This document shows positions 1 to 64,000 of a stretch of DNA of 64,000 nucleotides, in pieces. A program made the position numbers and the translations under genes. The stretch lies in contig CAVSGM010000002.1 in assembly GCA_963727485.1 (NCBI GenBank), forward strand, positions 1,696,001 to 1,760,000, given 5' to 3'. A model generated the notes under the pieces. The model saw only the letters and a program-made list of their open reading frames with translations, had not been told where the DNA came from and ran no database searches. The stretch is from an uncultured delta proteobacterium. GTDB taxonomy: Bacteria > Myxococcota > Myxococcia > SLRQ01. Every line of letters begins with the position of its first letter. Position 1 is the stretch's first letter.

Positions 1-15
1 GCAAGGAACCTCCTC

Positions 16-597
16 ATGACCCAGACCCCCTCCCGCACCGCGCTGCTCCTCGCGCTCGCCCCCCTGGTCCTCGCCGCCGCCTGCCACAAGGCCCCGGCCA
101 CCGAGGCCACGGCCGCCAAGGCCGTCGCCAACACCGCGCCCGCCGAGCCCAAGGCCGCCGCCCCCGCCGCCAAGGCCGCCGCCGGGCAGCCCGCCGCCGG
201 GCAGCCCGCCGCGATGGTGACCACCAAGGCCGAGCTCCCCACCCTCACCCCCGCCGCCCTCGCCGCCGAGCTCAAGGGCGGGCACAAGCCGATGCTCATC
301 CACGTGGGCTTCGCCAAGCTCTACCAGCAGGCCCACATCCCCGGCTCCATCTACACCGGCGCCGGCATGACCCAGGGGGGCATCGCCAACCTGAAGGCCC
401 ACATGGCCAAGGTCGCCCACGACACCCCCATCGTCGTCTACTGCGGGTGCTGCCCCTGGAGCCACTGCCCCAACGTGCTGCCAGCGTACCAGGCGCTCCA
501 GCAGCTCGGCTTCACGAAGGTGAAGGTGCTCTACATCGCCAACAACTTCGGCGCCGACTGGGCCAGCCAGGGCTACCCCGTTGCCTCGGGGAGCTGA
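16..597 (+). CDS. Rhodanese-like domain lipoprotein
   Basis: Lipobox-like LAAAC, Ala/Pro linker, 'HIPGS' rhodanese motif and 'IVVYCGCCPW..CPN' active-site loop. Confidence 0.8.
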   Translation: MTQTPSRTALLLALAPLVLAAACHKAPATEATAAKAVANTAPAEPKAAAPAAKAAAGQPAAGQPAAMVTTKAELPTLTPAALAAELKGGHKPMLIHVGFAKLYQQAHIPGSIYTGAGMTQGGIANLKAHMAKVAHDTPIVVYCGCCPWSHCPNVLPAYQALQQLGFTKVKVLYIANNFGADWASQGYPVASGS

Positions 598-1138
598 CCG
601 GTCGCGGACGGCCCGGGCCGCCTCTCCGGTCCGGGCCGCGTGGGCCCGCCGCGTCGTCCCCTCGGCGCTCGCGGCGCTCCTCGCCTTCGGCGTCGCCGGC
701 TGCCACCCCGGCGGCGGCACCTCGGGTGACGCGGCGCCGGCGCTTGAGGTCCACGACCTCGCGGGCAAGCCGATCTCGCTGAAGGCGCTGCGCGGAAGGG
801 TGGTGCTCCTCGACTTCTGGGCCACCTGGTGCGAGCCCTGCCAGGAGGAGATGCCCCGCCTCGCGGCGCTGCAGAAGCAGGCGGGCCCCAAGGGCCTCCA
901 GATCGTCGGCCTGTCCCTGGACGACCAGGCGTCGACCGTGCGCGCGTTCCTCGCGGATCACCCGCTGCCCTACCCGGTGGCCATGGCCACCCCGGCCCTC
1001 GCCGAGCGCTACGGCAAGATCCTCGGCCTGCCGACCCTGATCGTCATCGACCGGAAGGGCCACCTGGTGAAGCGCCACGTGGGCACCCTGCCGGCGGCGC
1101 AGCTCAACGCCGAGGTCGACGCGCTCCTGGCCCGGTGA
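581..1138 (+). CDS. TlpA/ResA-family thiol-disulfide oxidoreductase (lipoprotein); true start probably near 640
   Basis: 'VVLLDFWATWCEPC' CxxC motif, cis-Pro 'GLPT', lipobox VAGC. Confidence 0.85.
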   Translation: MPRGADRSRTARAASPVRAAWARRVVPSALAALLAFGVAGCHPGGGTSGDAAPALEVHDLAGKPISLKALRGRVVLLDFWATWCEPCQEEMPRLAALQKQAGPKGLQIVGLSLDDQASTVRAFLADHPLPYPVAMATPALAERYGKILGLPTLIVIDRKGHLVKRHVGTLPAAQLNAEVDALLAR

Positions 1139-1184
1139 GCCCCGTGGCCGACCGCCGCCAGCTCGTCCGGCGTCGCATCCATTC

Positions 1185-1242
1185 TGGTACCCGATCATAC
1201 CCATTTCCGCCCGTCGGTTAAAATGGCTATAATTGGGTACCA
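1185..1242. promoter_or_regulatory. 22-bp imperfect inverted repeat overlapping the TATAAT -10 of the fic gene (putative operator)
   Basis: TGGTACCCGATCATACCCATTT (1185-1206) / AAATGGCTATAATTGGGTACCA (1221-1242), 3 mismatches; TATAAT at 1228-1233. Confidence 0.6.
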
Positions 1243-1244
1243 AA

Positions 1245-2303
1245 ATGGACACCCACCCCGATCTCCTGGCCAGGCTGGTCCTCACCCCCGAGATCCTGCG
1301 CCTCGTCGCCGCCGTCGACGAGTTCAAGGGCCGATGGCAGGCCCTGGGTCGGCTGACGCCCGACCGCTTCGGCACGCTCAAGCGCACCGCGACCATGGAG
1401 TCCGTCGGGTCGTCCACCCGGATCGAGGGCGCGAAGCTCACCGACCCCGAGGTGGACGCGCTCCTCCGCGGCCTCGACGTCCGGTCCTTCCGGTCCCGCG
1501 ACGAGGAGGAGGTCGCCGGGTACGCCGAGGCCATGGCGCTGGTCTTCGACCACTTCCCCGCGATGCCCCTCACCGAGAACCACCTGAAGCAGCTCCACGG
1601 CGTCCTCCTGAAGCACGCGCACCAGGACGCGCGACATCGTGGCCACTACAAGACCCACGAGAACCGGGTCGAGGCCTACGACGCCGAGGGCCGGAGCCTC
1701 GGGGTCATCTTCGAGACCGCGAGCCCCTTCGACACCCCGCGCCTCATGACCGAGCTGGTCGACTGGACCCGCGCCGCCCTCGACGACGGCGCCCATCACC
1801 CGCTGCTGGTCATCGCCGTGTTCGTGGTGCGCCTCCTCGCCATCCATCCTTTCGAAGATGGAAACGGCCGGCTCGCCCGCATCCTCACCACCCTGCTCCT
1901 GATGCGCAGCGGCTACGGCTACGTGCCCTACAGCTCGCTGGAGCGGATCATCGAGGACAACAAGGAGGGCTACTACCGGTCGCTGCGCAGCGCCCAACGC
2001 ACCCTCGACACCGGCGAGACGCGCCTCGGCGACTGGGTGGTCTTCCTCCTCGAGTGCCTGGCGCAGCAGACCCGGGTTCTCGAGCAGCGAATTGTCCGGG
2101 AGCGGCGCCTCGAGGAGACCGATCCCCTTGATTCCACCGTCCTCGAGCTGGTGCGGGACCGCAGCCGCCTCACCGTCGCCGACGTCGTGACCCTCACCGG
2201 CGCCAACCGGAACACCGTCAAGGCCCATCTTCGGCGCCTCGTCGCCGCAGGGCATCTCGTGCTCCACGGGCGGGGGCGCGGTGCCTGGTACGGACCCGGC
2301 TGA
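1245..2303 (+). CDS. Fic-family protein with C-terminal winged HTH
   Basis: Fic motif HPFEDGNGRLAR, N-terminal 'SSTRIEG', C-terminal HTH ending '..GRGAWY'. Confidence 0.92.
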   Translation: MDTHPDLLARLVLTPEILRLVAAVDEFKGRWQALGRLTPDRFGTLKRTATMESVGSSTRIEGAKLTDPEVDALLRGLDVRSFRSRDEEEVAGYAEAMALVFDHFPAMPLTENHLKQLHGVLLKHAHQDARHRGHYKTHENRVEAYDAEGRSLGVIFETASPFDTPRLMTELVDWTRAALDDGAHHPLLVIAVFVVRLLAIHPFEDGNGRLARILTTLLLMRSGYGYVPYSSLERIIEDNKEGYYRSLRSAQRTLDTGETRLGDWVVFLLECLAQQTRVLEQRIVRERRLEETDPLDSTVLELVRDRSRLTVADVVTLTGANRNTVKAHLRRLVAAGHLVLHGRGRGAWYGPG

Positions 2304-2322
2304 CCGGCGAGAGCGGGGCGCG

Positions 2323-2784
2323 CTACGGCGTCGCCCGAGGCGGCTCCGTCGCCGGCCGGGGCGGCGCCGGCACCAGCTCCGAGGTGCAGTGCGGGCACCG
2401 GGTCGCCTGGAGCGGGATCGGGGTGAAGCAGCGCGGGCAGTTCTTGGTCGTCGGCGCCGGCGCCGCCTCCTGGCGCTTGAGCCGGTTGAGCTGCCGGATC
2501 ACCAGGAAGATCGCGAAGGCGACGATCACGAAGTCGATCACCGTGTTGAGGAACACCCCGTAGTTGAGGGTGACCGCCGGCGCGGTGGCGGTGGCCCCAC
2601 GCAGGGTGACCGCCAGCTTCGCGAAGTCGACGTTCCCCAGCGCCAGGCCGATGGGCGGCATCACCACGTCGGCCACCAGCGAGCTGACGATCTTCCCGAA
2701 GGCGGCGCCGATGACGATGCCCACCGCCATGTCCACCACGTTCCCCCGCATCGCGAAGGCCTTGAACTCCTTGAGCATGCCCAT
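2323..2784 (-). CDS. mscL: Large-conductance mechanosensitive channel with C-terminal zinc-ribbon
   Basis: '[35 protein letters not shown]', '[11 protein letters not shown]', CPRC..CPHC tail. Confidence 0.95.
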
Positions 2785-2864
2785 GACGTTCCCCCCGTGC
2801 GGCCAATCCCGGCCGGGGCTCGGAGGCCGAGCCGGCCCGAAGCTAGGCATCCGGGCCCCGGTGC

Positions 2865-3623
2865 TCAATCGTCGGGCGCCCAGGGATCGGCGAGCACCTC
2901 GCCGAGCTCGGCGTGCTCGGTCATCAGCCACGAGGCCCAGATCGCCGGGTCGTTGCAGAACCCCGCGGGCCCGAAGCACTCCGCCGCCTCCACCGCGTAG
3001 GCGGCGAGGGTGTCGCGCACCTTGGGCATCAGCCGGCCCCGCCGGTCGAGGAGCCGCTCGGGGAGGTCGTCGGCGAAGCGTGTCCAGAGGTCGTGGGCGG
3101 TCTCGAAGGCGTCCCGGGCGTCGGAGAGCCAGGTGGCGAGCTCGCCCTCGAAGCCGTCGAGGAAGCGCCCGAGGGGCCGGAGCTTGAGCCCCCGCACCGT
3201 GAGCCTCGGGGGCGAGGCGTGGAAGGCCTGGGCCAGGGTTCGCGGGGCGTACTCCCAAGGGAAGAGCGCCTCCGGGGGCGGGGGCTGGGGGCGGTCCCGG
3301 GGCAGGGGCGCGGCCTCCCGGACCGGCGACCCCGGGGGCGGCGGGAGGCGAACCTCGGTCTGTCCCGAGGGGTGGACGAAGAGCACCGGGGGCCCGTCGA
3401 AGACCACCGAGCCCAGGCGCAGCACCTTGGCCCGGGCCGCCAGCCAGCGGAGGGCCTCCGCCAGGGGCACGGGCGGATGGAAGTCCTTGGGGAAGATGAC
3501 GCCGTAGGCGGCCGAGGCGTCGGTCTCGTACCAGGCCTGGGTGGCGAGGCGGCCCTCGAGGTGCTCGGCGCGGGCCGGCGGTGGAGAGAACGGGGCGAAG
3601 GGGTTGTTGGGAGATCTGCGCAT
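2865..3623 (-). CDS. Hypothetical protein
   Basis: 252-aa ORF with GC3-biased codons and normal composition; family not recognised. Confidence 0.6.
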
Positions 3624-3700
3624 GCCTTCCTAGCTATGCAGGTCTTCCAGGACACCCCGTATTGGCCGCCACCGGGGCCTGCCCGCCCCCCGCGCTCGCG

Positions 3701-4051
3701 TCAGTTGGGCAGCCCCGCCACCTCGAAGCGGCACCCCCGGGCGCAGAGGCAGAGGATGCGGGCGTGGGGGTCGACCACCGCGGTGACCCGGCCCGAGGCC
3801 CCCGGTCGCCCCGAGGGCGGGGGGTCCTTGCGGTGCATTGCCGCCGGCCAGCGGCTCGTCGCCGGGGCCAGGCCGCGGGCGATGTGGGGGACCGGGTGGG
3901 CCACCTCGCAGATCCGCGTCGACCGCGGGACCGTGAGCCGAAGCGTCACCGGCGTGGCGCGGTCGTTGACCAGGTGCACCCCGTCGACGAAGGGCGGGGG
4001 CGCCGGGAGGCCGGCGACGGCCAGGGCCACGATCAGGAGCCGGGGCATCAT
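3701..4051 (-). CDS. Small secreted hypothetical protein
   Basis: Signal-peptide-like N-terminus, Cys residues, fills the intergenic space. Confidence 0.45.
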   Translation of the reverse strand: MMPRLLIVALAVAGLPAPPPFVDGVHLVNDRATPVTLRLTVPRSTRICEVAHPVPHIARGLAPATSRWPAAMHRKDPPPSGRPGASGRVTAVVDPHARILCLCARGCRFEVAGLPN

Positions 4052-4255
4052 CGCCCGGAGACGCTAGCGGCCGGTCCCGCGGCCGGTCAAGGCGCCGCAG
4101 GCCGCGGGTCGAATCGCCTCCGGCGCAGGCACCTACGGAGAGATACGCCGGTAACCTTCTCGTCGGATTCGCGTACGCTCTCCCATCGCCCAGCGTGGTC
4201 TCCCAGGGATCACCTGCGTTCCGCAACTCTGTCCCGGAGCCCCTCTGTGCCGCGC

Positions 4256-5294
4256 GTGAGAATCCGCCGTCCTCCTCGTCCTGTTCACCAGCCTCCCGCT
4301 TCTCGCCGCCTGCGGCAGCCCGGCCCCGGCCAAGCCCTGCACCGTCAAGCAGAACCCCGACGGCTCGGCCACCATCACCTGCCCCGACGGCTCCCACGCC
4401 ACCGTGAAGAGCGGGACCGACGGCTCCTCCTGCTCGGTGACCGACAACGGGGACGGCACCAAGACCATCAGCTGCACCGACGGGACTACCGCCACCGTGT
4501 CCAACGGTACCAACGGCGCCGACGGCAGCTCCTGCTCGGTGACCGACAACGGCGACGGCACCAAGACCGTCGCCTGCCCCGACGGGACCACCGCCACCGT
4601 CGCCGACGGCCAGAACGGCGTCACCGGCCTGAGCCTGGTCCAGGGCCCCAATAGCGTGAGCTGCCCCGCTGGCAGCAAGGTCGCCAGCTTCGGCAGCGTC
4701 GCGGGCAGCGGCAAGATGAAGGTGAGCTTCCTCTTCCAGATCGAGGTCGACAACACCCTCTACAGCTCGGTCGACCAGCCGTCGGGTCCGCCGCCCGCGA
4801 GCGCCCCGGGGGCCCGCAGCCTCTTCGAGGTGATGGCCGGCGGTAGCAACGTCCTCTACGACACCGGCAAGGCCATCTGGACCACCAGCTCGCCGTTCAC
4901 CGCCACCGACGGGAGCTACAAGCTCACCTGGACCGAGGATCCCTCGGCCCCCAACACCGGCGGCGGCAACGTCGGCATGTACGCCTACGCCAGCGCCTCG
5001 GCCACCATCCCCGGCGGGAGCCAGGTCACCGGCACCGGCGGCCGCATCGGCATCATCAACGACAACGGGCCCTTCGACATCTACCAGCTCCAGGTCGACA
5101 CCCAGGTGCCGCTGGGCGACTCGTTGCGCCTCGGCCTCGGGAGCCCGTCGCTGCCTCCGGTGAAGGTGAGCTCGGATCTCACCCAGGTGACCCTGGACAC
5201 CTGGCCGTGCCCCAACCCCGACCCGGCCACCGGCCGCTGTGCCCCGGACTGGGCCACCGTGGACGTCTACGCCATCTGCGCCCAGACCCCATGA
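4256..5294 (+). CDS. Surface lipoprotein with Cys-containing 'SCSVTDNGDGTKT.C.DGT' repeats (1-nt frameshift just after the GTG start)
   Basis: The frame of ORF 4404 extends upstream as 'SAVLLVLFTSLPLLAAC' (lipobox) to a TGA at 4257; GTG at 4256 is out of frame by one base; three repeat units. Confidence 0.7.
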
Positions 5295-5389
5295 ACGAAG
5301 CGCCCACCCCCGTCCGGGGTGGGCGCTCCGCCGCCAGCGTCGGGGCGCGGGCCGGTGTGCTGCCGCCGGCCCGCGTCCGCCCGACGCCG

Positions 5390-6568
5390 CTACGGCCCCT
5401 GGTTCGGTCCACCGTTTGGTGCACCGGGCCCCCCCGGACCCCCGGGGCCGCCCCACCGGCCGTGGCCGAACCCGCGGTGACCCTGGCGACCGAAGTGGTG
5501 GCGGGGAAGGGAGACCGCCTTGCCATCCACGGTTGCCTGGCCACAGGTCGGGCCGAAGACCACGGTGTGGGTCTGTCCGTCGCTGAAGCTCGTGGTCACG
5601 GTCCCCGAGACCGGGCACCGGCCCTGGCGGGTCACCTTGTCGAGGGTGACCGTGCCGGTGGTGCCGTCGGGGCGGGTGACGTCGAGCTTGCCGTCGTAGG
5701 TGCGGGTGCCCGGCCGCTGGGTGCGGTCGATGGCAACCGTCGCCGTGCCTGCCACATGGCCACCACGCTGGGTGCCATCCGGCAGGGTGAAGGTGTGGGT
5801 GTCGTCCACGGTGATGGTCTTGGTGAGCTGCTGCGGCCGGAACGGGTGGGTGGAGGTGGTGTGCTTGGTGCCCTTGAAGGCCATGGACCCGCCGCGCTTG
5901 CCGGTGACGGTGATGTCGTAGGTGACCGTGGTGTCATGGGCGATGGGCGTCGTCGCCGAGCAGGTGGCGTCCTGGGCGGTGACCTGGCGGACGATGTCCA
6001 CGGTGCCGCTCGAGGTGCCGCCGCGCATCATCCCCGGGCCGCCGGGAGGCGGGCCCATGCCGCGCCCCTGGCCCATGCCGCCGCCCTGGCCCATGCCGCC
6101 GCGGCGGTGGTGCTTGCCGAAGGCGGGCGCCTGGCAGTCCGACCACTCAAAGTGCATCGTCGCCGGCACCTGCTTCCCGCAGACCTGGGCGTAGGTGATC
6201 TTGGGGTTGGAGTCGCACTTGAGGAGGTGGCGCCCCCCGGGGACCCCCCGGCTGTCGAGGACGTGGAAGATGCCCATGAGGCCGCCGGGCCCGCCGGGTC
6301 CGCCGCGACGGGCCATGGGACCGCGGGCGCCGGGGGCGCCGGGGGCGCCGGTGCCGGGCCCGCCGAGGGCGGCACCGTTCTGGGCGCTTCCGGGACCGAC
6401 GCCCTGGGCGCTCGCCGAGGAGGCGCCGCAGGCGGCGAGGAGGAGGAGGCCGGCCCCGAGGGCGAGGCCAGGGAGGATCACCCGGCCGCGGCGCGACCGG
6501 TCGCGCACCGTCCCGGTGGCGAGGGGCCGCGGGCCGCGAGCGCGGGGCGGGTTCGTGTGGTGGGTCAT
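5390..6568 (-). CDS. Gly/Pro-rich beta-strand-rich lipoprotein, divergent from a two-component system
   Basis: Lipobox LLAAC; GPGG/GGMG low-complexity segments; Thr/Val-rich beta repeats. Confidence 0.7.
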   Translation of the reverse strand: MTHHTNPPRARGPRPLATGTVRDRSRRGRVILPGLALGAGLLLLAACGASSASAQGVGPGSAQNGAALGGPGTGAPGAPGARGPMARRGGPGGPGGLMGIFHVLDSRGVPGGRHLLKCDSNPKITYAQVCGKQVPATMHFEWSDCQAPAFGKHHRRGGMGQGGGMGQGRGMGPPPGGPGMMRGGTSSGTVDIVRQVTAQDATCSATTPIAHDTTVTYDITVTGKRGGSMAFKGTKHTTSTHPFRPQQLTKTITVDDTHTFTLPDGTQRGGHVAGTATVAIDRTQRPGTRTYDGKLDVTRPDGTTGTVTLDKVTRQGRCPVSGTVTTSFSDGQTHTVVFGPTCGQATVDGKAVSLPRHHFGRQGHRGFGHGRWGGPGGPGGPGAPNGGPNQGP

Positions 6569-6633
6569 CTTCAGGCTCCTTTCGTGGCGACCGGGCTTCG
6601 GCCGCCTCGAGTGTCAGGTTGGATCCCCCGCCT

Positions 6634-6646
6634 TAAGAAGTTCTTA
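6634..6646. promoter_or_regulatory. AT-rich palindrome/direct repeat in the divergent promoter (putative response-regulator site)
   Basis: TAAGAA-G-TTCTTA; on the minus strand reads GTAAG-N6-TTAAG. Confidence 0.35.
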
Positions 6647-6688
6647 CGGGCAACCGGCCATGCTTCCTGGTACGAGGAGAACGACGCG

Positions 6689-7359
<671 letters not shown>

Positions 7360-7363
<4 letters not shown>

Positions 7364-8992
7364 AGCTCCGCCTCCGCCTCGCGATCACCGTCCTCGGCGT
7401 CGCCCTCCCGGTGATCGTGGCCATCGCCTGGCTCCACCGCCGCGCCGAGGAGACGGCGATGCGCGAGGGCCTCACCCAGCTCGCCGTCGCCGCCATGGAG
7501 AGCGGCCAGCGCGCCCGCTGCGAAGCGAGCCCCGCCACCTGGCACCTCGGCCCCCGGCGTCTCTTCGGCGCCGGCCGCGGCCCCGGCCCCGGCCTCCTCG
7601 GGGGCCTGCCGCCCGGTGGCCCGCCGCCCGGTGGCCCGCCGCCCGGTGGCCCGCCGCCCGGTGGCCCGCCGCCTGGCTCCCGCCGCCCGGGCCGCTTCTT
7701 CGGCCGCCATCCGCGCCCGGCGCGGCCCCGGGTCCCCTTTCGCCCCCGCCTCTTCGCCTACTCCGCGAGCCTCACCTCCGAGAACCCCCGGGCCCCGAAG
7801 CCTGCCCCCGCACTCGTCGCCGCCCTGGCCGCCGGCGAGCCCACCGCCGCCGGCTGGACCCGCATCCGCGGCCACCCGGTCTACGAGGTCCTGGTGCCCA
7901 TGAGCTGGCGCACCGGCCCCTGCGCCGTGATCCTCGCCGCCGCCCCGCGCCCCCGCCGGGCCCGCCCACTCCTCCCGCCGCTGGCGGTGTGGGGCCTGCC
8001 CACCCTGGCCGTCCTCCTCGCCGTCCTCCTCGCCGTGGGGCCGGTGGTCCGCCGCATCCGCCGCCTCACCCACGCGGTCAAGGGCAGCGCCGACGCCGGC
8101 TGGGACGGCACCATCCCCGTCCACGGCCGCGACGAGCTCGGCGAGCTCGCCCGGGCCTTCGAGGCCGCCGGCCGGGAGATCCGCGCCCGGATGGCCACCC
8201 AGGCCAAGCGCGAGCAGACCCTCCGGGACTTCCTCGCCAACACCACCCACGACGTGATGATCCCCCTGACCGTCCTCGAGGGGCACCTCGACGCCCTCTC
8301 AGCCACCGCCGCCTCAACCTCCGACCACCGCCACCGCCACCGCCACCGCCGAGACCATCCAGGCCGCCGCCGCCGAGGCCCAGTACATCGGCGCCCTGCT
8401 CCACAACCTCGCCGCCGCCGCCAAGCTCGAGGCCGGCGCCCCCGCCGTCGCCCGCCTGCCCCTCGACCTCGCCGAGCTCGTCGAGCGCGTCGCCGCCCGC
8501 TACCGCCCGGTGGCCCGGAACGCCGGCGTGGCGTTCGCCCACGCCGTCCCCGGCACCCCCGTCCCCATCGCCGGCGACGTGACCCTGGTGGAGCAGGCGG
8601 TCTCGAACCTCGTCTACAACGCCATCCGCCACAACGCCGCCGGCGGCCACGTCGCCCTCACCCTCGACGTCGAGGCGCCACCCGCCGCGGCCACCTTCGT
8701 CCTCCGGGTGGTCGACGACGGCCCCGGTCTCCCCGCCGGCGCCCGGGACCGCCTCTTCGAGCGCTGGGCCCGGGGCGACGGCGCCCGTACCCGCAATCCC
8801 GAGGGCCAGGGCCTCGGCCTCCACATCGCCTGGCAGGTCTGCCAGCGTCACGGCTTCACCCTCAGCCTCGCCGCCGCCGCCGCCGCCGCCGACGCCGACC
8901 GGGTCACGAACCGCGGCCTCGAGGCGACCGTCCGGGGTCCCCTCTCGCCTCCGGACGAGGGCTCCGGTGCCGATGCTGCAGAGGGTGACTGA
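7360..8992 (+). CDS. HAMP-domain sensor histidine kinase (frameshift near 8320-8350)
   Basis: Two TMs, HAMP 'DELGELARAF', H-box 'ANTTHDVMIPL'; HATPase 'NLVYNAIRHN..DDGPG..GQGLGL' in a second frame; shift lies in an (ACCGCC)n run. Confidence 0.85.
7608..7675 (+). repeat. 15-bp coding tandem repeat (PPGGP x~4) in the kinase sensor region
   Basis: CCGCCCGGTGGCCCG units. Confidence 0.8.
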
Positions 8993-9029
8993 GCCCTGGA
9001 GGTCGACCGGTTGGCCGGAGTCTGGCGCC

Positions 9030-9050
9030 TAATTCAGCAGTGCTGAATTA
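9030..9050. promoter_or_regulatory. Perfect 10-1-10 palindrome, putative TetR-type operator
   Basis: TAATTCAGCA-G-TGCTGAATTA upstream of the TetR-family gene. Confidence 0.7.
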
Positions 9051-9142
9051 CGCCCGCAAGGGGGTCGCCCCCGGGCGGGTCTGCCCCGGCGGTTCACCGA
9101 GCCGGGGCTGGAGCGTCAGACGCCCGTGCTAGGCAGGACCGC

Positions 9143-9991
9143 ATGTACCAGCGTCGTCGGGCAAGACTACACACGGACCCACGGATGCCCCGCCCGAAGT
9201 CCGTCGAGGCAGGTCCCGGTGGTGTGGCGCCAAGGGAGCAGGCGGGCCGGCGCGGCCGACCCCGGTCCGGCCAGGGCATCCACCGGTCCGAGCTCCTCGA
9301 AGTCGGGATCTTCCTCGCCGACACCGGGGGTCTGGAGTCGGCAACCACCCGTGCCGTGGCCAGGGCCACGGGGGTCGCGGGGAGGACCGTCTACCATCAC
9401 TTCCACGACCGGGAGACCCTGGTCGAGGCCATGGCGGACCGGGTGCTCGGGGAGGCGTTGGTGCCTGCGGCGGTGCTGGCGGCGGCGCTGGCCCGGGGCT
9501 GGCGGGCGGCGGTGAGCTCCGTGGCCCGGCAGACCTGGGAGACGTTGAACGCGCACGCCTGGGTTCTCTGCGGGTACGCGAGTGCCCGGCTCGGGCCCAA
9601 CGGGCTGCGTCACGTCGAGCAGCTCCTCGCCGCCCTGGCGCCGGGTGGGCTCACCGGGCGGGAACGGACGGAGGCGATGCTGCTGGTCGAGGAGTACGTG
9701 CTCGGGCAGGTGCTGCGCTCGGTGGGGGCGAGCCTGGGCGCGTCGGAGCACCACGGGGCCGGGGCGCCGTACCAGGCGTGGCTCCGGCGGCACCTGTCGG
9801 CCTCCACGCACCCCGAGCTGGTGGCGGTGCTCGGGGCGGCGCGGTGCGGTCTGCCGGAGGCGTGGGCGCGGACGTTTCCCGAGGGGCCCGACCACCGGCG
9901 CTTCGAGCGGGGGCTGGCGGTGCTGCTCGACGGGTTGGAAGCGCAGGCGCCCGCACCGGAGCGGGTGCGGGCGCCCGTCAGTCGACCTTGA
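9143..9991 (+). CDS. TetR/AcrR-family regulator with TetR_C domain (start may be 9185)
   Basis: HTH 'TTRAVARATGVAGRTVYHHFHDRETL'; 'LGPNGL', 'FERGLAVLLDG'. Confidence 0.85.
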   Translation: MYQRRRARLHTDPRMPRPKSVEAGPGGVAPREQAGRRGRPRSGQGIHRSELLEVGIFLADTGGLESATTRAVARATGVAGRTVYHHFHDRETLVEAMADRVLGEALVPAAVLAAALARGWRAAVSSVARQTWETLNAHAWVLCGYASARLGPNGLRHVEQLLAALAPGGLTGRERTEAMLLVEEYVLGQVLRSVGASLGASEHHGAGAPYQAWLRRHLSASTHPELVAVLGAARCGLPEAWARTFPEGPDHRRFERGLAVLLDGLEAQAPAPERVRAPVSRP

Positions 9992-10001
9992 TCCCCAGGT
10001 C

Positions 10002-10331
10002 CTACGCGCGGCCCTCGAGGTGGGCCTCGAGCATCCACAGGTCCTTGTCGGCGCCGCGGACAATCTCGGTGAACAGGTCCGAGGTCGCGGCGACGCCGCC
10101 GAGCTGCACCGCCCGCTCGGCGAGGCCGTCGGCCCAGTCGCCGGCGTGGTCGTAGACCTCGTCGAAGAGGCCGTGGAGGGAGAAGAAGCCGGGGCCCTTC
10201 ACGTTCCAGTGGGCCTGCTTGGCGAGCAGGGTCAGGTGCACCGCCGAGGCCAGGTGGCCGCCGATGAGCTCCACCATGCTGGAGCGGATGGCGTCGGGCA
10301 GATCGTTCTTGGTCGGATGGCTCTTCATCAT
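10002..10331 (-). pseudogene. dps: Dps/DNA-protection ferritin with an apparent in-frame internal deletion
   Basis: 'KQAHWNVKGPGFFSLHGLFDE', 'AERAVQLGG' joined directly to the C-terminal 'DLFTEIVRGADKDLWMLEAHL'; only 109 aa. Confidence 0.75.
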
Positions 10332-10865
10332 GCACCTCCCAGGGTGTCCTCCCCGCGATGCCACTCGCAGGGGGTCAGGTCTCCGGACTGGAAGCCGTCA
10401 AGGATCGCTTAGGGTCTCCTCGACGCTCCGGCCCACATCCAGATCGTTCACGGACACGTGGCGGATGATCCCCTCGGGATCGACCAGGAAGGTCGCCCGG
10501 AGGGCCACCCCGTCGGGGTGGAGGATCCCCAGGGCCTGCGTCAGCTCGCGCCGGGTGTCGGCGAGCATGGGGAAGGGCAGGTCCTTGAGGTCGGGGTGCC
10601 GCTCGCGCCAGGCGAGGTGCACGTAGTGGGTGTCGATGCTGGCGCCGAGGACCTCGCAGCCGCGCTCCCGGAACTCGGCGTAGCGCCGGCCGAAGGCGGC
10701 GATCTCGGTGGGGCAGACGAAGGTGAAGTCCATGGGCCAGAAGAACACCACCTGCCACTTGCCCGGGTGGCTCTCGCGGGTGATCTCGGCGAACTCCGCG
10801 CCGGGCTCGGTGCTCACCGTGGCGGTGAGGGTGAAGTCGGGGAATCGGTCTCCAACGGTCAACAT
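10328..10865 (-). CDS. ahpC: Alkyl hydroperoxide reductase C (2-Cys peroxiredoxin); 1-nt frameshift near 10410
   Basis: 'FFWPMDFTFVCPTEI'; the shifted frame continues 'AILDGFQSGDLTPCEWHRGEDTLGGA*' and ends in an ATGA overlap with dps. Confidence 0.9.
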
Positions 10866-10919
10866 CTCGTAGCTCCTTGTCGCTGGGGTTTGGGTTTCAG
10901 GTGTGGATGACTTCCATAA

Positions 10920-10934
10920 TTGGACATCGTCTAA
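10920..10934. promoter_or_regulatory. PerR/FurA-like box upstream of ahpC
   Basis: TTGGACATCGTCTAA, near-palindrome matching the 11405-11419 site. Confidence 0.65.
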
Positions 10935-10998
10935 ACCATGGGGTGCACTCGACGACCCTGGGGCCCGCGCGGCCCCTGCCGGTCGCCCGGTCAGGTCC

Positions 10999-11400
10999 CT
11001 ACCGGCGGCGTCGCTTCCGGCGGCCGCGCATCACCACCTGGTAGTCGTGGACCTCGAGGCCTGGGAGCGCGCCCACCCCCTCCACCTTCACCGCCTCCCA
11101 GGGCACGTCGTCGATGCGCCCGGTCTTCTCGTCGATGAAGTGGTGGTGGGGATCGGTCTTGGGGTCGAAGACCACCCGGCCCTCGGCGAGGACGAGCTGC
11201 TGGAGCAGCCCCTGATCCACCAGGAGGTTCAGGGTGTTGTAGACCGTGGCCCGGGAGACCACCGGGAGGCGCGCCTTGACCGCCTGCCACACCTGGTCCG
11301 CCGAGGGGTGGCGGTCGGTGTGGAGCACGTACTCGGCGACGGCGACGCGCTGGGCCGAGGGCTGGATGCCCCGCTCCCGGAAGAGGTCCATGACGTCCAT
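10999..11400 (-). CDS. Fur-family (PerR/FurA-like) peroxide-responsive regulator
   Basis: 'HPSADQV', 'VSRATVYNTLNLL', 'PHHHF'; upstream of ahpC-dps. Confidence 0.9.
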   Translation of the reverse strand: MDVMDLFRERGIQPSAQRVAVAEYVLHTDRHPSADQVWQAVKARLPVVSRATVYNTLNLLVDQGLLQQLVLAEGRVVFDPKTDPHHHFIDEKTGRIDDVPWEAVKVEGVGALPGLEVHDYQVVMRGRRKRRRR

Positions 11401-11404
11401 GGGT

Positions 11405-11419
11405 CTAGACTGTGTCCAA
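11405..11419. promoter_or_regulatory. PerR/FurA-like box immediately upstream of the regulator gene
   Basis: CTAGACTGTGTCCAA (minus strand TTGGACACAGTCTAG). Confidence 0.65.
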
Positions 11420-11439
11420 ACCTGGAGCCTGTCAAGTCT

Positions 11440-11490
11440 GGCCAGCTCGGCCACCTCGGCCGGCTCGGCCGGCTCGGCCACCTCGGCCGG
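11440..11490. repeat. 9-bp intergenic tandem repeat (GGCCRSCTC x~5-6)
   Basis: ggccagctc ggccacctc ggccggctc ggccggctc ggccacctc. Confidence 0.7.
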
Positions 11491-11506
11491 CGGGGCGTCG
11501 CGCCGC

Positions 11507-12043
11507 TCACACCCCGCGGGCGGTGCGGCGGACCTCGTCCAGGGGCCGGTCGAGGACCAGCCCGATCTCCCGGAGGACCAACGCCTCGAGCTCGGCCACC
11601 AGCCGGGCGGCGTCGGCGTCCTCGAGGTAGGCGCCGGCGAGGTAGAGGCGCTGGAGCACCAGCGCCGCCCCCCGGTGGGAGGCGCGGCGCCGGGGCGAGC
11701 CCTGGGCCTCGTCGGCGGTGAGCCCCCGGCACGCCAGCTCGGCGAGGGTGATCCCGGCCTCCTCGGCGGAGATCACCGGTCGGAGGTGGGAGGCGGCGTG
11801 GTCGTCCGGGAAGAGCACGCGCACCCCGGACTCGAAGCGGACCACCACGAAGCGCCGGGGGCCGTCGACGTCGATGCGGACCTCGTTGCCCACCACCTCG
11901 CCGATGCCGTGGGGCTGCATCACCACCCGTTCCCCCACCGCGAGCCAGCCGGGACGGAGGCGGTCCCCGTCGCCCTGGTCCCGGACGTCGCCGGCGCCGT
12001 CGTCGTTCGGCACTTCCTCGCTGCTGGCCTGTTCCGCCGCCAC
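11507..12043 (-). CDS. CarD/CdnL-like transcription factor (divergent)
   Basis: 'VGERVVMQPHGIGEV...VLFP......LRPVIS.EEA' CarD N-terminal pattern; GTG start with GGAGG RBS and TATACT upstream. Confidence 0.7.
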   Translation of the reverse strand: MAAEQASSEEVPNDDGAGDVRDQGDGDRLRPGWLAVGERVVMQPHGIGEVVGNEVRIDVDGPRRFVVVRFESGVRVLFPDDHAASHLRPVISAEEAGITLAELACRGLTADEAQGSPRRRASHRGAALVLQRLYLAGAYLEDADAARLVAELEALVLREIGLVLDRPLDEVRRTARGV

Positions 12044-12206
12044 GTCCGGCCTCCGGATCCCCCGACGGCCCGAGAGTATAGCACCCCCGACCCAGGGGAG
12101 ATCCCCCACCGAGAAGCGCGCCCCGGTGGCCCGATCCCCTGGAGGCACGCCATCCCGGGCACCCTCCGCCCTTGCCCCGGGGCCCCACCGACACGAACGT
12201 GACGGC

Positions 12207-13211
12207 GTGCTGCCCCCCGCCCCCACCGTCCTCGTCGTGGGCGGTACCGGCTTCGTGGGTCGGCACCTGTTTCCGGCGCTCACCGAGGCCGGGTACCAGG
12301 TGCGGCTGACCTCCCGGGCCCCCTCCGACGCCCTCGATCGCCACCCCGGGCACACCTGGGTGGAGCTCGACCTCGATCGCCCGAGCACCTTGCGTGGGGC
12401 GCTCGCCGGCTGCCGCGCCGCGGTCTACCTGGCCCACGGCCTCCGGACCGCCGGCGACCTCGAGGGCCGGGAGGCCGAGGCGGCCCGGAGCTTCGCCCGC
12501 GCCGCCGCCGACGTCGGCCTCGAGCGGATCGTCTACCTCGGCGGGGTGGCCCCCACCGGCCGGGCCACGCCCCACCTCGCCGCGCGCCTCGCCACCGGCC
12601 GCATCCTGCGCAGCGGCCCGGTCCCCACCGTGGAGCTCCGGGCGGGGATGATCGTCGGCGCCGGGAGCGAGGGCTTCCGCATCACCCGGGACCTCGCCGC
12701 CCGCCTCCCGGCCATGCTCCTCCCCAGGTGGCTCGAGTCCCGGCAGCAGCCGGTGGCCCTCGCCGACGTCCTGGTCGCCCTCCGGACCGCCCTGGAGCTC
12801 CCGGAGGCGGGGCCGGTGGTCTACGACGTCCCCGGCCCCGAGATCCTCACCGGCCGGGAGATCCTCCTGCGCCTCGCCCGGCTCCTGGGCCATGACCCGG
12901 TCATCGTCGGGGTCCCCTTCGTCACCCCCCGGCTCTCGGTGTGGTGGATCCGACTGGTCACCCGCGCCGATCCCCGCCTCGCCTCCCGCCTGGTGGAGGG
13001 CCTGGGCAGCGATCTCCTCGCCGCGGACGAGGGCATCTGGCGGCTGCTCCCGGACCACGTGCGCCTGGGCTTCGACGCCGCTGCCCGCCTGGCCCTGGCC
13101 GGCGAAGCGGAGGGGGTGCGCGGGGCGGGGCGGGTGGTCGAGCGCCTCGCCCACCGGGTCTCCCGGCGCTCCCATCCCGCTCCGCCGCTGGACGAAGCGC
13201 CCCGTCGGTAG
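12207..13211 (+). CDS. NAD(P)-binding atypical SDR/epimerase (YbjT-like)
   Basis: 'VLVVGGTGFVG', 'IVYLGG', 'ELRAGMIVGAGS', 'LP.WL.SR.QPVA'. Confidence 0.85.
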   Translation: MLPPAPTVLVVGGTGFVGRHLFPALTEAGYQVRLTSRAPSDALDRHPGHTWVELDLDRPSTLRGALAGCRAAVYLAHGLRTAGDLEGREAEAARSFARAAADVGLERIVYLGGVAPTGRATPHLAARLATGRILRSGPVPTVELRAGMIVGAGSEGFRITRDLAARLPAMLLPRWLESRQQPVALADVLVALRTALELPEAGPVVYDVPGPEILTGREILLRLARLLGHDPVIVGVPFVTPRLSVWWIRLVTRADPRLASRLVEGLGSDLLAADEGIWRLLPDHVRLGFDAAARLALAGEAEGVRGAGRVVERLAHRVSRRSHPAPPLDEAPRR

Positions 13212-13242
13212 CACCCTGCACCGTCAGGAGGCCACCCCACCC

Positions 13243-13944
13243 ATGATCGAGCACAGGCCCTTCGCCGACCTCGGCGGCGCCGACCACGGCTGGCTCAAGA
13301 CCCGCCATCACTTCTCCTTCGCCGACTACTTCGACCCCGAGCGGATGAGCTGGGGCGACCTGCGGGTGTGGAACGACGACGAGATCGCCCCGGGCACCGG
13401 CTTCCCCCTCCACCCCCACGCGAACATGGAGATCATCACCTACGTGCGCGACGGGGCCATCAGCCACCAGGACTCGGTGGGCCACCAGGGGCGCACCGCC
13501 GCCGGCGACGTGCAGGTGATGTCCGCGGGTACCGGCCTGCGCCACGCCGAGTTCAACCTCGAGGACGGGGTCACCCGGATCTTCCAGATCTGGATCCTGC
13601 CCACCGAGACCGGCGGCGAGCCCACCTGGGGCACCCGGCCCTTTCCCCGGGCCGACCGCGCCGGGCGCTTCGTGGTGCTGGCCAGCGGCCTCGGCGACGA
13701 CGGCGACGCGTTGCCCATCCGGGCCCGGGCCCGGGTCCTGGGGGCGACCCTCGGCGAAGGCGGGAGCGCCACCCTCGAGGTCGACCCGGCCCGGCACCTC
13801 TACCTGGTCCCCGCGGTGGGCGAGGTCGAGGTGAACGGGGTCCAGGTCGCCGCCCGGGACGGGGTGGCGATCACCGGTGAGGCGGCGGTCTCGGTCCGCG
13901 CCCTCGGCGACGGCGCCGAGGTGGTCCTCGTGGACGCCCCGTGA
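13243..13944 (+). CDS. Pirin-family (YhhW-like) cupin
   Basis: 'HGWLKTRHHFSFADY', 'HPHANMEIITYV', 'HQDS', 'VQVMSAGTG'. Confidence 0.93.
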   Translation: MIEHRPFADLGGADHGWLKTRHHFSFADYFDPERMSWGDLRVWNDDEIAPGTGFPLHPHANMEIITYVRDGAISHQDSVGHQGRTAAGDVQVMSAGTGLRHAEFNLEDGVTRIFQIWILPTETGGEPTWGTRPFPRADRAGRFVVLASGLGDDGDALPIRARARVLGATLGEGGSATLEVDPARHLYLVPAVGEVEVNGVQVAARDGVAITGEAAVSVRALGDGAEVVLVDAP

Positions 13945-14612
13945 CCGTGGCCGACGTCCCAGGCGCGTCCGACGCCACGCCCGGCGCCGACGCCCCGGCG
14001 CCGCGCCGCGGCCCCCGCCTCACCCTGGCCCTGGCGCTGGCCGCCGGCTGGGTGGCGATCCTCTGCCTCGGCCGGGCCGGGGGACGCATCGCCCCGGTCC
14101 TCGGGGTCTACGCCGTGGGGGTCCTCGCCCTGACCGCCGCCGCCTGGCCCGAAGCCCGGGAACGCCTGCGGGCGCGCTGGTCCGAGCTCGGCCTCGGCCT
14201 CGGCGCCGGGGTGGTCCTGGCGCTGGCCGCCTACCCGGTCTTCGGGGCCCTGGTGGAGCGCGACCCGGGCCTCGCCCCCCAGCTGGCCCGACTCTACACC
14301 CTCGCCGGCGCCCGGGGCGCCGCGGCGATCTGGCTCCTCCTCGCCGCCGTGGCCGAGGAGGTCCTGTTCCGGGGCCTGCTCTACGATCTCCTCGCGGACC
14401 TCGGCCCCACCCGGGCGGTGGGCCTCACCGCCCTCGTCTACGGCGCCGCCCAGCTGGGGACCGGTGCCTGGCTGGTCGGGGTCGCCGCCGCGGCCCTGGG
14501 GCTCGTGTGGGGGATGCTCCGGGCGAGCACCGGCCGGGTGGTGGCCCCGCTGCTGGCGCACCTGGTGTTCAGCACCGTGGTCCTGGTGATCCTCCCCCTG
14601 GTCCGGTTCTAG
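13941..14612 (+). CDS. CPBP/CAAX-family intramembrane metalloprotease
   Basis: 'AEEVLFRG' motif, 'AH' motif, multiple TMs. Confidence 0.85.
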   Translation: MTVADVPGASDATPGADAPAPRRGPRLTLALALAAGWVAILCLGRAGGRIAPVLGVYAVGVLALTAAAWPEARERLRARWSELGLGLGAGVVLALAAYPVFGALVERDPGLAPQLARLYTLAGARGAAAIWLLLAAVAEEVLFRGLLYDLLADLGPTRAVGLTALVYGAAQLGTGAWLVGVAAAALGLVWGMLRASTGRVVAPLLAHLVFSTVVLVILPLVRF

Positions 14613-14646
14613 GTCGGCGCCTATCGATCGATCGGGGGGTACCGCC

Positions 14647-15099
14647 ATGAAGGCCGGGGAGCTGTGCAACCGCGAGGTGGGGATCATCGACGGCGAGGCC
14701 ACGGTCCTCGAGGCCGCCGAGCGCATGCGTGAGCTCCACACGGGCTCGCTGGTGGTGGTGGGCGACGCCGGGCGGGTGCGCCGGCCTGTGGGCCTCATCA
14801 CCGACCGGGACCTGGTGATCTCGGTGCTGGCCACCGACCCGGCCGGCGCCGGGAGCCTCACCGTCGAGGAGGTGATGAGCACCCCGGTGCTCACCGCCCG
14901 GGAGGACCAGGACGTCAGCGAGGTGATCCCCGCCATGCGCGCCCGGGGCGTGAGGCGGGTCCCGGTGGTCGACGCCGAGGGCGGCCTCCAGGGGATCCTC
15001 GCCCTCGACGACCTGTTGGAGTGGGTCACCGAGCAGCTCACCGACCTCGCCAAGCTGGTGGAGCGGGAGCAGACCCGCGAGCGGCTCCAGGGGCGCTAG
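14647..15099 (+). CDS. CBS-pair protein
   Basis: 'EAAERMRELHTGSLVVV', 'GLITDRDLV', 'VRRVPVVD..G.LQGI'. Confidence 0.9.
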   Translation: MKAGELCNREVGIIDGEATVLEAAERMRELHTGSLVVVGDAGRVRRPVGLITDRDLVISVLATDPAGAGSLTVEEVMSTPVLTAREDQDVSEVIPAMRARGVRRVPVVDAEGGLQGILALDDLLEWVTEQLTDLAKLVEREQTRERLQGR

Positions 15100-15851
15100 G
15101 GACCCTGGGTCAGGGAGACGAGGGTGCCCAGGGAGACCCGGGTGAGGAGCAGGAGGTCCCCGGACGGCGAGCTGGTGGAGGCGCAGCTGCCGAGGTTGTT
15201 GTAGAACAGCGTCGCCGGCGCCGGGGTCACCTTGTAGACCTTCAGCGCGTTGGAGTCGGTGCAGGTCGCGCCCGAGGGCGTGGTGAACTCGTAGGCATAC
15301 CCGGGGGTCGCCGGGCTCCCGTTTGCGCACCGGAACTCGGCCAGGTCGGCGACCTGGCTGCAGCCCGCGTCGAGGTAGTAGGTGCCGCCGTTGTCGAAGC
15401 GACACAGGTGCTGGGGCTGGCAGACGGTGGTGGGCTCGAGGTACTCGCCGGGCACGCAGTAGCGCCCCGTCACCCCGGCCGAGGGATCCACCACCGTCAG
15501 GGGATGGCAGGCGGCGCCGAGCTGGGTGTCGTAGGCGGCGCCGGGCACCGGGAACGCCGAGCCGTCGCTGCCCTTGAAGGTCAGCGGCTGGAGCCGGCCC
15601 CCCGCGGTGAAGCCCCCGCCTCCGGCCGGCCCCGCCGGTCCCTGGGGGCCCGCCGGTCCCGCGGGTCCCTGGGGTCCGGTCGCCCCGGCCGGTCCCGCCG
15701 GCCCTTGGGGTCCCGCGGGACCCGGGGTGCCACCCGCGGACCCCGACGCGGTGCACGCGCCCGCGGCCAGGACAAGGGCGAGCCCCACCGCCAGGTCCAC
15801 CGCCCAGTGCCCGCGGCGCCGGCCGCCCTCCGAGATCCGTCGACTGAGCAT
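15096..15851 (-). CDS. Collagen-like repeat lipoprotein with Cys-rich C-terminal domain
   Basis: Hydrophobic signal ending LAAGAC, ~9 Gly-X-Y (GPAGPQ) triplets, Cys-rich domain. Confidence 0.7.
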   Translation of the reverse strand: MLSRRISEGGRRRGHWAVDLAVGLALVLAAGACTASGSAGGTPGPAGPQGPAGPAGATGPQGPAGPAGPQGPAGPAGGGGFTAGGRLQPLTFKGSDGSAFPVPGAAYDTQLGAACHPLTVVDPSAGVTGRYCVPGEYLEPTTVCQPQHLCRFDNGGTYYLDAGCSQVADLAEFRCANGSPATPGYAYEFTTPSGATCTDSNALKVYKVTPAPATLFYNNLGSCASTSSPSGDLLLLTRVSLGTLVSLTQGP

Positions 15852-15913
15852 TCTCGGAGCCCTACCAGAGCGCCCCCACCCTGTCGACGCGGGAGTCTCC
15901 CGTGGGATCCCCT

Positions 15914-16487
15914 TCAGGCCCGCGGTCGGGCGTGGCTGGGGTGGTGGATGGCCACGGTGCTCGCCTGGGGTCCGGCCTCGCCGGTCTCCTCCACGAAGCG
16001 CACCGGGGTCCCCACCTCCAGCCGCTCGAAGCCGCCGTCGAGGACCGCCTCCCGGTGGAAGTAGATCCACCGGCCACCTTCGGTCTCGAGGTAGCCGTGG
16101 TCCTGGCCTCGGTGGAGCTCGGCGACGACCCCCTCGGCCATGCGCACCGGCCGCTTGACCTTGTGGCGCATCACCCTCACCTGGTCCTGGAGCTGCCGCC
16201 GCGCCTCGGCGAAGGCCGCCTGGGCCGCGCTGCGCAGGGTCTCGTGACCCGCACACGCCGCCGGGTCCCGGTTCACCACCAGCTCGGCGCCAGGGACCGT
16301 GAGAATCGATGAGCACCCGGTAGTGGCGGCCGCTGCGGTGGTGGCAGTGGGGGATGTCGGCGACCACCCGCACCGCGGTGATCCGGTCGTAGAACCGCTC
16401 CAGCTTGCGGGCGGCGGCGTCGACCGCCCGCCGGTCGGCGGCGGAGGGCTCGAAGCCCCGGTAGGTGACGTCCAGCGGGATCTGCAC
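15914..16487 (-). CDS. Ribosome hibernation factor (HPF/RaiA) fused to a cold-shock domain; frameshift near 16305
   Basis: 'VQIPLDVTYRGF..KLERFYDRITAVRVV..PH.HH.SG.HYRV.I' then 'LTVPGAELVVNR..AF..ARRQL', CSD 'GYLETEGGRWIYFH..VL..GF..LEVG..V.F'; GGAGG RBS. Confidence 0.88.
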
Positions 16488-16512
16488 CGTGTCCCTCCGG
16501 CCGATGACGAAC

Positions 16513-17280
16513 GCCTGGCGGCCGAGCGGCGCGGCACCGGGTGCAGCGTTTCCCTTTCGCAGGATCAGGCGCGAGTCCGAGCTTCGTCCCGATTGGTCGG
16601 AAGCAATGCCTCTCACGAGGTTGGTTCGACTTCGGAGCGTTGTGTGCCCACCGGCCCGGGGCGTATCGGGTTGGCCGCGGCGACCTGGCTCGCTCTCCTT
16701 TCGGGGAACGGGTTCAGCGTCTTTCCGGTGGACCGTCCGCGGTCTCCATCCGAGACCGCTTCATTCTCCCGTGTCGTAGCTCCTCCCCAGAGTGCCTGGG
16801 AGCTCGTGCCCGCCTGAAGCCTCACGGCTCCGGGCTCCACCTGCCAGGGTTTCTTCCCTCTTCGCGACCTCTCCAGAGGCGTCCACTGCCGGTGGGGATT
16901 CCCGGTCCCCACGTCTCGTTCCGCCCTCAGGCTTTCCCAACCTCTCGACGGTTTGCTCCGCGCTCCGGTTTGCGGGCCTGTTTCATCCCGCTGCCACGTG
17001 AAGGGTTTTCCCGTTCAGGGGTTTCTCCCGATTCACAGCCGTCTCCGACTCTTCGCCGGTGCGAACCTCCGTGCCGTTGGGGGACCATGGCTCGTGACCA
17101 GCACGTCCACCAACAGCTCCCTCGGCTTCGAGGTCTTGCGCCGTGAACCGATGCGTTCCTTCGGCTCGGGGTTCTCCTCCCCGTTGGTCGCTCCCCTCTT
17201 CGGGTTTGATCGCCGCCTTCGTGCAAGACGAAGGGTGGGCGCTGCTGCCTCCCGGCGTCGCTGACCGCTGACCGCCAGGC
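16513..17280 (-). ncRNA. Putative large (~770 nt) highly structured non-coding RNA, family not recognised
   Basis: No credible ORF; 5' and 3' ends complementary; more than 12 helices, several with G-U pairs on the minus strand; GNRA/purine-rich loops; promoter predicts +1 at about 17280. Confidence 0.8.
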
Positions 17281-17286
17281 ACCTTT

Positions 17287-17315
17287 GAACTAGTCACCGC
17301 CTCTCCGGGGAACAA
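17287..17315 (-). promoter_or_regulatory. sigma70-like promoter for the large RNA
   Basis: -35 TTGTTC (17315-17310), 17-nt spacer, -10 TAGTTC (17292-17287); +1 falls at the first base of the terminal stem. Confidence 0.55.
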
Positions 17316-17339
17316 GGGCGGAGGATGCCCCGGCGCGGC

Positions 17340-17371
17340 TTCTCCACAGCTGTGGAGGAAGCTGTGGACTC
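17340..17371. promoter_or_regulatory. Cluster of three DnaA-box-like motifs
   Basis: TTCTCCACA (17340-48), then TGTGGAGGA (17351-59) and TGTGGACTC (17363-71) in the opposite orientation; compare consensus TTWTNCACA. Confidence 0.5.
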
Positions 17372-17433
17372 GTCGTCTCCCCCTGGCCCCGCGGCCGGCG
17401 CCGCTTAGCCTTGGGATCGAGGAGGTCACGCAC

Positions 17434-18003
17434 ATGGCCGCCACGCCCAGGACTCGCATCCTTCTGCTCTCGGGCAACCCCAAGTCGGGCCGAACCACCG
17501 CCCTGCGCACCCTCGCCGCCGAGCTCGCCGGGCTCGGTCCCCGGGGCATGCTCACCGAGGCCCTCGAGACCGACCACGGGGATCGCCTCGGTTACCGCCT
17601 GCGCACCTTCGACGGACGGGAAGCCGTGGTCGCCCACCGGAGCTTCGACTTCGACACCACCCTCGGCCCCTACGGGGTCGACGTGGATGCCCTCGACGAC
17701 TTCGCCGACGCCGCCCTCGACCCGTCGCAGGTGGCCCCGGTGTGGCTGGTCGACGAGATCGGCAAGCTCACCAGCCTCTCCGACCGGTTCGTGGAGCGGA
17801 TGGCCGCGCTCCTCGACGGCCAGGCCCCGGTGATCGCCACCGTCGCCGCCCGGGGCTCGGGCTTCGTGGGCCAGGTGCGCCGTCGCCACGACGCCGAGCT
17901 CTGGGAGGTGACCGCCGAGAACCGCGGCGCCCTGGTCGCCCGCATCGGCGACTGGCTCGCGCCCCACCTCGGGACCCCCCAAGGCGAGGCCGCTCGGATC
18001 TGA
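17434..18003 (+). CDS. THEP1/NTPase_1-family nucleoside triphosphatase
   Basis: Walker A variant 'LLSGNPKSGRTT', 'YGVDVD', Walker B 'LVDEIGKL', 'VIATVA', 'EVT.ENR'. Confidence 0.8.
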   Translation: MAATPRTRILLLSGNPKSGRTTALRTLAAELAGLGPRGMLTEALETDHGDRLGYRLRTFDGREAVVAHRSFDFDTTLGPYGVDVDALDDFADAALDPSQVAPVWLVDEIGKLTSLSDRFVERMAALLDGQAPVIATVAARGSGFVGQVRRRHDAELWEVTAENRGALVARIGDWLAPHLGTPQGEAARI

Positions 18004-18004
18004 G

Positions 18005-19096
18005 ATGCGCCATCGGCAAATGGTCCCGGGGGACGGGGTCCCAGCCGCCGATCGCCACGCCCGCGCCCGCGCGGCGATGGTGGCCCTCCTCCGCGCCCGG
18101 GGCGTGGGCGACCCGGCGGTGCTCGCGGCGATGAGCGCCGTGCCCCGGCACCGCTTCGTGGACCCGGCGCAATCCGACGCCGCCTACGCCGACACCCCCC
18201 TGCCCATCGGCCACGGCCAGACCATCAGCCAGCCGGAGATGGTGGCGGTGATGCTCGAGGCCCTCGGCCTCACCGGCGACGAGCACGTCCTCGAGGTGGG
18301 CACCGGGTCGGGCTACCAGGCGGCGCTCCTGGGGCAGCTGGCGCGGGACGTGGTCACCGTGGAGATCGTCCCCGAGCTCGCCGCGCGCGCCCGGGAGGCC
18401 CTCGCCGCCACCGGCGCCGACAACGTCAGAGTCCACCTCGGCGACGGGAGCCTCGGCTGGCCCGCTGGCGCCCCCTACGACGCCATCGTGGTCGCCGCCG
18501 CCGCCCCCCGGGTGCCGGCGCCCCTGGTGGACCAGCTCGCCGACGGCGGCCGCCTGGTCCTCCCGGTGGCCCAGTCCCTCACCCGGGTCACCCGCCACGG
18601 CGACGCCGTCGACGAGGTCCGCCTCGGGGGGTGCGCCTTCGTGCCCCTGGTCGGCGCGCAGGGGTGGATCGCCGGCGGCGACGGGCCCACCTGGAGCCAC
18701 TTCGAGCACGGCGCCGACGTCGGCATCCGCGGCCGGGGCGCCACCGTCGCCGAGGCCTTCGAGGCGGCGGCCCTGGCCCTGACCGCGGTCCTGGTCCCCC
18801 CGGCGGAGGTGGTCCCCCGGGAGGAGGTGGCCTTCGCCTGCGAGGCCCCGGACCAGGACACCCTCCTCTACGACTTCCTCTCCCAGGTGGTCTACGAGAT
18901 GGCGACCCGGGGGATGGTCTTCGGTCGCTACCAGGTCGAGGTCGAGGGCCCTCGCCTCACCGCGCGGGCCTTCGGGGAGCCGGTGGACCGCCTGCGGCAC
19001 CGGCCCACCGTCGAGGTCAAGGGCCCCACCTACACCGAGCTGAGGGTCACCGAGGACGACGCCGGGGTCACCGCCCAGTGCGTCGTCGACGTCTGA
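18005..19096 (+). CDS. pcm: Protein-L-isoaspartate O-methyltransferase fused to archease
   Basis: PIMT 'VPRHRFV..AY.D.PLPIG.GQTISQP', 'VLEVGTGSGYQAA', 'FVPLVG'; archease 'HFEHGADVGI...EVKGPTY..L......AQCVVDV*' in one frame. Confidence 0.88.
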   Translation: MRHRQMVPGDGVPAADRHARARAAMVALLRARGVGDPAVLAAMSAVPRHRFVDPAQSDAAYADTPLPIGHGQTISQPEMVAVMLEALGLTGDEHVLEVGTGSGYQAALLGQLARDVVTVEIVPELAARAREALAATGADNVRVHLGDGSLGWPAGAPYDAIVVAAAAPRVPAPLVDQLADGGRLVLPVAQSLTRVTRHGDAVDEVRLGGCAFVPLVGAQGWIAGGDGPTWSHFEHGADVGIRGRGATVAEAFEAAALALTAVLVPPAEVVPREEVAFACEAPDQDTLLYDFLSQVVYEMATRGMVFGRYQVEVEGPRLTARAFGEPVDRLRHRPTVEVKGPTYTELRVTEDDAGVTAQCVVDV

Positions 19097-19112
19097 CCCG
19101 GGAGCGGGGACC

Positions 19113-20544
<1,432 letters not shown>

Positions 20545-20549
20545 GGGCC

Positions 20550-22358
20550 ATGGCGAAGCGACGCAGACGGATCACCAACGCCGAGGTGGGCGCGGCCCTC
20601 CGGGAGCTCTCGCAGTACCTGGAGATGGACGAGGTCGCCTTCAAGCCCCGGGCCTTCGAGAAGGCCGCCTACGCGGTGGAGGCCGAGGGCCAGCCGGTGC
20701 AGGCGCGCTACGCCGACGGGGGCGCCAAGGCGCTCGAGGCGATCCCCTCGGTGGGCGAGGGGATCGCCGAGCGCATCGCCGAGCTGCTCACCCGGGGCGA
20801 GATCGCCGACCTCGAGGCCTACCGGAAGAGGTGGCCGGTGGACCTCGCGGCGCTCACCCGGGTGGAGGGGGTCGGCCCCAAGACCGTGCGCACCCTGCAC
20901 GAGGCCCTGGGCATCCGGACCCTCGACGACCTCGCCCGGGCGGTGGCGGCCGAGGAGGTCCGCGGCGTGCCGGGCTTCGGGGCGAAGAGCGAGCAGAAGA
21001 TCCAGGACGGCCTCGAGCTCGCCCGGGCCGCCGCCGGGCGCACCCCGCTGGGCCAGGTGCTCGAGCAGGCGGGGGCCATCGAGCAGCGCCTGGCCCAGGT
21101 GAAGGGCGTCGCCCGGGCCGAGGTCGCCGGGTCCATCCGCCGGCGCCGGGAGACGGTGGGCGACATGGACATCCTGGTGTGCGCCGCCGATCCCGGGCCG
21201 GTGACCGAGGCCTTCGCCACCATGCCCGAGGTGGTCCACGTCCACGGCCGGGGCGAGACCAAGACCTCGGTGCGCTTGGGCCGGGGCCTCGACTGCGATC
21301 TGCGGGTGGTGCCGGCCGAGAGCTTCGGGGCGGCGCTCCAGTACTTCACCGGGAGCAAGGCCCACAACGTCGCCCTGCGCAAGCGGGCGCAGAAGCGCGG
21401 GTGGAAGCTCTCGGAGTACGGCCTCTTCGAGGGGAGCACGCGCCTCGCCGGGCGCACCGAGGCCGAGATCTACCAGAAGCTCGGCCTGGCCTGGGTGCCC
21501 CCGGAGCTCCGGGAGGACCGCGGGGAGCTCGAGGCCGCCGAGCACGACGCCCTGCCCCGGCTCATCGAGCCCGGCGACCTCGAGGGCGACCTCCAGGTCC
21601 ACACCACCTGGACCGACGGATCGGCCTCGGTGGAGAAGATGGCCCAGGCCGCCCGGGACCTGGGGCGGACCTACCTGGTGATCACCGACCACACCCGGGA
21701 CCTGACCATGGTCGGGGGCCTCGACGAGGCGGGGCTCCGCCGGCAGATCGCCGAGATCCGCAAGGTGGACGCGCGCCTCGACGGCATCCGGGTGCTCGCC
21801 GGCGCCGAGGTGAACATCCGCGAGGACGGAAGCCTCGACGTCGACGACGAGGTCCTCGCCGAGCTCGACGTGGTGGGCGCCGCGATCCACAGCCACTTCC
21901 GCCAGGGGCGCGCCGAGATGACCCGGCGGATCGTGAAGGCCCTGGAGAACCCGCACGTCGACCTCCTCCTCCACCCCACCGCCCGGGACCTGCGGCACCG
22001 GCGGCCGGTGGACCTCGACCTCGAGGCGGTGATCGAGGCGGCCCTGAAGACGGGCACCATCCTCGAGATCGACGCCCAGCCCGATCGCCTCGACCTCCCC
22101 GACGAGGCGGTGCGCCAGGCCGTGGCCGCCGGGTGCCTGGTGGCCATCGACTCCGACGCCCACGCCCCCGAGGAGCTGCGCTACCCGGAGGTCTTCGGGA
22201 TCCCGGTGGCGAGGCGGGGGTGGGCGACGCCGGACGACGTGGTGAACACCCTCGCCCTCGAGGACCTCCTCGCGGCCCTGAAGGGCGGGGGGAGGCGGCG
22301 GCGGGCGAGGAACAAGCGCGGGAAGCGCCAGGGCGGTCGCGTCGAGGCGCACCGCTGA
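20550..22358 (+). CDS. polX: DNA polymerase X with C-terminal PHP nuclease domain
   Basis: HhH motifs, 'AGSIRRRRETVGDMDIL', 'YFTGSKAHN', PHP 'GDLQVHT..TDG', 'ITDH', 'SDAH'. Confidence 0.93.
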   Translation: MAKRRRRITNAEVGAALRELSQYLEMDEVAFKPRAFEKAAYAVEAEGQPVQARYADGGAKALEAIPSVGEGIAERIAELLTRGEIADLEAYRKRWPVDLAALTRVEGVGPKTVRTLHEALGIRTLDDLARAVAAEEVRGVPGFGAKSEQKIQDGLELARAAAGRTPLGQVLEQAGAIEQRLAQVKGVARAEVAGSIRRRRETVGDMDILVCAADPGPVTEAFATMPEVVHVHGRGETKTSVRLGRGLDCDLRVVPAESFGAALQYFTGSKAHNVALRKRAQKRGWKLSEYGLFEGSTRLAGRTEAEIYQKLGLAWVPPELREDRGELEAAEHDALPRLIEPGDLEGDLQVHTTWTDGSASVEKMAQAARDLGRTYLVITDHTRDLTMVGGLDEAGLRRQIAEIRKVDARLDGIRVLAGAEVNIREDGSLDVDDEVLAELDVVGAAIHSHFRQGRAEMTRRIVKALENPHVDLLLHPTARDLRHRRPVDLDLEAVIEAALKTGTILEIDAQPDRLDLPDEAVRQAVAAGCLVAIDSDAHAPEELRYPEVFGIPVARRGWATPDDVVNTLALEDLLAALKGGGRRRRARNKRGKRQGGRVEAHR

Positions 22359-22369
22359 AGGAGACGACG

Positions 22370-23197
22370 ATGAAGGTCCACGAGGTGATGACGCGCCGGG
22401 TGGTGACCATCCCCGCCGAGGCGGTGGTGGCCCAGGCCCTGGAGAAGCAGTGGTTCGCCGGAATCCGCCACCTCCCGGTGACGCGCGGGGGCGAGGTGGT
22501 GGGCGTGGTCGACCGCGCGGCGCTCCTCCGGCGGCTCACCGTCGGCGGCGGCCGCGCCGAGCTCACCGCGCCGGTGGGGGAGGTGATGCAGGCCCTGGTC
22601 GCCACCGCCCGCCCCGACGAGGACGTGGAGGTGGTGGCCCGGCGCCTGGTGACCCGGGGCCTCGGGTGCCTGCCGGTCCTCGACGGCGCCGACCTGGTGG
22701 GCATCGTGACCGTGAGCGATTTCCTCGGCCGCTTCCTCCCCGCGCCCGCCGCCGAGGGCCGGGGCCCCAAGGTGACCGAGGTGATGCACCGGGATCCGTT
22801 GGTGGCCCATCCGGACGACCACCTCCTCGACGCGGTGGCCAAGATGTCGAAGAACCAGGTGCGCCACCTCCCGGTGGTCGACGGCGAGGGGAAGCTGGTG
22901 GGCCTGCTCACCGATCGCGACGCCCGGACCGCGGTGGGCGACCCGGTCCGCGCCCTCTTCGACGCCACGCCCCGGGCGGTGATCGAGGCCCTGCCGGTGT
23001 CGGCGGTGATGACCCGGGAGGTGCTCACCGTGGACCCGGACGCCCGGCTCTCGGCGGTGGTCTTCGCCCTGACCAGCTGGCGGGTGGGGGCGGTGCCGGT
23101 GGTCGATGCGGACGGGCGGCTCCTCGGCATCGTCTCCTACGTCGACGTGCTCCACCACGTGCGCCTCACCCCGGCGGCGCCCGAGGCCCGGGCCTAG
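22370..23197 (+). CDS. Protein with two CBS pairs
   Basis: Repeated 'IRHLPV', 'VRHLPVVD', 'GAVPVVD' CBS motifs; AAGGAG RBS. Confidence 0.88.
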   Translation: MKVHEVMTRRVVTIPAEAVVAQALEKQWFAGIRHLPVTRGGEVVGVVDRAALLRRLTVGGGRAELTAPVGEVMQALVATARPDEDVEVVARRLVTRGLGCLPVLDGADLVGIVTVSDFLGRFLPAPAAEGRGPKVTEVMHRDPLVAHPDDHLLDAVAKMSKNQVRHLPVVDGEGKLVGLLTDRDARTAVGDPVRALFDATPRAVIEALPVSAVMTREVLTVDPDARLSAVVFALTSWRVGAVPVVDADGRLLGIVSYVDVLHHVRLTPAAPEARA

Positions 23198-23211
23198 CGC
23201 CGGCCCCCCGG

Positions 23212-24420
23212 CTAGAGCACCAGCAGCGGGGCGTCGAGGATCCCGGCCCAGAGGCTCGGGAGATCGGCCAGGAGCGATCGGGCCACGTCCTCGGCGGCGG
23301 CGACCACCCGGTGGGGGTCGGCGCCCTCGGCCTCGCGCACCCGGAGGTGGAGGAGCTGGGGGGTGTCCACGGGCTGGCCGATGCGGCTGACCAGCACGCA
23401 GCTCGCCTCGGCGATCCCCGGGACCCGCTCCACCAGCTGGTGGGCCATCCGCCCGGCGGCGACGTTGTAGATCTTGCCCACGTGGCTCACCGGGTTCTTC
23501 CCGGCCACCGACTCCAGGGTCATGGGCCGGTAGGGGGTGATGAGGCCCCCGGCGCGGTTGCCCCGCCCCGCCTCGCCGTCGTCGCCGGCCTCCGCCGAGG
23601 TGCCGGTGACGGTGAGGAAGACCGACCCGGTCGACAGGTCGTCGGCGGCGTTCACCGTCGCCGCCACCTTCCCCTCGAGGACCCCGCCGGCGAGGGTGTC
23701 GACCCAGGCCACCAGGTCGTCCCGGCGCCGCCGGTAGTCGGCGAGGTCGGCGAGCCACCGGTCCACGAACGCGACGGCGACGGTGAGCTCGACGGCGTCG
23801 CCCTGGCGCACGGCCATCAGCTTGGTGTCCTCGCCGAGCTCCGGGTGGGCGGCCCGGGTCTCGGGGGCGGTGAGGGTCTCGCCGATGCGGCGCACCGCCC
23901 GCTCCAGGGGCGAGTGGGGGAAGAAGCCGACGCCGATGGAGGTGTCGCCCGCGAGCAGGCGCCCGGTGTCCGCGGCCCGGAGGAAGAGGTCGACGAGGTC
24001 GGCGGAGCCGGGCCGCAGCCGCACCTCCACCCGGACCTGCGCCTCGGGGTCGAGGGCGTGGAGGTGCTCGGAGAGCCAGGCCCGGGTGGCGGCCTCGGCG
24101 AGCTCGGCGACGGGGATGGGCTCGCCCTTGGCCTCGAAGGTGGCGCGGCCGGCGAGGACCACGGTCATGGGCTCGAGGATCTCGCCGCCCCCAAACGCCG
24201 GGCGGCTCCGCCCGCCGACCAGCAGCACCTTGTCCACGTTGTGGTGCAGCACGGTGCCGAAGCGGGCGAGGTAGTGGCGCGAGAGGGCCCGGCTCACCGC
24301 CTCGGCGATGCCGTCGCAGAGTGTGTCCGGGTGCCCGAGGCCCTTGCGCTCGACCACCTCCACCGGGCCGTCGCCGGGCGGCGGCGCCGGATCGCGTCCG
24401 ACGACCAGGGATGTGTCCAT
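23212..24420 (-). CDS. mat: Archaeal-type S-adenosylmethionine synthetase
   Basis: 'EVVERKGLGHPDTLCD', 'HHNVDK', 'GEDTKLM', 'TGTSAEAGDDG..GRGNR', 'AGKNPVSHVGKIYN'. Confidence 0.92.
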   Translation of the reverse strand: MDTSLVVGRDPAPPPGDGPVEVVERKGLGHPDTLCDGIAEAVSRALSRHYLARFGTVLHHNVDKVLLVGGRSRPAFGGGEILEPMTVVLAGRATFEAKGEPIPVAELAEAATRAWLSEHLHALDPEAQVRVEVRLRPGSADLVDLFLRAADTGRLLAGDTSIGVGFFPHSPLERAVRRIGETLTAPETRAAHPELGEDTKLMAVRQGDAVELTVAVAFVDRWLADLADYRRRRDDLVAWVDTLAGGVLEGKVAATVNAADDLSTGSVFLTVTGTSAEAGDDGEAGRGNRAGGLITPYRPMTLESVAGKNPVSHVGKIYNVAAGRMAHQLVERVPGIAEASCVLVSRIGQPVDTPQLLHLRVREAEGADPHRVVAAAEDVARSLLADLPSLWAGILDAPLLVL

Positions 24421-24487
24421 GGCTTCCCCCTTGGGCGGGAAGCTAGGACGTGTCCGGGGCCGGCGCCCGATCGGACTGGCGCGGTGG

Positions 24488-25231
24488 CTAGCGCCCCGGG
24501 GCCTCTGCCGGCGGGGGCGCCACCCTGGCCGAGGCCCGGAGGACCGCCGCCGGGAGCCGCGGGTGGAGGGTGAGCCCCCCGGCGCCGGAGAGCATCAGCT
24601 CGTAGACCTGGCCTTCGACCACCTTCACGTGGGGGGCCTCGCCCTCGGCGACCCGCACCCCCGCCTTCGCCGCCGCCGCCGGGTCGTTGGCGAGCCGCCA
24701 GAAGCGCTCCCAGATCGACCGCTGGAAGGCGTCGGGCCCGCCGTCGACCCGGTCCACCTCGGGGACCACCTCCCCGTCGCTCGCGCGCCACAGGGGCGGG
24801 CCGTCGGCGGGCTTCGACTGGTCGGAGAAGGCCCGGCGGAAGAGCAGCAGCCCGTGACCCTTGAGCCCGTCGCCGGCCTCCACGAAGCGCCGGTCGAAGC
24901 GCACCACCCAGGCGTCGACGTAGACCTCGGTGCCCGGGAGGGTGAAGCGCCGGGTGAAGATTGCCTGCTGGGTCCCCGGGGCGTACTGCACGAAGGTCAG
25001 GGCCATGGTGGCCTTGCCGGTCGCCGGGTCCCGGGCGACGGAGTCCACCTTGAGGTCGGCGACGAGCTGGGTGGACCACACCCGGTCGAGGCGGGCCTCG
25101 AGGGTCTCGATGAGCTGGCGCTGGGCCTCGAGCTTCCGCTCGGTGTCGAAGTGCTGCCACCCGAGCCACGCCCCCACGCCGGCGCCGGCGAGGAGGGCCA
25201 CCGCGAGGAGGCTGCCGACGATCCGTCCCAT
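24488..25231 (-). CDS. Membrane-anchored hypothetical protein
   Basis: N-terminal TM, coiled coil, typical codon bias. Confidence 0.7.
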   Translation of the reverse strand: MGRIVGSLLAVALLAGAGVGAWLGWQHFDTERKLEAQRQLIETLEARLDRVWSTQLVADLKVDSVARDPATGKATMALTFVQYAPGTQQAIFTRRFTLPGTEVYVDAWVVRFDRRFVEAGDGLKGHGLLLFRRAFSDQSKPADGPPLWRASDGEVVPEVDRVDGGPDAFQRSIWERFWRLANDPAAAAKAGVRVAEGEAPHVKVVEGQVYELMLSGAGGLTLHPRLPAAVLRASARVAPPPAEAPGR

Positions 25232-25273
25232 GCCGGGAGCCTACCCGATCCCGGCGCCCTATACTTGCGAGGC

Positions 25274-26449
25274 ATGAAACCACGCGATCCCGCGACCCTC
25301 GCGGTCCACGCCGGGGAGGCCCCGGATCCCGCCACCGGCGCCCTCGATCCGCCGGTGGTCCTCGCCAGCGCCTTCGCCTTCCCCACCGCCGAGGACGCCG
25401 CCGCGCGCTTCGCCGGCCGGGCCGAGGGCTACATCTACAGCCGGTGGAAGAACCCCACCGTCGAGGTCCTCGAGGGGAAGGTCGCCGCCCTCGAGGGGGC
25501 CGAGGCGGCGGTGGCCACCGCCAGCGGCATGGCGGCGGTCCACGGGGCCATCTCCAGCCTGGTGGCCTCGGGGGATCACGTCGTCGCCCCCCGGAGCCTC
25601 TACGCCGAGACCGCGCGGATGCTCCAGGCGCGCCTCGGCCGCTTCGACGTGGACACCACCTTCGTGGACTTCGCCGACCTCGAGGCGGTGCGGGCGGCGG
25701 TGCGCCCGCGGACCCGGATCCTCTTCGCCGAGACCCCGGCGAACCCGACCCTCTCCATCACCGACCTCGAGGCGGTCGCCAAGATCGCCCACGACGCCGG
25801 GGCCTGGTGCCTGGTGGACAACACCTTCGCCACGCCCTACCACCAGAACCCGATCGCCCTCGGCGCCGACCTGGTGATCCACGCGGCCACCAAGGCGCTG
25901 TGCGGCCACGGCGACGCGGTGGGGGGCGTGGTCGCCGGCGAGGCCGAGCTGGTGGATTGGGTGCGCGACGAGACGGTGCGGCAGGTGGGCGCGGCGATGG
26001 CGCCGCTCACCGCCTGGATCATCACCCGGGGGATCCGCACCCTGGCGCTGCGGGCGACCTGGTCGGCCCGGAGCGCCATGGCCCTGGCCGAGCGCCTCGA
26101 GGGGGACGGGCGCATCGCCCGGGTCTGGTACCCGGGGCTCCCAGGTCACCCGGGCCACGCCATCGCCCGGCGGCAGATGCGCCGGGGCTACGGGTCGGTG
26201 CTGTCCTTCGAGCTCGAAGGCGGCCTCGAGGCCGGGCGCAGGCTCCACGACCGGGTCGAGGTGATCACCCGGGCGGTGAGCCTCGGGGACACCCGGAGCC
26301 TGCTCACCCACCCGGCGACCACCACCCACGCCTCCATGAGCGAGGCGGCCCGGGCCGAGGCGGGGATCCCCGAGGGGCTGGTGCGCCTGGCGGTGGGCAT
26401 CGAGGACCTCTCGGACCTGTGGGACGACCTCGACCGGGCCCTGGGGTGA
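25274..26449 (+). CDS. PLP-dependent trans-sulfuration enzyme (methionine gamma-lyase / sulfhydrylase family)
   Basis: 'YIYSRW.NPT', 'ASGMAA', 'ETPANPT', 'VDNTFATP', 'HAATK', 'AVSLGD..SL..HP'. Confidence 0.9.
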   Translation: MKPRDPATLAVHAGEAPDPATGALDPPVVLASAFAFPTAEDAAARFAGRAEGYIYSRWKNPTVEVLEGKVAALEGAEAAVATASGMAAVHGAISSLVASGDHVVAPRSLYAETARMLQARLGRFDVDTTFVDFADLEAVRAAVRPRTRILFAETPANPTLSITDLEAVAKIAHDAGAWCLVDNTFATPYHQNPIALGADLVIHAATKALCGHGDAVGGVVAGEAELVDWVRDETVRQVGAAMAPLTAWIITRGIRTLALRATWSARSAMALAERLEGDGRIARVWYPGLPGHPGHAIARRQMRRGYGSVLSFELEGGLEAGRRLHDRVEVITRAVSLGDTRSLLTHPATTTHASMSEAARAEAGIPEGLVRLAVGIEDLSDLWDDLDRALG

Positions 26450-26467
26450 TGTGCTAACAACCGGTCC

Positions 26468-27442
26468 ATGGACACCCTGAACGTCGCCCTGGTGGGCCCC
26501 GGCGGGATCGCCGATCGCGCCTTCGGTCCCGCCCTCGCCCACGTCCCCGGGATGCAGCTGTGGAGCGTGTGCTCCCGGAGCCTGGAGCGGGCCGCCGCCT
26601 TCGCCACCCGTCACGGCGCCGCCTCGCCCACCCCGGCCTACGACGACCTCGACGCGCTGCTCGCCGACCCCGACCTCCACGCGGTGATCCTCGCCACCCC
26701 CGACGGCCTCCACGGCGCCGAGGGCCTGAAGGTCGCCGCCGCCGGGAAGCACCTGCTGGTGGAGAAGCCGATGGTCACCTCGCGCGCCGACGGCGAGGCC
26801 CTGGTGGCGGCCTGCGCCGAGCACGACGTACGCCTCGGGGTCGCCTACCACCTGCGCTGGCACGCCGGTCACCGCCGCCTCCACCACGCGGTGCAGCAGG
26901 GCGCCCTCGGCGAGCTGCGCCACCTGCGGGTGCAGTGGACCTTCCGGGCGGCGAGCGACGAGAACTGGCGCGCCCACGACGCGGTGGGCCGCTGGTGGAG
27001 CCTCGCCGGGGTGGGGACCCACTGCCTCAATCTGGCGCGCTGGTTCCTCCGGCCCACCCAGGGCGAGGTGGTGGAGCTGTCCTCGGTCATCTCCCGGGAG
27101 GTGTTCCACGGGCCCCACGACGAGACCGCGGTCCTGGCCCTGCGCTTCGAGGGCGGGGCCACCGCCGAGGTGGTCAGCTCGGTGCTCTTCGACGCCACCC
27201 CGCGGGTGGAGCTCTTCGGGAGCCAGGGGAGCGCGGTGTGCAAGGGGACGCTGGGGCCCCACGGCTCGGGGCAGATCCGGCTCTCGGGCCGGCCCTTCGA
27301 GTACACGCCCCGGGACCCCTACGAGGGCGAGCTCGCCGACTTCGCCGACGCCATCCGCCGGGGCCGGGACCCGGAGGTCGACGGCCTCGAGGGGCTGAAG
27401 AACGTGGCGCTGCTCCTGGCGGCGGTGGGCGACGGGGTGTGA
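26468..27442 (+). CDS. Gfo/Idh/MocA oxidoreductase
   Basis: 'VALVGPGGIA', 'ATPDGLH', 'GKHLLVEKPM'. Confidence 0.9.
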   Translation: MDTLNVALVGPGGIADRAFGPALAHVPGMQLWSVCSRSLERAAAFATRHGAASPTPAYDDLDALLADPDLHAVILATPDGLHGAEGLKVAAAGKHLLVEKPMVTSRADGEALVAACAEHDVRLGVAYHLRWHAGHRRLHHAVQQGALGELRHLRVQWTFRAASDENWRAHDAVGRWWSLAGVGTHCLNLARWFLRPTQGEVVELSSVISREVFHGPHDETAVLALRFEGGATAEVVSSVLFDATPRVELFGSQGSAVCKGTLGPHGSGQIRLSGRPFEYTPRDPYEGELADFADAIRRGRDPEVDGLEGLKNVALLLAAVGDGV

Positions 27443-27519
27443 GGAGGGGCGACCTGCGCCCACCCCACCCTTGACAGTGGACCGGGGCCCTGCCCACGAT
27501 CCGCGCGGGGGAGCACCTC

Positions 27520-29022
27520 ATGGCACTCGACCGGTTGGGCCCCGCCTGGGCCGCGCTCCAGACCGAGCTTCGCGCCCGGGTCCGCGCCCTGGTGGTGGAT
27601 GACGAAGCGGTGGTCCGGGAGCTGTTGACCAGCGTCCTGGAGATGTCCGGCTACACCGCCGAGTCGGTGGAGACGGCGGAGGCGGCCCTGGAGGCGGTGC
27701 GGGCCGGGCGCTTCGACCTGCTGGTCACCGACAAGAACCTCCCCGGCCACGACGGGGTCGACCTCATCGCCCAGCTCCGGGCCGAGGGCTTCGACCTCCC
27801 GGCGGTGCTGGTCACCGGCTATCCCTCGCCGGAGACGATCTCCGCGGCGCTGGCCCGGGGGGCCGCCGACTACATCACCAAGCCCTTCGACGACGTGGGG
27901 CACGTGCAGAAGCGCATCGAGTCGGTGGTGGAGCAGCACCGGGCGGGGATCCTCTTCGACCGCATCGTCCAGGACCTCAAGGACGTGGTCGCCGCCGAGG
28001 GCGCCGGGGCCGAGGTGATCGGCCAGGTGGCCCGGGCGCTCTTCGCCTTCAAGCAGGCCCTGGCGGCGCGCCCGGACGTGCTGGTGGTCGAGCCCGACCC
28101 GCGCCTGGCGCGCCTCACCAGCCTCTTTCTCGGGGGCGCCGGCCTCAAGGTGGTGCGCCCCTCGGAGGTGCGCTCGGTGCGCGCCTGGGTCGAGGCCGCC
28201 GACGGACCGCTCTCGGTGTTTCTCTCCCTCGACGTCCCCGACGCGGTGGACCTGGTGCGCGACCTCGCCCACCGGGACCTGGAGGTGGAGATCGTGGTCA
28301 GCGGCCGGGCCTCCCAGCCCGACGAGGCCATCGAGGCGGTGGCCGCCGGGGCCAGCGACTTCGTCCTCGGGGCCCAGGAGGGCCTGGACCTGCTGGCCGC
28401 CCGGGTGAAGCGCGCCGCGGCCCGCGCCCGCAAGCACCGCCTCTACCTCCACCTCCTGGCCACCCTCTACCAGGCGGGGCAGTCCCTGGGGACCGACGTC
28501 GCCGAGCGCCTCGCCTCGGTGGTCCCCGAGTCCCAGCGGCCCCACCTCGCGGCGCTGGCCGAGCCGGCGGGGGCGCTCCCGGAGGAGGACGTCGATCTCG
28601 ACGACCTCTTCGAGGACGAGAGCCCGGACCTGCGCCTCGACATCGACGTGGCGCCCATGGCCGAGGCCGCCCGCGGCGCCGACGCCTTCGCCGGCGCCGG
28701 CGCCGAGCGGGTCCGCGTCGGCGAGCAGATCGCCTTCGGGATCGACACCCTCGACCCCAGCCGCACGGTGCAGGTGCCCCTCACCGACCTCCTGCGCGTC
28801 TACGCCACCCTCGGCGAGCTCATCCGCTTCTTCCACGAGCCGGCCCACTTCGCCGACGCCGAGCGGGTGCGCGCCTTCATCGGCGACGCCCAGAGCGGCG
28901 CCCTGGCGGCGATGGTGCGCAGCTACTACGAGGACCTCCGGGCGGTGCTCCCGCCCGACGTGGTGCGGGACCTCGACGCCGGGCGCTTCGACCATCCGCG
29001 GCGGCCCACGTACCTCCCGTAG
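27520..29022 (+). CDS. Multi-receiver response regulator without a recognisable DNA-binding domain
   Basis: REC1 'LVVDDE..VTDKNLPG..ITKPF'; degenerate REC2 'VLVVEPD..GASDFV'; acidic linker and unknown C-terminal domain. Confidence 0.8.
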   Translation: MALDRLGPAWAALQTELRARVRALVVDDEAVVRELLTSVLEMSGYTAESVETAEAALEAVRAGRFDLLVTDKNLPGHDGVDLIAQLRAEGFDLPAVLVTGYPSPETISAALARGAADYITKPFDDVGHVQKRIESVVEQHRAGILFDRIVQDLKDVVAAEGAGAEVIGQVARALFAFKQALAARPDVLVVEPDPRLARLTSLFLGGAGLKVVRPSEVRSVRAWVEAADGPLSVFLSLDVPDAVDLVRDLAHRDLEVEIVVSGRASQPDEAIEAVAAGASDFVLGAQEGLDLLAARVKRAAARARKHRLYLHLLATLYQAGQSLGTDVAERLASVVPESQRPHLAALAEPAGALPEEDVDLDDLFEDESPDLRLDIDVAPMAEAARGADAFAGAGAERVRVGEQIAFGIDTLDPSRTVQVPLTDLLRVYATLGELIRFFHEPAHFADAERVRAFIGDAQSGALAAMVRSYYEDLRAVLPPDVVRDLDAGRFDHPRRPTYLP

Positions 29023-29106
29023 GAGCGTCCGCGCCGCTGCCCTAGGAGCGTCCGCGCCGCTGCCCTAGGGGCGTCCGCGCCGCTGCCCTAGGGGCGTCCG
29101 CGCCGC
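29020..29106. repeat. 23-bp tandem repeat x3.8
   Basis: TAGG(A/G)GCGTCCGCGCCGCTGCCC at 29020, 29043, 29066, 29089 (partial). Confidence 0.95.
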
Positions 29107-29181
29107 GGCCCGGGGCCGGCTGTCCGGCTCCGACGGCGCAGACGCCGAGGTCGCCGGACAGCCGGCCCCGGGCCGCGGCGC
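29100..29181. repeat. Perfect 29-bp inverted repeat between convergent genes (REP-like or bidirectional terminator)
   Basis: GCGCCGCGGCCCGGGGCCGGCTGTCCGGC (29100-128) / exact reverse complement (29153-181). Confidence 0.9.
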
Positions 29182-29223
29182 TGTGTAGCTGGGCGCCTGG
29201 CCCGCCGGGGGCCGAGGGGGCCG

Positions 29224-29862
29224 TCAGCTCTTGTGGTGCGCGTCCGCCGGGCGCTTGAGGTTGAAGTCGGCGGTGGCGGTCTTGCCGCCGGTGACCACGA
29301 TGTCCTGGGTCTTGGCCTTCAGGTGGCTGTTCCACACCGCGAGCTGGTAGTGGCCCGGGGGCACGCCCCGGATGGTGTAGGTGCCGTCGGTGTGGACCAC
29401 GGCCTCGAAGGGGTTCTGGTTCACGAACACCCAGGCGTTCATCGACGGGTGCACCCAGCACTTCTGGCGGTAGGCGCCGACGTGCTTGTCGAAGTGGTAG
29501 GTGCGCATCTGGCCGTAGTCCCAGACGCCGAGGTTGTAGGTCTCGTGGTCCGGCGAGTACACGTTGTGCTGCACGTGCTCCTTGTTGAGGTACTCCACGG
29601 TGTCCCCGAAGCTGATGGCGAGGACGTGGGGCTCGAACTGGTGGTTCTGGTCCTTCATCACGTAGGCCTTCTGGGTGAAGGCGCCGGGGGCGTGGACCAC
29701 GTAGACCACCGTCTCGTTGAGCCACTTGCCGGTCAGGTTGGTGACCTCGCCCTTGATGGTGCCGGTCGACGCCGCGGTCGCGGGCGTGGGACCGGCGCCG
29801 ACGAAGACCAGCACCAGGAGCACTACGAGGACAAAGAGACCGCTGCGACGCTTCATCACCAT
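29224..29862 (-). CDS. Secreted cupredoxin-like / carboxypeptidase-regulatory-like protein, paralogue 1
   Basis: Signal peptide; 'F.PHVLAI..GDTV...N...HNVYSP', 'KCWVHPSM' (His...Cys-x2-His-x2-Met); 'DG.Y.I.GVPPG.Y'. Confidence 0.8.
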   Translation of the reverse strand: MVMKRRSGLFVLVVLLVLVFVGAGPTPATAASTGTIKGEVTNLTGKWLNETVVYVVHAPGAFTQKAYVMKDQNHQFEPHVLAISFGDTVEYLNKEHVQHNVYSPDHETYNLGVWDYGQMRTYHFDKHVGAYRQKCWVHPSMNAWVFVNQNPFEAVVHTDGTYTIRGVPPGHYQLAVWNSHLKAKTQDIVVTGGKTATADFNLKRPADAHHKS

Positions 29863-30112
29863 CTCCTCCGAAACACGAGTGGGTATACGGTCCGGTAGTC
29901 TTGCCTGCCCCCGCCGCGCGTTGCAAGGCTCTCGAAGGCACCGCGCCCGCTTCCGCGGCGGTTCGACGCAACGCGGCAAACGGGGCACGCTGGCCCGCGT
30001 GGGGGGGGCACGACGCACCCCCGAAGGTGGGCATCCGCATCCCCTGAGGCGAGGGGCGGCGACGGGCGCTCGCCCTTCCCGGGCTCTGCCTCGCCCTGGG
30101 CGGTGAACCCGG

Positions 30113-30721
30113 CTACCTGGCGAGGGAGAAGTCCGCGGTCGCGGCGCCCCCGGCCTTCACGGTCACCGGCTGGGGGCCGGCCTGGAAGTGGCTGTTCCAC
30201 ACCGCGACCTGCCAGGTGCCCGGGGGGATGCCGGCGAGGGTGTAGCTGCCGTCCTCCGAGACCACCGCCTGGTAGGGGTTCTGGTTCACGAAGACGTAGG
30301 CGAGCATGGTGGGGTGGACGCTGCACTTCTGGGCGTAGGCGCCGGTGTGCTGGTCGAAGGTGTAGCTCCGGCTCTGGCCGAAGCCCCAGACGCCGAGGTT
30401 GTAGCCCTCGTGGTCCGGGGAGAAGACGTTGTGGCCCACGTGGTCGCGGTTCTCCCACTTGACCGTGTCCCCGAAGGTGATGGCGAGGACGTGGGGGTGG
30501 AAGTGGAGCGCCTTCTGGGTCATCACGTGGGTCTTGGGGGCGTAGGTGCCGGGCACCTTCACCAGGTACACCACGGTCTCGCCGAGGTACTGGTCACCCG
30601 GCGTCGTCACCTTGCCGGTGAGGGTCCCGCCCTCGGCGGCCCTGGCCGCTCCGTAACCTGCGACTCCCACACCGACGGCGATCACCGCCGCCAGCGCCAT
30701 CCACCTGGTGCGCGTGCGCAT
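30113..30721 (-). CDS. Secreted cupredoxin-like / carboxypeptidase-regulatory-like protein, paralogue 2
   Basis: Same motifs ('HNVFSP', 'KCSVHPTM'); closely similar to the neighbour. Confidence 0.8.
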   Translation of the reverse strand: MRTRTRWMALAAVIAVGVGVAGYGAARAAEGGTLTGKVTTPGDQYLGETVVYLVKVPGTYAPKTHVMTQKALHFHPHVLAITFGDTVKWENRDHVGHNVFSPDHEGYNLGVWGFGQSRSYTFDQHTGAYAQKCSVHPTMLAYVFVNQNPYQAVVSEDGSYTLAGIPPGTWQVAVWNSHFQAGPQPVTVKAGGAATADFSLAR

Positions 30722-30830
30722 GGCCTCGTCCTCCCCTGGTCGTGAGGCGTTCCCCCTGGGAGGCAGGGTGGGCACGCGCCGGGCGGAGGCAAGTCCCGGG
30801 AGGAGCGGGGGTGCTCGAGGCCTTGCCCGG

Positions 30831-31877
30831 CTACCGCTGCACCTGCACCTGCACGGTCTGGAAGTCGACCCCGCCGCGGGTGTCCCGGAGCACGACCCAG
30901 AGGGACACGTCCCGCGCGTCGCTCCCCGGCCCCAGCGCCGGCGCCAGGTAGGCGTCGTCGACCCCGAGGGTCCGGCTCTTCTCGGTGTTGTCGAGCTGGA
31001 AGATCCCGGCGGTCGAGAACCAGCTGTACTCGAGGAGCTCGGTGCGGTCCTCGATGGCCACCTTGCGCGTCTGGAGGTCCACGGTCAGCGTCTGGTACTT
31101 CTCCGCCGACCCGTCGCCGGACACCGGGTGGAAGGTCACCTGCTCCCCGGGCTTGAGCACCAGGGGCCCGGTCGCGGGCAGATCCACGAAGTCCTTGGTC
31201 TGCCCCTGCCGCTCGTCGAAGCGCACCTGGAGCTTTGCGAACACCGGGTTGTGGTTGGGGGTCTTGGTCTCCCAGGGGACGCAGCCGGCGGGCTGGCCCT
31301 GGGCGTCGCAGACCTTGATGCCCGCCTGGGCCAGGATCACCCGGTACACCGTGTCCGACCAGGAGACCGCCAGGCGCTTGTAGGCGATCTCCTGGGTCGC
31401 CGCCTGGGCCCGCACCTCGAAGACCGGCCGCACCCCGATGAGGCCCTTGAGGGAGTCGTCGGCCATCAGGCCCTGGAGGAAGTCGGCGGGCAGCGCCCGG
31501 GTGGTCACATAGGGCGTCGACGGCGGATCCGGCGCCGCGGGGATCGTCACCTGGCCCACGCCCTGGGCGGTGAACCCGGCGCTGTCGGCGGCGGTGGTGG
31601 TGCACCCGGTGGGGTCGTAGAACTCGCAGCCCCGCAGGCGCACCGACACCAGCCCGCGCTTCGGCGAGGCGATGAGCGCCGTCACCCTCACCGGCACCGG
31701 GGCGGCGGTCGGCGAGTCGGGGACCACCACCTCCGGCGGGTCGAGGCGGATGGCCAGCACCCGCAGGTCGTGGACGTCGCCCTGGGCGTCGTTGGGCGAG
31801 GCCGGCAGGCACCCGGCGAGGGCGAGGGCGCCGACGAGGAGACCCAGGGCCCGGGAGCGGAGGCTGGCGCGCCGCAT
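30831..31877 (-). CDS. Lipoprotein co-transcribed with the TonB-dependent receptor
   Basis: Lipobox LAGC, 'LRVLAIR..PPE', 'SWFSTAG', 'WVVLRD.RGG'; overlaps the receptor stop. Confidence 0.8.
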   Translation of the reverse strand: MRRASLRSRALGLLVGALALAGCLPASPNDAQGDVHDLRVLAIRLDPPEVVVPDSPTAAPVPVRVTALIASPKRGLVSVRLRGCEFYDPTGCTTTAADSAGFTAQGVGQVTIPAAPDPPSTPYVTTRALPADFLQGLMADDSLKGLIGVRPVFEVRAQAATQEIAYKRLAVSWSDTVYRVILAQAGIKVCDAQGQPAGCVPWETKTPNHNPVFAKLQVRFDERQGQTKDFVDLPATGPLVLKPGEQVTFHPVSGDGSAEKYQTLTVDLQTRKVAIEDRTELLEYSWFSTAGIFQLDNTEKSRTLGVDDAYLAPALGPGSDARDVSLWVVLRDTRGGVDFQTVQVQVQR

Positions 31878-34495
31878 CACCACTCCCCCTTGACGCCGAT
31901 CACCGGGAGGATCGGCAACAGCGAGAAGTCGATCCGCTGCCGGTACCGGTAGTCGTACTGGTACCCCTCGACGTTGGGGGTGTTGGTGGCGTTGAGCAGA
32001 TCGAGGAAGAGGTCGAGGGTGAAGGTGTTGAACACCCAGGTGTGGTCCACCCGCAGGTCGAGCTGGCGGAAGGTGGGCAGCCTGGCCGAGTTGGTCGGCC
32101 CGTAGACCGGGTCCCAGTTGTCGGCGTCGAGGTCGTGCACCGCGAAGAGCACCGGGGTGTAGGGGTTGCCGGTGACCAGGCGGAAGCGCCCGCCGATCTC
32201 GAACCCGAGCCCCGGCTTCCAGCTCGCCACCACCGTGAGGATGTGGGTCTGGTCGTAGCGGGTGGGCACGAAGGCGTCGCCGGGGTGGCTCCTCGCCTCG
32301 GACTTCATCAGGGTGTAGGCGATCCACCCGAACAGGTGCCGGGTGATCTTGTGGCGCAGGAGCACCTCGAGGCCGTAGGCGCGGCCGAGGCCGTCGTTGT
32401 TGTAGAGGGCGCTTGTGGCCTTGCCCCCGCTGACCCCGCCGCCCCCGGTGCTCACCGCCAGGTGGAAGCGCTGGTTGAAGAACGCCTGCACGTCGAGGTC
32501 GACCACGTCCGAGAAGCTGTGCTCCACCCCGACCACGTACTGGGTCGCCGCCTCGGGGAGCAGCTTGGGGTTGCCGGTGAGGTCGTTGACCGCAAACAGG
32601 CTGGGGTTCTGGTGGTAGAGGCCCACCGCCCCCTTGAGGGTGGTGCCCTTCACCACCGTCCACCGCACCGCGAGCCGGGGGTCGATGAGCGGGCGGACGT
32701 GGGTGCCGAAGACGTAGAGCTCCGGGCGCAGCCCGAAGGTCACCTTGAGCCCGTCACCGGGCTCCCAAGTCCCCTCGAGGTAGCTCGCCAGATCCGAGCC
32801 CCCGGAGGTGATGTGCAGCGGCTGGGTCGCCGGGATCTCCGGGATCGGCGAGGGGAAGGCGAACAGATCCGAGCCCACCGGCGCCGTCGCCTGGGCGGTG
32901 GCCCGGAGGAAGTAGAGGTCGAGGCCGGCGCGCAGGGTCAGGTGCTTGAAGTGGCGCCAGGTGAGGTCCTCGCGCAGTCCGCCCTCGTAGCGGGTGAACG
33001 AGAAGTCGAAGTTCACCCCGCCCGCGCCCTGCTCCCCGCCGCCGGCGGACTGGATGGTGATCCCCGCCCAGGGCATCGAGCGCAGGGTCAGCTCCGGGTT
33101 AATCCGCCAGTCGTCGGAGAGCATCAGCCGGTGGAAGCCGATGTGCAGGTCGAAGGAGAGCGCCCGGTTCCGGTTCTGCTGGGGGAGCAGGAGCGCGAAG
33201 GTGTCGTCGGAGCCGAAGACGAAGGCCGAGAGCTTGTGGTCGCGGGTCGGATCCCAGTCGAGCTTCGCCTGGTAGTCGCCGTAGACCGGCGCCACCGTGA
33301 TCCGGTTGTTCCCCCCGGTGAGCGAGAGCAGCGAGGGCAAGATGGCGTCGATGTAGCTGCGCCGCGCCGCCACCGCGATGGACAGGTGCTTGCCCAGGGG
33401 GTGGCGGTAGAAGACGCTGGCGTCCATCAGGTCGACCTTCGCCGTGCCCCGGGCCGGCTGGTCCTCGAGGCGCCTCGTCTTCACGTCGACGATGCCGGCG
33501 ATGGCCCGGCCGTGGCGCGCCCCGAAGCCCCCGGGCTTGAACTCGATGGAGTCGATGAACTCCGGGTTCACCACGCTGGTGAGCCCGCCGAAGTGGTAGA
33601 GCAGGGGCAGCTGTACCCCGTCGAAGTAGGTCCCGGTGTCCCCGGGGTTGGCCCCGCGGACCAGGAGCTGCCCGCCGATGAACGGCGCCCTATTCATCCC
33701 CGGGAGGTTCTCGAGCACCCGGAGCGGATCGCCGAAGGTCCCCGGCACGTGGGTGAGCTCCTGGCGCGAGAGGTCGATGACCGTGGCGTCGCGCTTCTCC
33801 TTGGTGGCCCGGACCACCGTCTCGAAGGGGCTGTAGTCGCGGCCCAGGAGGTAGTAGGTGACCTTCACCTCCTTGCCCACGGCGATGGTCTCGGTGGCCT
33901 TGTAGTCGAAGTACCCGGGCGCCTTCGCCGTCACCTCGTAGGTCCCGGGCTTCAGGCGCAGCGCGAAGCGACCGTCGGGCCCGGTCTGGACCCCGAGGCC
34001 CCCGGCCTTGACGATGGCCCCCTCGATGGGCGAGCGGCGCCCGCGCACCAGGATGCGCCCTTCGAGGGTCACCGGCAGCGGCGCGGCGGCCTCCTTGGGC
34101 TCGGCCTTCGGCGGCGGCGGCGGGGGCTCGAAGGTGAACTTGTAGGTCAGCTGGATCGGCGCCGGCTTCCCGTCGACCTCCGCGGGGGTGAACACCAGCT
34201 GCTTGCCGGCGGCGACCGCGGCGGCGGCGAGCCTCGGGTCCGGGGCCGAGCGGACCGTCACCTCGCTGACGTGCCCGGTGGCGTCGAGGGTGAGCACCAG
34301 GACCACGTCGCCGCTGACCCGGTCCTCGACCGCCGAGGGCGGGTACACCGGGTTGACCCGCGTCACCAGGGTGGGCGCCCGGGTGAGCACCGGGACGTGC
34401 TTCTCGACCTTGGGCTTCTCGGGCTGGGGGCGCTGGGGCTGGGGCTCGATCTGGGCGACGAGGCCCAGGGAGGCGATGAGGGCGAAAAGCCACAT
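31877..34495 (-). CDS. TonB-dependent outer-membrane receptor with N-terminal TonB-C and carboxypeptidase-regulatory-like domains
   Basis: 'P.YP..A....VSGDVVL.L.LDA.G.V' TonB-C; plug 'VPGTFGDPLRV.ENLPG'; barrel ending 'LP.IGVKGEW'. Confidence 0.9.
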   Translation of the reverse strand: MWLFALIASLGLVAQIEPQPQRPQPEKPKVEKHVPVLTRAPTLVTRVNPVYPPSAVEDRVSGDVVLVLTLDATGHVSEVTVRSAPDPRLAAAAVAAGKQLVFTPAEVDGKPAPIQLTYKFTFEPPPPPPKAEPKEAAAPLPVTLEGRILVRGRRSPIEGAIVKAGGLGVQTGPDGRFALRLKPGTYEVTAKAPGYFDYKATETIAVGKEVKVTYYLLGRDYSPFETVVRATKEKRDATVIDLSRQELTHVPGTFGDPLRVLENLPGMNRAPFIGGQLLVRGANPGDTGTYFDGVQLPLLYHFGGLTSVVNPEFIDSIEFKPGGFGARHGRAIAGIVDVKTRRLEDQPARGTAKVDLMDASVFYRHPLGKHLSIAVAARRSYIDAILPSLLSLTGGNNRITVAPVYGDYQAKLDWDPTRDHKLSAFVFGSDDTFALLLPQQNRNRALSFDLHIGFHRLMLSDDWRINPELTLRSMPWAGITIQSAGGGEQGAGGVNFDFSFTRYEGGLREDLTWRHFKHLTLRAGLDLYFLRATAQATAPVGSDLFAFPSPIPEIPATQPLHITSGGSDLASYLEGTWEPGDGLKVTFGLRPELYVFGTHVRPLIDPRLAVRWTVVKGTTLKGAVGLYHQNPSLFAVNDLTGNPKLLPEAATQYVVGVEHSFSDVVDLDVQAFFNQRFHLAVSTGGGGVSGGKATSALYNNDGLGRAYGLEVLLRHKITRHLFGWIAYTLMKSEARSHPGDAFVPTRYDQTHILTVVASWKPGLGFEIGGRFRLVTGNPYTPVLFAVHDLDADNWDPVYGPTNSARLPTFRQLDLRVDHTWVFNTFTLDLFLDLLNATNTPNVEGYQYDYRYRQRIDFSLLPILPVIGVKGEW

Positions 34496-34543
34496 GGCGC
34501 CCCTGCTTCTATCAGAAAGCCGCCCTTGATACCTTCCGCCGCC

Positions 34544-35920
34544 ATGGCCGACTCCCCCGCCCCCGACGTCCGCGCCCAGCCGCCCGGACCCGCCCGCCCC
34601 TTCGCCCGCCTCGGGGTCACCCTCGGCGTCGTCGCCGTCACCGTCGGCCTCTCCCGGGTGCCGCTCGCCGGCGTCGGCGCCGGCCTCCACGGGATGGGCG
34701 GGGTCACGCCCACGTCCCTGCTGGCCCTGGGCCTCACCCCCATCCTCGCCGCCTTCGTGGTCATCGAGCTCTCGGCCCTGGTGATCCCCGCCTGGCGGCC
34801 GCTGCGGATCTCCGGCTTCGCCGGCCGCCGGCAGCTCACCCGCCTGGCCCTCCTCCTCGCCATCCCCCTCACCGCGGCCCAGACCCTCGGCAGCGTCCGC
34901 GCCCTCATCACCCTCGGCCGGCTCCCGGCGCGCGTCGGCCCGGAGCTGGTGGTGGCGGTGAGCCTCGCCGCCGCGCCGTTCCTCCTCCTGGGCCTCGCCT
35001 CGGTGGTCGGCCGCTTCGGCCTCGGCGACGGGATCTCCGTGGTCCTCGGGAGCCTCATCGCCGCCGAGGGCGTCCCGGTCCTCGCCCACCTCGCCGCCGG
35101 CCACGCCCGGGGCCAGCTCGACACCACCGACCTCCTGCTCATCGCCGGGGTCGAGGGGGTCCTCGCCCTCGACACCGTGTGGACCCTCCGCCGCCGGGGC
35201 CGCGCCGAGGCCCCGGAGGGCCCGGTGACCCTGCCCCTGCCCACCACCGGGGTGGTGCCGCTGCAGGCGCTGGCCTGGGTGGCCGCCCTCATCCCCTCGG
35301 TGGCCCTCTTCGTCCCGGCGCTGATGCCCGTGGCCGCCCACCTGATGCACGGGGGTCGCACCGCCCAGGAGGTGCTCCTCGTCGCGGTGCTGGTCCTGGG
35401 CGCCGCCTTCGCCTGGGCCTTCAGCCGGCCGGCCCTCGTCGGCGACCTGGTGGCCCGGGCCCGGGGGATCCCCGAGCAGGCCGCCACCGTGACCGGCGCC
35501 GCCCGGCGGGCGCTCCTCATCGGCACCGGCCACAGCCTGGTGTTCCTGCTCCTGGTGCAGGTGGCCTTCTTCTTCGTCGCCGGCCTCTCGCCGGCCATGG
35601 GGCTCTTCGGCTCGGTGTGGATCGTGGTCCTCGCCGCGGTGGGCATGGACGGGGTGTACGACTGGCGCTTCCGCGCCCGCCACGGCCGGGTGGTGGCGGT
35701 GCGGCCCCTCCACCGCCTCTACGCCGTGGACCCGGCCCTCGAGGCCCTCGACACCGCCGGCATCCCCGCCCTCGCCCGGGGGGCGGCGCACCGGACCCTC
35801 CTCCAGGTGGTCGGCCCCTACGTCCCCATCACGGTGATGGTCCCCGAGCAGCTGGCCACCGACGCCACCGAGGTCCTCGAGCTGGTCCTCGACGGCGACG
35901 GGAGCACGATCCCCTCATGA
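34544..35920 (+). CDS. Divergent SecY-like polytopic membrane protein with C-terminal soluble domain
   Basis: 'SLLALGLTPILAAFVVIEL', 'GRRQL.R', 'FGLGDGISVV', 'LP..TTGVVPL' echo SecY TM2/TM3/TM5/TM7 motifs. Confidence 0.65.
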   Translation: MADSPAPDVRAQPPGPARPFARLGVTLGVVAVTVGLSRVPLAGVGAGLHGMGGVTPTSLLALGLTPILAAFVVIELSALVIPAWRPLRISGFAGRRQLTRLALLLAIPLTAAQTLGSVRALITLGRLPARVGPELVVAVSLAAAPFLLLGLASVVGRFGLGDGISVVLGSLIAAEGVPVLAHLAAGHARGQLDTTDLLLIAGVEGVLALDTVWTLRRRGRAEAPEGPVTLPLPTTGVVPLQALAWVAALIPSVALFVPALMPVAAHLMHGGRTAQEVLLVAVLVLGAAFAWAFSRPALVGDLVARARGIPEQAATVTGAARRALLIGTGHSLVFLLLVQVAFFFVAGLSPAMGLFGSVWIVVLAAVGMDGVYDWRFRARHGRVVAVRPLHRLYAVDPALEALDTAGIPALARGAAHRTLLQVVGPYVPITVMVPEQLATDATEVLELVLDGDGSTIPS

Positions 35921-36655
35921 ACGGCCCCCTCGTCCTCCTCAAGACCGGCGACGCGGTGCCCCCGGTGCAGCGCGCCCGGGGCGACTTCGAGGTCCTCTTC
36001 CGCGAGGGCCTCGGCGTGGACCTCGAGCTGGTGCAGGTCCACAAGGGCGATCCCCTGCCGCTGGCCCGGGGCCTCGCCGGGGTGGTGGTCACCGGGTCCT
36101 CGGCCTCGGTCTACGATCCCGACGACTGGATCGCCGAGGCCGCGGGCTTCGTCCTCGGGGCCTCGAGCCTCGGGGTGCCCATCCTCGGGGTGTGCTTCGG
36201 CCACCAGCTGGTCGCCGACGCCCTCGGGGGCCAGGTGGTGAGGAGCCCCAAGGGCCGGGAGATGGGCACGGTGACCGTGGCGCTGACCGCCGAGGGCCGC
36301 GCCGACCCCCTCTTCGCGGGCCTCCCCGACCTCCTCCAGGTCCAGGAGAGCCACCAGGACGTGGTGGTGCGCCTGCCCCCCGGGGCGGTGCGCCTCGCCG
36401 GGAACCAGCACACCGAGGTCCAGGCCTTCGCCCTCGCAGACCACGTCCGGGCGGTGCAGTTCCACCCGGAGTTCGACGCCACCGTGAGCCGCGGCTACCT
36501 CGAGGCCCGGGCCGACCGGGTCGCCGCCGAGGCCGAGGCCCGGGGCGAGGATCCCGAGGCGGCGGTGGCGGCGGTGCGGGCGTCCATCCGCGACAGCGAC
36601 CACGGCCGCACCCTCCTCGGCAACTGGCTCGACGCCTTCGTCCGGGCTGGAGTAG
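35917..36655 (+). CDS. Class I glutamine amidotransferase (GMP-synthase-like); stop codon apparently lost to a 1-nt indel near 36645
   Basis: 'VVTGS', 'ILGVCFGHQL', 'ESHQD', 'VQFHPEF'; TAG at 36653-55 one base out of frame. Confidence 0.85.
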
Positions 36656-36718
36656 CATCCTTTCGGGGGGTCGGCCGTCGATGTGGGCCAACGCTCCCGC
36701 CATCCCCTCGGAGGCCCC

Positions 36719-38389
36719 ATGCGCCCAGTCCTCGTCGCCCTCGTCCTCGCCGCCCTCCCCGGCCTCGCCCACGCCGCCCCGGTGGACGCGCCCTCCAGGG
36801 TGAGCGCGGTCACCGTCTACCAGGGCGCCGCCCGGGTCACCCGCACCGCCCGGGTCCACCTCCCGGCCGGCGAGGTGGAGGTCCGCCTCGGGGGCCTGTC
36901 CACCTACCTCGCCGACGACACGGTGAGGGTCACCGGCAAGGGCACCGCCCGGGCGCGGATCGAGGGGGTCACGGTGGACACCGAGACCCTGGCCAAGGCC
37001 ACCGACGCCGCCTACCAGGCCGCCGAGGACACCCTCCAGGGCCTCCAGGACCAGGACCGGGCGCTCACCGATCGCATCGCCGCCGCCCAGGCGCGTCTCG
37101 CCTTCGTCGACGCCTTCCAGAAGAGCTACGGGGGCAAGAGCGCCGCCGACCTCCCGGTCCGCAGCGTCGACCCCAAGAACCTCGGCCGCCTCGCCGACTT
37201 CGTCTCCACCGAGCACCAGAAGGCCGCGGCCACCATCCGCGCCGCCGAGGTCAAGCGCCGGGATCTCGCCCAGGCCATCCGCGCCGCCGCCGCCGAGGTG
37301 CGAAAGCTCCAGTCCAAGCGCGGGGTGGTGAGCAAGACCGCGGTGGTCACGGTGCGGGTCGACAAGCCCGGGCGCTTCGACCTCGAGCTCTCCTACCTGG
37401 TGGGCGGGGCCACCTGGACCCCGGTGTGGGACGCCCGCCTCGACCCGGTGAAGGACAAGGTGGCCCTCTCGCTCTACGGGAAGGTGACCCAGAACACCGG
37501 CGTCGACTGGCCGAAGGTGACCCTGGCGGTGTCCACCGCCCGGCCCGCCCGGGGGCTCTCGGTCCCCGAGCTCGATCCCCGCTACGTCACGAAGTACCAG
37601 CCGCCGCGACCCCTCTACCGGGAGCACACCCGCTACGCTCCGTCCGCCGCCCGGTCCCTGGCGCCCCTGGCCACCGCCGACGCGGCGTCCGACAAGGACG
37701 AGGGCCTCGCCGAGCAGAAGCGGATGGCCACCCTCCAGGTGGTGCAGGCCAAGGTCACCCAGGGCCTGCTCTCGGCGAGCTTCACCTCTCCCCACGCCAC
37801 CACCGTCGCCGGCAACGGCAAGGCCCAGCGGGCGATGCTGGCGAGCTGGAAGCTCGACGCCAAGGTCGACCGCCGGGCGGCGCCGCGCCAGGACCGGTCG
37901 GCCTACCTGGTGGCCACGGCGACCAACACCACCGGGGTGCCGCTGCTCCCCGGCCAGGCCAGCGTCTTCCTCGCAGGCGAGCTGGTGGGCCACACCCGCC
38001 TGGGCCCGGTGGCCGGGGGCGACGACCTCAAGCTGCCCTTCGGCGCCGACGACCGGGTGAAGATCGAGCGCCGGGTCCTCGAGCGCAAGCACGCCGAGAG
38101 CGGGCTCTTCTCCAAGGACGAGGTGATGCGCTACCACGTGCGGACCACGGTCACCAACCTCTACCCCCACGCGGTGAAGGTGACCCTCCTCGACCAGGTG
38201 CCCGTGTCCCGGGACCAGACCATCAAGGTCGAGGTCCTGGACAAGTCGACCCAGCCCACCAGCGAGGACAAGGATCGGCCCGGGGTGCGCCGCCACGCGC
38301 TGACCCTCCCGGCCCACGGGAAGGCCACGGTGGACCTCTGGTACCGGGTGAGCTGGCCCAAGGGTCAGCGGATCACCGGCCTCGACTAG
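36719..38389 (+). CDS. DUF4140/DUF4139 (mucoidy inhibitor MuiA-like) secreted protein
   Basis: 'VSAVTVYQGAARVTR', 'LSYLV..ATW.P.WD.RL', 'V.QNTG.DW..V.L.VST..P'. Confidence 0.85.
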   Translation: MRPVLVALVLAALPGLAHAAPVDAPSRVSAVTVYQGAARVTRTARVHLPAGEVEVRLGGLSTYLADDTVRVTGKGTARARIEGVTVDTETLAKATDAAYQAAEDTLQGLQDQDRALTDRIAAAQARLAFVDAFQKSYGGKSAADLPVRSVDPKNLGRLADFVSTEHQKAAATIRAAEVKRRDLAQAIRAAAAEVRKLQSKRGVVSKTAVVTVRVDKPGRFDLELSYLVGGATWTPVWDARLDPVKDKVALSLYGKVTQNTGVDWPKVTLAVSTARPARGLSVPELDPRYVTKYQPPRPLYREHTRYAPSAARSLAPLATADAASDKDEGLAEQKRMATLQVVQAKVTQGLLSASFTSPHATTVAGNGKAQRAMLASWKLDAKVDRRAAPRQDRSAYLVATATNTTGVPLLPGQASVFLAGELVGHTRLGPVAGGDDLKLPFGADDRVKIERRVLERKHAESGLFSKDEVMRYHVRTTVTNLYPHAVKVTLLDQVPVSRDQTIKVEVLDKSTQPTSEDKDRPGVRRHALTLPAHGKATVDLWYRVSWPKGQRITGLD

Positions 38390-38480
38390 GCGGGGGCGCA
38401 GAACGCGCGCCGACCTCGACCCTCTGGTACACTGGCGCCCGTTCCGGCGGCGTGCAGGGGGTCATGAGGGAGGTCCACAG

Positions 38481-39548
38481 GTGACCGAGGATCAGTTCCG
38501 CGGCATCCTCGAGACGGCGGTGCGCAACAACGCCTCCGACGTCCACTTCGAGGTGGGCTACCCCCCGATCTTCCGCATCCAGGGCGATCTGGTGGGCGTG
38601 AAGGGGCCGCCGCTGACCCCCGCCGACACCCAGGCGGCGTCGCTGGTGGTGATGCAGGAGGACCCGGATCTGTTCTCCGGCGACTTCGAGGAGGTCGACC
38701 GCAGCTACTCCATCCCCGGGGTCAGCCGGTTCCGCGCCAACATCTTCAAGCAGCGCGGGGCGCTGGGCATCGTGCTGCGGGTCATCCCCTTCACCATCCG
38801 CGCCTTCGAGGATCTGAACCTCCCCCGGGGCCTCGGGGACATCGCGCTGTCGCCGAGGGGGCTGATCCTGGTCACCGGCGCCACCGGGATGGGCAAGAGC
38901 ACGACCATCGCGGCGATGCTCCAGCACCTCAACACCCACCGCCGGGCCCACGTGGTGACCATCGAGGACCCCATCGAGTTCATCTACCCGCCGGCCAAGA
39001 GCCTGTTCATCCAGCGGGAGGTGGGCTCGGACACCCGGAGCTTCCAGAGCGCCCTGCGCTCGGTGCTCCGCCAGGACCCCGACGCCATCATGGTCGGCGA
39101 GCTCCGGGACCGGGAGTCCATGGACATCTGCCTCAAGGCCGCGGAGACCGGGCACCTGGTGATCACCAGCGTCCACACCGTCGACGCCCGGCGCACCGTC
39201 AGCCGGCTGGTGGGCCTCTTCCCCGCCGAGGAGCAGTCGAGCCTCCGGCTGCGGCTCGCCGAGTCGCTGGTGGCGGCGGTGAGCCTGCGGCTGATGAAGT
39301 CCCAGAACGGGGGGATGGTGCCGGCGGTGGAGATCATGCGCACCACCCGGTCGATCCAGGAGTGCATCAAGGATCCGGAGAAGCTCGACGAGCTCGAGCA
39401 CCACCTCCGCCAGGCCACCGAGATCGGCTGCCAGACCTTCGACCAGCACCTGCTGGAGCTGGTGAAGACCCGGCAGGTCAGCGAGGCCACCGCGCTCCTC
39501 CACGCCTCGAACCCCGCCGATCTCAAGCGCGAGCTCAGCTTCGGCTGA
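38481..39548 (+). CDS. pilT: PilT/PilU-family type IV pilus retraction ATPase
   Basis: 'ASDVH', 'RFRANIF.QRG', Walker A 'GATGMGKSTT', 'TIEDPIEF', 'LRQDPD.I.VGE.RD', 'AAETGHLV'. Confidence 0.9.
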   Translation: MTEDQFRGILETAVRNNASDVHFEVGYPPIFRIQGDLVGVKGPPLTPADTQAASLVVMQEDPDLFSGDFEEVDRSYSIPGVSRFRANIFKQRGALGIVLRVIPFTIRAFEDLNLPRGLGDIALSPRGLILVTGATGMGKSTTIAAMLQHLNTHRRAHVVTIEDPIEFIYPPAKSLFIQREVGSDTRSFQSALRSVLRQDPDAIMVGELRDRESMDICLKAAETGHLVITSVHTVDARRTVSRLVGLFPAEEQSSLRLRLAESLVAAVSLRLMKSQNGGMVPAVEIMRTTRSIQECIKDPEKLDELEHHLRQATEIGCQTFDQHLLELVKTRQVSEATALLHASNPADLKRELSFG

Positions 39549-39568
39549 GGGCCGGCGCGCCGGGCGCC

Positions 39569-40627
39569 TCAGCGCTTCGCCAGCGCCTCGGCGGTCACCA
39601 CGCCCATCCGGTCCACCGCCTCGGCGGCGGCGCGCAGCACCCCGCCCATGCTCGCGAACCCGTGGATCAGCCCCGGGTGGTGGGCGTGGGTCACCGTCAC
39701 CCCGGCGGCGCCCAAGGCCTCGGCGTAGGCCCGGCCCTCGTCGCGCAGGGGATCGAAGCCGGCGGTGACCACGTGGGCCGGGGGCAGGCCCGAGAGGTCC
39801 TTCGCCAGCAGCGGCGAGGCCCGGGGATCGGTCAGGGCCTCGGGGCCCGGGAGGTAGCTGCCGAGGAACCAGTCCATGTCCGCCCGGGTGAGGAAGTAGC
39901 CCTCGGAGAGGTTCGCGTGGCTGGCGGTCTGCCGGCGCATGTCGGTGGCCGGGTAGATGAGCAGCTGGAAGCGGGGCAGGGGCAGGCCCTCGTCCCGGGC
40001 CACCTGGGAGACCACCGCCGCCAGGTTTCCCCCGGCCGAGTCGCCGCCGACGGCCACCCGGTCGGGATCGGCGCCGAGCTCGGGGGCGTGGACCCGCACC
40101 CACTTGTAGGCGTCCACCGCGTCGTCCACCGCCGCCGGGAACGGGTGCTCGGGGGCGAGGCGGTAGTCCACCGAGATCACCAGGGCGCCGGTGCGGTCGC
40201 AGAGGCCGCGGCACACCGCGTCGTAGGCCTCGAGGTCGCCGAGGACGAAGCCCCCGCCGTGGTAGTAGACCAGCACCGGCCGGGGGCCGTGGGCGGCGGG
40301 GTGGTAGAAGCGGGCGGGGATGTTGCCGCGGCGGCCGGGGAGGGTGCGGGTGGCGACCTCCTTCACCGGTCGGGGCGCTTCGGCCACCGCCCGGCTCTCG
40401 GTGCGCAGGGCCACCCGGGCCCTTGCCGCGCCCAGCTCCGGGAAGCCCGGGGTGTTGCGCAGGGCGTCGAGGCGGAGCATCGCCTGCACCTGGAGGTCGA
40501 GGGGGTCGCCCTCGTCATTGAGCCGCGGCGCGCCGGCGACCCGGCGGAGCAGCGGCGCCGGCAGGCCCAGGGTGGCCTTCAGGGAGGTGGCGAGGAGACG
40601 TCCGCCGAGACGGTCGAGCCCGAGCAT
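39569..40627 (-). CDS. HSL-family lipase/esterase (alpha/beta hydrolase)
   Basis: 'HGGGF', 'GDSAGG', 'DPLRDEG', 'HGF'. Confidence 0.93.
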   Translation of the reverse strand: MLGLDRLGGRLLATSLKATLGLPAPLLRRVAGAPRLNDEGDPLDLQVQAMLRLDALRNTPGFPELGAARARVALRTESRAVAEAPRPVKEVATRTLPGRRGNIPARFYHPAAHGPRPVLVYYHGGGFVLGDLEAYDAVCRGLCDRTGALVISVDYRLAPEHPFPAAVDDAVDAYKWVRVHAPELGADPDRVAVGGDSAGGNLAAVVSQVARDEGLPLPRFQLLIYPATDMRRQTASHANLSEGYFLTRADMDWFLGSYLPGPEALTDPRASPLLAKDLSGLPPAHVVTAGFDPLRDEGRAYAEALGAAGVTVTHAHHPGLIHGFASMGGVLRAAAEAVDRMGVVTAEALAKR

Positions 40628-40763
40628 GGCGCCCAGGCTAAATCAACGACCCCCATCCGACCATCCCGAATCTCGACGACGGATCCGTCACCTCCGCTCG
40701 TGACAAGCCCGGGGCTGCTTCCTGGTCGGGGTCGTAGTAGGCTCGGGGGCCGGAGGGGGTACG

Positions 40764-41321
40764 ATGAACGTCAAGGGAACCGCCTATCTCGCCCGGGTCT
40801 CCTACCTCAAGCAGTCCCTCGGTGAGGCCACCTGGGACGGGTTCATCGGCGAGTACGCCAAGCGGGTCCCGCGCTTCGCCGAGAACGTCCTGCCCACCAC
40901 CCGCATCCCCGCCCAGGACTTCCTCGCCCTCAACGACGAGATCGTCCGGCGGTTCTTCAAGGGCGACGAGAAGAGCTACTGGGCCATGGGCCTGGCCTCG
41001 GCGGAGTGGGGCCTGCGCCAGGGGCCCTACAAGAACTTCATCGACTCCAAGAACTACGAGCAGTTCCTCGCCACCGGCGCGGCCCTGTGGAGCGCCTACT
41101 TCGACGCCGGGGTGCTCAAGAGCTGGTGGGACGCGGGCCAGCACATGGGCGAGGCGACCATCGTCGAGGTGCCCATTCCCCACGTGTACTTCGAGTACGC
41201 GGTGATGGCCTACGTCGAGCGGGCCCTGGAGCTCACCGGGGCGACCATCCGCGAGACCCGTCGCCTCAAGGGCTTCTCCAAGGGCGACGACTCGGTGCAC
41301 TACCAGTTCGTGGTGGCCTAG
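40764..41321 (+). CDS. Hypothetical protein of the myxobacterial DUF2378/TIGR02265-like type
   Basis: 'VKG' start, 'LWSAYFDAG', strong codon bias; family assignment tentative. Confidence 0.65.
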   Translation: MNVKGTAYLARVSYLKQSLGEATWDGFIGEYAKRVPRFAENVLPTTRIPAQDFLALNDEIVRRFFKGDEKSYWAMGLASAEWGLRQGPYKNFIDSKNYEQFLATGAALWSAYFDAGVLKSWWDAGQHMGEATIVEVPIPHVYFEYAVMAYVERALELTGATIRETRRLKGFSKGDDSVHYQFVVA

Positions 41322-41325
41322 GCCG

Positions 41326-41934
41326 TCAGCGCCGCTCCACCTCGGGCCACCACCCCTCGAGGGCGGCGCGGACGAAGGGCAGCCGGTCCTGGCCCCAGAA
41401 CAGGCGTCCGTCGACCTCGAAGGTGGGGGCGCCGCAGACCCCGAGGCGCACCGCCTCGTCGGTGGCGTCCTTGAGGGCGGCCTTGGTCTCGGGGTCCTTG
41501 ATGCGCTCGAGGAGGTGGGCGTCGAGGCCGAGCTCGTCGACGACCGCCTTGAGCACCGCCGGGTCCGCCGGGTCCCGGTCCTCGACCCAGCACACCTCGA
41601 AGAGCCGGTCCACCACCAGGGGGGTGGCGTCGCCGGCGAGGAAGGTGAGGCGCAGGGCGGGGATGGTGTTGAGGGGGAAGCGCCGGGGCCAGTGAAAGGG
41701 CACGCCCAGGCGGTCGGCCCAGCGCCGCAGGTCCGCCGCGTAGTAGCGGCGCTTGGCCTCGGGGTAGGTGGCGAGGGGCACCATCGGGGTGCCGATGGAC
41801 TTGAACAGGCCCCCGAGGAAGAACGGCTGGTACTCGAGGAGGGCCTCGGTCTGGTGGGCGAGGTGCGCCACCTGGGTGGCGGCGAGGTAGGTGAAGGGGC
41901 TCGAGTAGTCGAACCAGAAGCCGAGCCGTCTCAC
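41326..41934 (-). CDS. 2-hydroxychromene-2-carboxylate isomerase / GST-kappa (DsbA-like)
   Basis: 'FWFDYSSPFTYL', 'GVCGAPTF.V...LFWGQDRL'. Confidence 0.9.
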   Translation of the reverse strand: MRRLGFWFDYSSPFTYLAATQVAHLAHQTEALLEYQPFFLGGLFKSIGTPMVPLATYPEAKRRYYAADLRRWADRLGVPFHWPRRFPLNTIPALRLTFLAGDATPLVVDRLFEVCWVEDRDPADPAVLKAVVDELGLDAHLLERIKDPETKAALKDATDEAVRLGVCGAPTFEVDGRLFWGQDRLPFVRAALEGWWPEVERR

Positions 41935-42530
41935 GCCGCACCCACCTTCCACCCGTGGAGGGCGCGCTCGACCAGCCCCAGGCGATCGACCCCCCAGTAG
42001 ACCTCGCCGTCGACCACGAAGCTCGGGGCCCCGAAGACCCCGGCGGCGACGGCGGCGTCGGTGCTCCTGCGCAGGGCGTCCTTGATCTCCTGGGTCCCGG
42101 CGCGCGCCACCACCGCCGCGCCGTCGAGGCCCGCGCCGTCGAGGGCCCCGGTCACGGCGGCGGGATCGGCGACGTCCACGCCGTCGACCCAGTAGGCGCG
42201 GAAGAGGGCCTCGGTGGCCGGCACCAGCTGACCGCCGGCGGCGAGGAGGGCGCGCATCGCCAGCACCGTGCGCCGGGGATGGGCCGCCTCGGGGTGGTTC
42301 AAGGGCACGCCGAGCCAGGCGGCCAACCGGGCGAGGTCGAGGCGGTTCATCTTGGCCCGGGCCTCGGCCTGGGGCGGCTGGTCGGGGGCGCCGATGGCCC
42401 GGTACACCCCGCCGAGGAGCATCGGCCGGTAGTGCAGGGTCGCCTCGGCGCGCGCCGCCACCCGGGCCACCTGGGTGCTGGCCAGGTAGGCATAGGGGCA
42501 CACGACGTCGTAGTAGAACGTGAGGTCCAT
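41931..42530 (-). CDS. Second HCCA isomerase / GST-kappa paralogue
   Basis: 'FYYDVVCPYAYL', 'GVFGAPSF.V...YWG.DRL'. Confidence 0.9.
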   Translation of the reverse strand: MDLTFYYDVVCPYAYLASTQVARVAARAEATLHYRPMLLGGVYRAIGAPDQPPQAEARAKMNRLDLARLAAWLGVPLNHPEAAHPRRTVLAMRALLAAGGQLVPATEALFRAYWVDGVDVADPAAVTGALDGAGLDGAAVVARAGTQEIKDALRRSTDAAVAAGVFGAPSFVVDGEVYWGVDRLGLVERALHGWKVGAA

Positions 42531-42533
42531 GGG

Positions 42534-42971
42534 TCACCGACGGTTGAAGGGACCGGCGGGCAGGTGGGCGTGGCACCACTGGCCCACGCCGTCCAGGGGC
42601 CCGAGGGAGGTCTCCTGGTAGACGGGCTTGCCCGAGGCCAGGGCCACCTCCTGGGCCCGGGTCAAGGGCGCCGGGTCGTCGACGAGGGTCTTGCCGTCGT
42701 TGAGCCACCCGAAGGCGAAGGTGGTGGCGGCGGTGAGGCCCACCAGCAGGGGGAGCTGGAGCTTCAGCAGGCCCTTGGCCCGGCCGAGGCGGCCCTCGGT
42801 CTCGAGGTAGACACCCACGGGCCAGAGGATCGGCATCGCCCACGAGAGGCGCAAGAGCCCGTCGGCGATGCCCTGGGGATCGGCGGCGCGGGAGTGGAGG
42901 TAGAGGACGGGGCCGAGGAGCGCGGAGCCGACGATGCCGAGGCTCGCCAGGAGGTTGCCCACCATCCGCAT
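42534..42971 (-). CDS. Hypothetical membrane protein
   Basis: Three hydrophobic segments; translationally coupled to its neighbours. Confidence 0.65.
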   Translation of the reverse strand: MRMVGNLLASLGIVGSALLGPVLYLHSRAADPQGIADGLLRLSWAMPILWPVGVYLETEGRLGRAKGLLKLQLPLLVGLTAATTFAFGWLNDGKTLVDDPAPLTRAQEVALASGKPVYQETSLGPLDGVGQWCHAHLPAGPFNRR

Positions 42972-43840
42972 CAGTTCAGGGGCCTGGGGCGCAGGCGCAG
43001 GCTGCGCAGGAGCTTCTCGGCGCGCTCGGCCTCGGGGCCCCTGGGCTCGAGCTCCAGGGCCCGCTCCAGGTCGTGGGTGGCGGCGGTGCCGGCGCCGAGG
43101 CTGGCGTGGAGCCGGCCGCGCTCCCGGAGCACCGCCGGGTCGTCGGGGTCGAGGAGCACCAGGCGGTCCTGGGCCCGGAGCGCCCGGGGCTCGTCCTCGA
43201 TCAGCAGGTACATCTGCCGGAGGTTCGCCAGGAGCCGGGCGAGGATCGCCCGGGGCCCGGTGGGGCGCAGCAGCGCCGGGTGGAAGGGCATCCGGCCCGA
43301 GGTCATCTCCCCGAGGAGGGTGACGCAGGCGTCCCGGTCGAGGAAGCGGCCCTGGTGGAAGGGATCGAGGATGAGGAAGCCGTCGTCGACCTCGCAGCGC
43401 ACCAGGAAGTGCCCGGGGAAGGCGACCCCCGAGGCCTCGACCTCGCAGCGCCGGGCCACCTCCACGTAGACGATGGCGAGGGTGAGCGGCAGGCCCTGGC
43501 GCCGGTCGAGGACCCGGGGGAGCAGGGCGTTGTCGAGGCGGTAGTAGTCGGCGTCGTCGCCCCGGAACCCGGCCTCGAGGAAGAGGACCTGGTGGAGGGC
43601 GACCAGGCGGTCGGGGACCGGGGTGCCGCTGGCGAGGTGGTCCTGCACCCGGCTGGCGAGGCGGTCGATCTCCTGGAGGTGGGGGGCCGGGTCGAGGGGA
43701 CGCTCCTCGAGGTCCTCGGCGGCGATGAGCAGGGCCCCGGTGACCAGGTCGATGGCCTCGTCGGGACCCGCGGCGAGTCGGGCGAAGGCGGCGCGGGTGG
43801 CGCTCGCCCGGGAGAGGTCGACGATCTGCGGCCCGGCCAT
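42971..43840 (-). CDS. SirB1/transglutaminase-like protein with TPR
   Basis: 'GFRGD..DYY...N..L..VL.RR.G.P..L', 'FPGHFLV', 'DPF'; C-terminal TPR. Confidence 0.88.
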   Translation of the reverse strand: MAGPQIVDLSRASATRAAFARLAAGPDEAIDLVTGALLIAAEDLEERPLDPAPHLQEIDRLASRVQDHLASGTPVPDRLVALHQVLFLEAGFRGDDADYYRLDNALLPRVLDRRQGLPLTLAIVYVEVARRCEVEASGVAFPGHFLVRCEVDDGFLILDPFHQGRFLDRDACVTLLGEMTSGRMPFHPALLRPTGPRAILARLLANLRQMYLLIEDEPRALRAQDRLVLLDPDDPAVLRERGRLHASLGAGTAATHDLERALELEPRGPEAERAEKLLRSLRLRPRPLN

Positions 43841-43903
43841 GGACACGATCCTAGACCACCGGCCGCCGGGGTGCACCCGCCGCAGGGCGGGATCCCCCCT
43901 CTT

Positions 43904-44338
43904 GTGTCGCGGCCGGTGCCGCCTAACGTCGACAAGGTGGCTCCTCGGCAGCTATCGGCGGAGATCGCCTTCTTCCTCGACCGCGCCTGCGACGGTCCGC
44001 CGCCCCTCGGCGGTCTCCTCGCCGGGCGGCTGGTGCGCCTCGCCGACGCGGTGGAGGATCAGCAGGCCGAGCTCCGCCAGGCGGGGGCCCTCTCGGAGCT
44101 CGCCTGGCAGGCGCCCCAGCTCATCCACGCCCACAACCGGGTGAAGCGGCGGCACGCCGACGTGGTCCGCCAGCTCCGGTGGCTCGCCGAGACCCTCGAG
44201 GACCGCTGCGCCGGCCACGCGCCGACCCGGGTGCTCGGGCTCCTGCGCCGGGCCCTCGACGACCTCGACGCGGCCAGCGAGGCGGAGACCCGGCTGGTCC
44301 TCGAGGCCTGGTGGCAGGAGACCGGGGCCGTCGATTAG
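43904..44338 (+). CDS. Hypothetical helical protein (hemerythrin-like fold possible)
   Basis: Helical bundle pattern ending 'E..L..EA...ETGAVD'; start uncertain. Confidence 0.5.
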   Translation: MSRPVPPNVDKVAPRQLSAEIAFFLDRACDGPPPLGGLLAGRLVRLADAVEDQQAELRQAGALSELAWQAPQLIHAHNRVKRRHADVVRQLRWLAETLEDRCAGHAPTRVLGLLRRALDDLDAASEAETRLVLEAWWQETGAVD

Positions 44339-44520
44339 GTACCCACACCCGGTTGATAGGGAAATTCCCGGTGTGTGACACGCAAAGCCTGCGTGAACAC
44401 CCGAGGAACGCGGGGATGGTGAAAAACCCCGTGGCCACGCGGCGCCGAATCGGTCTACCAATGAAGGTGGACCTGGTTCGTTGAGCGGCGGAAGGTCGCC
44501 CCGACCTGGCGGGAGGCTGG

Positions 44521-47077
44521 GTGGAAGAGCGCTTCGGGAAGTACCTCATCGAGAAACGGCTCGGGATCGGCGGCATGGCGGAGGTCTTCCGCGGTCGCCT
44601 CAAGGGCCTCGGCGGCTTCGACAAGCACGTCGTGGTCAAGCGCATCCTCCCCGAGCACCTCGATGACCCGGCGTTCGTCGAGATGTTCCTCGACGAGGCG
44701 CGGATCGCGGCGAACCTCTCGCACCCGAACATCATCCAGGTGTTCGAGATCGACGAGGTCGACGGGATCCCCTACATCGCCATGGAGTACGTGCGGGGGC
44801 CGACCCTCTCGCAGGTGCTCCGGGAGGCGCGGCGCCAGGGCAAGAGCCACCTGGGCCACCCGGCGCGGATCCTCTCGGCGGTCTGCGACGGCCTCCACTA
44901 CGCCCACAACGCCAAGGACCCCTCGGGGCGGCGGCTGGTCATCGTCCACCGGGACGTGACCCCCCAGAACATCCTCATCTCCCTCGAGGGCGTGCCCAAG
45001 ATCGTCGACTTCGGCGTCGCCAAGGCGAGGGGGCGCCTGGCCACCACCCAGGCGGGCATCCTCAAGGGCAAGCTGCGCTACATGCCCCCCGAGCAGCTCC
45101 AGTCGGGCCGGGAGCTCGACCACCGGGCCGACGTCTTCGCCGCCGGGGTGTGCCTCTACCGGGCCACCACCGGCCGCTTCCCCTTCGACGGGGCCAGCGA
45201 GCCCGAGGTGATGCACGCGGTCCTCGAGCGCCCCTGCCCGAGGCCCACCGAGGTGGTCCCCGGCTACCCCGAGGAGCTCGAGCGGGTGGTGCTCTGGGCC
45301 CTGGAGAAGGACCCCGAGGCCCGCTGCCCCACCGCCCGGGACCTCCACGAGGCCATCGAGGGCTTCCTCGCCAGCGGCGGCTACCCCCGGGGCACCCAGG
45401 CCGTCGCCGGGTGGCTCGGCGAGCTCTTCCCCGACTACGTCGAGCGGTCCTACTCGGGGACCTACGGCGTCCCCGGCACCCCGGTCTCGGGCTCCGGGTC
45501 GAGCGGCCTCGGCGGCCGGGGCGCCGGCGCCCAGGACCGACCCGGCACCCAGCTGGCGCCGCCACCGGCCCCCCTCGAGGCGGGCTTCGACATCGACGTC
45601 GAGCCCCCCGGGCTCGGCGCCCAGCGGCGTGGGGCCCTACGGCTCCCAGCCCAGCGGGGTGGGCGCCTTCGGTTCGGGGCCCAGCGGCGTGGGCGCCTTC
45701 GGCTCCGGGCCCAGCCAGGTGACCTCGGCCGGGACCTCCACGGCCTTCAAGGTGGCGGTGTCCCTGGGGGCGGTGGCCCTCCTGGTCGCGGTGGGCGTCA
45801 TCGGCTACCTCCTCGCCCGGCAGCCCGGCGCCCCGGCGCCGGCACCGGTGGTCGCGGCGCCGGCCAGGCCCGCCGGCCCCGACGCCAACGGCAACGCCAC
45901 CGCCTACCTCGACGAGGCGGAGCGCCTGGCCAAGGGCCATCGGTTCAAGAGCGCCCTGGCGCTCCTGGCCCAGGCCCGGCAGGCCAAGGCCACCGACGCC
46001 CAGGTGAACATCCGCCTCGCCCACCTCGAGGATCGGGTGGAGACCGACGCGGCCCTGGCCAGCGCCGAGCGCTACCTCTCCGCCGGGGACACCCAGGCCG
46101 CCATCGCCGCCGCCAAGGACGCCCTGGACCGCGACCCCGACGACGCCCGGGCCCTGGCCCTGCTGAAGAAGGCGAGCGCCGCCCGGGCCGGGGCCGCCGG
46201 GACGCCGGCGCTCCACGCCCGCAAGCCGGGGCGGCTCACCGTGACCTCGTCCCCCGAGGGGGCCATGGTCTACGTCGACGACGTCCCCGTGGGCCACACC
46301 CCCCTCCACGGCCACGGCGTCGATCCCGGGCGGCACGCCCTGGAGATCCGGCTGCGCGGCTACCGGACCGAGACCCGCCACCTCCGGGTGCGGGCCGGGC
46401 GCCGGACCTCGCTGCGGGTCCACCTGGCCGAGGGGGTGAAGCATCATCTCGCCGCCTCCGAGGTGGCCGAGGCCAGCCAGCCCGCGGCGCCCTCGCCCGC
46501 GGCCCCCGCCGACCCGGCGTCGCCGTCCAAGACGCCCTCGAAGGGTGCCGGGGCGGCCCTGGCGGGGGCGTCCCCGGCGTCGGGGTCCACCGCCAAGACC
46601 GTGGCCGCCCACGCGAGCCCCCCGGCCCCCAAGGCCGCGCCCCCGAAGGCCGCGCCCCCGAAGGCCGCGCCCCCGCCGCCCGCCGCGCCGGCGGTGAAGG
46701 TGGCCGCGGCGACGCCGGCCCCGTCCCCCGCGCCCGCCGGGCCGACCCCGGCCCACCCCCTGGCCCCGCGGCTCCCGAGCCTCTTCCACGCCCGGAGCAT
46801 GCAGGACCTCGCCCGGGCGGTGGGCGCGGTGGAGAGCGAGGCGGTGAAGCGCGCCGGGGTCCCCGGCCCGGTGGCCCGGAAGGTCGGGGGCCCCCTGCTC
46901 CATGCCCTGGTCCGCAGCTACTCACCGGGGACCACCACCGTCCTCTATCCCAAGGCCATGTACTACCTCGTCGTCCACGAGCTGGCCCGGGGGACCGACG
47001 TGGCCACCATCGGCGAGGACCTCAAGCGCCACCACTTCAGCGGCGCGTTCCAGGCCCACCCCGACCCGGCGCGGTGA
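44521..47077 (+). CDS. Membrane Ser/Thr protein kinase with TPR-like and PEGA domains (frameshift near 45600)
   Basis: 'LGIGGMAEV', 'HRDVTPQN', 'DFGVAK'; the second frame gives GPSGVGAFGS repeats, a TM, and PEGA 'L.V.S.P.GA.VYVD...G.TPL'. Confidence 0.88.
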
Positions 47078-47118
47078 CCGGCGCCACCCTTCCCTGAACC
47101 CGCACCTCGGAGGTCCTC

Positions 47119-48499
47119 GTGAAGCGCGTCTCCCGCGTCGTCCCCACCCTCGCGGCCGCGGTGTCCCTGCTCGCCGGCCCGGCGGTCGCCAGCGCCCAGG
47201 GCACCGGGACCGCCGGCCACCGCCGACAGCCAGACCACCGCGGACAAGCAGGCGAAGGGCGACACCGCTTCGGCGACGACGGGCGGCGCCACGACGGGCG
47301 GCGCCAAGGCGGCCCCGGGTGCCTCGAAGACGGCCGCCCCCGCGGCGGCGACGGCGACCGGGACCGCCGCGCCGCCGGCCGCCCCCGCCCCCGAGGAGAA
47401 CGTCCTCAGCGAGACCCCACCCTCGGGCGCCCCGGCCCCGGGCACCGCCAAGACCGCGACCGACACCCACAAGGGCGACGACACCAGCACCTTCGGCGCC
47501 GAGCTCCTGTCCCTGATGGGGGTGTCCGCCTCCTGGCACGGCTATGGCGACGTCCGCTTCCGCCTCAACCCCAGCGGCGACAAGGTCGGCGAGGAGTCGG
47601 TCTCCGACTTCGAGGCCTCGGCCAACCCCATCCTCACCGCCCGGATGGGCCAGTCCTTCAGCGCCGAGACCGAGTTCGAGCTGGCCACCGACACCGGGAT
47701 CGCCGCCGAGTACTACATCGTCGACTACACCGTGGCCCAGGCCTTCACCCTCCGGGCCGGGAAGTTCATCGCCCCCATCGGCCGGTACAACGAGGTGCTC
47801 CACCCGACCTTCCGGTGGGACATGATCAGCAAGCCGCTGATGTTCGAGGAGGTCATCCCCACCACCTGGACCCCGGTGGGGATCCAGGTCCGCGGGACGG
47901 TGACCCCGGCGGTGGGCACGGCCCTCCAGTACGCCGCCTACGTGTGCAACGGCTTCTCGGGCACCCAGGACTTCCGTAAGGCCCCGGCCATCCTCGACGC
48001 CATCCACGACGTCCTCCAGGACTCCAACAACGACAAGGCCGTCGGCGCCCGGGTGGGCTTCGCCTTCCTCCGCGGTCAGGACGTGGGCGACACCGAGATC
48101 GGGCTCTCGGGCTACACCGGGGCGGTGGATCCGGCGGCGGCCCAGCGCCTCACCCTCGTCGACCTCGACGTGCGGGTGAGGCTGGGCAAGGGGCTCATCC
48201 GCGCCGAGGTGGCCCAGAGCTTCCTCGGCCCCGACCGGAGCTTCGCCACCCCCTTCGAGCGCGGGGCCTACCTCGAGGCCGCGATGAACGTGGGCGAGGT
48301 GGACCTGGCGGTGCGCTACGACTACGCCGCCACCCGGCCCATGGACGGGGATCTGGTGACCGAGCAGCGCCTCGCCGCCTCGATCAAGTACGCGCCCTCG
48401 ACCTTCTGGAGCCTGCGCCTCGAGGCGGACGAGCCCATCGCCGACGCCGGGGGGAACACCATCCCCGACCTGCTCGCCTCCATCGCCTTCTCGTTCTAG
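47119..48499 (+). CDS. Outer-membrane beta-barrel/porin (frameshift near 47215)
   Basis: Signal peptide, Ala/Thr linker, 'LRAGKF..PIG.YN', 'D.NNDKA.G.R', C-terminal aromatic F. Confidence 0.75.
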
Positions 48500-48532
48500 C
48501 CCGCGTTCGCCTCGGGCGTGCGGGCGACCCGG

Positions 48533-49267
48533 CTAGCGCCGATCGCCGCCGCCGACGAACTGCAGGATGAAGAGGAAGAGGTTGATGAAGTCGAGGTAGA
48601 GGATGAGCGCGCCGAAGATGGCGAGCTTGCTCTCCGGGAGGGCGCCGGCCGCCGACATCCGCCGGAGCTTCTGCACGTCGTAGGCGGTGAGGAGGGTGAA
48701 GATCAGCACCCCGGCGGCGTCCGCCACGAACGCGAGCATGGCGCTGTGCAGGAAGATGTTGACGACCATGGCAATGATGAGCCCGAACAGGCCCATCATG
48801 GCGAAGTGGCCCATGCTGGTGAGGTCGCGCCTGGTGACCGTGCCCCACACCGCCATGGCCCCGAAGGTGCCGCCGGTGACCAGGAAGGCGGTCCCGATGT
48901 CGGTGGAGGTGTAGCGGAGGAACACCGAGGCCAGGGTGGCGCCGGTGACCGCCGAGTAGAGGATGAACAGGGCGGTGGCGGTGCCGGCGCTTATCTTCTT
49001 GATGCCCCAGCCGATGCCGAGCACCAGGCCGAACTCGGCGACGATCAGCACCAGGAAGAGCGGGGTGCCGAAGATGAGCTGGACCGCCGCCTTGGAGCGG
49101 GCCACCGACATGGCGACGACCCCGGTGATCGCCAGCCCGGCGGTCATCCACCAGTAGATCTCGCGCATGGCGCTGCCGACGTCGATCGCGGCGCGGCGCG
49201 CGGCGCCGGGCTGGCCGACGACGGGCTGGGCGAAGGGGTTGGGGCGGTTCTCGAAGTCGTAAGCCAT
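48533..49267 (-). CDS. Bax inhibitor-1 / YccA-family membrane protein
   Basis: 'Y.WM..GL..T', 'TAYDVQKL', 'GAL.LYLDFINLF'. Confidence 0.93.
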   Translation of the reverse strand: MAYDFENRPNPFAQPVVGQPGAARRAAIDVGSAMREIYWWMTAGLAITGVVAMSVARSKAAVQLIFGTPLFLVLIVAEFGLVLGIGWGIKKISAGTATALFILYSAVTGATLASVFLRYTSTDIGTAFLVTGGTFGAMAVWGTVTRRDLTSMGHFAMMGLFGLIIAMVVNIFLHSAMLAFVADAAGVLIFTLLTAYDVQKLRRMSAAGALPESKLAIFGALILYLDFINLFLFILQFVGGGDRR

Positions 49268-49448
49268 GGTGCGCGTTTCCCTCGTTTCCGGGGCGGGGTC
49301 AAGGTGGCCAACCTCCCGGTGGCCTGGGGGATTCCGCGGGGCGGACGGGCCGGACGCCACGGGGTAGGTCCCTCGGGTACAACGTGTGTCCCATCTTGGC
49401 GCAGCGTGTCGCCCGTGGTAGCCATGGGAGCGGGGAGGAACCTTGCCG

Positions 49449-50063
49449 ATGGAGAACATCACACCGGCCGCCGGGGCGCTCACGCCCTTCTCCGGCCAGC
49501 GCTTCCTGGCCCGCAAGAAGGTCTTCAAGGTCTTCGGCGGCGCCTACTACCTCTTCGACGTCGACGGGGAGACCCTGCGCTTCTACGTCGACCAGAAGGC
49601 CTTCAAGCTCCGGGAGCAAATCACCGTCTACCGCGACGAGTCGATGCAGGCGCCGATGCTCGAGATCCGGGCGCGGAAGATCATCGACTTCTCGTCGGCC
49701 TACGACGTGACCACCCCCGAGGGTGAGCGGGTGGGGACGCTCCGGCGCAAGGGCCTCAAGAGCATGATCCAGGATGAGTGGGACATCCTGGGGCCGGGCG
49801 AGCAGCCCATCGGCCTGGTCAAGGAGGACTCGCTGCTCCTGGCGATGCTCCGGCGCTTCCTCTCCAACCTCATCCCCCAGCGCTACGACGTCACCGTCGG
49901 GGGGCAGGTGGTGGCCAGCTTCTCCCAGCGCTTCAACCCGTTCATCTTCAAGATGGACGTCGACTTCTCCCCCGACGGCGCCGGTCTCCTCGACCGCCGC
50001 CTGGGGATCGCCGCGGTGATCCTGCTGCTGGCCATCGAGGGCCGGCAGGGCGAGTACGATTGA
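49449..50063 (+). CDS. LURP-one/scramblase (tubby-like) protein
   Basis: 'QKAFKLREQI.V', 'I.ARKIIDFS.AYDV', 'LDRRLGIA...LL.AIEGRQ'. Confidence 0.8.
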   Translation: MENITPAAGALTPFSGQRFLARKKVFKVFGGAYYLFDVDGETLRFYVDQKAFKLREQITVYRDESMQAPMLEIRARKIIDFSSAYDVTTPEGERVGTLRRKGLKSMIQDEWDILGPGEQPIGLVKEDSLLLAMLRRFLSNLIPQRYDVTVGGQVVASFSQRFNPFIFKMDVDFSPDGAGLLDRRLGIAAVILLLAIEGRQGEYD

Positions 50064-50116
50064 TCGCGCCGGGTGGCCGGTGATCGCGCGGGACCGCCGG
50101 CGGGCCTAGGATCGCG

Positions 50117-50866
50117 GTGATGAAGGGCGAGGACACGCTGGTGGGCCGGGTGGCGCTGGTCACCGGGGCGAGCCGGGGCATCGGCCACTCGGTGGCGGCG
50201 AGGCTGGCGGCGGCGGGGATGCAGGTCGCCGTGGGCTACCACCGCTCCCACGATGCCGCCGAGGCCCTCTGCGCCCGGATCGTCGCCGACGGTGGCGAGG
50301 CGGTGGCCGTCGGCGGCGACGTCGCCGACCCCGAGGCCGCGGTGAGCCTGGTCGACGCCGCCGAGGACCGGCTCGGTCCCGTGGACGTCCTGGTCTCCAA
50401 CGCCGGCCGCGCCGAGCGCCGGACCCTCGAGGACCTCGACGTCGAGACCTGGGACCGGACGATGGCCGAGCACCTGCGCGCCGCCTTCGTCCTGGCGCAG
50501 CGGGTGGTCCCGGGGATGCGCGAGAGGGGCTTCGGCCGCATCGTCCTCATGGGCTCGGTGGCCGCCGACACCGGCGGGATCGTCGGCCCCCACTACACCG
50601 CGGCCAAGGCGGCCCTGGTGGGCCTGATGCACGCGCTGGCCGCCGACACCGCCGCCGACGGGATCACCGTGAACCTGGTGGCCCCGGCCCTGGTGGACAC
50701 CGCGGCCCTGCGCACCCTCGGCGACCGGGCGGCCCTGGCGGCGAGGCTCCCGGTGGGGCGCCTGGGGACCCCCGAGGAGGTCGCCGAGGTGGTGGCGACC
50801 CTCTGCGAGAGCGGCTTCGTGACCGGTCAGACGATCCACGTCGACGGCGGCCTGCGGTTCACGTGA
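50117..50866 (+). CDS. Short-chain dehydrogenase (FabG-like)
   Basis: 'TGASRGIG', 'NAG', 'YTAAK'. Confidence 0.9.
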   Translation: MMKGEDTLVGRVALVTGASRGIGHSVAARLAAAGMQVAVGYHRSHDAAEALCARIVADGGEAVAVGGDVADPEAAVSLVDAAEDRLGPVDVLVSNAGRAERRTLEDLDVETWDRTMAEHLRAAFVLAQRVVPGMRERGFGRIVLMGSVAADTGGIVGPHYTAAKAALVGLMHALAADTAADGITVNLVAPALVDTAALRTLGDRAALAARLPVGRLGTPEEVAEVVATLCESGFVTGQTIHVDGGLRFT

Positions 50867-51108
50867 GGGTGGGCCTCGGGGCCGGCGCCGCCGTCGCGTT
50901 CCCAATCCTGCAGGCCACCCTTGGCCAGGCCCTCCTGGTCGCCGGCCTGGCCGTGGCCCTCCTCGCGGCCGCGACGTTTCTGGTTGCCGGAATCGTGATC
51001 CGGACCTGGCTCATCCGGGGGACGACCCAGGACCGTCGTCAGCTCACCCGGTTCGTCGAGGACGTGCTCCGGGCCCGCCCCGTCGAGGGGCTCCCCGGAC
51101 CCCTCTGA
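50863..51108 (+). CDS. Small hypothetical membrane protein
   Basis: GTGA overlap with the SDR stop; hydrophobic segment. Confidence 0.45.
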   Translation: MRVGLGAGAAVAFPILQATLGQALLVAGLAVALLAAATFLVAGIVIRTWLIRGTTQDRRQLTRFVEDVLRARPVEGLPGPL

Positions 51109-51156
51109 TTGCATCACGCTGTATCCCACTGGGGCAGAATGTCCCAGCGGGCCCGG

Positions 51157-51189
51157 TGTGAGTCACAACGTATCCCAGTGTGACTCACA
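51157..51189. repeat. Inverted pair of self-palindromic 11-mers
   Basis: TGTGAGTCACA-N11-TGTGACTCACA between convergent genes. Confidence 0.7.
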
Positions 51190-51232
51190 AGAGGGGTCGA
51201 CGCCGGGAGCCCGGGGAGGCGGCGACCCTCGC

Positions 51233-52591
51233 TCAGCCCCCCGCCACCTTGGGCAGCCGCTCGAGCGCCGCCTCGATGGCCGCCTCGGGGTAGGCGTAGT
51301 CCTCGAGGTCGCCGGCGAAGTACCGGTCGTAGGCCGCCATGTCGAAGTGCCCGTGGCCCGAGAGGTTGAAGAAGATGGTCTTGGGCTCGCCGGTCTGCTT
51401 GCAGCGCAGGGCCTCGTCGATGGCGGCGCGCACCGCGTGGTCGGCCTCCGGCGCGGGGATGATGCCCTCGGTCCGGGCGAAGGTGACCCCGGCCTCGAAG
51501 GTGGCCAGCTGGGGCAGGGCCACCGCCTCGATGAGGCCCTCGTGGTGGAGCTGGGAGACCAGCGGCGAGTCGCCGTGGTAGCGCAGGCCGCCGGCGTGGA
51601 TGCCCGGGGGCACGAAGTCGTGGCCCAAGGTGTACATCTGCATCATCGGGGTGAGCCCGGCGGTGTCGCCGAAGTCGTAGGCGTAGTGGCCCCGGGTCAG
51701 CGTGGGGCAGCTCGACGGCTCGGCGGCGACGATGCGCACCGCCTTGCCCGCGGCCTTGTCGGCGAAGAAGGGGAAGGTGGCCCCGCCGAAGTTGGAGCCG
51801 CCGCCGCAGCAGGCGATGACCACGTCGGGGTAGTCGCCGACCTTCTCGAACTGCTTCTTGGCCTCGAGGCCGATGACGGTCTGGTGCAGCAGCACATGGT
51901 TCAGGACCGAGCCCAGCGCGTAGTTGGTGTCGTCGCGGCCCGCGGCCTCCTCCACCGCCTCGGAGATGGCGATGCCCAGCGACCCCGGCGAGTCGGGGTC
52001 ACCGGCGAGGATCGCTCGGCCGGCCTCGGTCTGGTCGGTGGGGCTGGCGAAGACCTCGGCGCCAAAGGTCTGCATCATCGAGCGCCGGAAGGGCTTCTGC
52101 TCGTAGCTCACCTTCACCATGTACACGCGCACCGTCAGGCCGAAGAGGCGCGCGGCGAAGGCGAGCGAGCTGCCCCACTGGCCGGCGCCGGTCTCGGTGG
52201 ACAGCCGCTTGATGCCCGCCTCGGCGTTGTAGAAGGCCTGGGGCACCGAGGTGTTGGGCTTGTGGGAGCCCGGGGGCGAGACCCCCTCGTACTTGTAGTA
52301 GATCTTCGCCGGGGTCCCGAGGAAGGCCTCCAGGCGGTGGGCCCGGTACAGCGGCGTCGGGCGCCACAGCCGGTAGGCCTCGCGCACCGCCTCGGGGATG
52401 GCGATCCACCGCTCGGCGCTCACCTCCTGCTCGATGAGCGACATCGGGAAGATGGCCGCGAGGGCCTCGGGACCGATGGGCTTTCCATCGGGTCCCAGCG
52501 GGGGTGCCGGAGGGTTCGGCAGGTCCGCCACCACGTTGTACCAGTGGGTGGGGATCTCGGACTCGTCGAGGACGATCTTGGTCTCGGGCAT
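51233..52591 (-). CDS. trpB2: Tryptophan synthase beta chain, TrpB2 type
   Basis: 'IP..WYN..ADLP', 'GSHKPNT', 'TETGAGQWG', '[10 protein letters not shown]', 'HAGGLRYHG'. Confidence 0.93.
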
Positions 52592-52775
52592 GGTGCGTCT
52601 CCTGTCGAGCAACGGGCTCGAACCGCCGTGACCATGCGCGCCCCGCCGGGCACGATAGCAGACTCGCGCCCGATTCGCTTGCGGCGCCGGCACCGCCCCT
52701 GTCCTAATGTCCCACCGACGGGTACCGGCCGGGCGGCGGCCGGGGCCCCAGGGCACGACACGCATGGAGGACGAG

Positions 52776-53420
52776 ATGCACATCGGCATCCTCGGATCGG
52801 GAGACGTGGGCCGGACCCTGGGCGCGGGCCTGGCCCGCCACGGCCACGAGGTGATGCTCGGCACCCGGGACCCGTCGGCGAAGCGGATCCGCGAGTGGGT
52901 GAAGGAGACGGGCCACTCGGTGCGCGCCGGGACCTTCGCCGAGGCCGCGCAGTTCGCGCGCCTGGCGATCCTGGCCACCGCCTGGAGCGGCACCGGCCAC
53001 GCCCTGGAGCTCGCCGGCAAGGGGCACCTGAAGGACAACGTGGTCCTCGACGTCACCAACCCCCTGGTCTTCGGCGACGGGGCACCGACCCTGGCGCTCG
53101 GGTGCACCGACTCCGGCGGCGAGCAGGTGCAGCGGTGGCTCCCCGACGCCCACGTGGTCAAGGCCCTGAACATCGTGGGCCACGCCCACATGGTCCACCC
53201 CGACTTCCCCGGCGGGCCCCCGGACATGTTCCTCTGTGGGAACGACCCCGAGGCCAAGGCCCAGGTGGCCGGGCTGTTGGAGACCCTGGGGTGGCCGGTG
53301 GTCGACCTCGGGGGCATCGAGATGAGCCGCTACCTCGAGCCCATGGCCATGGTCTGGATCACCCACGCGATCCGCACCGGCGGCGGGAACCACGCCTTCA
53401 AGCTGCTGCGCAAGTCCTAG
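52776..53420 (+). CDS. NADP oxidoreductase (F420-dependent NADP reductase family)
   Basis: '[10 protein letters not shown]', 'DVTNPL', 'SGGEQVQ..LP...VVKALN'. Confidence 0.88.
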
Positions 53421-54427
53421 TCGCGGAGGCGCAGGACCGCGGCCTGGGCCCCGAGGGTGCCGGCCGAGAGCCTCGCCAGCGCCTCGCCGGCGTCCTCGAA
53501 GGCGTAGGTCTCGACGTCGGTCTCGATGCCGATGCGCGCCGCCAGGTTCAAGAGCGTCCGCCCGTCGGCCCGGGTGTTGGCGGTGACGCTCACCAGCGCC
53601 TTCTCCTGGAAGAGCTCGGCGTCGTAGTCGAGCTTGGGGATGGCGTCGACATAGATGCCGGCGATGGCGAGCGTCCCGCCCCGGTCGAGGTCGCGCATGG
53701 CCTTGGGGAGGAAGCCGCCCACCGGGGCGAAGCTCACCGCGTGGTCCACCTTGCGTGGGGCGAGCTCGTCGAGCTCCCCGGTCCAGGCGGCGCCCAGCGC
53801 CCTGGCGCGCGCGCGCGACTCGGCGCCCCGGGAGAAGACGAAGACCTCGCAGCCGAACGCCACCGCCACCTGGAGGGCGATGTGGGCCGAGCCCCCGAAG
53901 CCGTAGAGGGCGAGGCGCCTTCCCGGCACCAGGCCCGCGCGCATCAGTGCCCGGTAGCCGATGATCCCCGCGCACAACAGCGGCGCCACCTTGGCGTCGT
54001 CGCCGAGGGCGTCGGGGAGCGGGTAGACGTAGGCGGCGTCGGCGAGGACCTGCTCGGCGTAGCCGCCGTTGACGTGGAAGCCGGTGAAGGTGGGGGCGAG
54101 GCAGAGGTTCTCCCGGCCCTCGACGCAGGGGTCGCACTGGCCGCAGAAGCGGTGGACCCAGGCGACGCCCACCCGGTCGCCGACCTTCAGCGCGCGCACC
54201 CCCTCGCCGAGCGCCGCCACCTTGCCCACCACCTCGTGGCCGGGGACGAGGGGATGCGCCGGCACCTCGAGGTCGCCCTCGATCACGTGGAGGTCGGTGC
54301 GGCACACCCCGCAGGCGGTCACCTCGACCAACACCTGGCCGCGGCCGGGCACCGGGTCGGGGACCGTCTCCAGCTTCAGGGGGCGGTCGGCGGCGGGGGC
54401 CGGGGCGTGGAGGACCTGGGCGCGCAT
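53417..54427 (-). CDS. Zinc-dependent alcohol dehydrogenase (AdhP/CAD-like)
   Basis: 'CGVCRTDLH', 'GHE', CxxCxxCx7C, 'APLLCAG.IGYR', 'GFGGSA'. Confidence 0.93.
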   Translation of the reverse strand: MRAQVLHAPAPAADRPLKLETVPDPVPGRGQVLVEVTACGVCRTDLHVIEGDLEVPAHPLVPGHEVVGKVAALGEGVRALKVGDRVGVAWVHRFCGQCDPCVEGRENLCLAPTFTGFHVNGGYAEQVLADAAYVYPLPDALGDDAKVAPLLCAGIIGYRALMRAGLVPGRRLALYGFGGSAHIALQVAVAFGCEVFVFSRGAESRARARALGAAWTGELDELAPRKVDHAVSFAPVGGFLPKAMRDLDRGGTLAIAGIYVDAIPKLDYDAELFQEKALVSVTANTRADGRTLLNLAARIGIETDVETYAFEDAGEALARLSAGTLGAQAAVLRLRD

Positions 54428-54518
54428 GCGCTGACCCTAGTCAGCGCCGTAGGCCCCGGCTAGTGTCGACGCTGGGGGCACGTGGCCACGGGGGCCACGC
54501 CGACCGGAGGAGGAAACC

Positions 54519-55079
54519 ATGGCACTCGCCGCCATCCTGCTGATCCTGATGGGGACCATCGGGTCCATCGACCTGCTCTACTACCACCTGTACAAGTTCC
54601 GCCTCTACGATCAGCCCTCGGCCCGGGGCGAGGAGGTGACCCACCTGGTGCGGGCGGCGACCTTCGCCTTCGGCCTCTGGATCCTCCTGCACTACACGCC
54701 CCAGGGCGGCTGGTTCTGGATCATGGCGGCGCTCTTCGGCGTCGAGTTCGTCGACGACGTGTGCGACGTGGCCATCGAGCCGAAGAGCCGCGAGCCCCTC
54801 GGGGGCCTGCCGCCGCTGGAGTACCTCGTCCACATGGTCGCCAGCCTCTGCACCGGCGGGGTGTGGGTGGCGTTCCTCACCGCCGGCTGGGCCGGGCGGA
54901 ACGCGGCCTCGGCCCTGGTCCCCCACGCCGCCGGCTTCCTCCCGACCTGGCTTCACCTCGACGGGCTGGCGATGATCTTCGCCGGCGTCGCCCTGGGGCT
55001 GGTGGAGCTCACGCTCTTCGTCCGGTCCCTCGTCCGCCGGGGCGGCGGGGGCGCGGCGCCGGAGCCGGTGACGACCTGA
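54519..55079 (+). CDS. Hypothetical membrane protein
   Basis: Several TMs, 'D.LYYH....RL', 'E..SR..LGGLP..EY..H'; strong RBS. Confidence 0.75.
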   Translation: MALAAILLILMGTIGSIDLLYYHLYKFRLYDQPSARGEEVTHLVRAATFAFGLWILLHYTPQGGWFWIMAALFGVEFVDDVCDVAIEPKSREPLGGLPPLEYLVHMVASLCTGGVWVAFLTAGWAGRNAASALVPHAAGFLPTWLHLDGLAMIFAGVALGLVELTLFVRSLVRRGGGGAAPEPVTT

Positions 55080-55099
55080 AGGCCCACCGGGACGCTGGG

Positions 55100-56095
55100 T
55101 CAGGGGTCGTCGATGACCAGGATGCGCCCGGCCATGGGATCGCAGACGAAGGCGCGGCGCCCGTCGGTGGTCACGCAGTGGGCGTGGGGGGCGGTCCGCA
55201 CCTGGCGCACCGCCTTCAGCGTCCCGTCCTTCGCCACCGCGACCACGGTGAGGTGCCCGGGGCCGGCGCTGGGCACGTAGAGGTGCCGGCGCGCCGGGTC
55301 GTAGGCGACGATGTCCACGCCCGGGGCCACCTTCACCTGGCCCAGGCGCCGGTGGCCGTGGGCGAGGTCGAAGAGGGCGACCCGCCCCTCGCGGCAGGCG
55401 ACGAAGAGCCGGTCGCCGTGGCGCTCGAGGCCCCGGGCCTTCTGGCAGCCGTTGCTCCACCGCGTCACCACCCGGTGGGTCTTCAGGTCGATGGTCACCG
55501 TCTCGGTGGTCCAGGTGTTGGTGTAGGCGACGCCGCGCGATGGGTCGAAGACCAGGGACTCGGGGCCGCCCACGACGTCGATGAACGCCGCGTGGGTGAG
55601 CCGGGGCCTCGGCCCGGGGTGGAAGGTGAGGACCTCGATGCGTCCCTGGCGCGGCTCGGTGATCCACAGCTCATGGACCGACGGCGCGTAGCGCAGGTAG
55701 TCCGAGCCCCCGGCGAGCCCGGTGCGGGCGAGGATGCGGCCGGTCTTGGGGTCGAGGACGATCGCCTGCTGGTGGGTGTGGTCGCCGAGGAGGAGCAGGT
55801 GGCCGGCCAGGGCCACCGAGCTGGTGCCCTCGCGCCGGGCCCCGGTGGCGCCGCCGCTGCCGTCGGGGAGGGCGCGGACCGCGAAGGTCTCCGGGTCGAC
55901 GAGGTCCACGTGCCCGGTGCCCCCGGCGGGGACCACCAGCCTCCCCAGGGCCGGGAGGTAGCGGACGTCGTCGAGGTGGGCGCGGCCGTGGGCGCCGGGC
56001 AGGGCGATGGCCGCCGGTGACGGTGGGGCCTTGGGATGGGCGGGGGCGGCGGGGAGGAGCAGCGCCGCGGCGAGGAGGCCGAGGACGGTGGGCAT
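55100..56095 (-). CDS. Secreted YVTN/YncE-like beta-propeller protein
   Basis: Signal peptide; blade repeats with 'D...YDP....LYV', 'GPESLVFDP'. Confidence 0.75.
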   Translation of the reverse strand: MPTVLGLLAAALLLPAAPAHPKAPPSPAAIALPGAHGRAHLDDVRYLPALGRLVVPAGGTGHVDLVDPETFAVRALPDGSGGATGARREGTSSVALAGHLLLLGDHTHQQAIVLDPKTGRILARTGLAGGSDYLRYAPSVHELWITEPRQGRIEVLTFHPGPRPRLTHAAFIDVVGGPESLVFDPSRGVAYTNTWTTETVTIDLKTHRVVTRWSNGCQKARGLERHGDRLFVACREGRVALFDLAHGHRRLGQVKVAPGVDIVAYDPARRHLYVPSAGPGHLTVVAVAKDGTLKAVRQVRTAPHAHCVTTDGRRAFVCDPMAGRILVIDDP

Positions 56096-56374
56096 GGGCG
56101 AACCCTCCCTCCGTCCCCGGTCCCGGGCCAGCCCCCGTCGGGGCCTACCGCCGCGCCTGCTTCCGGGGGACCGGGCTGCCCGGGAGGTCCACAAAGGTCA
56201 TACCAATTTTGCAACCACCTGGAATCACTTGATTCAAGTGCCCGGTGCCCCCCGGGGACCCCCACGCACTGCGCAGGGATCGACGCGGATCGCCACCCTG
56301 GCGTGACACCCTGCGTCATGGCCCGGGCCGCCTTTCCCCCGGGCCCCCCGGCGGGGTACAACCACAATGGCCCG

Positions 56375-57673
56375 ATGCCCACGACCACCCGCACCCGCGT
56401 GATCGGCACCACCCGGCTCCTGGAGCCCCTGGGCAAGGGGGGGATGGCCGAGGTGTACTCGGCGATCCAGGAGCCCCTGCAGCGCCAGGTGGCGGTGAAG
56501 ATCATGCTCCCGGAGCTGGGGAAGAACCGCGAGGCGGTCACCCGCTTCCGCCGCGAGGCCCTGGCGCTGGCGAGCCTCTCCCACGAGAACATCGTCGGGA
56601 TCCACGACCTGGTGGAGAAGAACGGCCAGCTGTTCATGGTCATGGAGTACGTGGAGGGCGTCGACGTCGCCGACCTCCTCAAGGGCGGGGGGCCCCTGCC
56701 AGTGGACGTGGCGCTGCTGGTCGGCGCCGGGGTCGCCGGCGCCCTGGAGCACGCCCACTTCCGCAAGGTCATCCACCGGGACGTGAAGCCCGCCAACGTG
56801 ATGATCTCGCGCTTCGGCGAGGTGAAGCTCACCGACTTCGGCATCGCCAAGGACATGACCATCGACGACCTCACCAAGACCGGGCTGGTGGTGGGGACGC
56901 CGGCGTACCTGGCGCCGGAGCAGGTCACCGGCAAGCGCCCCGACTCGCGCACCGACCTCTACGCCCTGGGGATCCTCCTCTTCGAGGCCCTCACCGGCGA
57001 GAAGCCCTTCCAGGCCGAGAACCACGGCCAGCTCTTCGCCATGATCGCCGACGGCAAGCGCCGCAAGCTGCGCAAGCTGCGCCCGGAGGTGCCCCGGGCG
57101 GTGGAGAAGCTGGTGGACCGGTGCCTCCAGGTCAAGCCCGAGAAGCGCTACCAGCGCGCGGTGGACCTGCGCCGGGACCTCGGCCGTCACCTCGACAGGC
57201 TCCTCCTCGGCACCCCCTCGGCGCGCCTCGTGACCTTCATGCGCGACCGCGGCCACGTGCGCGAGGACGAGCTGTCCCAGCTCGCCATCGAGGACCGGTG
57301 GTTCGTGGGCAGCGGCCGGGACCTCGCCACCCCGTCGCCCAGCACCACCGGGGGCGCCTCCGAGGGTCGGCCGGCGCACGGGCGCTCGGTGGCCGGGGCC
57401 CACGGGGCCTCCCTGGAGATCGACCTCGACGACTCGGTGGTCGAGGCCGTAGAGCCGGCCCCGAGGTCCACCGCCTCCGCCCAGGTCCCCGCCCGGCCCA
57501 CGCCGAGGCGGCGAAGCTGGCTCTCCCGGTTGGTGGTCTCGGTGGTGGTCCTCGCCGCCCTCCTCGGCGCCGGCACCGCCGCCGCCTGGCACTACGCCCC
57601 CGACGAGACCAACGCCGTCCTCGACCAGCTCGTCCGCTGGGCGCACCCGGACCCCGGCGCCGCCCGGCGCTGA
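56375..57673 (+). CDS. Ser/Thr protein kinase with C-terminal TM
   Basis: 'LGKGGMAEVY', 'HRDVKPAN', 'DFGIAK', 'GTPAYLAPEQ'. Confidence 0.93.
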   Translation: MPTTTRTRVIGTTRLLEPLGKGGMAEVYSAIQEPLQRQVAVKIMLPELGKNREAVTRFRREALALASLSHENIVGIHDLVEKNGQLFMVMEYVEGVDVADLLKGGGPLPVDVALLVGAGVAGALEHAHFRKVIHRDVKPANVMISRFGEVKLTDFGIAKDMTIDDLTKTGLVVGTPAYLAPEQVTGKRPDSRTDLYALGILLFEALTGEKPFQAENHGQLFAMIADGKRRKLRKLRPEVPRAVEKLVDRCLQVKPEKRYQRAVDLRRDLGRHLDRLLLGTPSARLVTFMRDRGHVREDELSQLAIEDRWFVGSGRDLATPSPSTTGGASEGRPAHGRSVAGAHGASLEIDLDDSVVEAVEPAPRSTASAQVPARPTPRRRSWLSRLVVSVVVLAALLGAGTAAAWHYAPDETNAVLDQLVRWAHPDPGAARR

Positions 57674-57690
57674 TGCCTACGCTGGCACCC

Positions 57691-58539
57691 ATGCCCTTCC
57701 TCCAGGTCAACGGCGCCCGGCTCCACTACACCAGCCAGGGGACCGGGGCCCAGACCGTCGTCTTCGCCCACGGCCTCCTGTGGAGCGGGCGGATGTTCGA
57801 CGCCCAGGTGGCGGCCCTCTCCTCGCGCTACCGCTGCATCACCTTCGACTTCCGGGGACAGGGTGAGAGCGAGGTGACCGAGGGCGGCTACGACATGGAC
57901 ACCCTCACGGACGACGCCGCGGCCCTCATCGAGGCCCTGGGGGTGGGGCCGGTGCACTTCCTGGGGCTGTCCATGGGCGGGTTCATCGGGATGCGGCTGG
58001 CCGCCCGGCGCCCGGCGCTCCTGCGCTCGCTGATGCTCCTGGAGACCTCCGCCGACCCCGAGCCCGAGGAGAACCGCGGCCGCTACCGGATGCTCTCGCT
58101 GGTGGCCCGGTACCTCAGCCTCCGGCTGGTCCGGGGCCGGGTGATGAAGATCATGTTCGGCGAGAGCTTCCTCACCGACCCGGCCCGCGCCGAGGAGCGC
58201 CGCCTCTGGGGCGGGCGGCTGGTGGCCAACGACCGCATCGGGATCACCCGGGCGGTCGGAGGCGTCATCGACCGGGCGCCGGTCTACGAGGAGCTGGCGC
58301 GGATCACGGTGCCCACGCTGATCCTGGTCGGCGCCGAGGACGTGGCCACCCCGCCGCCCAAGGCCGAGCGGATGCATGGCGCCATCGCCGGGAGCCGGCT
58401 GTACACCGTCCCCGCCGCCGGCCACACCTCCACCGTGGAGAACCCGGCGGCGGTCAACGCCCGCCTCGAGGCCTTCCTCGCCGAGGTGGGCCACGCCGCC
58501 GCCCGGGACGAGGCGCCGTCCCCCGCTTCGGCGTCCTGA
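57691..58539 (+). CDS. Alpha/beta hydrolase (3-oxoadipate enol-lactonase-like)
   Basis: 'HGLLW', 'D.RGQG.S', 'GLSMGG', 'AGH'. Confidence 0.88.
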   Translation: MPFLQVNGARLHYTSQGTGAQTVVFAHGLLWSGRMFDAQVAALSSRYRCITFDFRGQGESEVTEGGYDMDTLTDDAAALIEALGVGPVHFLGLSMGGFIGMRLAARRPALLRSLMLLETSADPEPEENRGRYRMLSLVARYLSLRLVRGRVMKIMFGESFLTDPARAEERRLWGGRLVANDRIGITRAVGGVIDRAPVYEELARITVPTLILVGAEDVATPPPKAERMHGAIAGSRLYTVPAAGHTSTVENPAAVNARLEAFLAEVGHAAARDEAPSPASAS

Positions 58540-58587
58540 TCCGGTACCCGAGCGGGGCCGCCCTTCGCCGCGCGGAGCGCGTGGAGT

Positions 58588-60135
58588 ATGGTCCGCCGGA
58601 TGGCCGGGGCCCCCACCATCGACGCCGCCCGTGACCGGCGCGCCCGCCGCGGCCAGCGGGCCACCGCCCTGGGCCTGGCCCTGGCCGTCCTGCTTGGCGC
58701 CGGCCTGGTCGCCGGCAGCCTCGACCGGGGCCATGACTGGGGCGGCGACTTCGCCGGCTACCTGCTCCAGTCGCGCGCCCTCCTCGCCGGCCGGGTCGAC
58801 GCCGAGCTCGCCGCCAACCGCTTCGCCCTGGCCCACTCGGTCCAGGTCTTTGGCCCGGTGGCCTACCCCTGGGGGTTCCCGGTGCTCCTGGCGCCCGCCC
58901 TCGCCGCCTCCGGGCTGGAGCCCCTGGCCCTCAAGCTCGTGGGCGCCCTCGCCTGGGTGGGCGTGCTCCTGCTCCTCGCCTGGGGCTTCACCCGCGCCCA
59001 CCCTGGGGCCTGGCGGCTGGCGCTGGTGGCCGGCTTCGCCGTGGACCCGGCGCTCTTCCCCTTCACCAACGAGATCCTCTCGGACCTGCCCTTCCTCCTC
59101 CTGGCCACCGCCGCGGTCCTGTGGATGGACCGGGTGGCGGGAGGTCGCCGGCCGTGGCGCGATGGCGCGATCCTCGGGGGGCTGATGGCCGCGGCGTTCT
59201 TCGTCCGGACCAATGGCCTGCTCCTGCTGCCCACCCTCGCGGTGGCCCAGGTCGTCGTCGCCTGGCGCCGGCGCCCGGGCGACGCGCCGGCGCCCGCAAC
59301 CGGGTGGCGGGCCCGCCTGCTGCCCTACGTGGTCTTCGCGCTCCTGGTGGCCGCCTGGCGGCTGGTCCTCCCCGAGGGCGGCAGCTCCCACCTGGCGTTC
59401 CTGGGCCGGCTCTCCCAGGCGACCCTCCGGGCCAACCTCGACTACTACCGGCGGCTGCCGGCCCAGCTCCTCCCCGGTGTGCCCCACCCCCAGGCGGCGT
59501 GGGAGGCGACGGTGCCGCTGGCGATCCTGGGGGCGGTGCGCCGGGGCCGGGCGGCGCTCCACCAGGTCGCCTGGATCCTGGGGACTCTGGCCCTCTACGT
59601 GGCCTGGCCCGCCGAGCAGGGGCTTCGCTTCCTCTTCCCGGTCCTGCCCTTCTACGCCTCCTTCGTGATCTCCGGCCTGGCGTGGCTCGCCGGCGGGGTG
59701 GGGGCCCGGGCCCGGACCCTGCGCACCGCGGCGTGCGTGGCCCCGGTGCTGGTGGGGGTGGCGCTCCTGGGCCACCGGGCGGTGGACCGGGTCCGGGCCA
59801 ACCTCGCCGCCGACCGGACGGTGTCCACCGGGCCCTTCTCGCCGCCGGCGCGGGCCCTCTTCGACTTCCTCTCCACCCGCACCCCGGCGGACGCCACCGT
59901 GATCTTCTTCAAGCCCCGGGTGCTGCGGCTGATGACCGGGCGCCGGGCCTTCACCGCCAATCGGCTGACCTCGCCCCCGGCGGCCACGATCCTCTGCCTC
60001 GCGGTGGCGGCTTCCCCGAGCGTGGAGCCTCCGCCGGCGCAGGTCCGGGCCTGGGTGGCCTCGGGCCGAGCCCGACGCATCTTCGGGAACGGGCGGTTCA
60101 CCTGCTACCACCTGGTCCCCGCCACCCCGCCGTAA
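58588..60135 (+). CDS. GT-C fold (ArnT/PMT-like) membrane glycosyltransferase
   Basis: 'WGGDFAGY', 'YPWGFP.LLAP', 'ILSDLPF', 'R.NG', 'RFLFP'; many TMs. Confidence 0.75.
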   Translation: MVRRMAGAPTIDAARDRRARRGQRATALGLALAVLLGAGLVAGSLDRGHDWGGDFAGYLLQSRALLAGRVDAELAANRFALAHSVQVFGPVAYPWGFPVLLAPALAASGLEPLALKLVGALAWVGVLLLLAWGFTRAHPGAWRLALVAGFAVDPALFPFTNEILSDLPFLLLATAAVLWMDRVAGGRRPWRDGAILGGLMAAAFFVRTNGLLLLPTLAVAQVVVAWRRRPGDAPAPATGWRARLLPYVVFALLVAAWRLVLPEGGSSHLAFLGRLSQATLRANLDYYRRLPAQLLPGVPHPQAAWEATVPLAILGAVRRGRAALHQVAWILGTLALYVAWPAEQGLRFLFPVLPFYASFVISGLAWLAGGVGARARTLRTAACVAPVLVGVALLGHRAVDRVRANLAADRTVSTGPFSPPARALFDFLSTRTPADATVIFFKPRVLRLMTGRRAFTANRLTSPPAATILCLAVAASPSVEPPPAQVRAWVASGRARRIFGNGRFTCYHLVPATPP

Positions 60136-60219
60136 GGGGATCCGCCGCCCCCCCGGGGAATCCCCCGTTTTCCGGGCCCGGCCCCCTGCCTAGGGTCCAG
60201 ACACGCAAAGGGGGCAGTC

Positions 60220-60774
60220 ATGGAAACCCTCGTCGCCTGGTTCTCCCTCTATGGGAACACCGAGACCCTGGCCCGGGAGGTGGCCGAGGTGCTGTCGGCC
60301 CTGGGGCCGGTGCGCACCATGCACCTGGACGAGGTCCTCGCCGGGGACCTGGTGGTCGAGCTCGCGGTCTTCGCCACGCCCACCCACGGCTTCGGCGTGC
60401 CGCCGCAGGTGCGCCCGATGCTGGCGCGGCTCCCCGACGGGACCCTGGGCGGGGTGAAGGTCGCGGCCTTCGACACCGCCTTCGGCTGGTGGCCCCTCTC
60501 GGCGCTCACCGCGTCGCCGAAGCTCCTCCGGCGGATGCGCCGCCTCGGGGGCACCGCGGTGGCCCGGGCCGAGTCGTTCCACGTGGTGGCCACCGAGGGG
60601 CCGCTGGCCAAGGGCGAGCTGGCCCGGGCCCGGACCTGGGCCGAGGGGATTGTCGCCGCGGTGGCGCCGGCGCCGGAGCCGGGGGCGCGCAAGGCGGCCG
60701 GGCCCACCGCGCCCAGGGCCCGGACGGCCCGGACGGCCCCGGTCGAGCAGCCCGCCCCACGCCCGCCGCGCTGA
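60220..60774 (+). CDS. Flavodoxin-like protein
   Basis: 'SLYGNTE.LA', 'ATPTH', 'AAFDT', 'EGPL..GEL.RA..W'. Confidence 0.85.
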   Translation: METLVAWFSLYGNTETLAREVAEVLSALGPVRTMHLDEVLAGDLVVELAVFATPTHGFGVPPQVRPMLARLPDGTLGGVKVAAFDTAFGWWPLSALTASPKLLRRMRRLGGTAVARAESFHVVATEGPLAKGELARARTWAEGIVAAVAPAPEPGARKAAGPTAPRARTARTAPVEQPAPRPPR

Positions 60775-60843
60775 TTCCCCCTCCCGGCCGATTCCCCGCT
60801 TCCGGGGGGGTGCGCGGTCGACCCGGGGACCTACTGTCCCGCC

Positions 60844-61458
60844 GTGACTCGGGCCGGGCGATCACGCGCGCGGAGCGCCGCGACGGAACCGTGGACACGG
60901 GTGCTGCCCGTGGCCGGGCTCCTGGCGGTCACCGCCGGGCTCGGGGTGAACTGGCTGGTGCCCACCGTGCGCTTCACCAGCGTGCGCCTCAACTACCTGA
61001 CCATGCTGGTGGCCTTCCTCCTGCCGGCCTTGGCCCTGGTGCTGGCCCTCCGGGGCACCGAGGGGCCGGCGCGGTGGGCGCTGGGGATCCTGCTGGTGCC
61101 CCTGGCGGCGGCGGGGCTGGCCCTGGGGGTGGGGATGGTGGCCACCTGCCCCGAGTGCATCGGCCGCGGCCAGGACCCGACCTTCGTGCCGGTGAAGGGG
61201 GTCACCGCCTACGGCCACCGCCTCGAGGCCTACCGGGTGCACCTGGGCCCGTCGAGGCCGCCGGGGATCGTGGTCCGGGAGGAGCGGCGGATCGTCCCGG
61301 GCCTCGACTGGGTGCGGCGGGTGGGGGGGCTGGCGGACGCCACCCACGTGGACATCGAGCCGCTCTCGGCCGGGGTGGTGCGCTTCAGCTACCCCCCGGT
61401 GCCCGGGCACCGGGACGCGGTGGTCGACGCCGTGGTACGGGTGGCCGGGAGCCCATGA
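60844..61458 (+). CDS. Hypothetical membrane protein (start uncertain, possibly ~60901)
   Basis: Three TMs then a CxxC-containing soluble domain; ATGA overlap with the next gene. Confidence 0.6.
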   Translation: MTRAGRSRARSAATEPWTRVLPVAGLLAVTAGLGVNWLVPTVRFTSVRLNYLTMLVAFLLPALALVLALRGTEGPARWALGILLVPLAAAGLALGVGMVATCPECIGRGQDPTFVPVKGVTAYGHRLEAYRVHLGPSRPPGIVVREERRIVPGLDWVRRVGGLADATHVDIEPLSAGVVRFSYPPVPGHRDAVVDAVVRVAGSP

Positions 61459-62001
61459 CCCCGACCCACCTGGCGCTGCTCCGCGGCATCAACGTCGGCC
61501 GCGCCAAGCGCGTGGCCATGGCCGACCTGCGGGCGTTGGTGACCTCGCTGGGGCACACCGGCGTCCGCACGGTGCTCAACAGCGGCAACGTCCTGTTCGC
61601 CGCCTCGGGCCGGGCGACGCCCGCGAAGCTGGCCGCGGCGATCCAGGCGGCGGTCGCCGGCGAGCTCGGGGTCGAGAGCCGGGTCACGGTGATCCCCGTC
61701 GCGAAGCTCGCCGAGGCGGTCACCGGCAATCCGCTGGCCGACCTCGCCACCGAGCCGAGGCGCCTCCAGGTGGCGGTGCTCTCCGGGGCCGCCGCACCCA
61801 GGCAGGTCGCCGCCCTCGCCCGCGACGACTGGGGCGAGGAGGCCCTGGCCGCCCGGGGCCGCTTCGCCTGGATGTGGTGCCCGGGCGGGGTGCATCAAGA
61901 GCCCGCTCTACCAGGCGGTGGACCGGGCGGTGGGCGAGGCGGCGACGGTGCGAAACCTCGCCACCCTCACCAGGCTTCACGCTCTCGCCGGCGCGGCTTG
62001 A
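61455..62001 (+). CDS. DUF1697-family protein (frameshift near 61890)
   Basis: 'ALLRGINVG...V.MADLR', 'TVLNSGN'; the shifted frame gives 'ATVRNLATL.RL'. Confidence 0.85.
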
Positions 62002-62365
62002 GCGGGCGCCCGCCCCGGTTGGGGGCGCTGGCGACGCCGAGGAGCGAGAGGGCGATGAAGCCGATGAGCACCACCTTGACCCACAGGGCCCAGTCGCTCT
62101 GGCCGATCCACAGCGCCACCATGTACGGCAGCAGGAAGAGCCACATCGCCCCCTGCATCAGCACCGGCTGCACCCGCACCCAGGCCCAGGCGCCCTCGAG
62201 GCCGCCGGCGGTGCCCAGCGCCAGGTAGGCAAAGGCGATCCACCCGGCGAGGAGCGCCAGCGACCACAGTCCCTTCACCATCCGGCCGAAGAGGGTCCGG
62301 CCGCCGGCGGCGAGGAGGATCCAGAAGCCGATCACCATGAGGATGAGGCCGGTCATCAGGCTCAT
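61967..62365 (-). CDS. Hypothetical membrane protein
   Basis: Four hydrophobic segments, AAGGGGG RBS. Confidence 0.65.
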   Translation of the reverse strand: MSLMTGLILMVIGFWILLAAGGRTLFGRMVKGLWSLALLAGWIAFAYLALGTAGGLEGAWAWVRVQPVLMQGAMWLFLLPYMVALWIGQSDWALWVKVVLIGFIALSLLGVASAPNRGGRPLKPRRREREAW

Positions 62366-62602
62366 CGCGTTCCCCCTTGGGCGGCACTGCGCCTCGCACC
62401 CAAGCTAGCCAGCGCCGGGGGCCGGCGCAGTGCCGGGCGGTCCCCACGGGCGGCGTCCCCAGGGCGCGCGCCTCGGCGGCCGTCAGCCGGCGGGTCGGAC
62501 GCGGGGGCGCCGGGCGCTGGCAACGTGGGAGGCGGGTGATAGCTTCGGGCGCATGCCGCCCACCGGCACCGCCGGGCCGGCCTCCCCGGGGTGGGCCGCT
62601 CG

Positions 62603-63283
62603 ATGCCCACCAGCCGCCTCGAGGCCTTCAGCGACGGCGTCCTCGCCATCCTCATCACCATCATGGTGCTGGAGCTGAAGGTGCCCCACGGCGACGGCCT
62701 CGGGGCCCTGTGGCCCCTGTGGCCGGTGTTCGTCAGCTACGTCCTGAGCTTCGTGTACCTGGGCATCTACTGGAACAACCACCACCACATGTTCATGGTC
62801 ACCGGGGAGGTCGGCGGCGGGGTCCTGTGGGCCAACCTGCACCTCTTGTTCTGGCTCTCGCTGGTGCCCTTCGTCACCGGGTGGATGGGCGAGAACCACT
62901 TCGCGCCGGCGCCCACCGCGGTCTACGGCGCGGTGCTGCTCATGGCCGCCATCGCCTACTGGATCCTCCAGCGCGTCATCCTCGCGCGCGAGGGCCCGGG
63001 CTCGCTGCTGGCCCGGGCGGTGGGCCGGGATCTCAAGGGCAAGATCTCGCCGGTGCTCTACCTGGTGGCCCTGCCGGCGGCCTTCTGGGCTCCGTGGGTC
63101 GCCGGGGCGATCTACGTGGGGGTGGCGCTCATCTGGCTGGTGCCCGACCGGCGCATCGAGCGGGTGCTGGCCGAGGGCGCCGCGCCGGGCGCCCGCGGCG
63201 AGCGGGTGACCGGGCGCCCCGCCCCCCCCGGCGAATCTCCTGGCGCCCGCAGCCGTTGTGTGACATGTTGCAGGAAGCAGTGA
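62603..63283 (+). CDS. TMEM175/DUF1211 potassium channel
   Basis: 'RLEAFSDGV.AI.ITIMVLEL', 'YW.NHH', 'PD.RIE'. Confidence 0.93.
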   Translation: MPTSRLEAFSDGVLAILITIMVLELKVPHGDGLGALWPLWPVFVSYVLSFVYLGIYWNNHHHMFMVTGEVGGGVLWANLHLLFWLSLVPFVTGWMGENHFAPAPTAVYGAVLLMAAIAYWILQRVILAREGPGSLLARAVGRDLKGKISPVLYLVALPAAFWAPWVAGAIYVGVALIWLVPDRRIERVLAEGAAPGARGERVTGRPAPPGESPGARSRCVTCCRKQ

Positions 63284-63448
63284 CGGGCGCGACCGGTTCG
63301 CGCCGCGCCCGGACGCTGCGCGAGATGTTCGTCGATACGAAGCGACGGTAGGCGTCTCGCCCTACGCAGTCGCACGTCAGGACGAAATCTCGAGGTCGCG
63401 CCGGCCCTCGCGCAGTGCGAGGCGCGCGAGCCGGCCGCAGAGGAGCAC

Positions 63449-63688
63449 ATGTCGAAGCACGCCAGGCCCAGCGAAGCAGAAGCGATGCGGGAGATGAACC
63501 CGTCGTCCGAGGACGGCGGCATCGGCTCCCGGCACCGCGCCCCCCGCCCGCACGCGTCGCGTTCCGGGACGGTGGAATGTCTGCGCTGTGGTGAGGCGTT
63601 CGACTCTTGGGACAAGCGTCGCAACCGCATCTGCGGGCGCTGCTCGTCCCGAATCAGCCGCGAGGGCGCCGGGCTCGACGCCCGCTAG
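63449..63688 (+). CDS. Small zinc-ribbon protein
   Basis: 'CLRC...F.S.....RIC..C'; GAGGAG RBS. Confidence 0.65.
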   Translation: MSKHARPSEAEAMREMNPSSEDGGIGSRHRAPRPHASRSGTVECLRCGEAFDSWDKRRNRICGRCSSRISREGAGLDAR

Positions 63689-63718
63689 GCGCCCCGCCAG
63701 ACCCGAGAGAGGAAGACC

Positions 63719-64000
63719 ATGGCGAAAAAGGGAGGCCAGCACCGGTTCGCCGCGCGCAAGCGTGAGCAGGACCGAAAGGCCCGCGCCGAAAAGAAGCGAC
63801 AGCGGAAGGCCGAGCGCCAGGCCGCCAAGGCCGACGGCGTCAGCGACGGCACCGACCCCGAGCTCGAGGGCATCGTCCCCGGGCCCCAGCCCAAGGCCGT
63901 GATCGACGCCGCCGAGGTCCAGGCCGCGGTGGAGCGGGCCATGAACCCCGGCGCCATCGCCGCCGAGGCGCGGCCCATGTCCCCGGCCAAGGCCGCGGCC
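63719..64000 (+). CDS. Small basic hypothetical protein, partial (runs off the window)
   Basis: 'MAKKGGQHRFAARKREQDRKARAEKKRQRK...GIVPGPQP'; GAGG RBS. Confidence 0.65.
   Translation, partial: MAKKGGQHRFAARKREQDRKARAEKKRQRKAERQAAKADGVSDGTDPELEGIVPGPQPKAVIDAAEVQAAVERAMNPGAIAAEARPMSPAKAAA

Follow-up and report, generated by a model that had tools for sequence, protein, structure and literature searches.

A large structured RNA family of Myxococcota and Planctomycetota built from a repeated internal-loop module

Positions 17280-16513 of the window (the whole 64,000-nucleotide stretch of DNA analysed here) hold, on the minus strand, a stand-alone non-coding RNA gene of ~768 nt, and it is close to certain that this is a real structured RNA. 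It represents a wide family in shortened form, is built from a repeated module and contains a pairing of two distant loops, which goes beyond the first-pass annotation, where a giant structured RNA with base-paired ends had been proposed. This family of large ornate RNA is uncatalogued and distinctively repeat-built. The RNA very probably acts in trans, and our best guess, held with slightly less than even confidence and drawn by analogy, is a self-folding, possibly oligomeric scaffold RNA that would be ROOL- or GOLLD-like but neither of the two.

Identity, strand and expression of the RNA gene

The gene lies within a ~1,080-nt segment (16441-17520) that lacks codon-position GC bias. This had been called the only long gene-free stretch; it is indeed the longest without such bias, but it is one of 11 in the window, the other ten measuring 420-540 nt. 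Long stop-free frames are present in the RNA gene, as GC content predicts, and no ORF is conserved, the frame being kept in 25 of 2,266 indels between close homologues. The gene is single-copy in the 93%-complete source genome. In the comparison with shuffled controls that had been proposed, the sequence proves more stable than all 20 whichever strand is folded (z = -3.3 for the minus and -3.7 for the plus strand), and because the two values are similar, folding energy alone cannot fix the strand. The minus strand is supported by promoters at the 5' end and U-rich hairpins at the 3' end of homologues, by the bias of a simplified motif of the repeated module (4.9 per kb in the sense of the RNAs vs 0.1 in antisense and 0.78 in the genome), and by an excess of G-U pairs. 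The claim that mismatches are repeatedly G-U on this strand agrees with the consensus pairs (G-U 1,482 vs A-C 318), an argument that is partly circular because the structure was predicted on the minus strand.

Searches against known families support novelty. Across the whole window, no Rfam 15 family passed its gathering threshold; over 16300-17500, a search to E 10 gave chance matches only (best HgcC, E 0.038, 26 bits vs a cut-off of 50), and 28 homologous loci (8 + 20; cut-offs of E 1 or 5) had no meaningful match, so the novelty of the locus stands at Rfam sensitivity. The earlier suggestion of an unannotated class or a remote member of a known one is thereby divided: the RNA is uncatalogued, and the link to a known class is unsupported at that sensitivity. 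RNase P and tmRNA signatures are, as had been noted, absent from the locus; the genome's own copies of both lie on other contigs, and ARAGORN found zero tRNA or tmRNA genes in the window. BLAST against phage and plasmid collections returned short chance matches only, of 28-49 nt. No description of the family was found in the literature covered, outside which fall most subscription journals and bioRxiv supplements.

Expression, which had been named as a check, is apparent in public data, since RNA libraries contain the stretch at high depth and make up 16 of the 20 sequencing runs that contain it. Four RNA runs, selected because they contain the stretch, were mapped over 13500-20500, with depths taken from their assembled contigs only, which give neither strand nor true ends. 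Three of them have contigs with 0-2 differences from the window, at depths of 1,098-1,135 (16551-17271), 833-847 (16557-17271) and, in the third run, 94-157 over 16574-16984 and 17053-17268; the fourth contains a close relative of the window RNA. Flanking bins are mostly under depth 2, and depth is about zero beyond 16551. The RNA contigs of three studies end at 17271, which could point faintly, if at all, to processing of that end. The segment 16917-16960 draws 21-36 further contigs per run with summed depths in the tens of thousands; these loose-ended contigs look like other family members, and the family appears to be very abundant in RNA from salt marsh, sediment and rhizosphere. Each of the four RNA runs departs from the window sequence at position 16759, toward the family consensus, possibly reflecting an assembly error or a minor allele in the window.

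Modular architecture and covariation

In the overall fold, a terminal helix encloses about nine copies of a single module, nested one inside another as a chain (Table 1). Each module combines an A-rich linker with two helices, the first a pyrimidine/purine helix of 3-5 bp, and between the helices lies a 3x3 internal loop, rich in purines, in which a G-G opposition adjoins the closing pair. Members of 950-1,010 nt have nine tabulated modules. The window copy retains seven of them, together with a degenerate eighth, and ~190 nt of the 5' domain are missing from it. Around a fixed core, peripheral modules can be gained or lost, and family lengths extend from 527 nt (Enhygromyxa salina) to ~1.3-1.7 kb in genomes and ~2 kb in contigs. 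Two core hairpins carry U-G-N-R-A loops, each in 68 of 87 sequences, which we take to be T-loop-type loops on the strength of the T-loop consensus. The GNRA loops remarked on earlier are also enriched, with 3-8 per RNA vs 0-3 in shuffles (16 RNAs).

Table 1. Features of the RNA gene and its surroundings (window positions)
Feature	Position	Strand	Partner, context or evidence
ncRNA gene	16513..17280	-	homologues and covariation; RNA-library contigs across 16551-17271
Terminal helix, possible extension	2-3 bp outward, to 17282/16511	-	may extend
Closing helix P1, 3' strand	16513..16522	-	pairs with 17280-17271; pair probability 1.0
Module B	17204-17193 with 17021-17010, within 17010..17204	-	consensus fold, module table
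Helix inside module B	17150-17140/17039-17029	-	consensus fold
Module C, inside module B	17134-17123 with 17076-17065	-	consensus fold, module table
Conserved core	16848..17027	-	covariance model R1, 136.5 bits
Module D, core	17005-16994/16867-16856	-	covariation
T-loop-type hairpin, core	16991-16972	-	covariation
Junction helix, core	16969-16960/16880-16872	-	covariation
Module E hairpin, core	16951-16921	-	covariation
Core hairpin with pairing loop	16914-16892	-	covariation
Hairpin loop CGGG	16901..16904	-	pairs with 16670-16667; pseudoknot or kissing loop, intra- or intermolecular
Partner loop CCCG	16667..16670, in hairpin 16678-16657	-	loop-loop covariation
3' domain	16552..16849	-	consensus fold, module table
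Module F, 3' domain	16849-16838/16563-16552	-	
Module G, 3' domain	16792-16782/16620-16610	-	
Module H, 3' domain	16775-16766/16637-16628	-	
3'-domain hairpin	16759-16739	-	
3'-domain helix	16733-16725/16654-16646	-	
Putative sigma-70-family promoter	17287..17315; -35 17315-17310, 17-nt spacer, -10 17292-17287	-	weak match
Three TCCACA-type boxes, putative DnaA-box-like	17342..17369		upstream of promoter
HPF-like and cold-shock-domain gene	15914..16487	-	downstream, co-oriented; neighbour, not part of RNA
Divergent NTPase gene	17434..18003	+	heads PCMT-archease, RtcB, PolX cluster; not conserved beside homologues

The stretch and the helices that had been proposed agree with the sequence at their positions. 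In the single-sequence ensemble, pair probabilities of 0.97-1.0 are obtained for the terminal helix and for the helices 16991-72, 16951-21, 16943-29, 16759-39 and 16733-16646. The helix 17150-140/17039-029 reaches only 0.12 in the same ensemble; however, homologues support it with double changes in 8 of 12 consensus pairs and pair 17144-17035 at E 0.42, so the first-pass annotation was right here and the minimum-free-energy structure wrong.

Homologues show the compensatory changes that would accompany a selected structure. Across 87 diverse sequences, the core has standard pairs in 90.1% of cells, where shuffles reach 65.9% and slid controls 37-48%, and both-sided changes occur in 39 of 42 pairs. 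Because kin inflate double-change counts, covariation was scored by an average-product-corrected G-test, for which two tree-based nulls of 40 replicates each supplied the expectation. The top eight core pairs, all nested and Watson-Crick, lie above every null value in both nulls (E below 0.025). Non-canonical covariation was observed as A-G/G-A at 16986/16977 (E 0.08, stricter null) and as G-G/A-A at 16999/16862 (E 0.45). The full-length alignment comprises 43 sequences with a mean identity of ~65%, among which a few lineages dominate. It contains double changes in 36 of 39 consensus helices. E is at most 1 for 11 pairs, of which 10 are mainly Watson-Crick; the best reaches 0.08, and because none falls below 0.05, the helices outside the core stand on weaker statistics. 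Pairs 17201-17013, 17144-17035 and 17130-17069 are below E 1 in this alignment, and among consensus pairs, double changes affect 25 of 29 in the extended P1 and 35 of 41 in the 3' domain (25 sequences).

A long-range contact joins the loop of a core hairpin with that of a 3'-domain hairpin. Among the 63 of 87 sequences that could be scored (24 were unscorable), the variable position of the loop pair is complementary in 42, as G-C in 18, C-G in 16, A-U in 4 and U-A in 4, whereas shuffles give 18.8 +/- 3.5 and the tree-aware null 18.2 +/- 5.6, with 0 of 3,000 replicates reaching 42. The pair does not fit in 17 of the 63 homologues, and some of these loops were probably mis-picked because partner loops were chosen by pattern. 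In the 43-sequence close set alone, with 26 distinct loop pairs, the excess is not significant (p 0.13). Blind scans of alignment columns for loop-loop helices of 3 or 4 bp found none, 16904-16901/16670-16667 included, and register jitter is the likely cause of this miss. The contact may be purely intramolecular.

Distribution, transcription signals and neighbourhood

BLAST over 400 genomes of the phylum gave a match in 17, of which 15 were long, the long ones falling in 11/17 of family f6 and 4/20 of family f14; a profile search stretched these homologies across most of the RNA. A pattern of the core found 73 loci in the genome collection, 63 of them backed by profile or covariance model. The other ten (L037, L040, L042, L068, L069, L076, L079, L080, L089 and L099), without profile and model support, were dropped, as were L002-L015, L032 and L033, for which BLAST of 40 relatives gave short matches only. 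In metagenomes, a similar pattern recovered at least 121 stretches at no fewer than 120 loci, and 115 of 120 among the matches listed fit the profile. The core covariance model was positive in 10 of 150 other Myxococcota genomes, in 0 of 4 genomes of the source's own family and in 18 of 151 genomes of Planctomycetota, with the Phycisphaerae carrier at the centre of that search counted.

Carriers include Myxococcales, Kofleriaceae, Polyangia, 'Deltaproteobacteria', Phycisphaerae, other Planctomycetota and the cultured Enhygromyxa salina, and a few labelled 'Rickettsiales' or 'Enterobacteriaceae' look like mislabelled records. Members also occur on contigs of 940 and 1,154 bases in two gammaproteobacterial isolate assemblies (L055 and L090), where contamination is likely because the L090 core is identical to that of a planctomycete copy. 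Viral contigs gave no match to the core pattern; a looser pattern gave 24, of which 23 were dropped and one was real. This sole true match (L287:837-1013) sits on a 5.1-kb, putatively viral record, two tested ORFs of which have no NCBIfam family match.

In the tree, the window RNA clusters with members from another class (100/100), and a grouping with family f6, of its own class, is rejected (p-AU 3e-5; 15 of 35 rows were omitted from this topology test). Because the window RNA groups outside its own class, transfer or loss of ancient paralogues is suggested, and the sequences suggest that the gene may move between lineages. Some carriers hold up to 2-3 copies per genome. At L088 (G404:C416:2384-4169), the whole RNA gene is in tandem duplicate, ~1.6 kb apart, with a sigma-54 motif at the downstream copy and a terminator-like hairpin ending both. 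Back-junctions, in which the 3' end is rejoined to the 5' part, occur in 2 of 79 metagenome contigs (L159:1-1799 and L112:1-1391) and could be circular RNA, a template switch or an assembly chimera; none is listed for the window copy. In L159, two near-identical yet distinct copies stand head to tail, and the terminal helix is missing.

A sigma-54 motif lies just upstream of the 5' end in 37 of the 43 close homologues, many of which have a U-run hairpin at the 3' end. The window copy shares a sigma-70-like layout with its four closest homologues, from which transcription would start near 17280; a consensus promoter scan found no site at the locus, and no intrinsic terminator was found there on the minus strand. 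Farther upstream are the TCCACA-type boxes, which we liken to DnaA boxes on the basis of their consensus. CACA-type boxes number 145 vs 17 in a control stretch across the 43 homologues, spaced mostly by 11 or 21-22 bp, and the 5.55-Mb genome has two TCCACA-type clusters, the one at 17342-17369 included. The second, at G000:C2:1552535, lies between divergent genes.

Other subfamilies carry a boxA-like leader, found in sense at 45 of 104 loci, in antisense at 4 and in 0 of the 43 close homologues. The source genome's own rRNA leader has a similar motif, and the sequence suggests that boxA could serve Nus-factor antitermination in those subfamilies. BoxA was recorded near the 5' end of L041, L044, L067, L075, L088, L093, L095-L098 and many metagenome contigs. 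In the metagenome collection, 23 of 28 contigs with boxA start within 100 nt of it and many end just past the last module; because of these start and stop points they resemble whole transcripts, of 1.0-2.0 kb, and they probably originate from RNA libraries.

Across 51 loci, the neighbouring genes are unrelated and stand in either orientation, and no phage genes were found among 115 neighbouring proteins. In the gene at 15914-16487, a cold-shock domain (CSD) was found, along with a weak HPF match after read-through (E 0.008); it is frameshifted near 16305, probably through an assembly error. None of 22 other homologous HPF-CSD genes has the RNA alongside. On the other side, a PCMT-archease fusion (18005-19096) and the NTPase gene precede one open frame for RtcB and PolX-PHP (19113-22358), with an apparent frameshift late in RtcB. 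Farther along, positions 23212-24420 (minus strand) encode an S-adenosylmethionine synthetase of Pfam PF01941, presumably the archaeal type, in this myxobacterial genome.

Related RNAs and possible modes of action

GOLLD is ~800 nt long. ROOL has ~581 nt, and PMC12286853 describes cages of both RNAs held by kissing loops and A-minor contacts, with ROOL matching 16S rRNA in abundance although one strain can do without it. The present RNA resembles them in being large, multi-junction, stand-alone, patchy and abundant, with covarying loop-loop pairing and A-rich contacts (PMC12286853 and PMC5737381). The loop-loop pairing is analogous, not homologous, to their kissing loop or pseudoknot, and their covariance models do not match the window RNA or its homologous loci. 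Unlike ROOL and GOLLD, which often lie in tRNA islands and in phages or prophages (PMC5737381), the present RNA is not in such a setting, the window being free of tRNA and the 115 neighbouring proteins of phage genes. It also differs in its GC-rich Myxococcota and Planctomycetota hosts, its single repeated module, its range of ~0.5-2 kb and its mostly sigma-54 promoters.

OLE is likewise a large, abundant chromosomal RNA with long helices and non-canonical A/G contacts, and forms an RNA-only dimer (PMC12286853). It differs from the present RNA in that its model is unmatched, no conserved neighbouring partner gene is seen here, and its hosts belong to other phyla. OLE binds OapA, OapB and OapC and has a membrane location. 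Perhaps the nearest published description is that of MISL, with ~780 nt and repeating substructures, from Verrucomicrobia and Proteobacteria. Rfam 15 gave no MISL match at E up to 10 in the window or, with cut-offs of E 1 or 5, at the 28 homologous loci, and because a Ribonanza figure legend reads 'MISL RNA from RFAM' (PMC10925082), these null scans weigh against membership. The separation from MISL, drawn from the Rfam scans, is provisional; no mention of MISL was found in PMC12990946 or in the supplement of PMC10925082. The raiA motif RNA, typically placed upstream of raiA/HPF genes, also gave no Rfam match, and an HPF-like neighbour was seen at the window locus only.

RNA-only assembly or scaffolding as the main mode falls a little short of an even chance. 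The gene would supply a stable, very abundant, trans-acting architectural RNA from a stand-alone locus. The minor grooves of its repeated helices may receive the A-rich linkers and the GNRA or T-loops, and the loop-loop pair could fasten the core to the 3' domain of the same chain or of another. By analogy with ROOL, GOLLD and OLE, the RNA would fold without a dedicated protein into a compact, probably homo-oligomeric particle that might scaffold proteins or RNAs or keep them in store. The conditions of its synthesis would be set by sigma-54 activators in most members and, for the window copy, by the sigma-70-type promoter together with the DnaA-box-like array.

Other modes of action would use the same features differently. 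Were each purine-rich 3x3 loop to bind one copy of an RNA-binding protein, the RNA would be a multi-site sponge or ribonucleoprotein scaffold whose module number sets its capacity, which we consider rather unlikely. The roughly nine like modules, length variation through module addition, regulated promoters and high abundance agree with this reading, and CsrB/RsmY sponges also repeat purine-rich motifs in one RNA. Here, however, the repeated motifs form internal 3x3 loops, where the sponges have GGA in hairpin loops; the modules do not stand free as hairpins but lie one within another, held by tertiary-type motifs; and no protein neighbour is conserved. CsrA was found in 4 of 11 RNA-bearing genomes sampled and has no match in the source genome, itself 93% complete, while Ro/TROVE, of the Y RNA system, was found in 0 of 11 carriers (8 of 151 genomes overall). 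A leader acting in cis on the downstream HPF-CSD gene is very improbable: the co-oriented gene begins 26 nt downstream and the minus strand has no intrinsic terminator here, but downstream genes differ among homologues and are often convergent, the other HPF-CSD loci are devoid of the RNA, and depth vanishes past 16551.

The patchy distribution, the grouping of the window copy with another class, the presence of up to three copies per genome with one tandem pair, and the two back-junctions would suit a selfish or mobile RNA kept by spreading, whether derived from an ORF-less intron, carried along by a reverse transcriptase or replicating as a circle. Group II introns, which include ORF-less and circularly permuted kinds, share with this RNA its size, a multi-domain fold and GNRA and A-rich contacts. 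This origin is nevertheless improbable, given that the gene is intergenic, has its own promoter and often a terminator, interrupts no gene and has no Rfam match to such introns. No reverse transcriptase or integrase adjoins any of the 51 loci (one has an IS66 transposase), RVT_1 is unmatched in 17 of 27 carrier genomes, the source included, and patterns for a domain-5-like motif and a GUGYG 5' end occur in 0 and 1 of 43 homologues, respectively. Chimeric contig ends are, moreover, common in these assemblies. There is likewise little likelihood of a tRNA- or ribosome-binding RNA or ribozyme in which two adjacent T-loop-type hairpins grip the tRNA elbow, as T-loop platforms do in RNase P and T-box RNAs, and the junction serves for catalysis or binding. 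In its favour are the neighbouring UGNRA loops, the conservation of the junction strands, the rRNA-leader-like boxA of other subfamilies and the position of the window copy between an HPF-like gene and an RtcB/archease cluster. Against it, RNase P similarity is absent (motifs of conserved regions I and V in 0 of 43, no model match), as is any other in Rfam; the junction's invariance comes partly from the search pattern, members found by the model only varying there; the HPF and RtcB neighbours are not shared by homologues; and boxA is missing from the window's subfamily. Links to RtcB, HPF, CsrA, Ro and reverse transcriptase were considered and found unsupported by the neighbour survey and co-occurrence counts.

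A bolder form of the self-folding scaffold, which we regard as doubtful, is a new kind of RNA machine, a size-scalable, protein-free particle that arose by internal duplication of one tertiary module, spans ~0.5-2 kb and is among the most abundant non-ribosomal RNAs of sediment. Some branches would be under an rRNA-type antitermination leader and DnaA-like control, and the RNA might circularise after removal of the terminal helix. If true, such a particle would show how repetition of a self-docking unit gives rise to very large RNAs. Bacterial non-coding RNAs above 500 nt are a handful, three of them lately shown to form RNA-only dimers and cages. The present family, which occurs in at least two phyla and has no Rfam match, offers natural length variants around its fixed core and one specific tertiary contact. 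The cultured E. salina SWB005 offers a direct experimental handle: its minimal 527-nt member (L106:2101-2627, minus strand) is without the entire 5' domain and has its own sigma-54 motif and closing helix.
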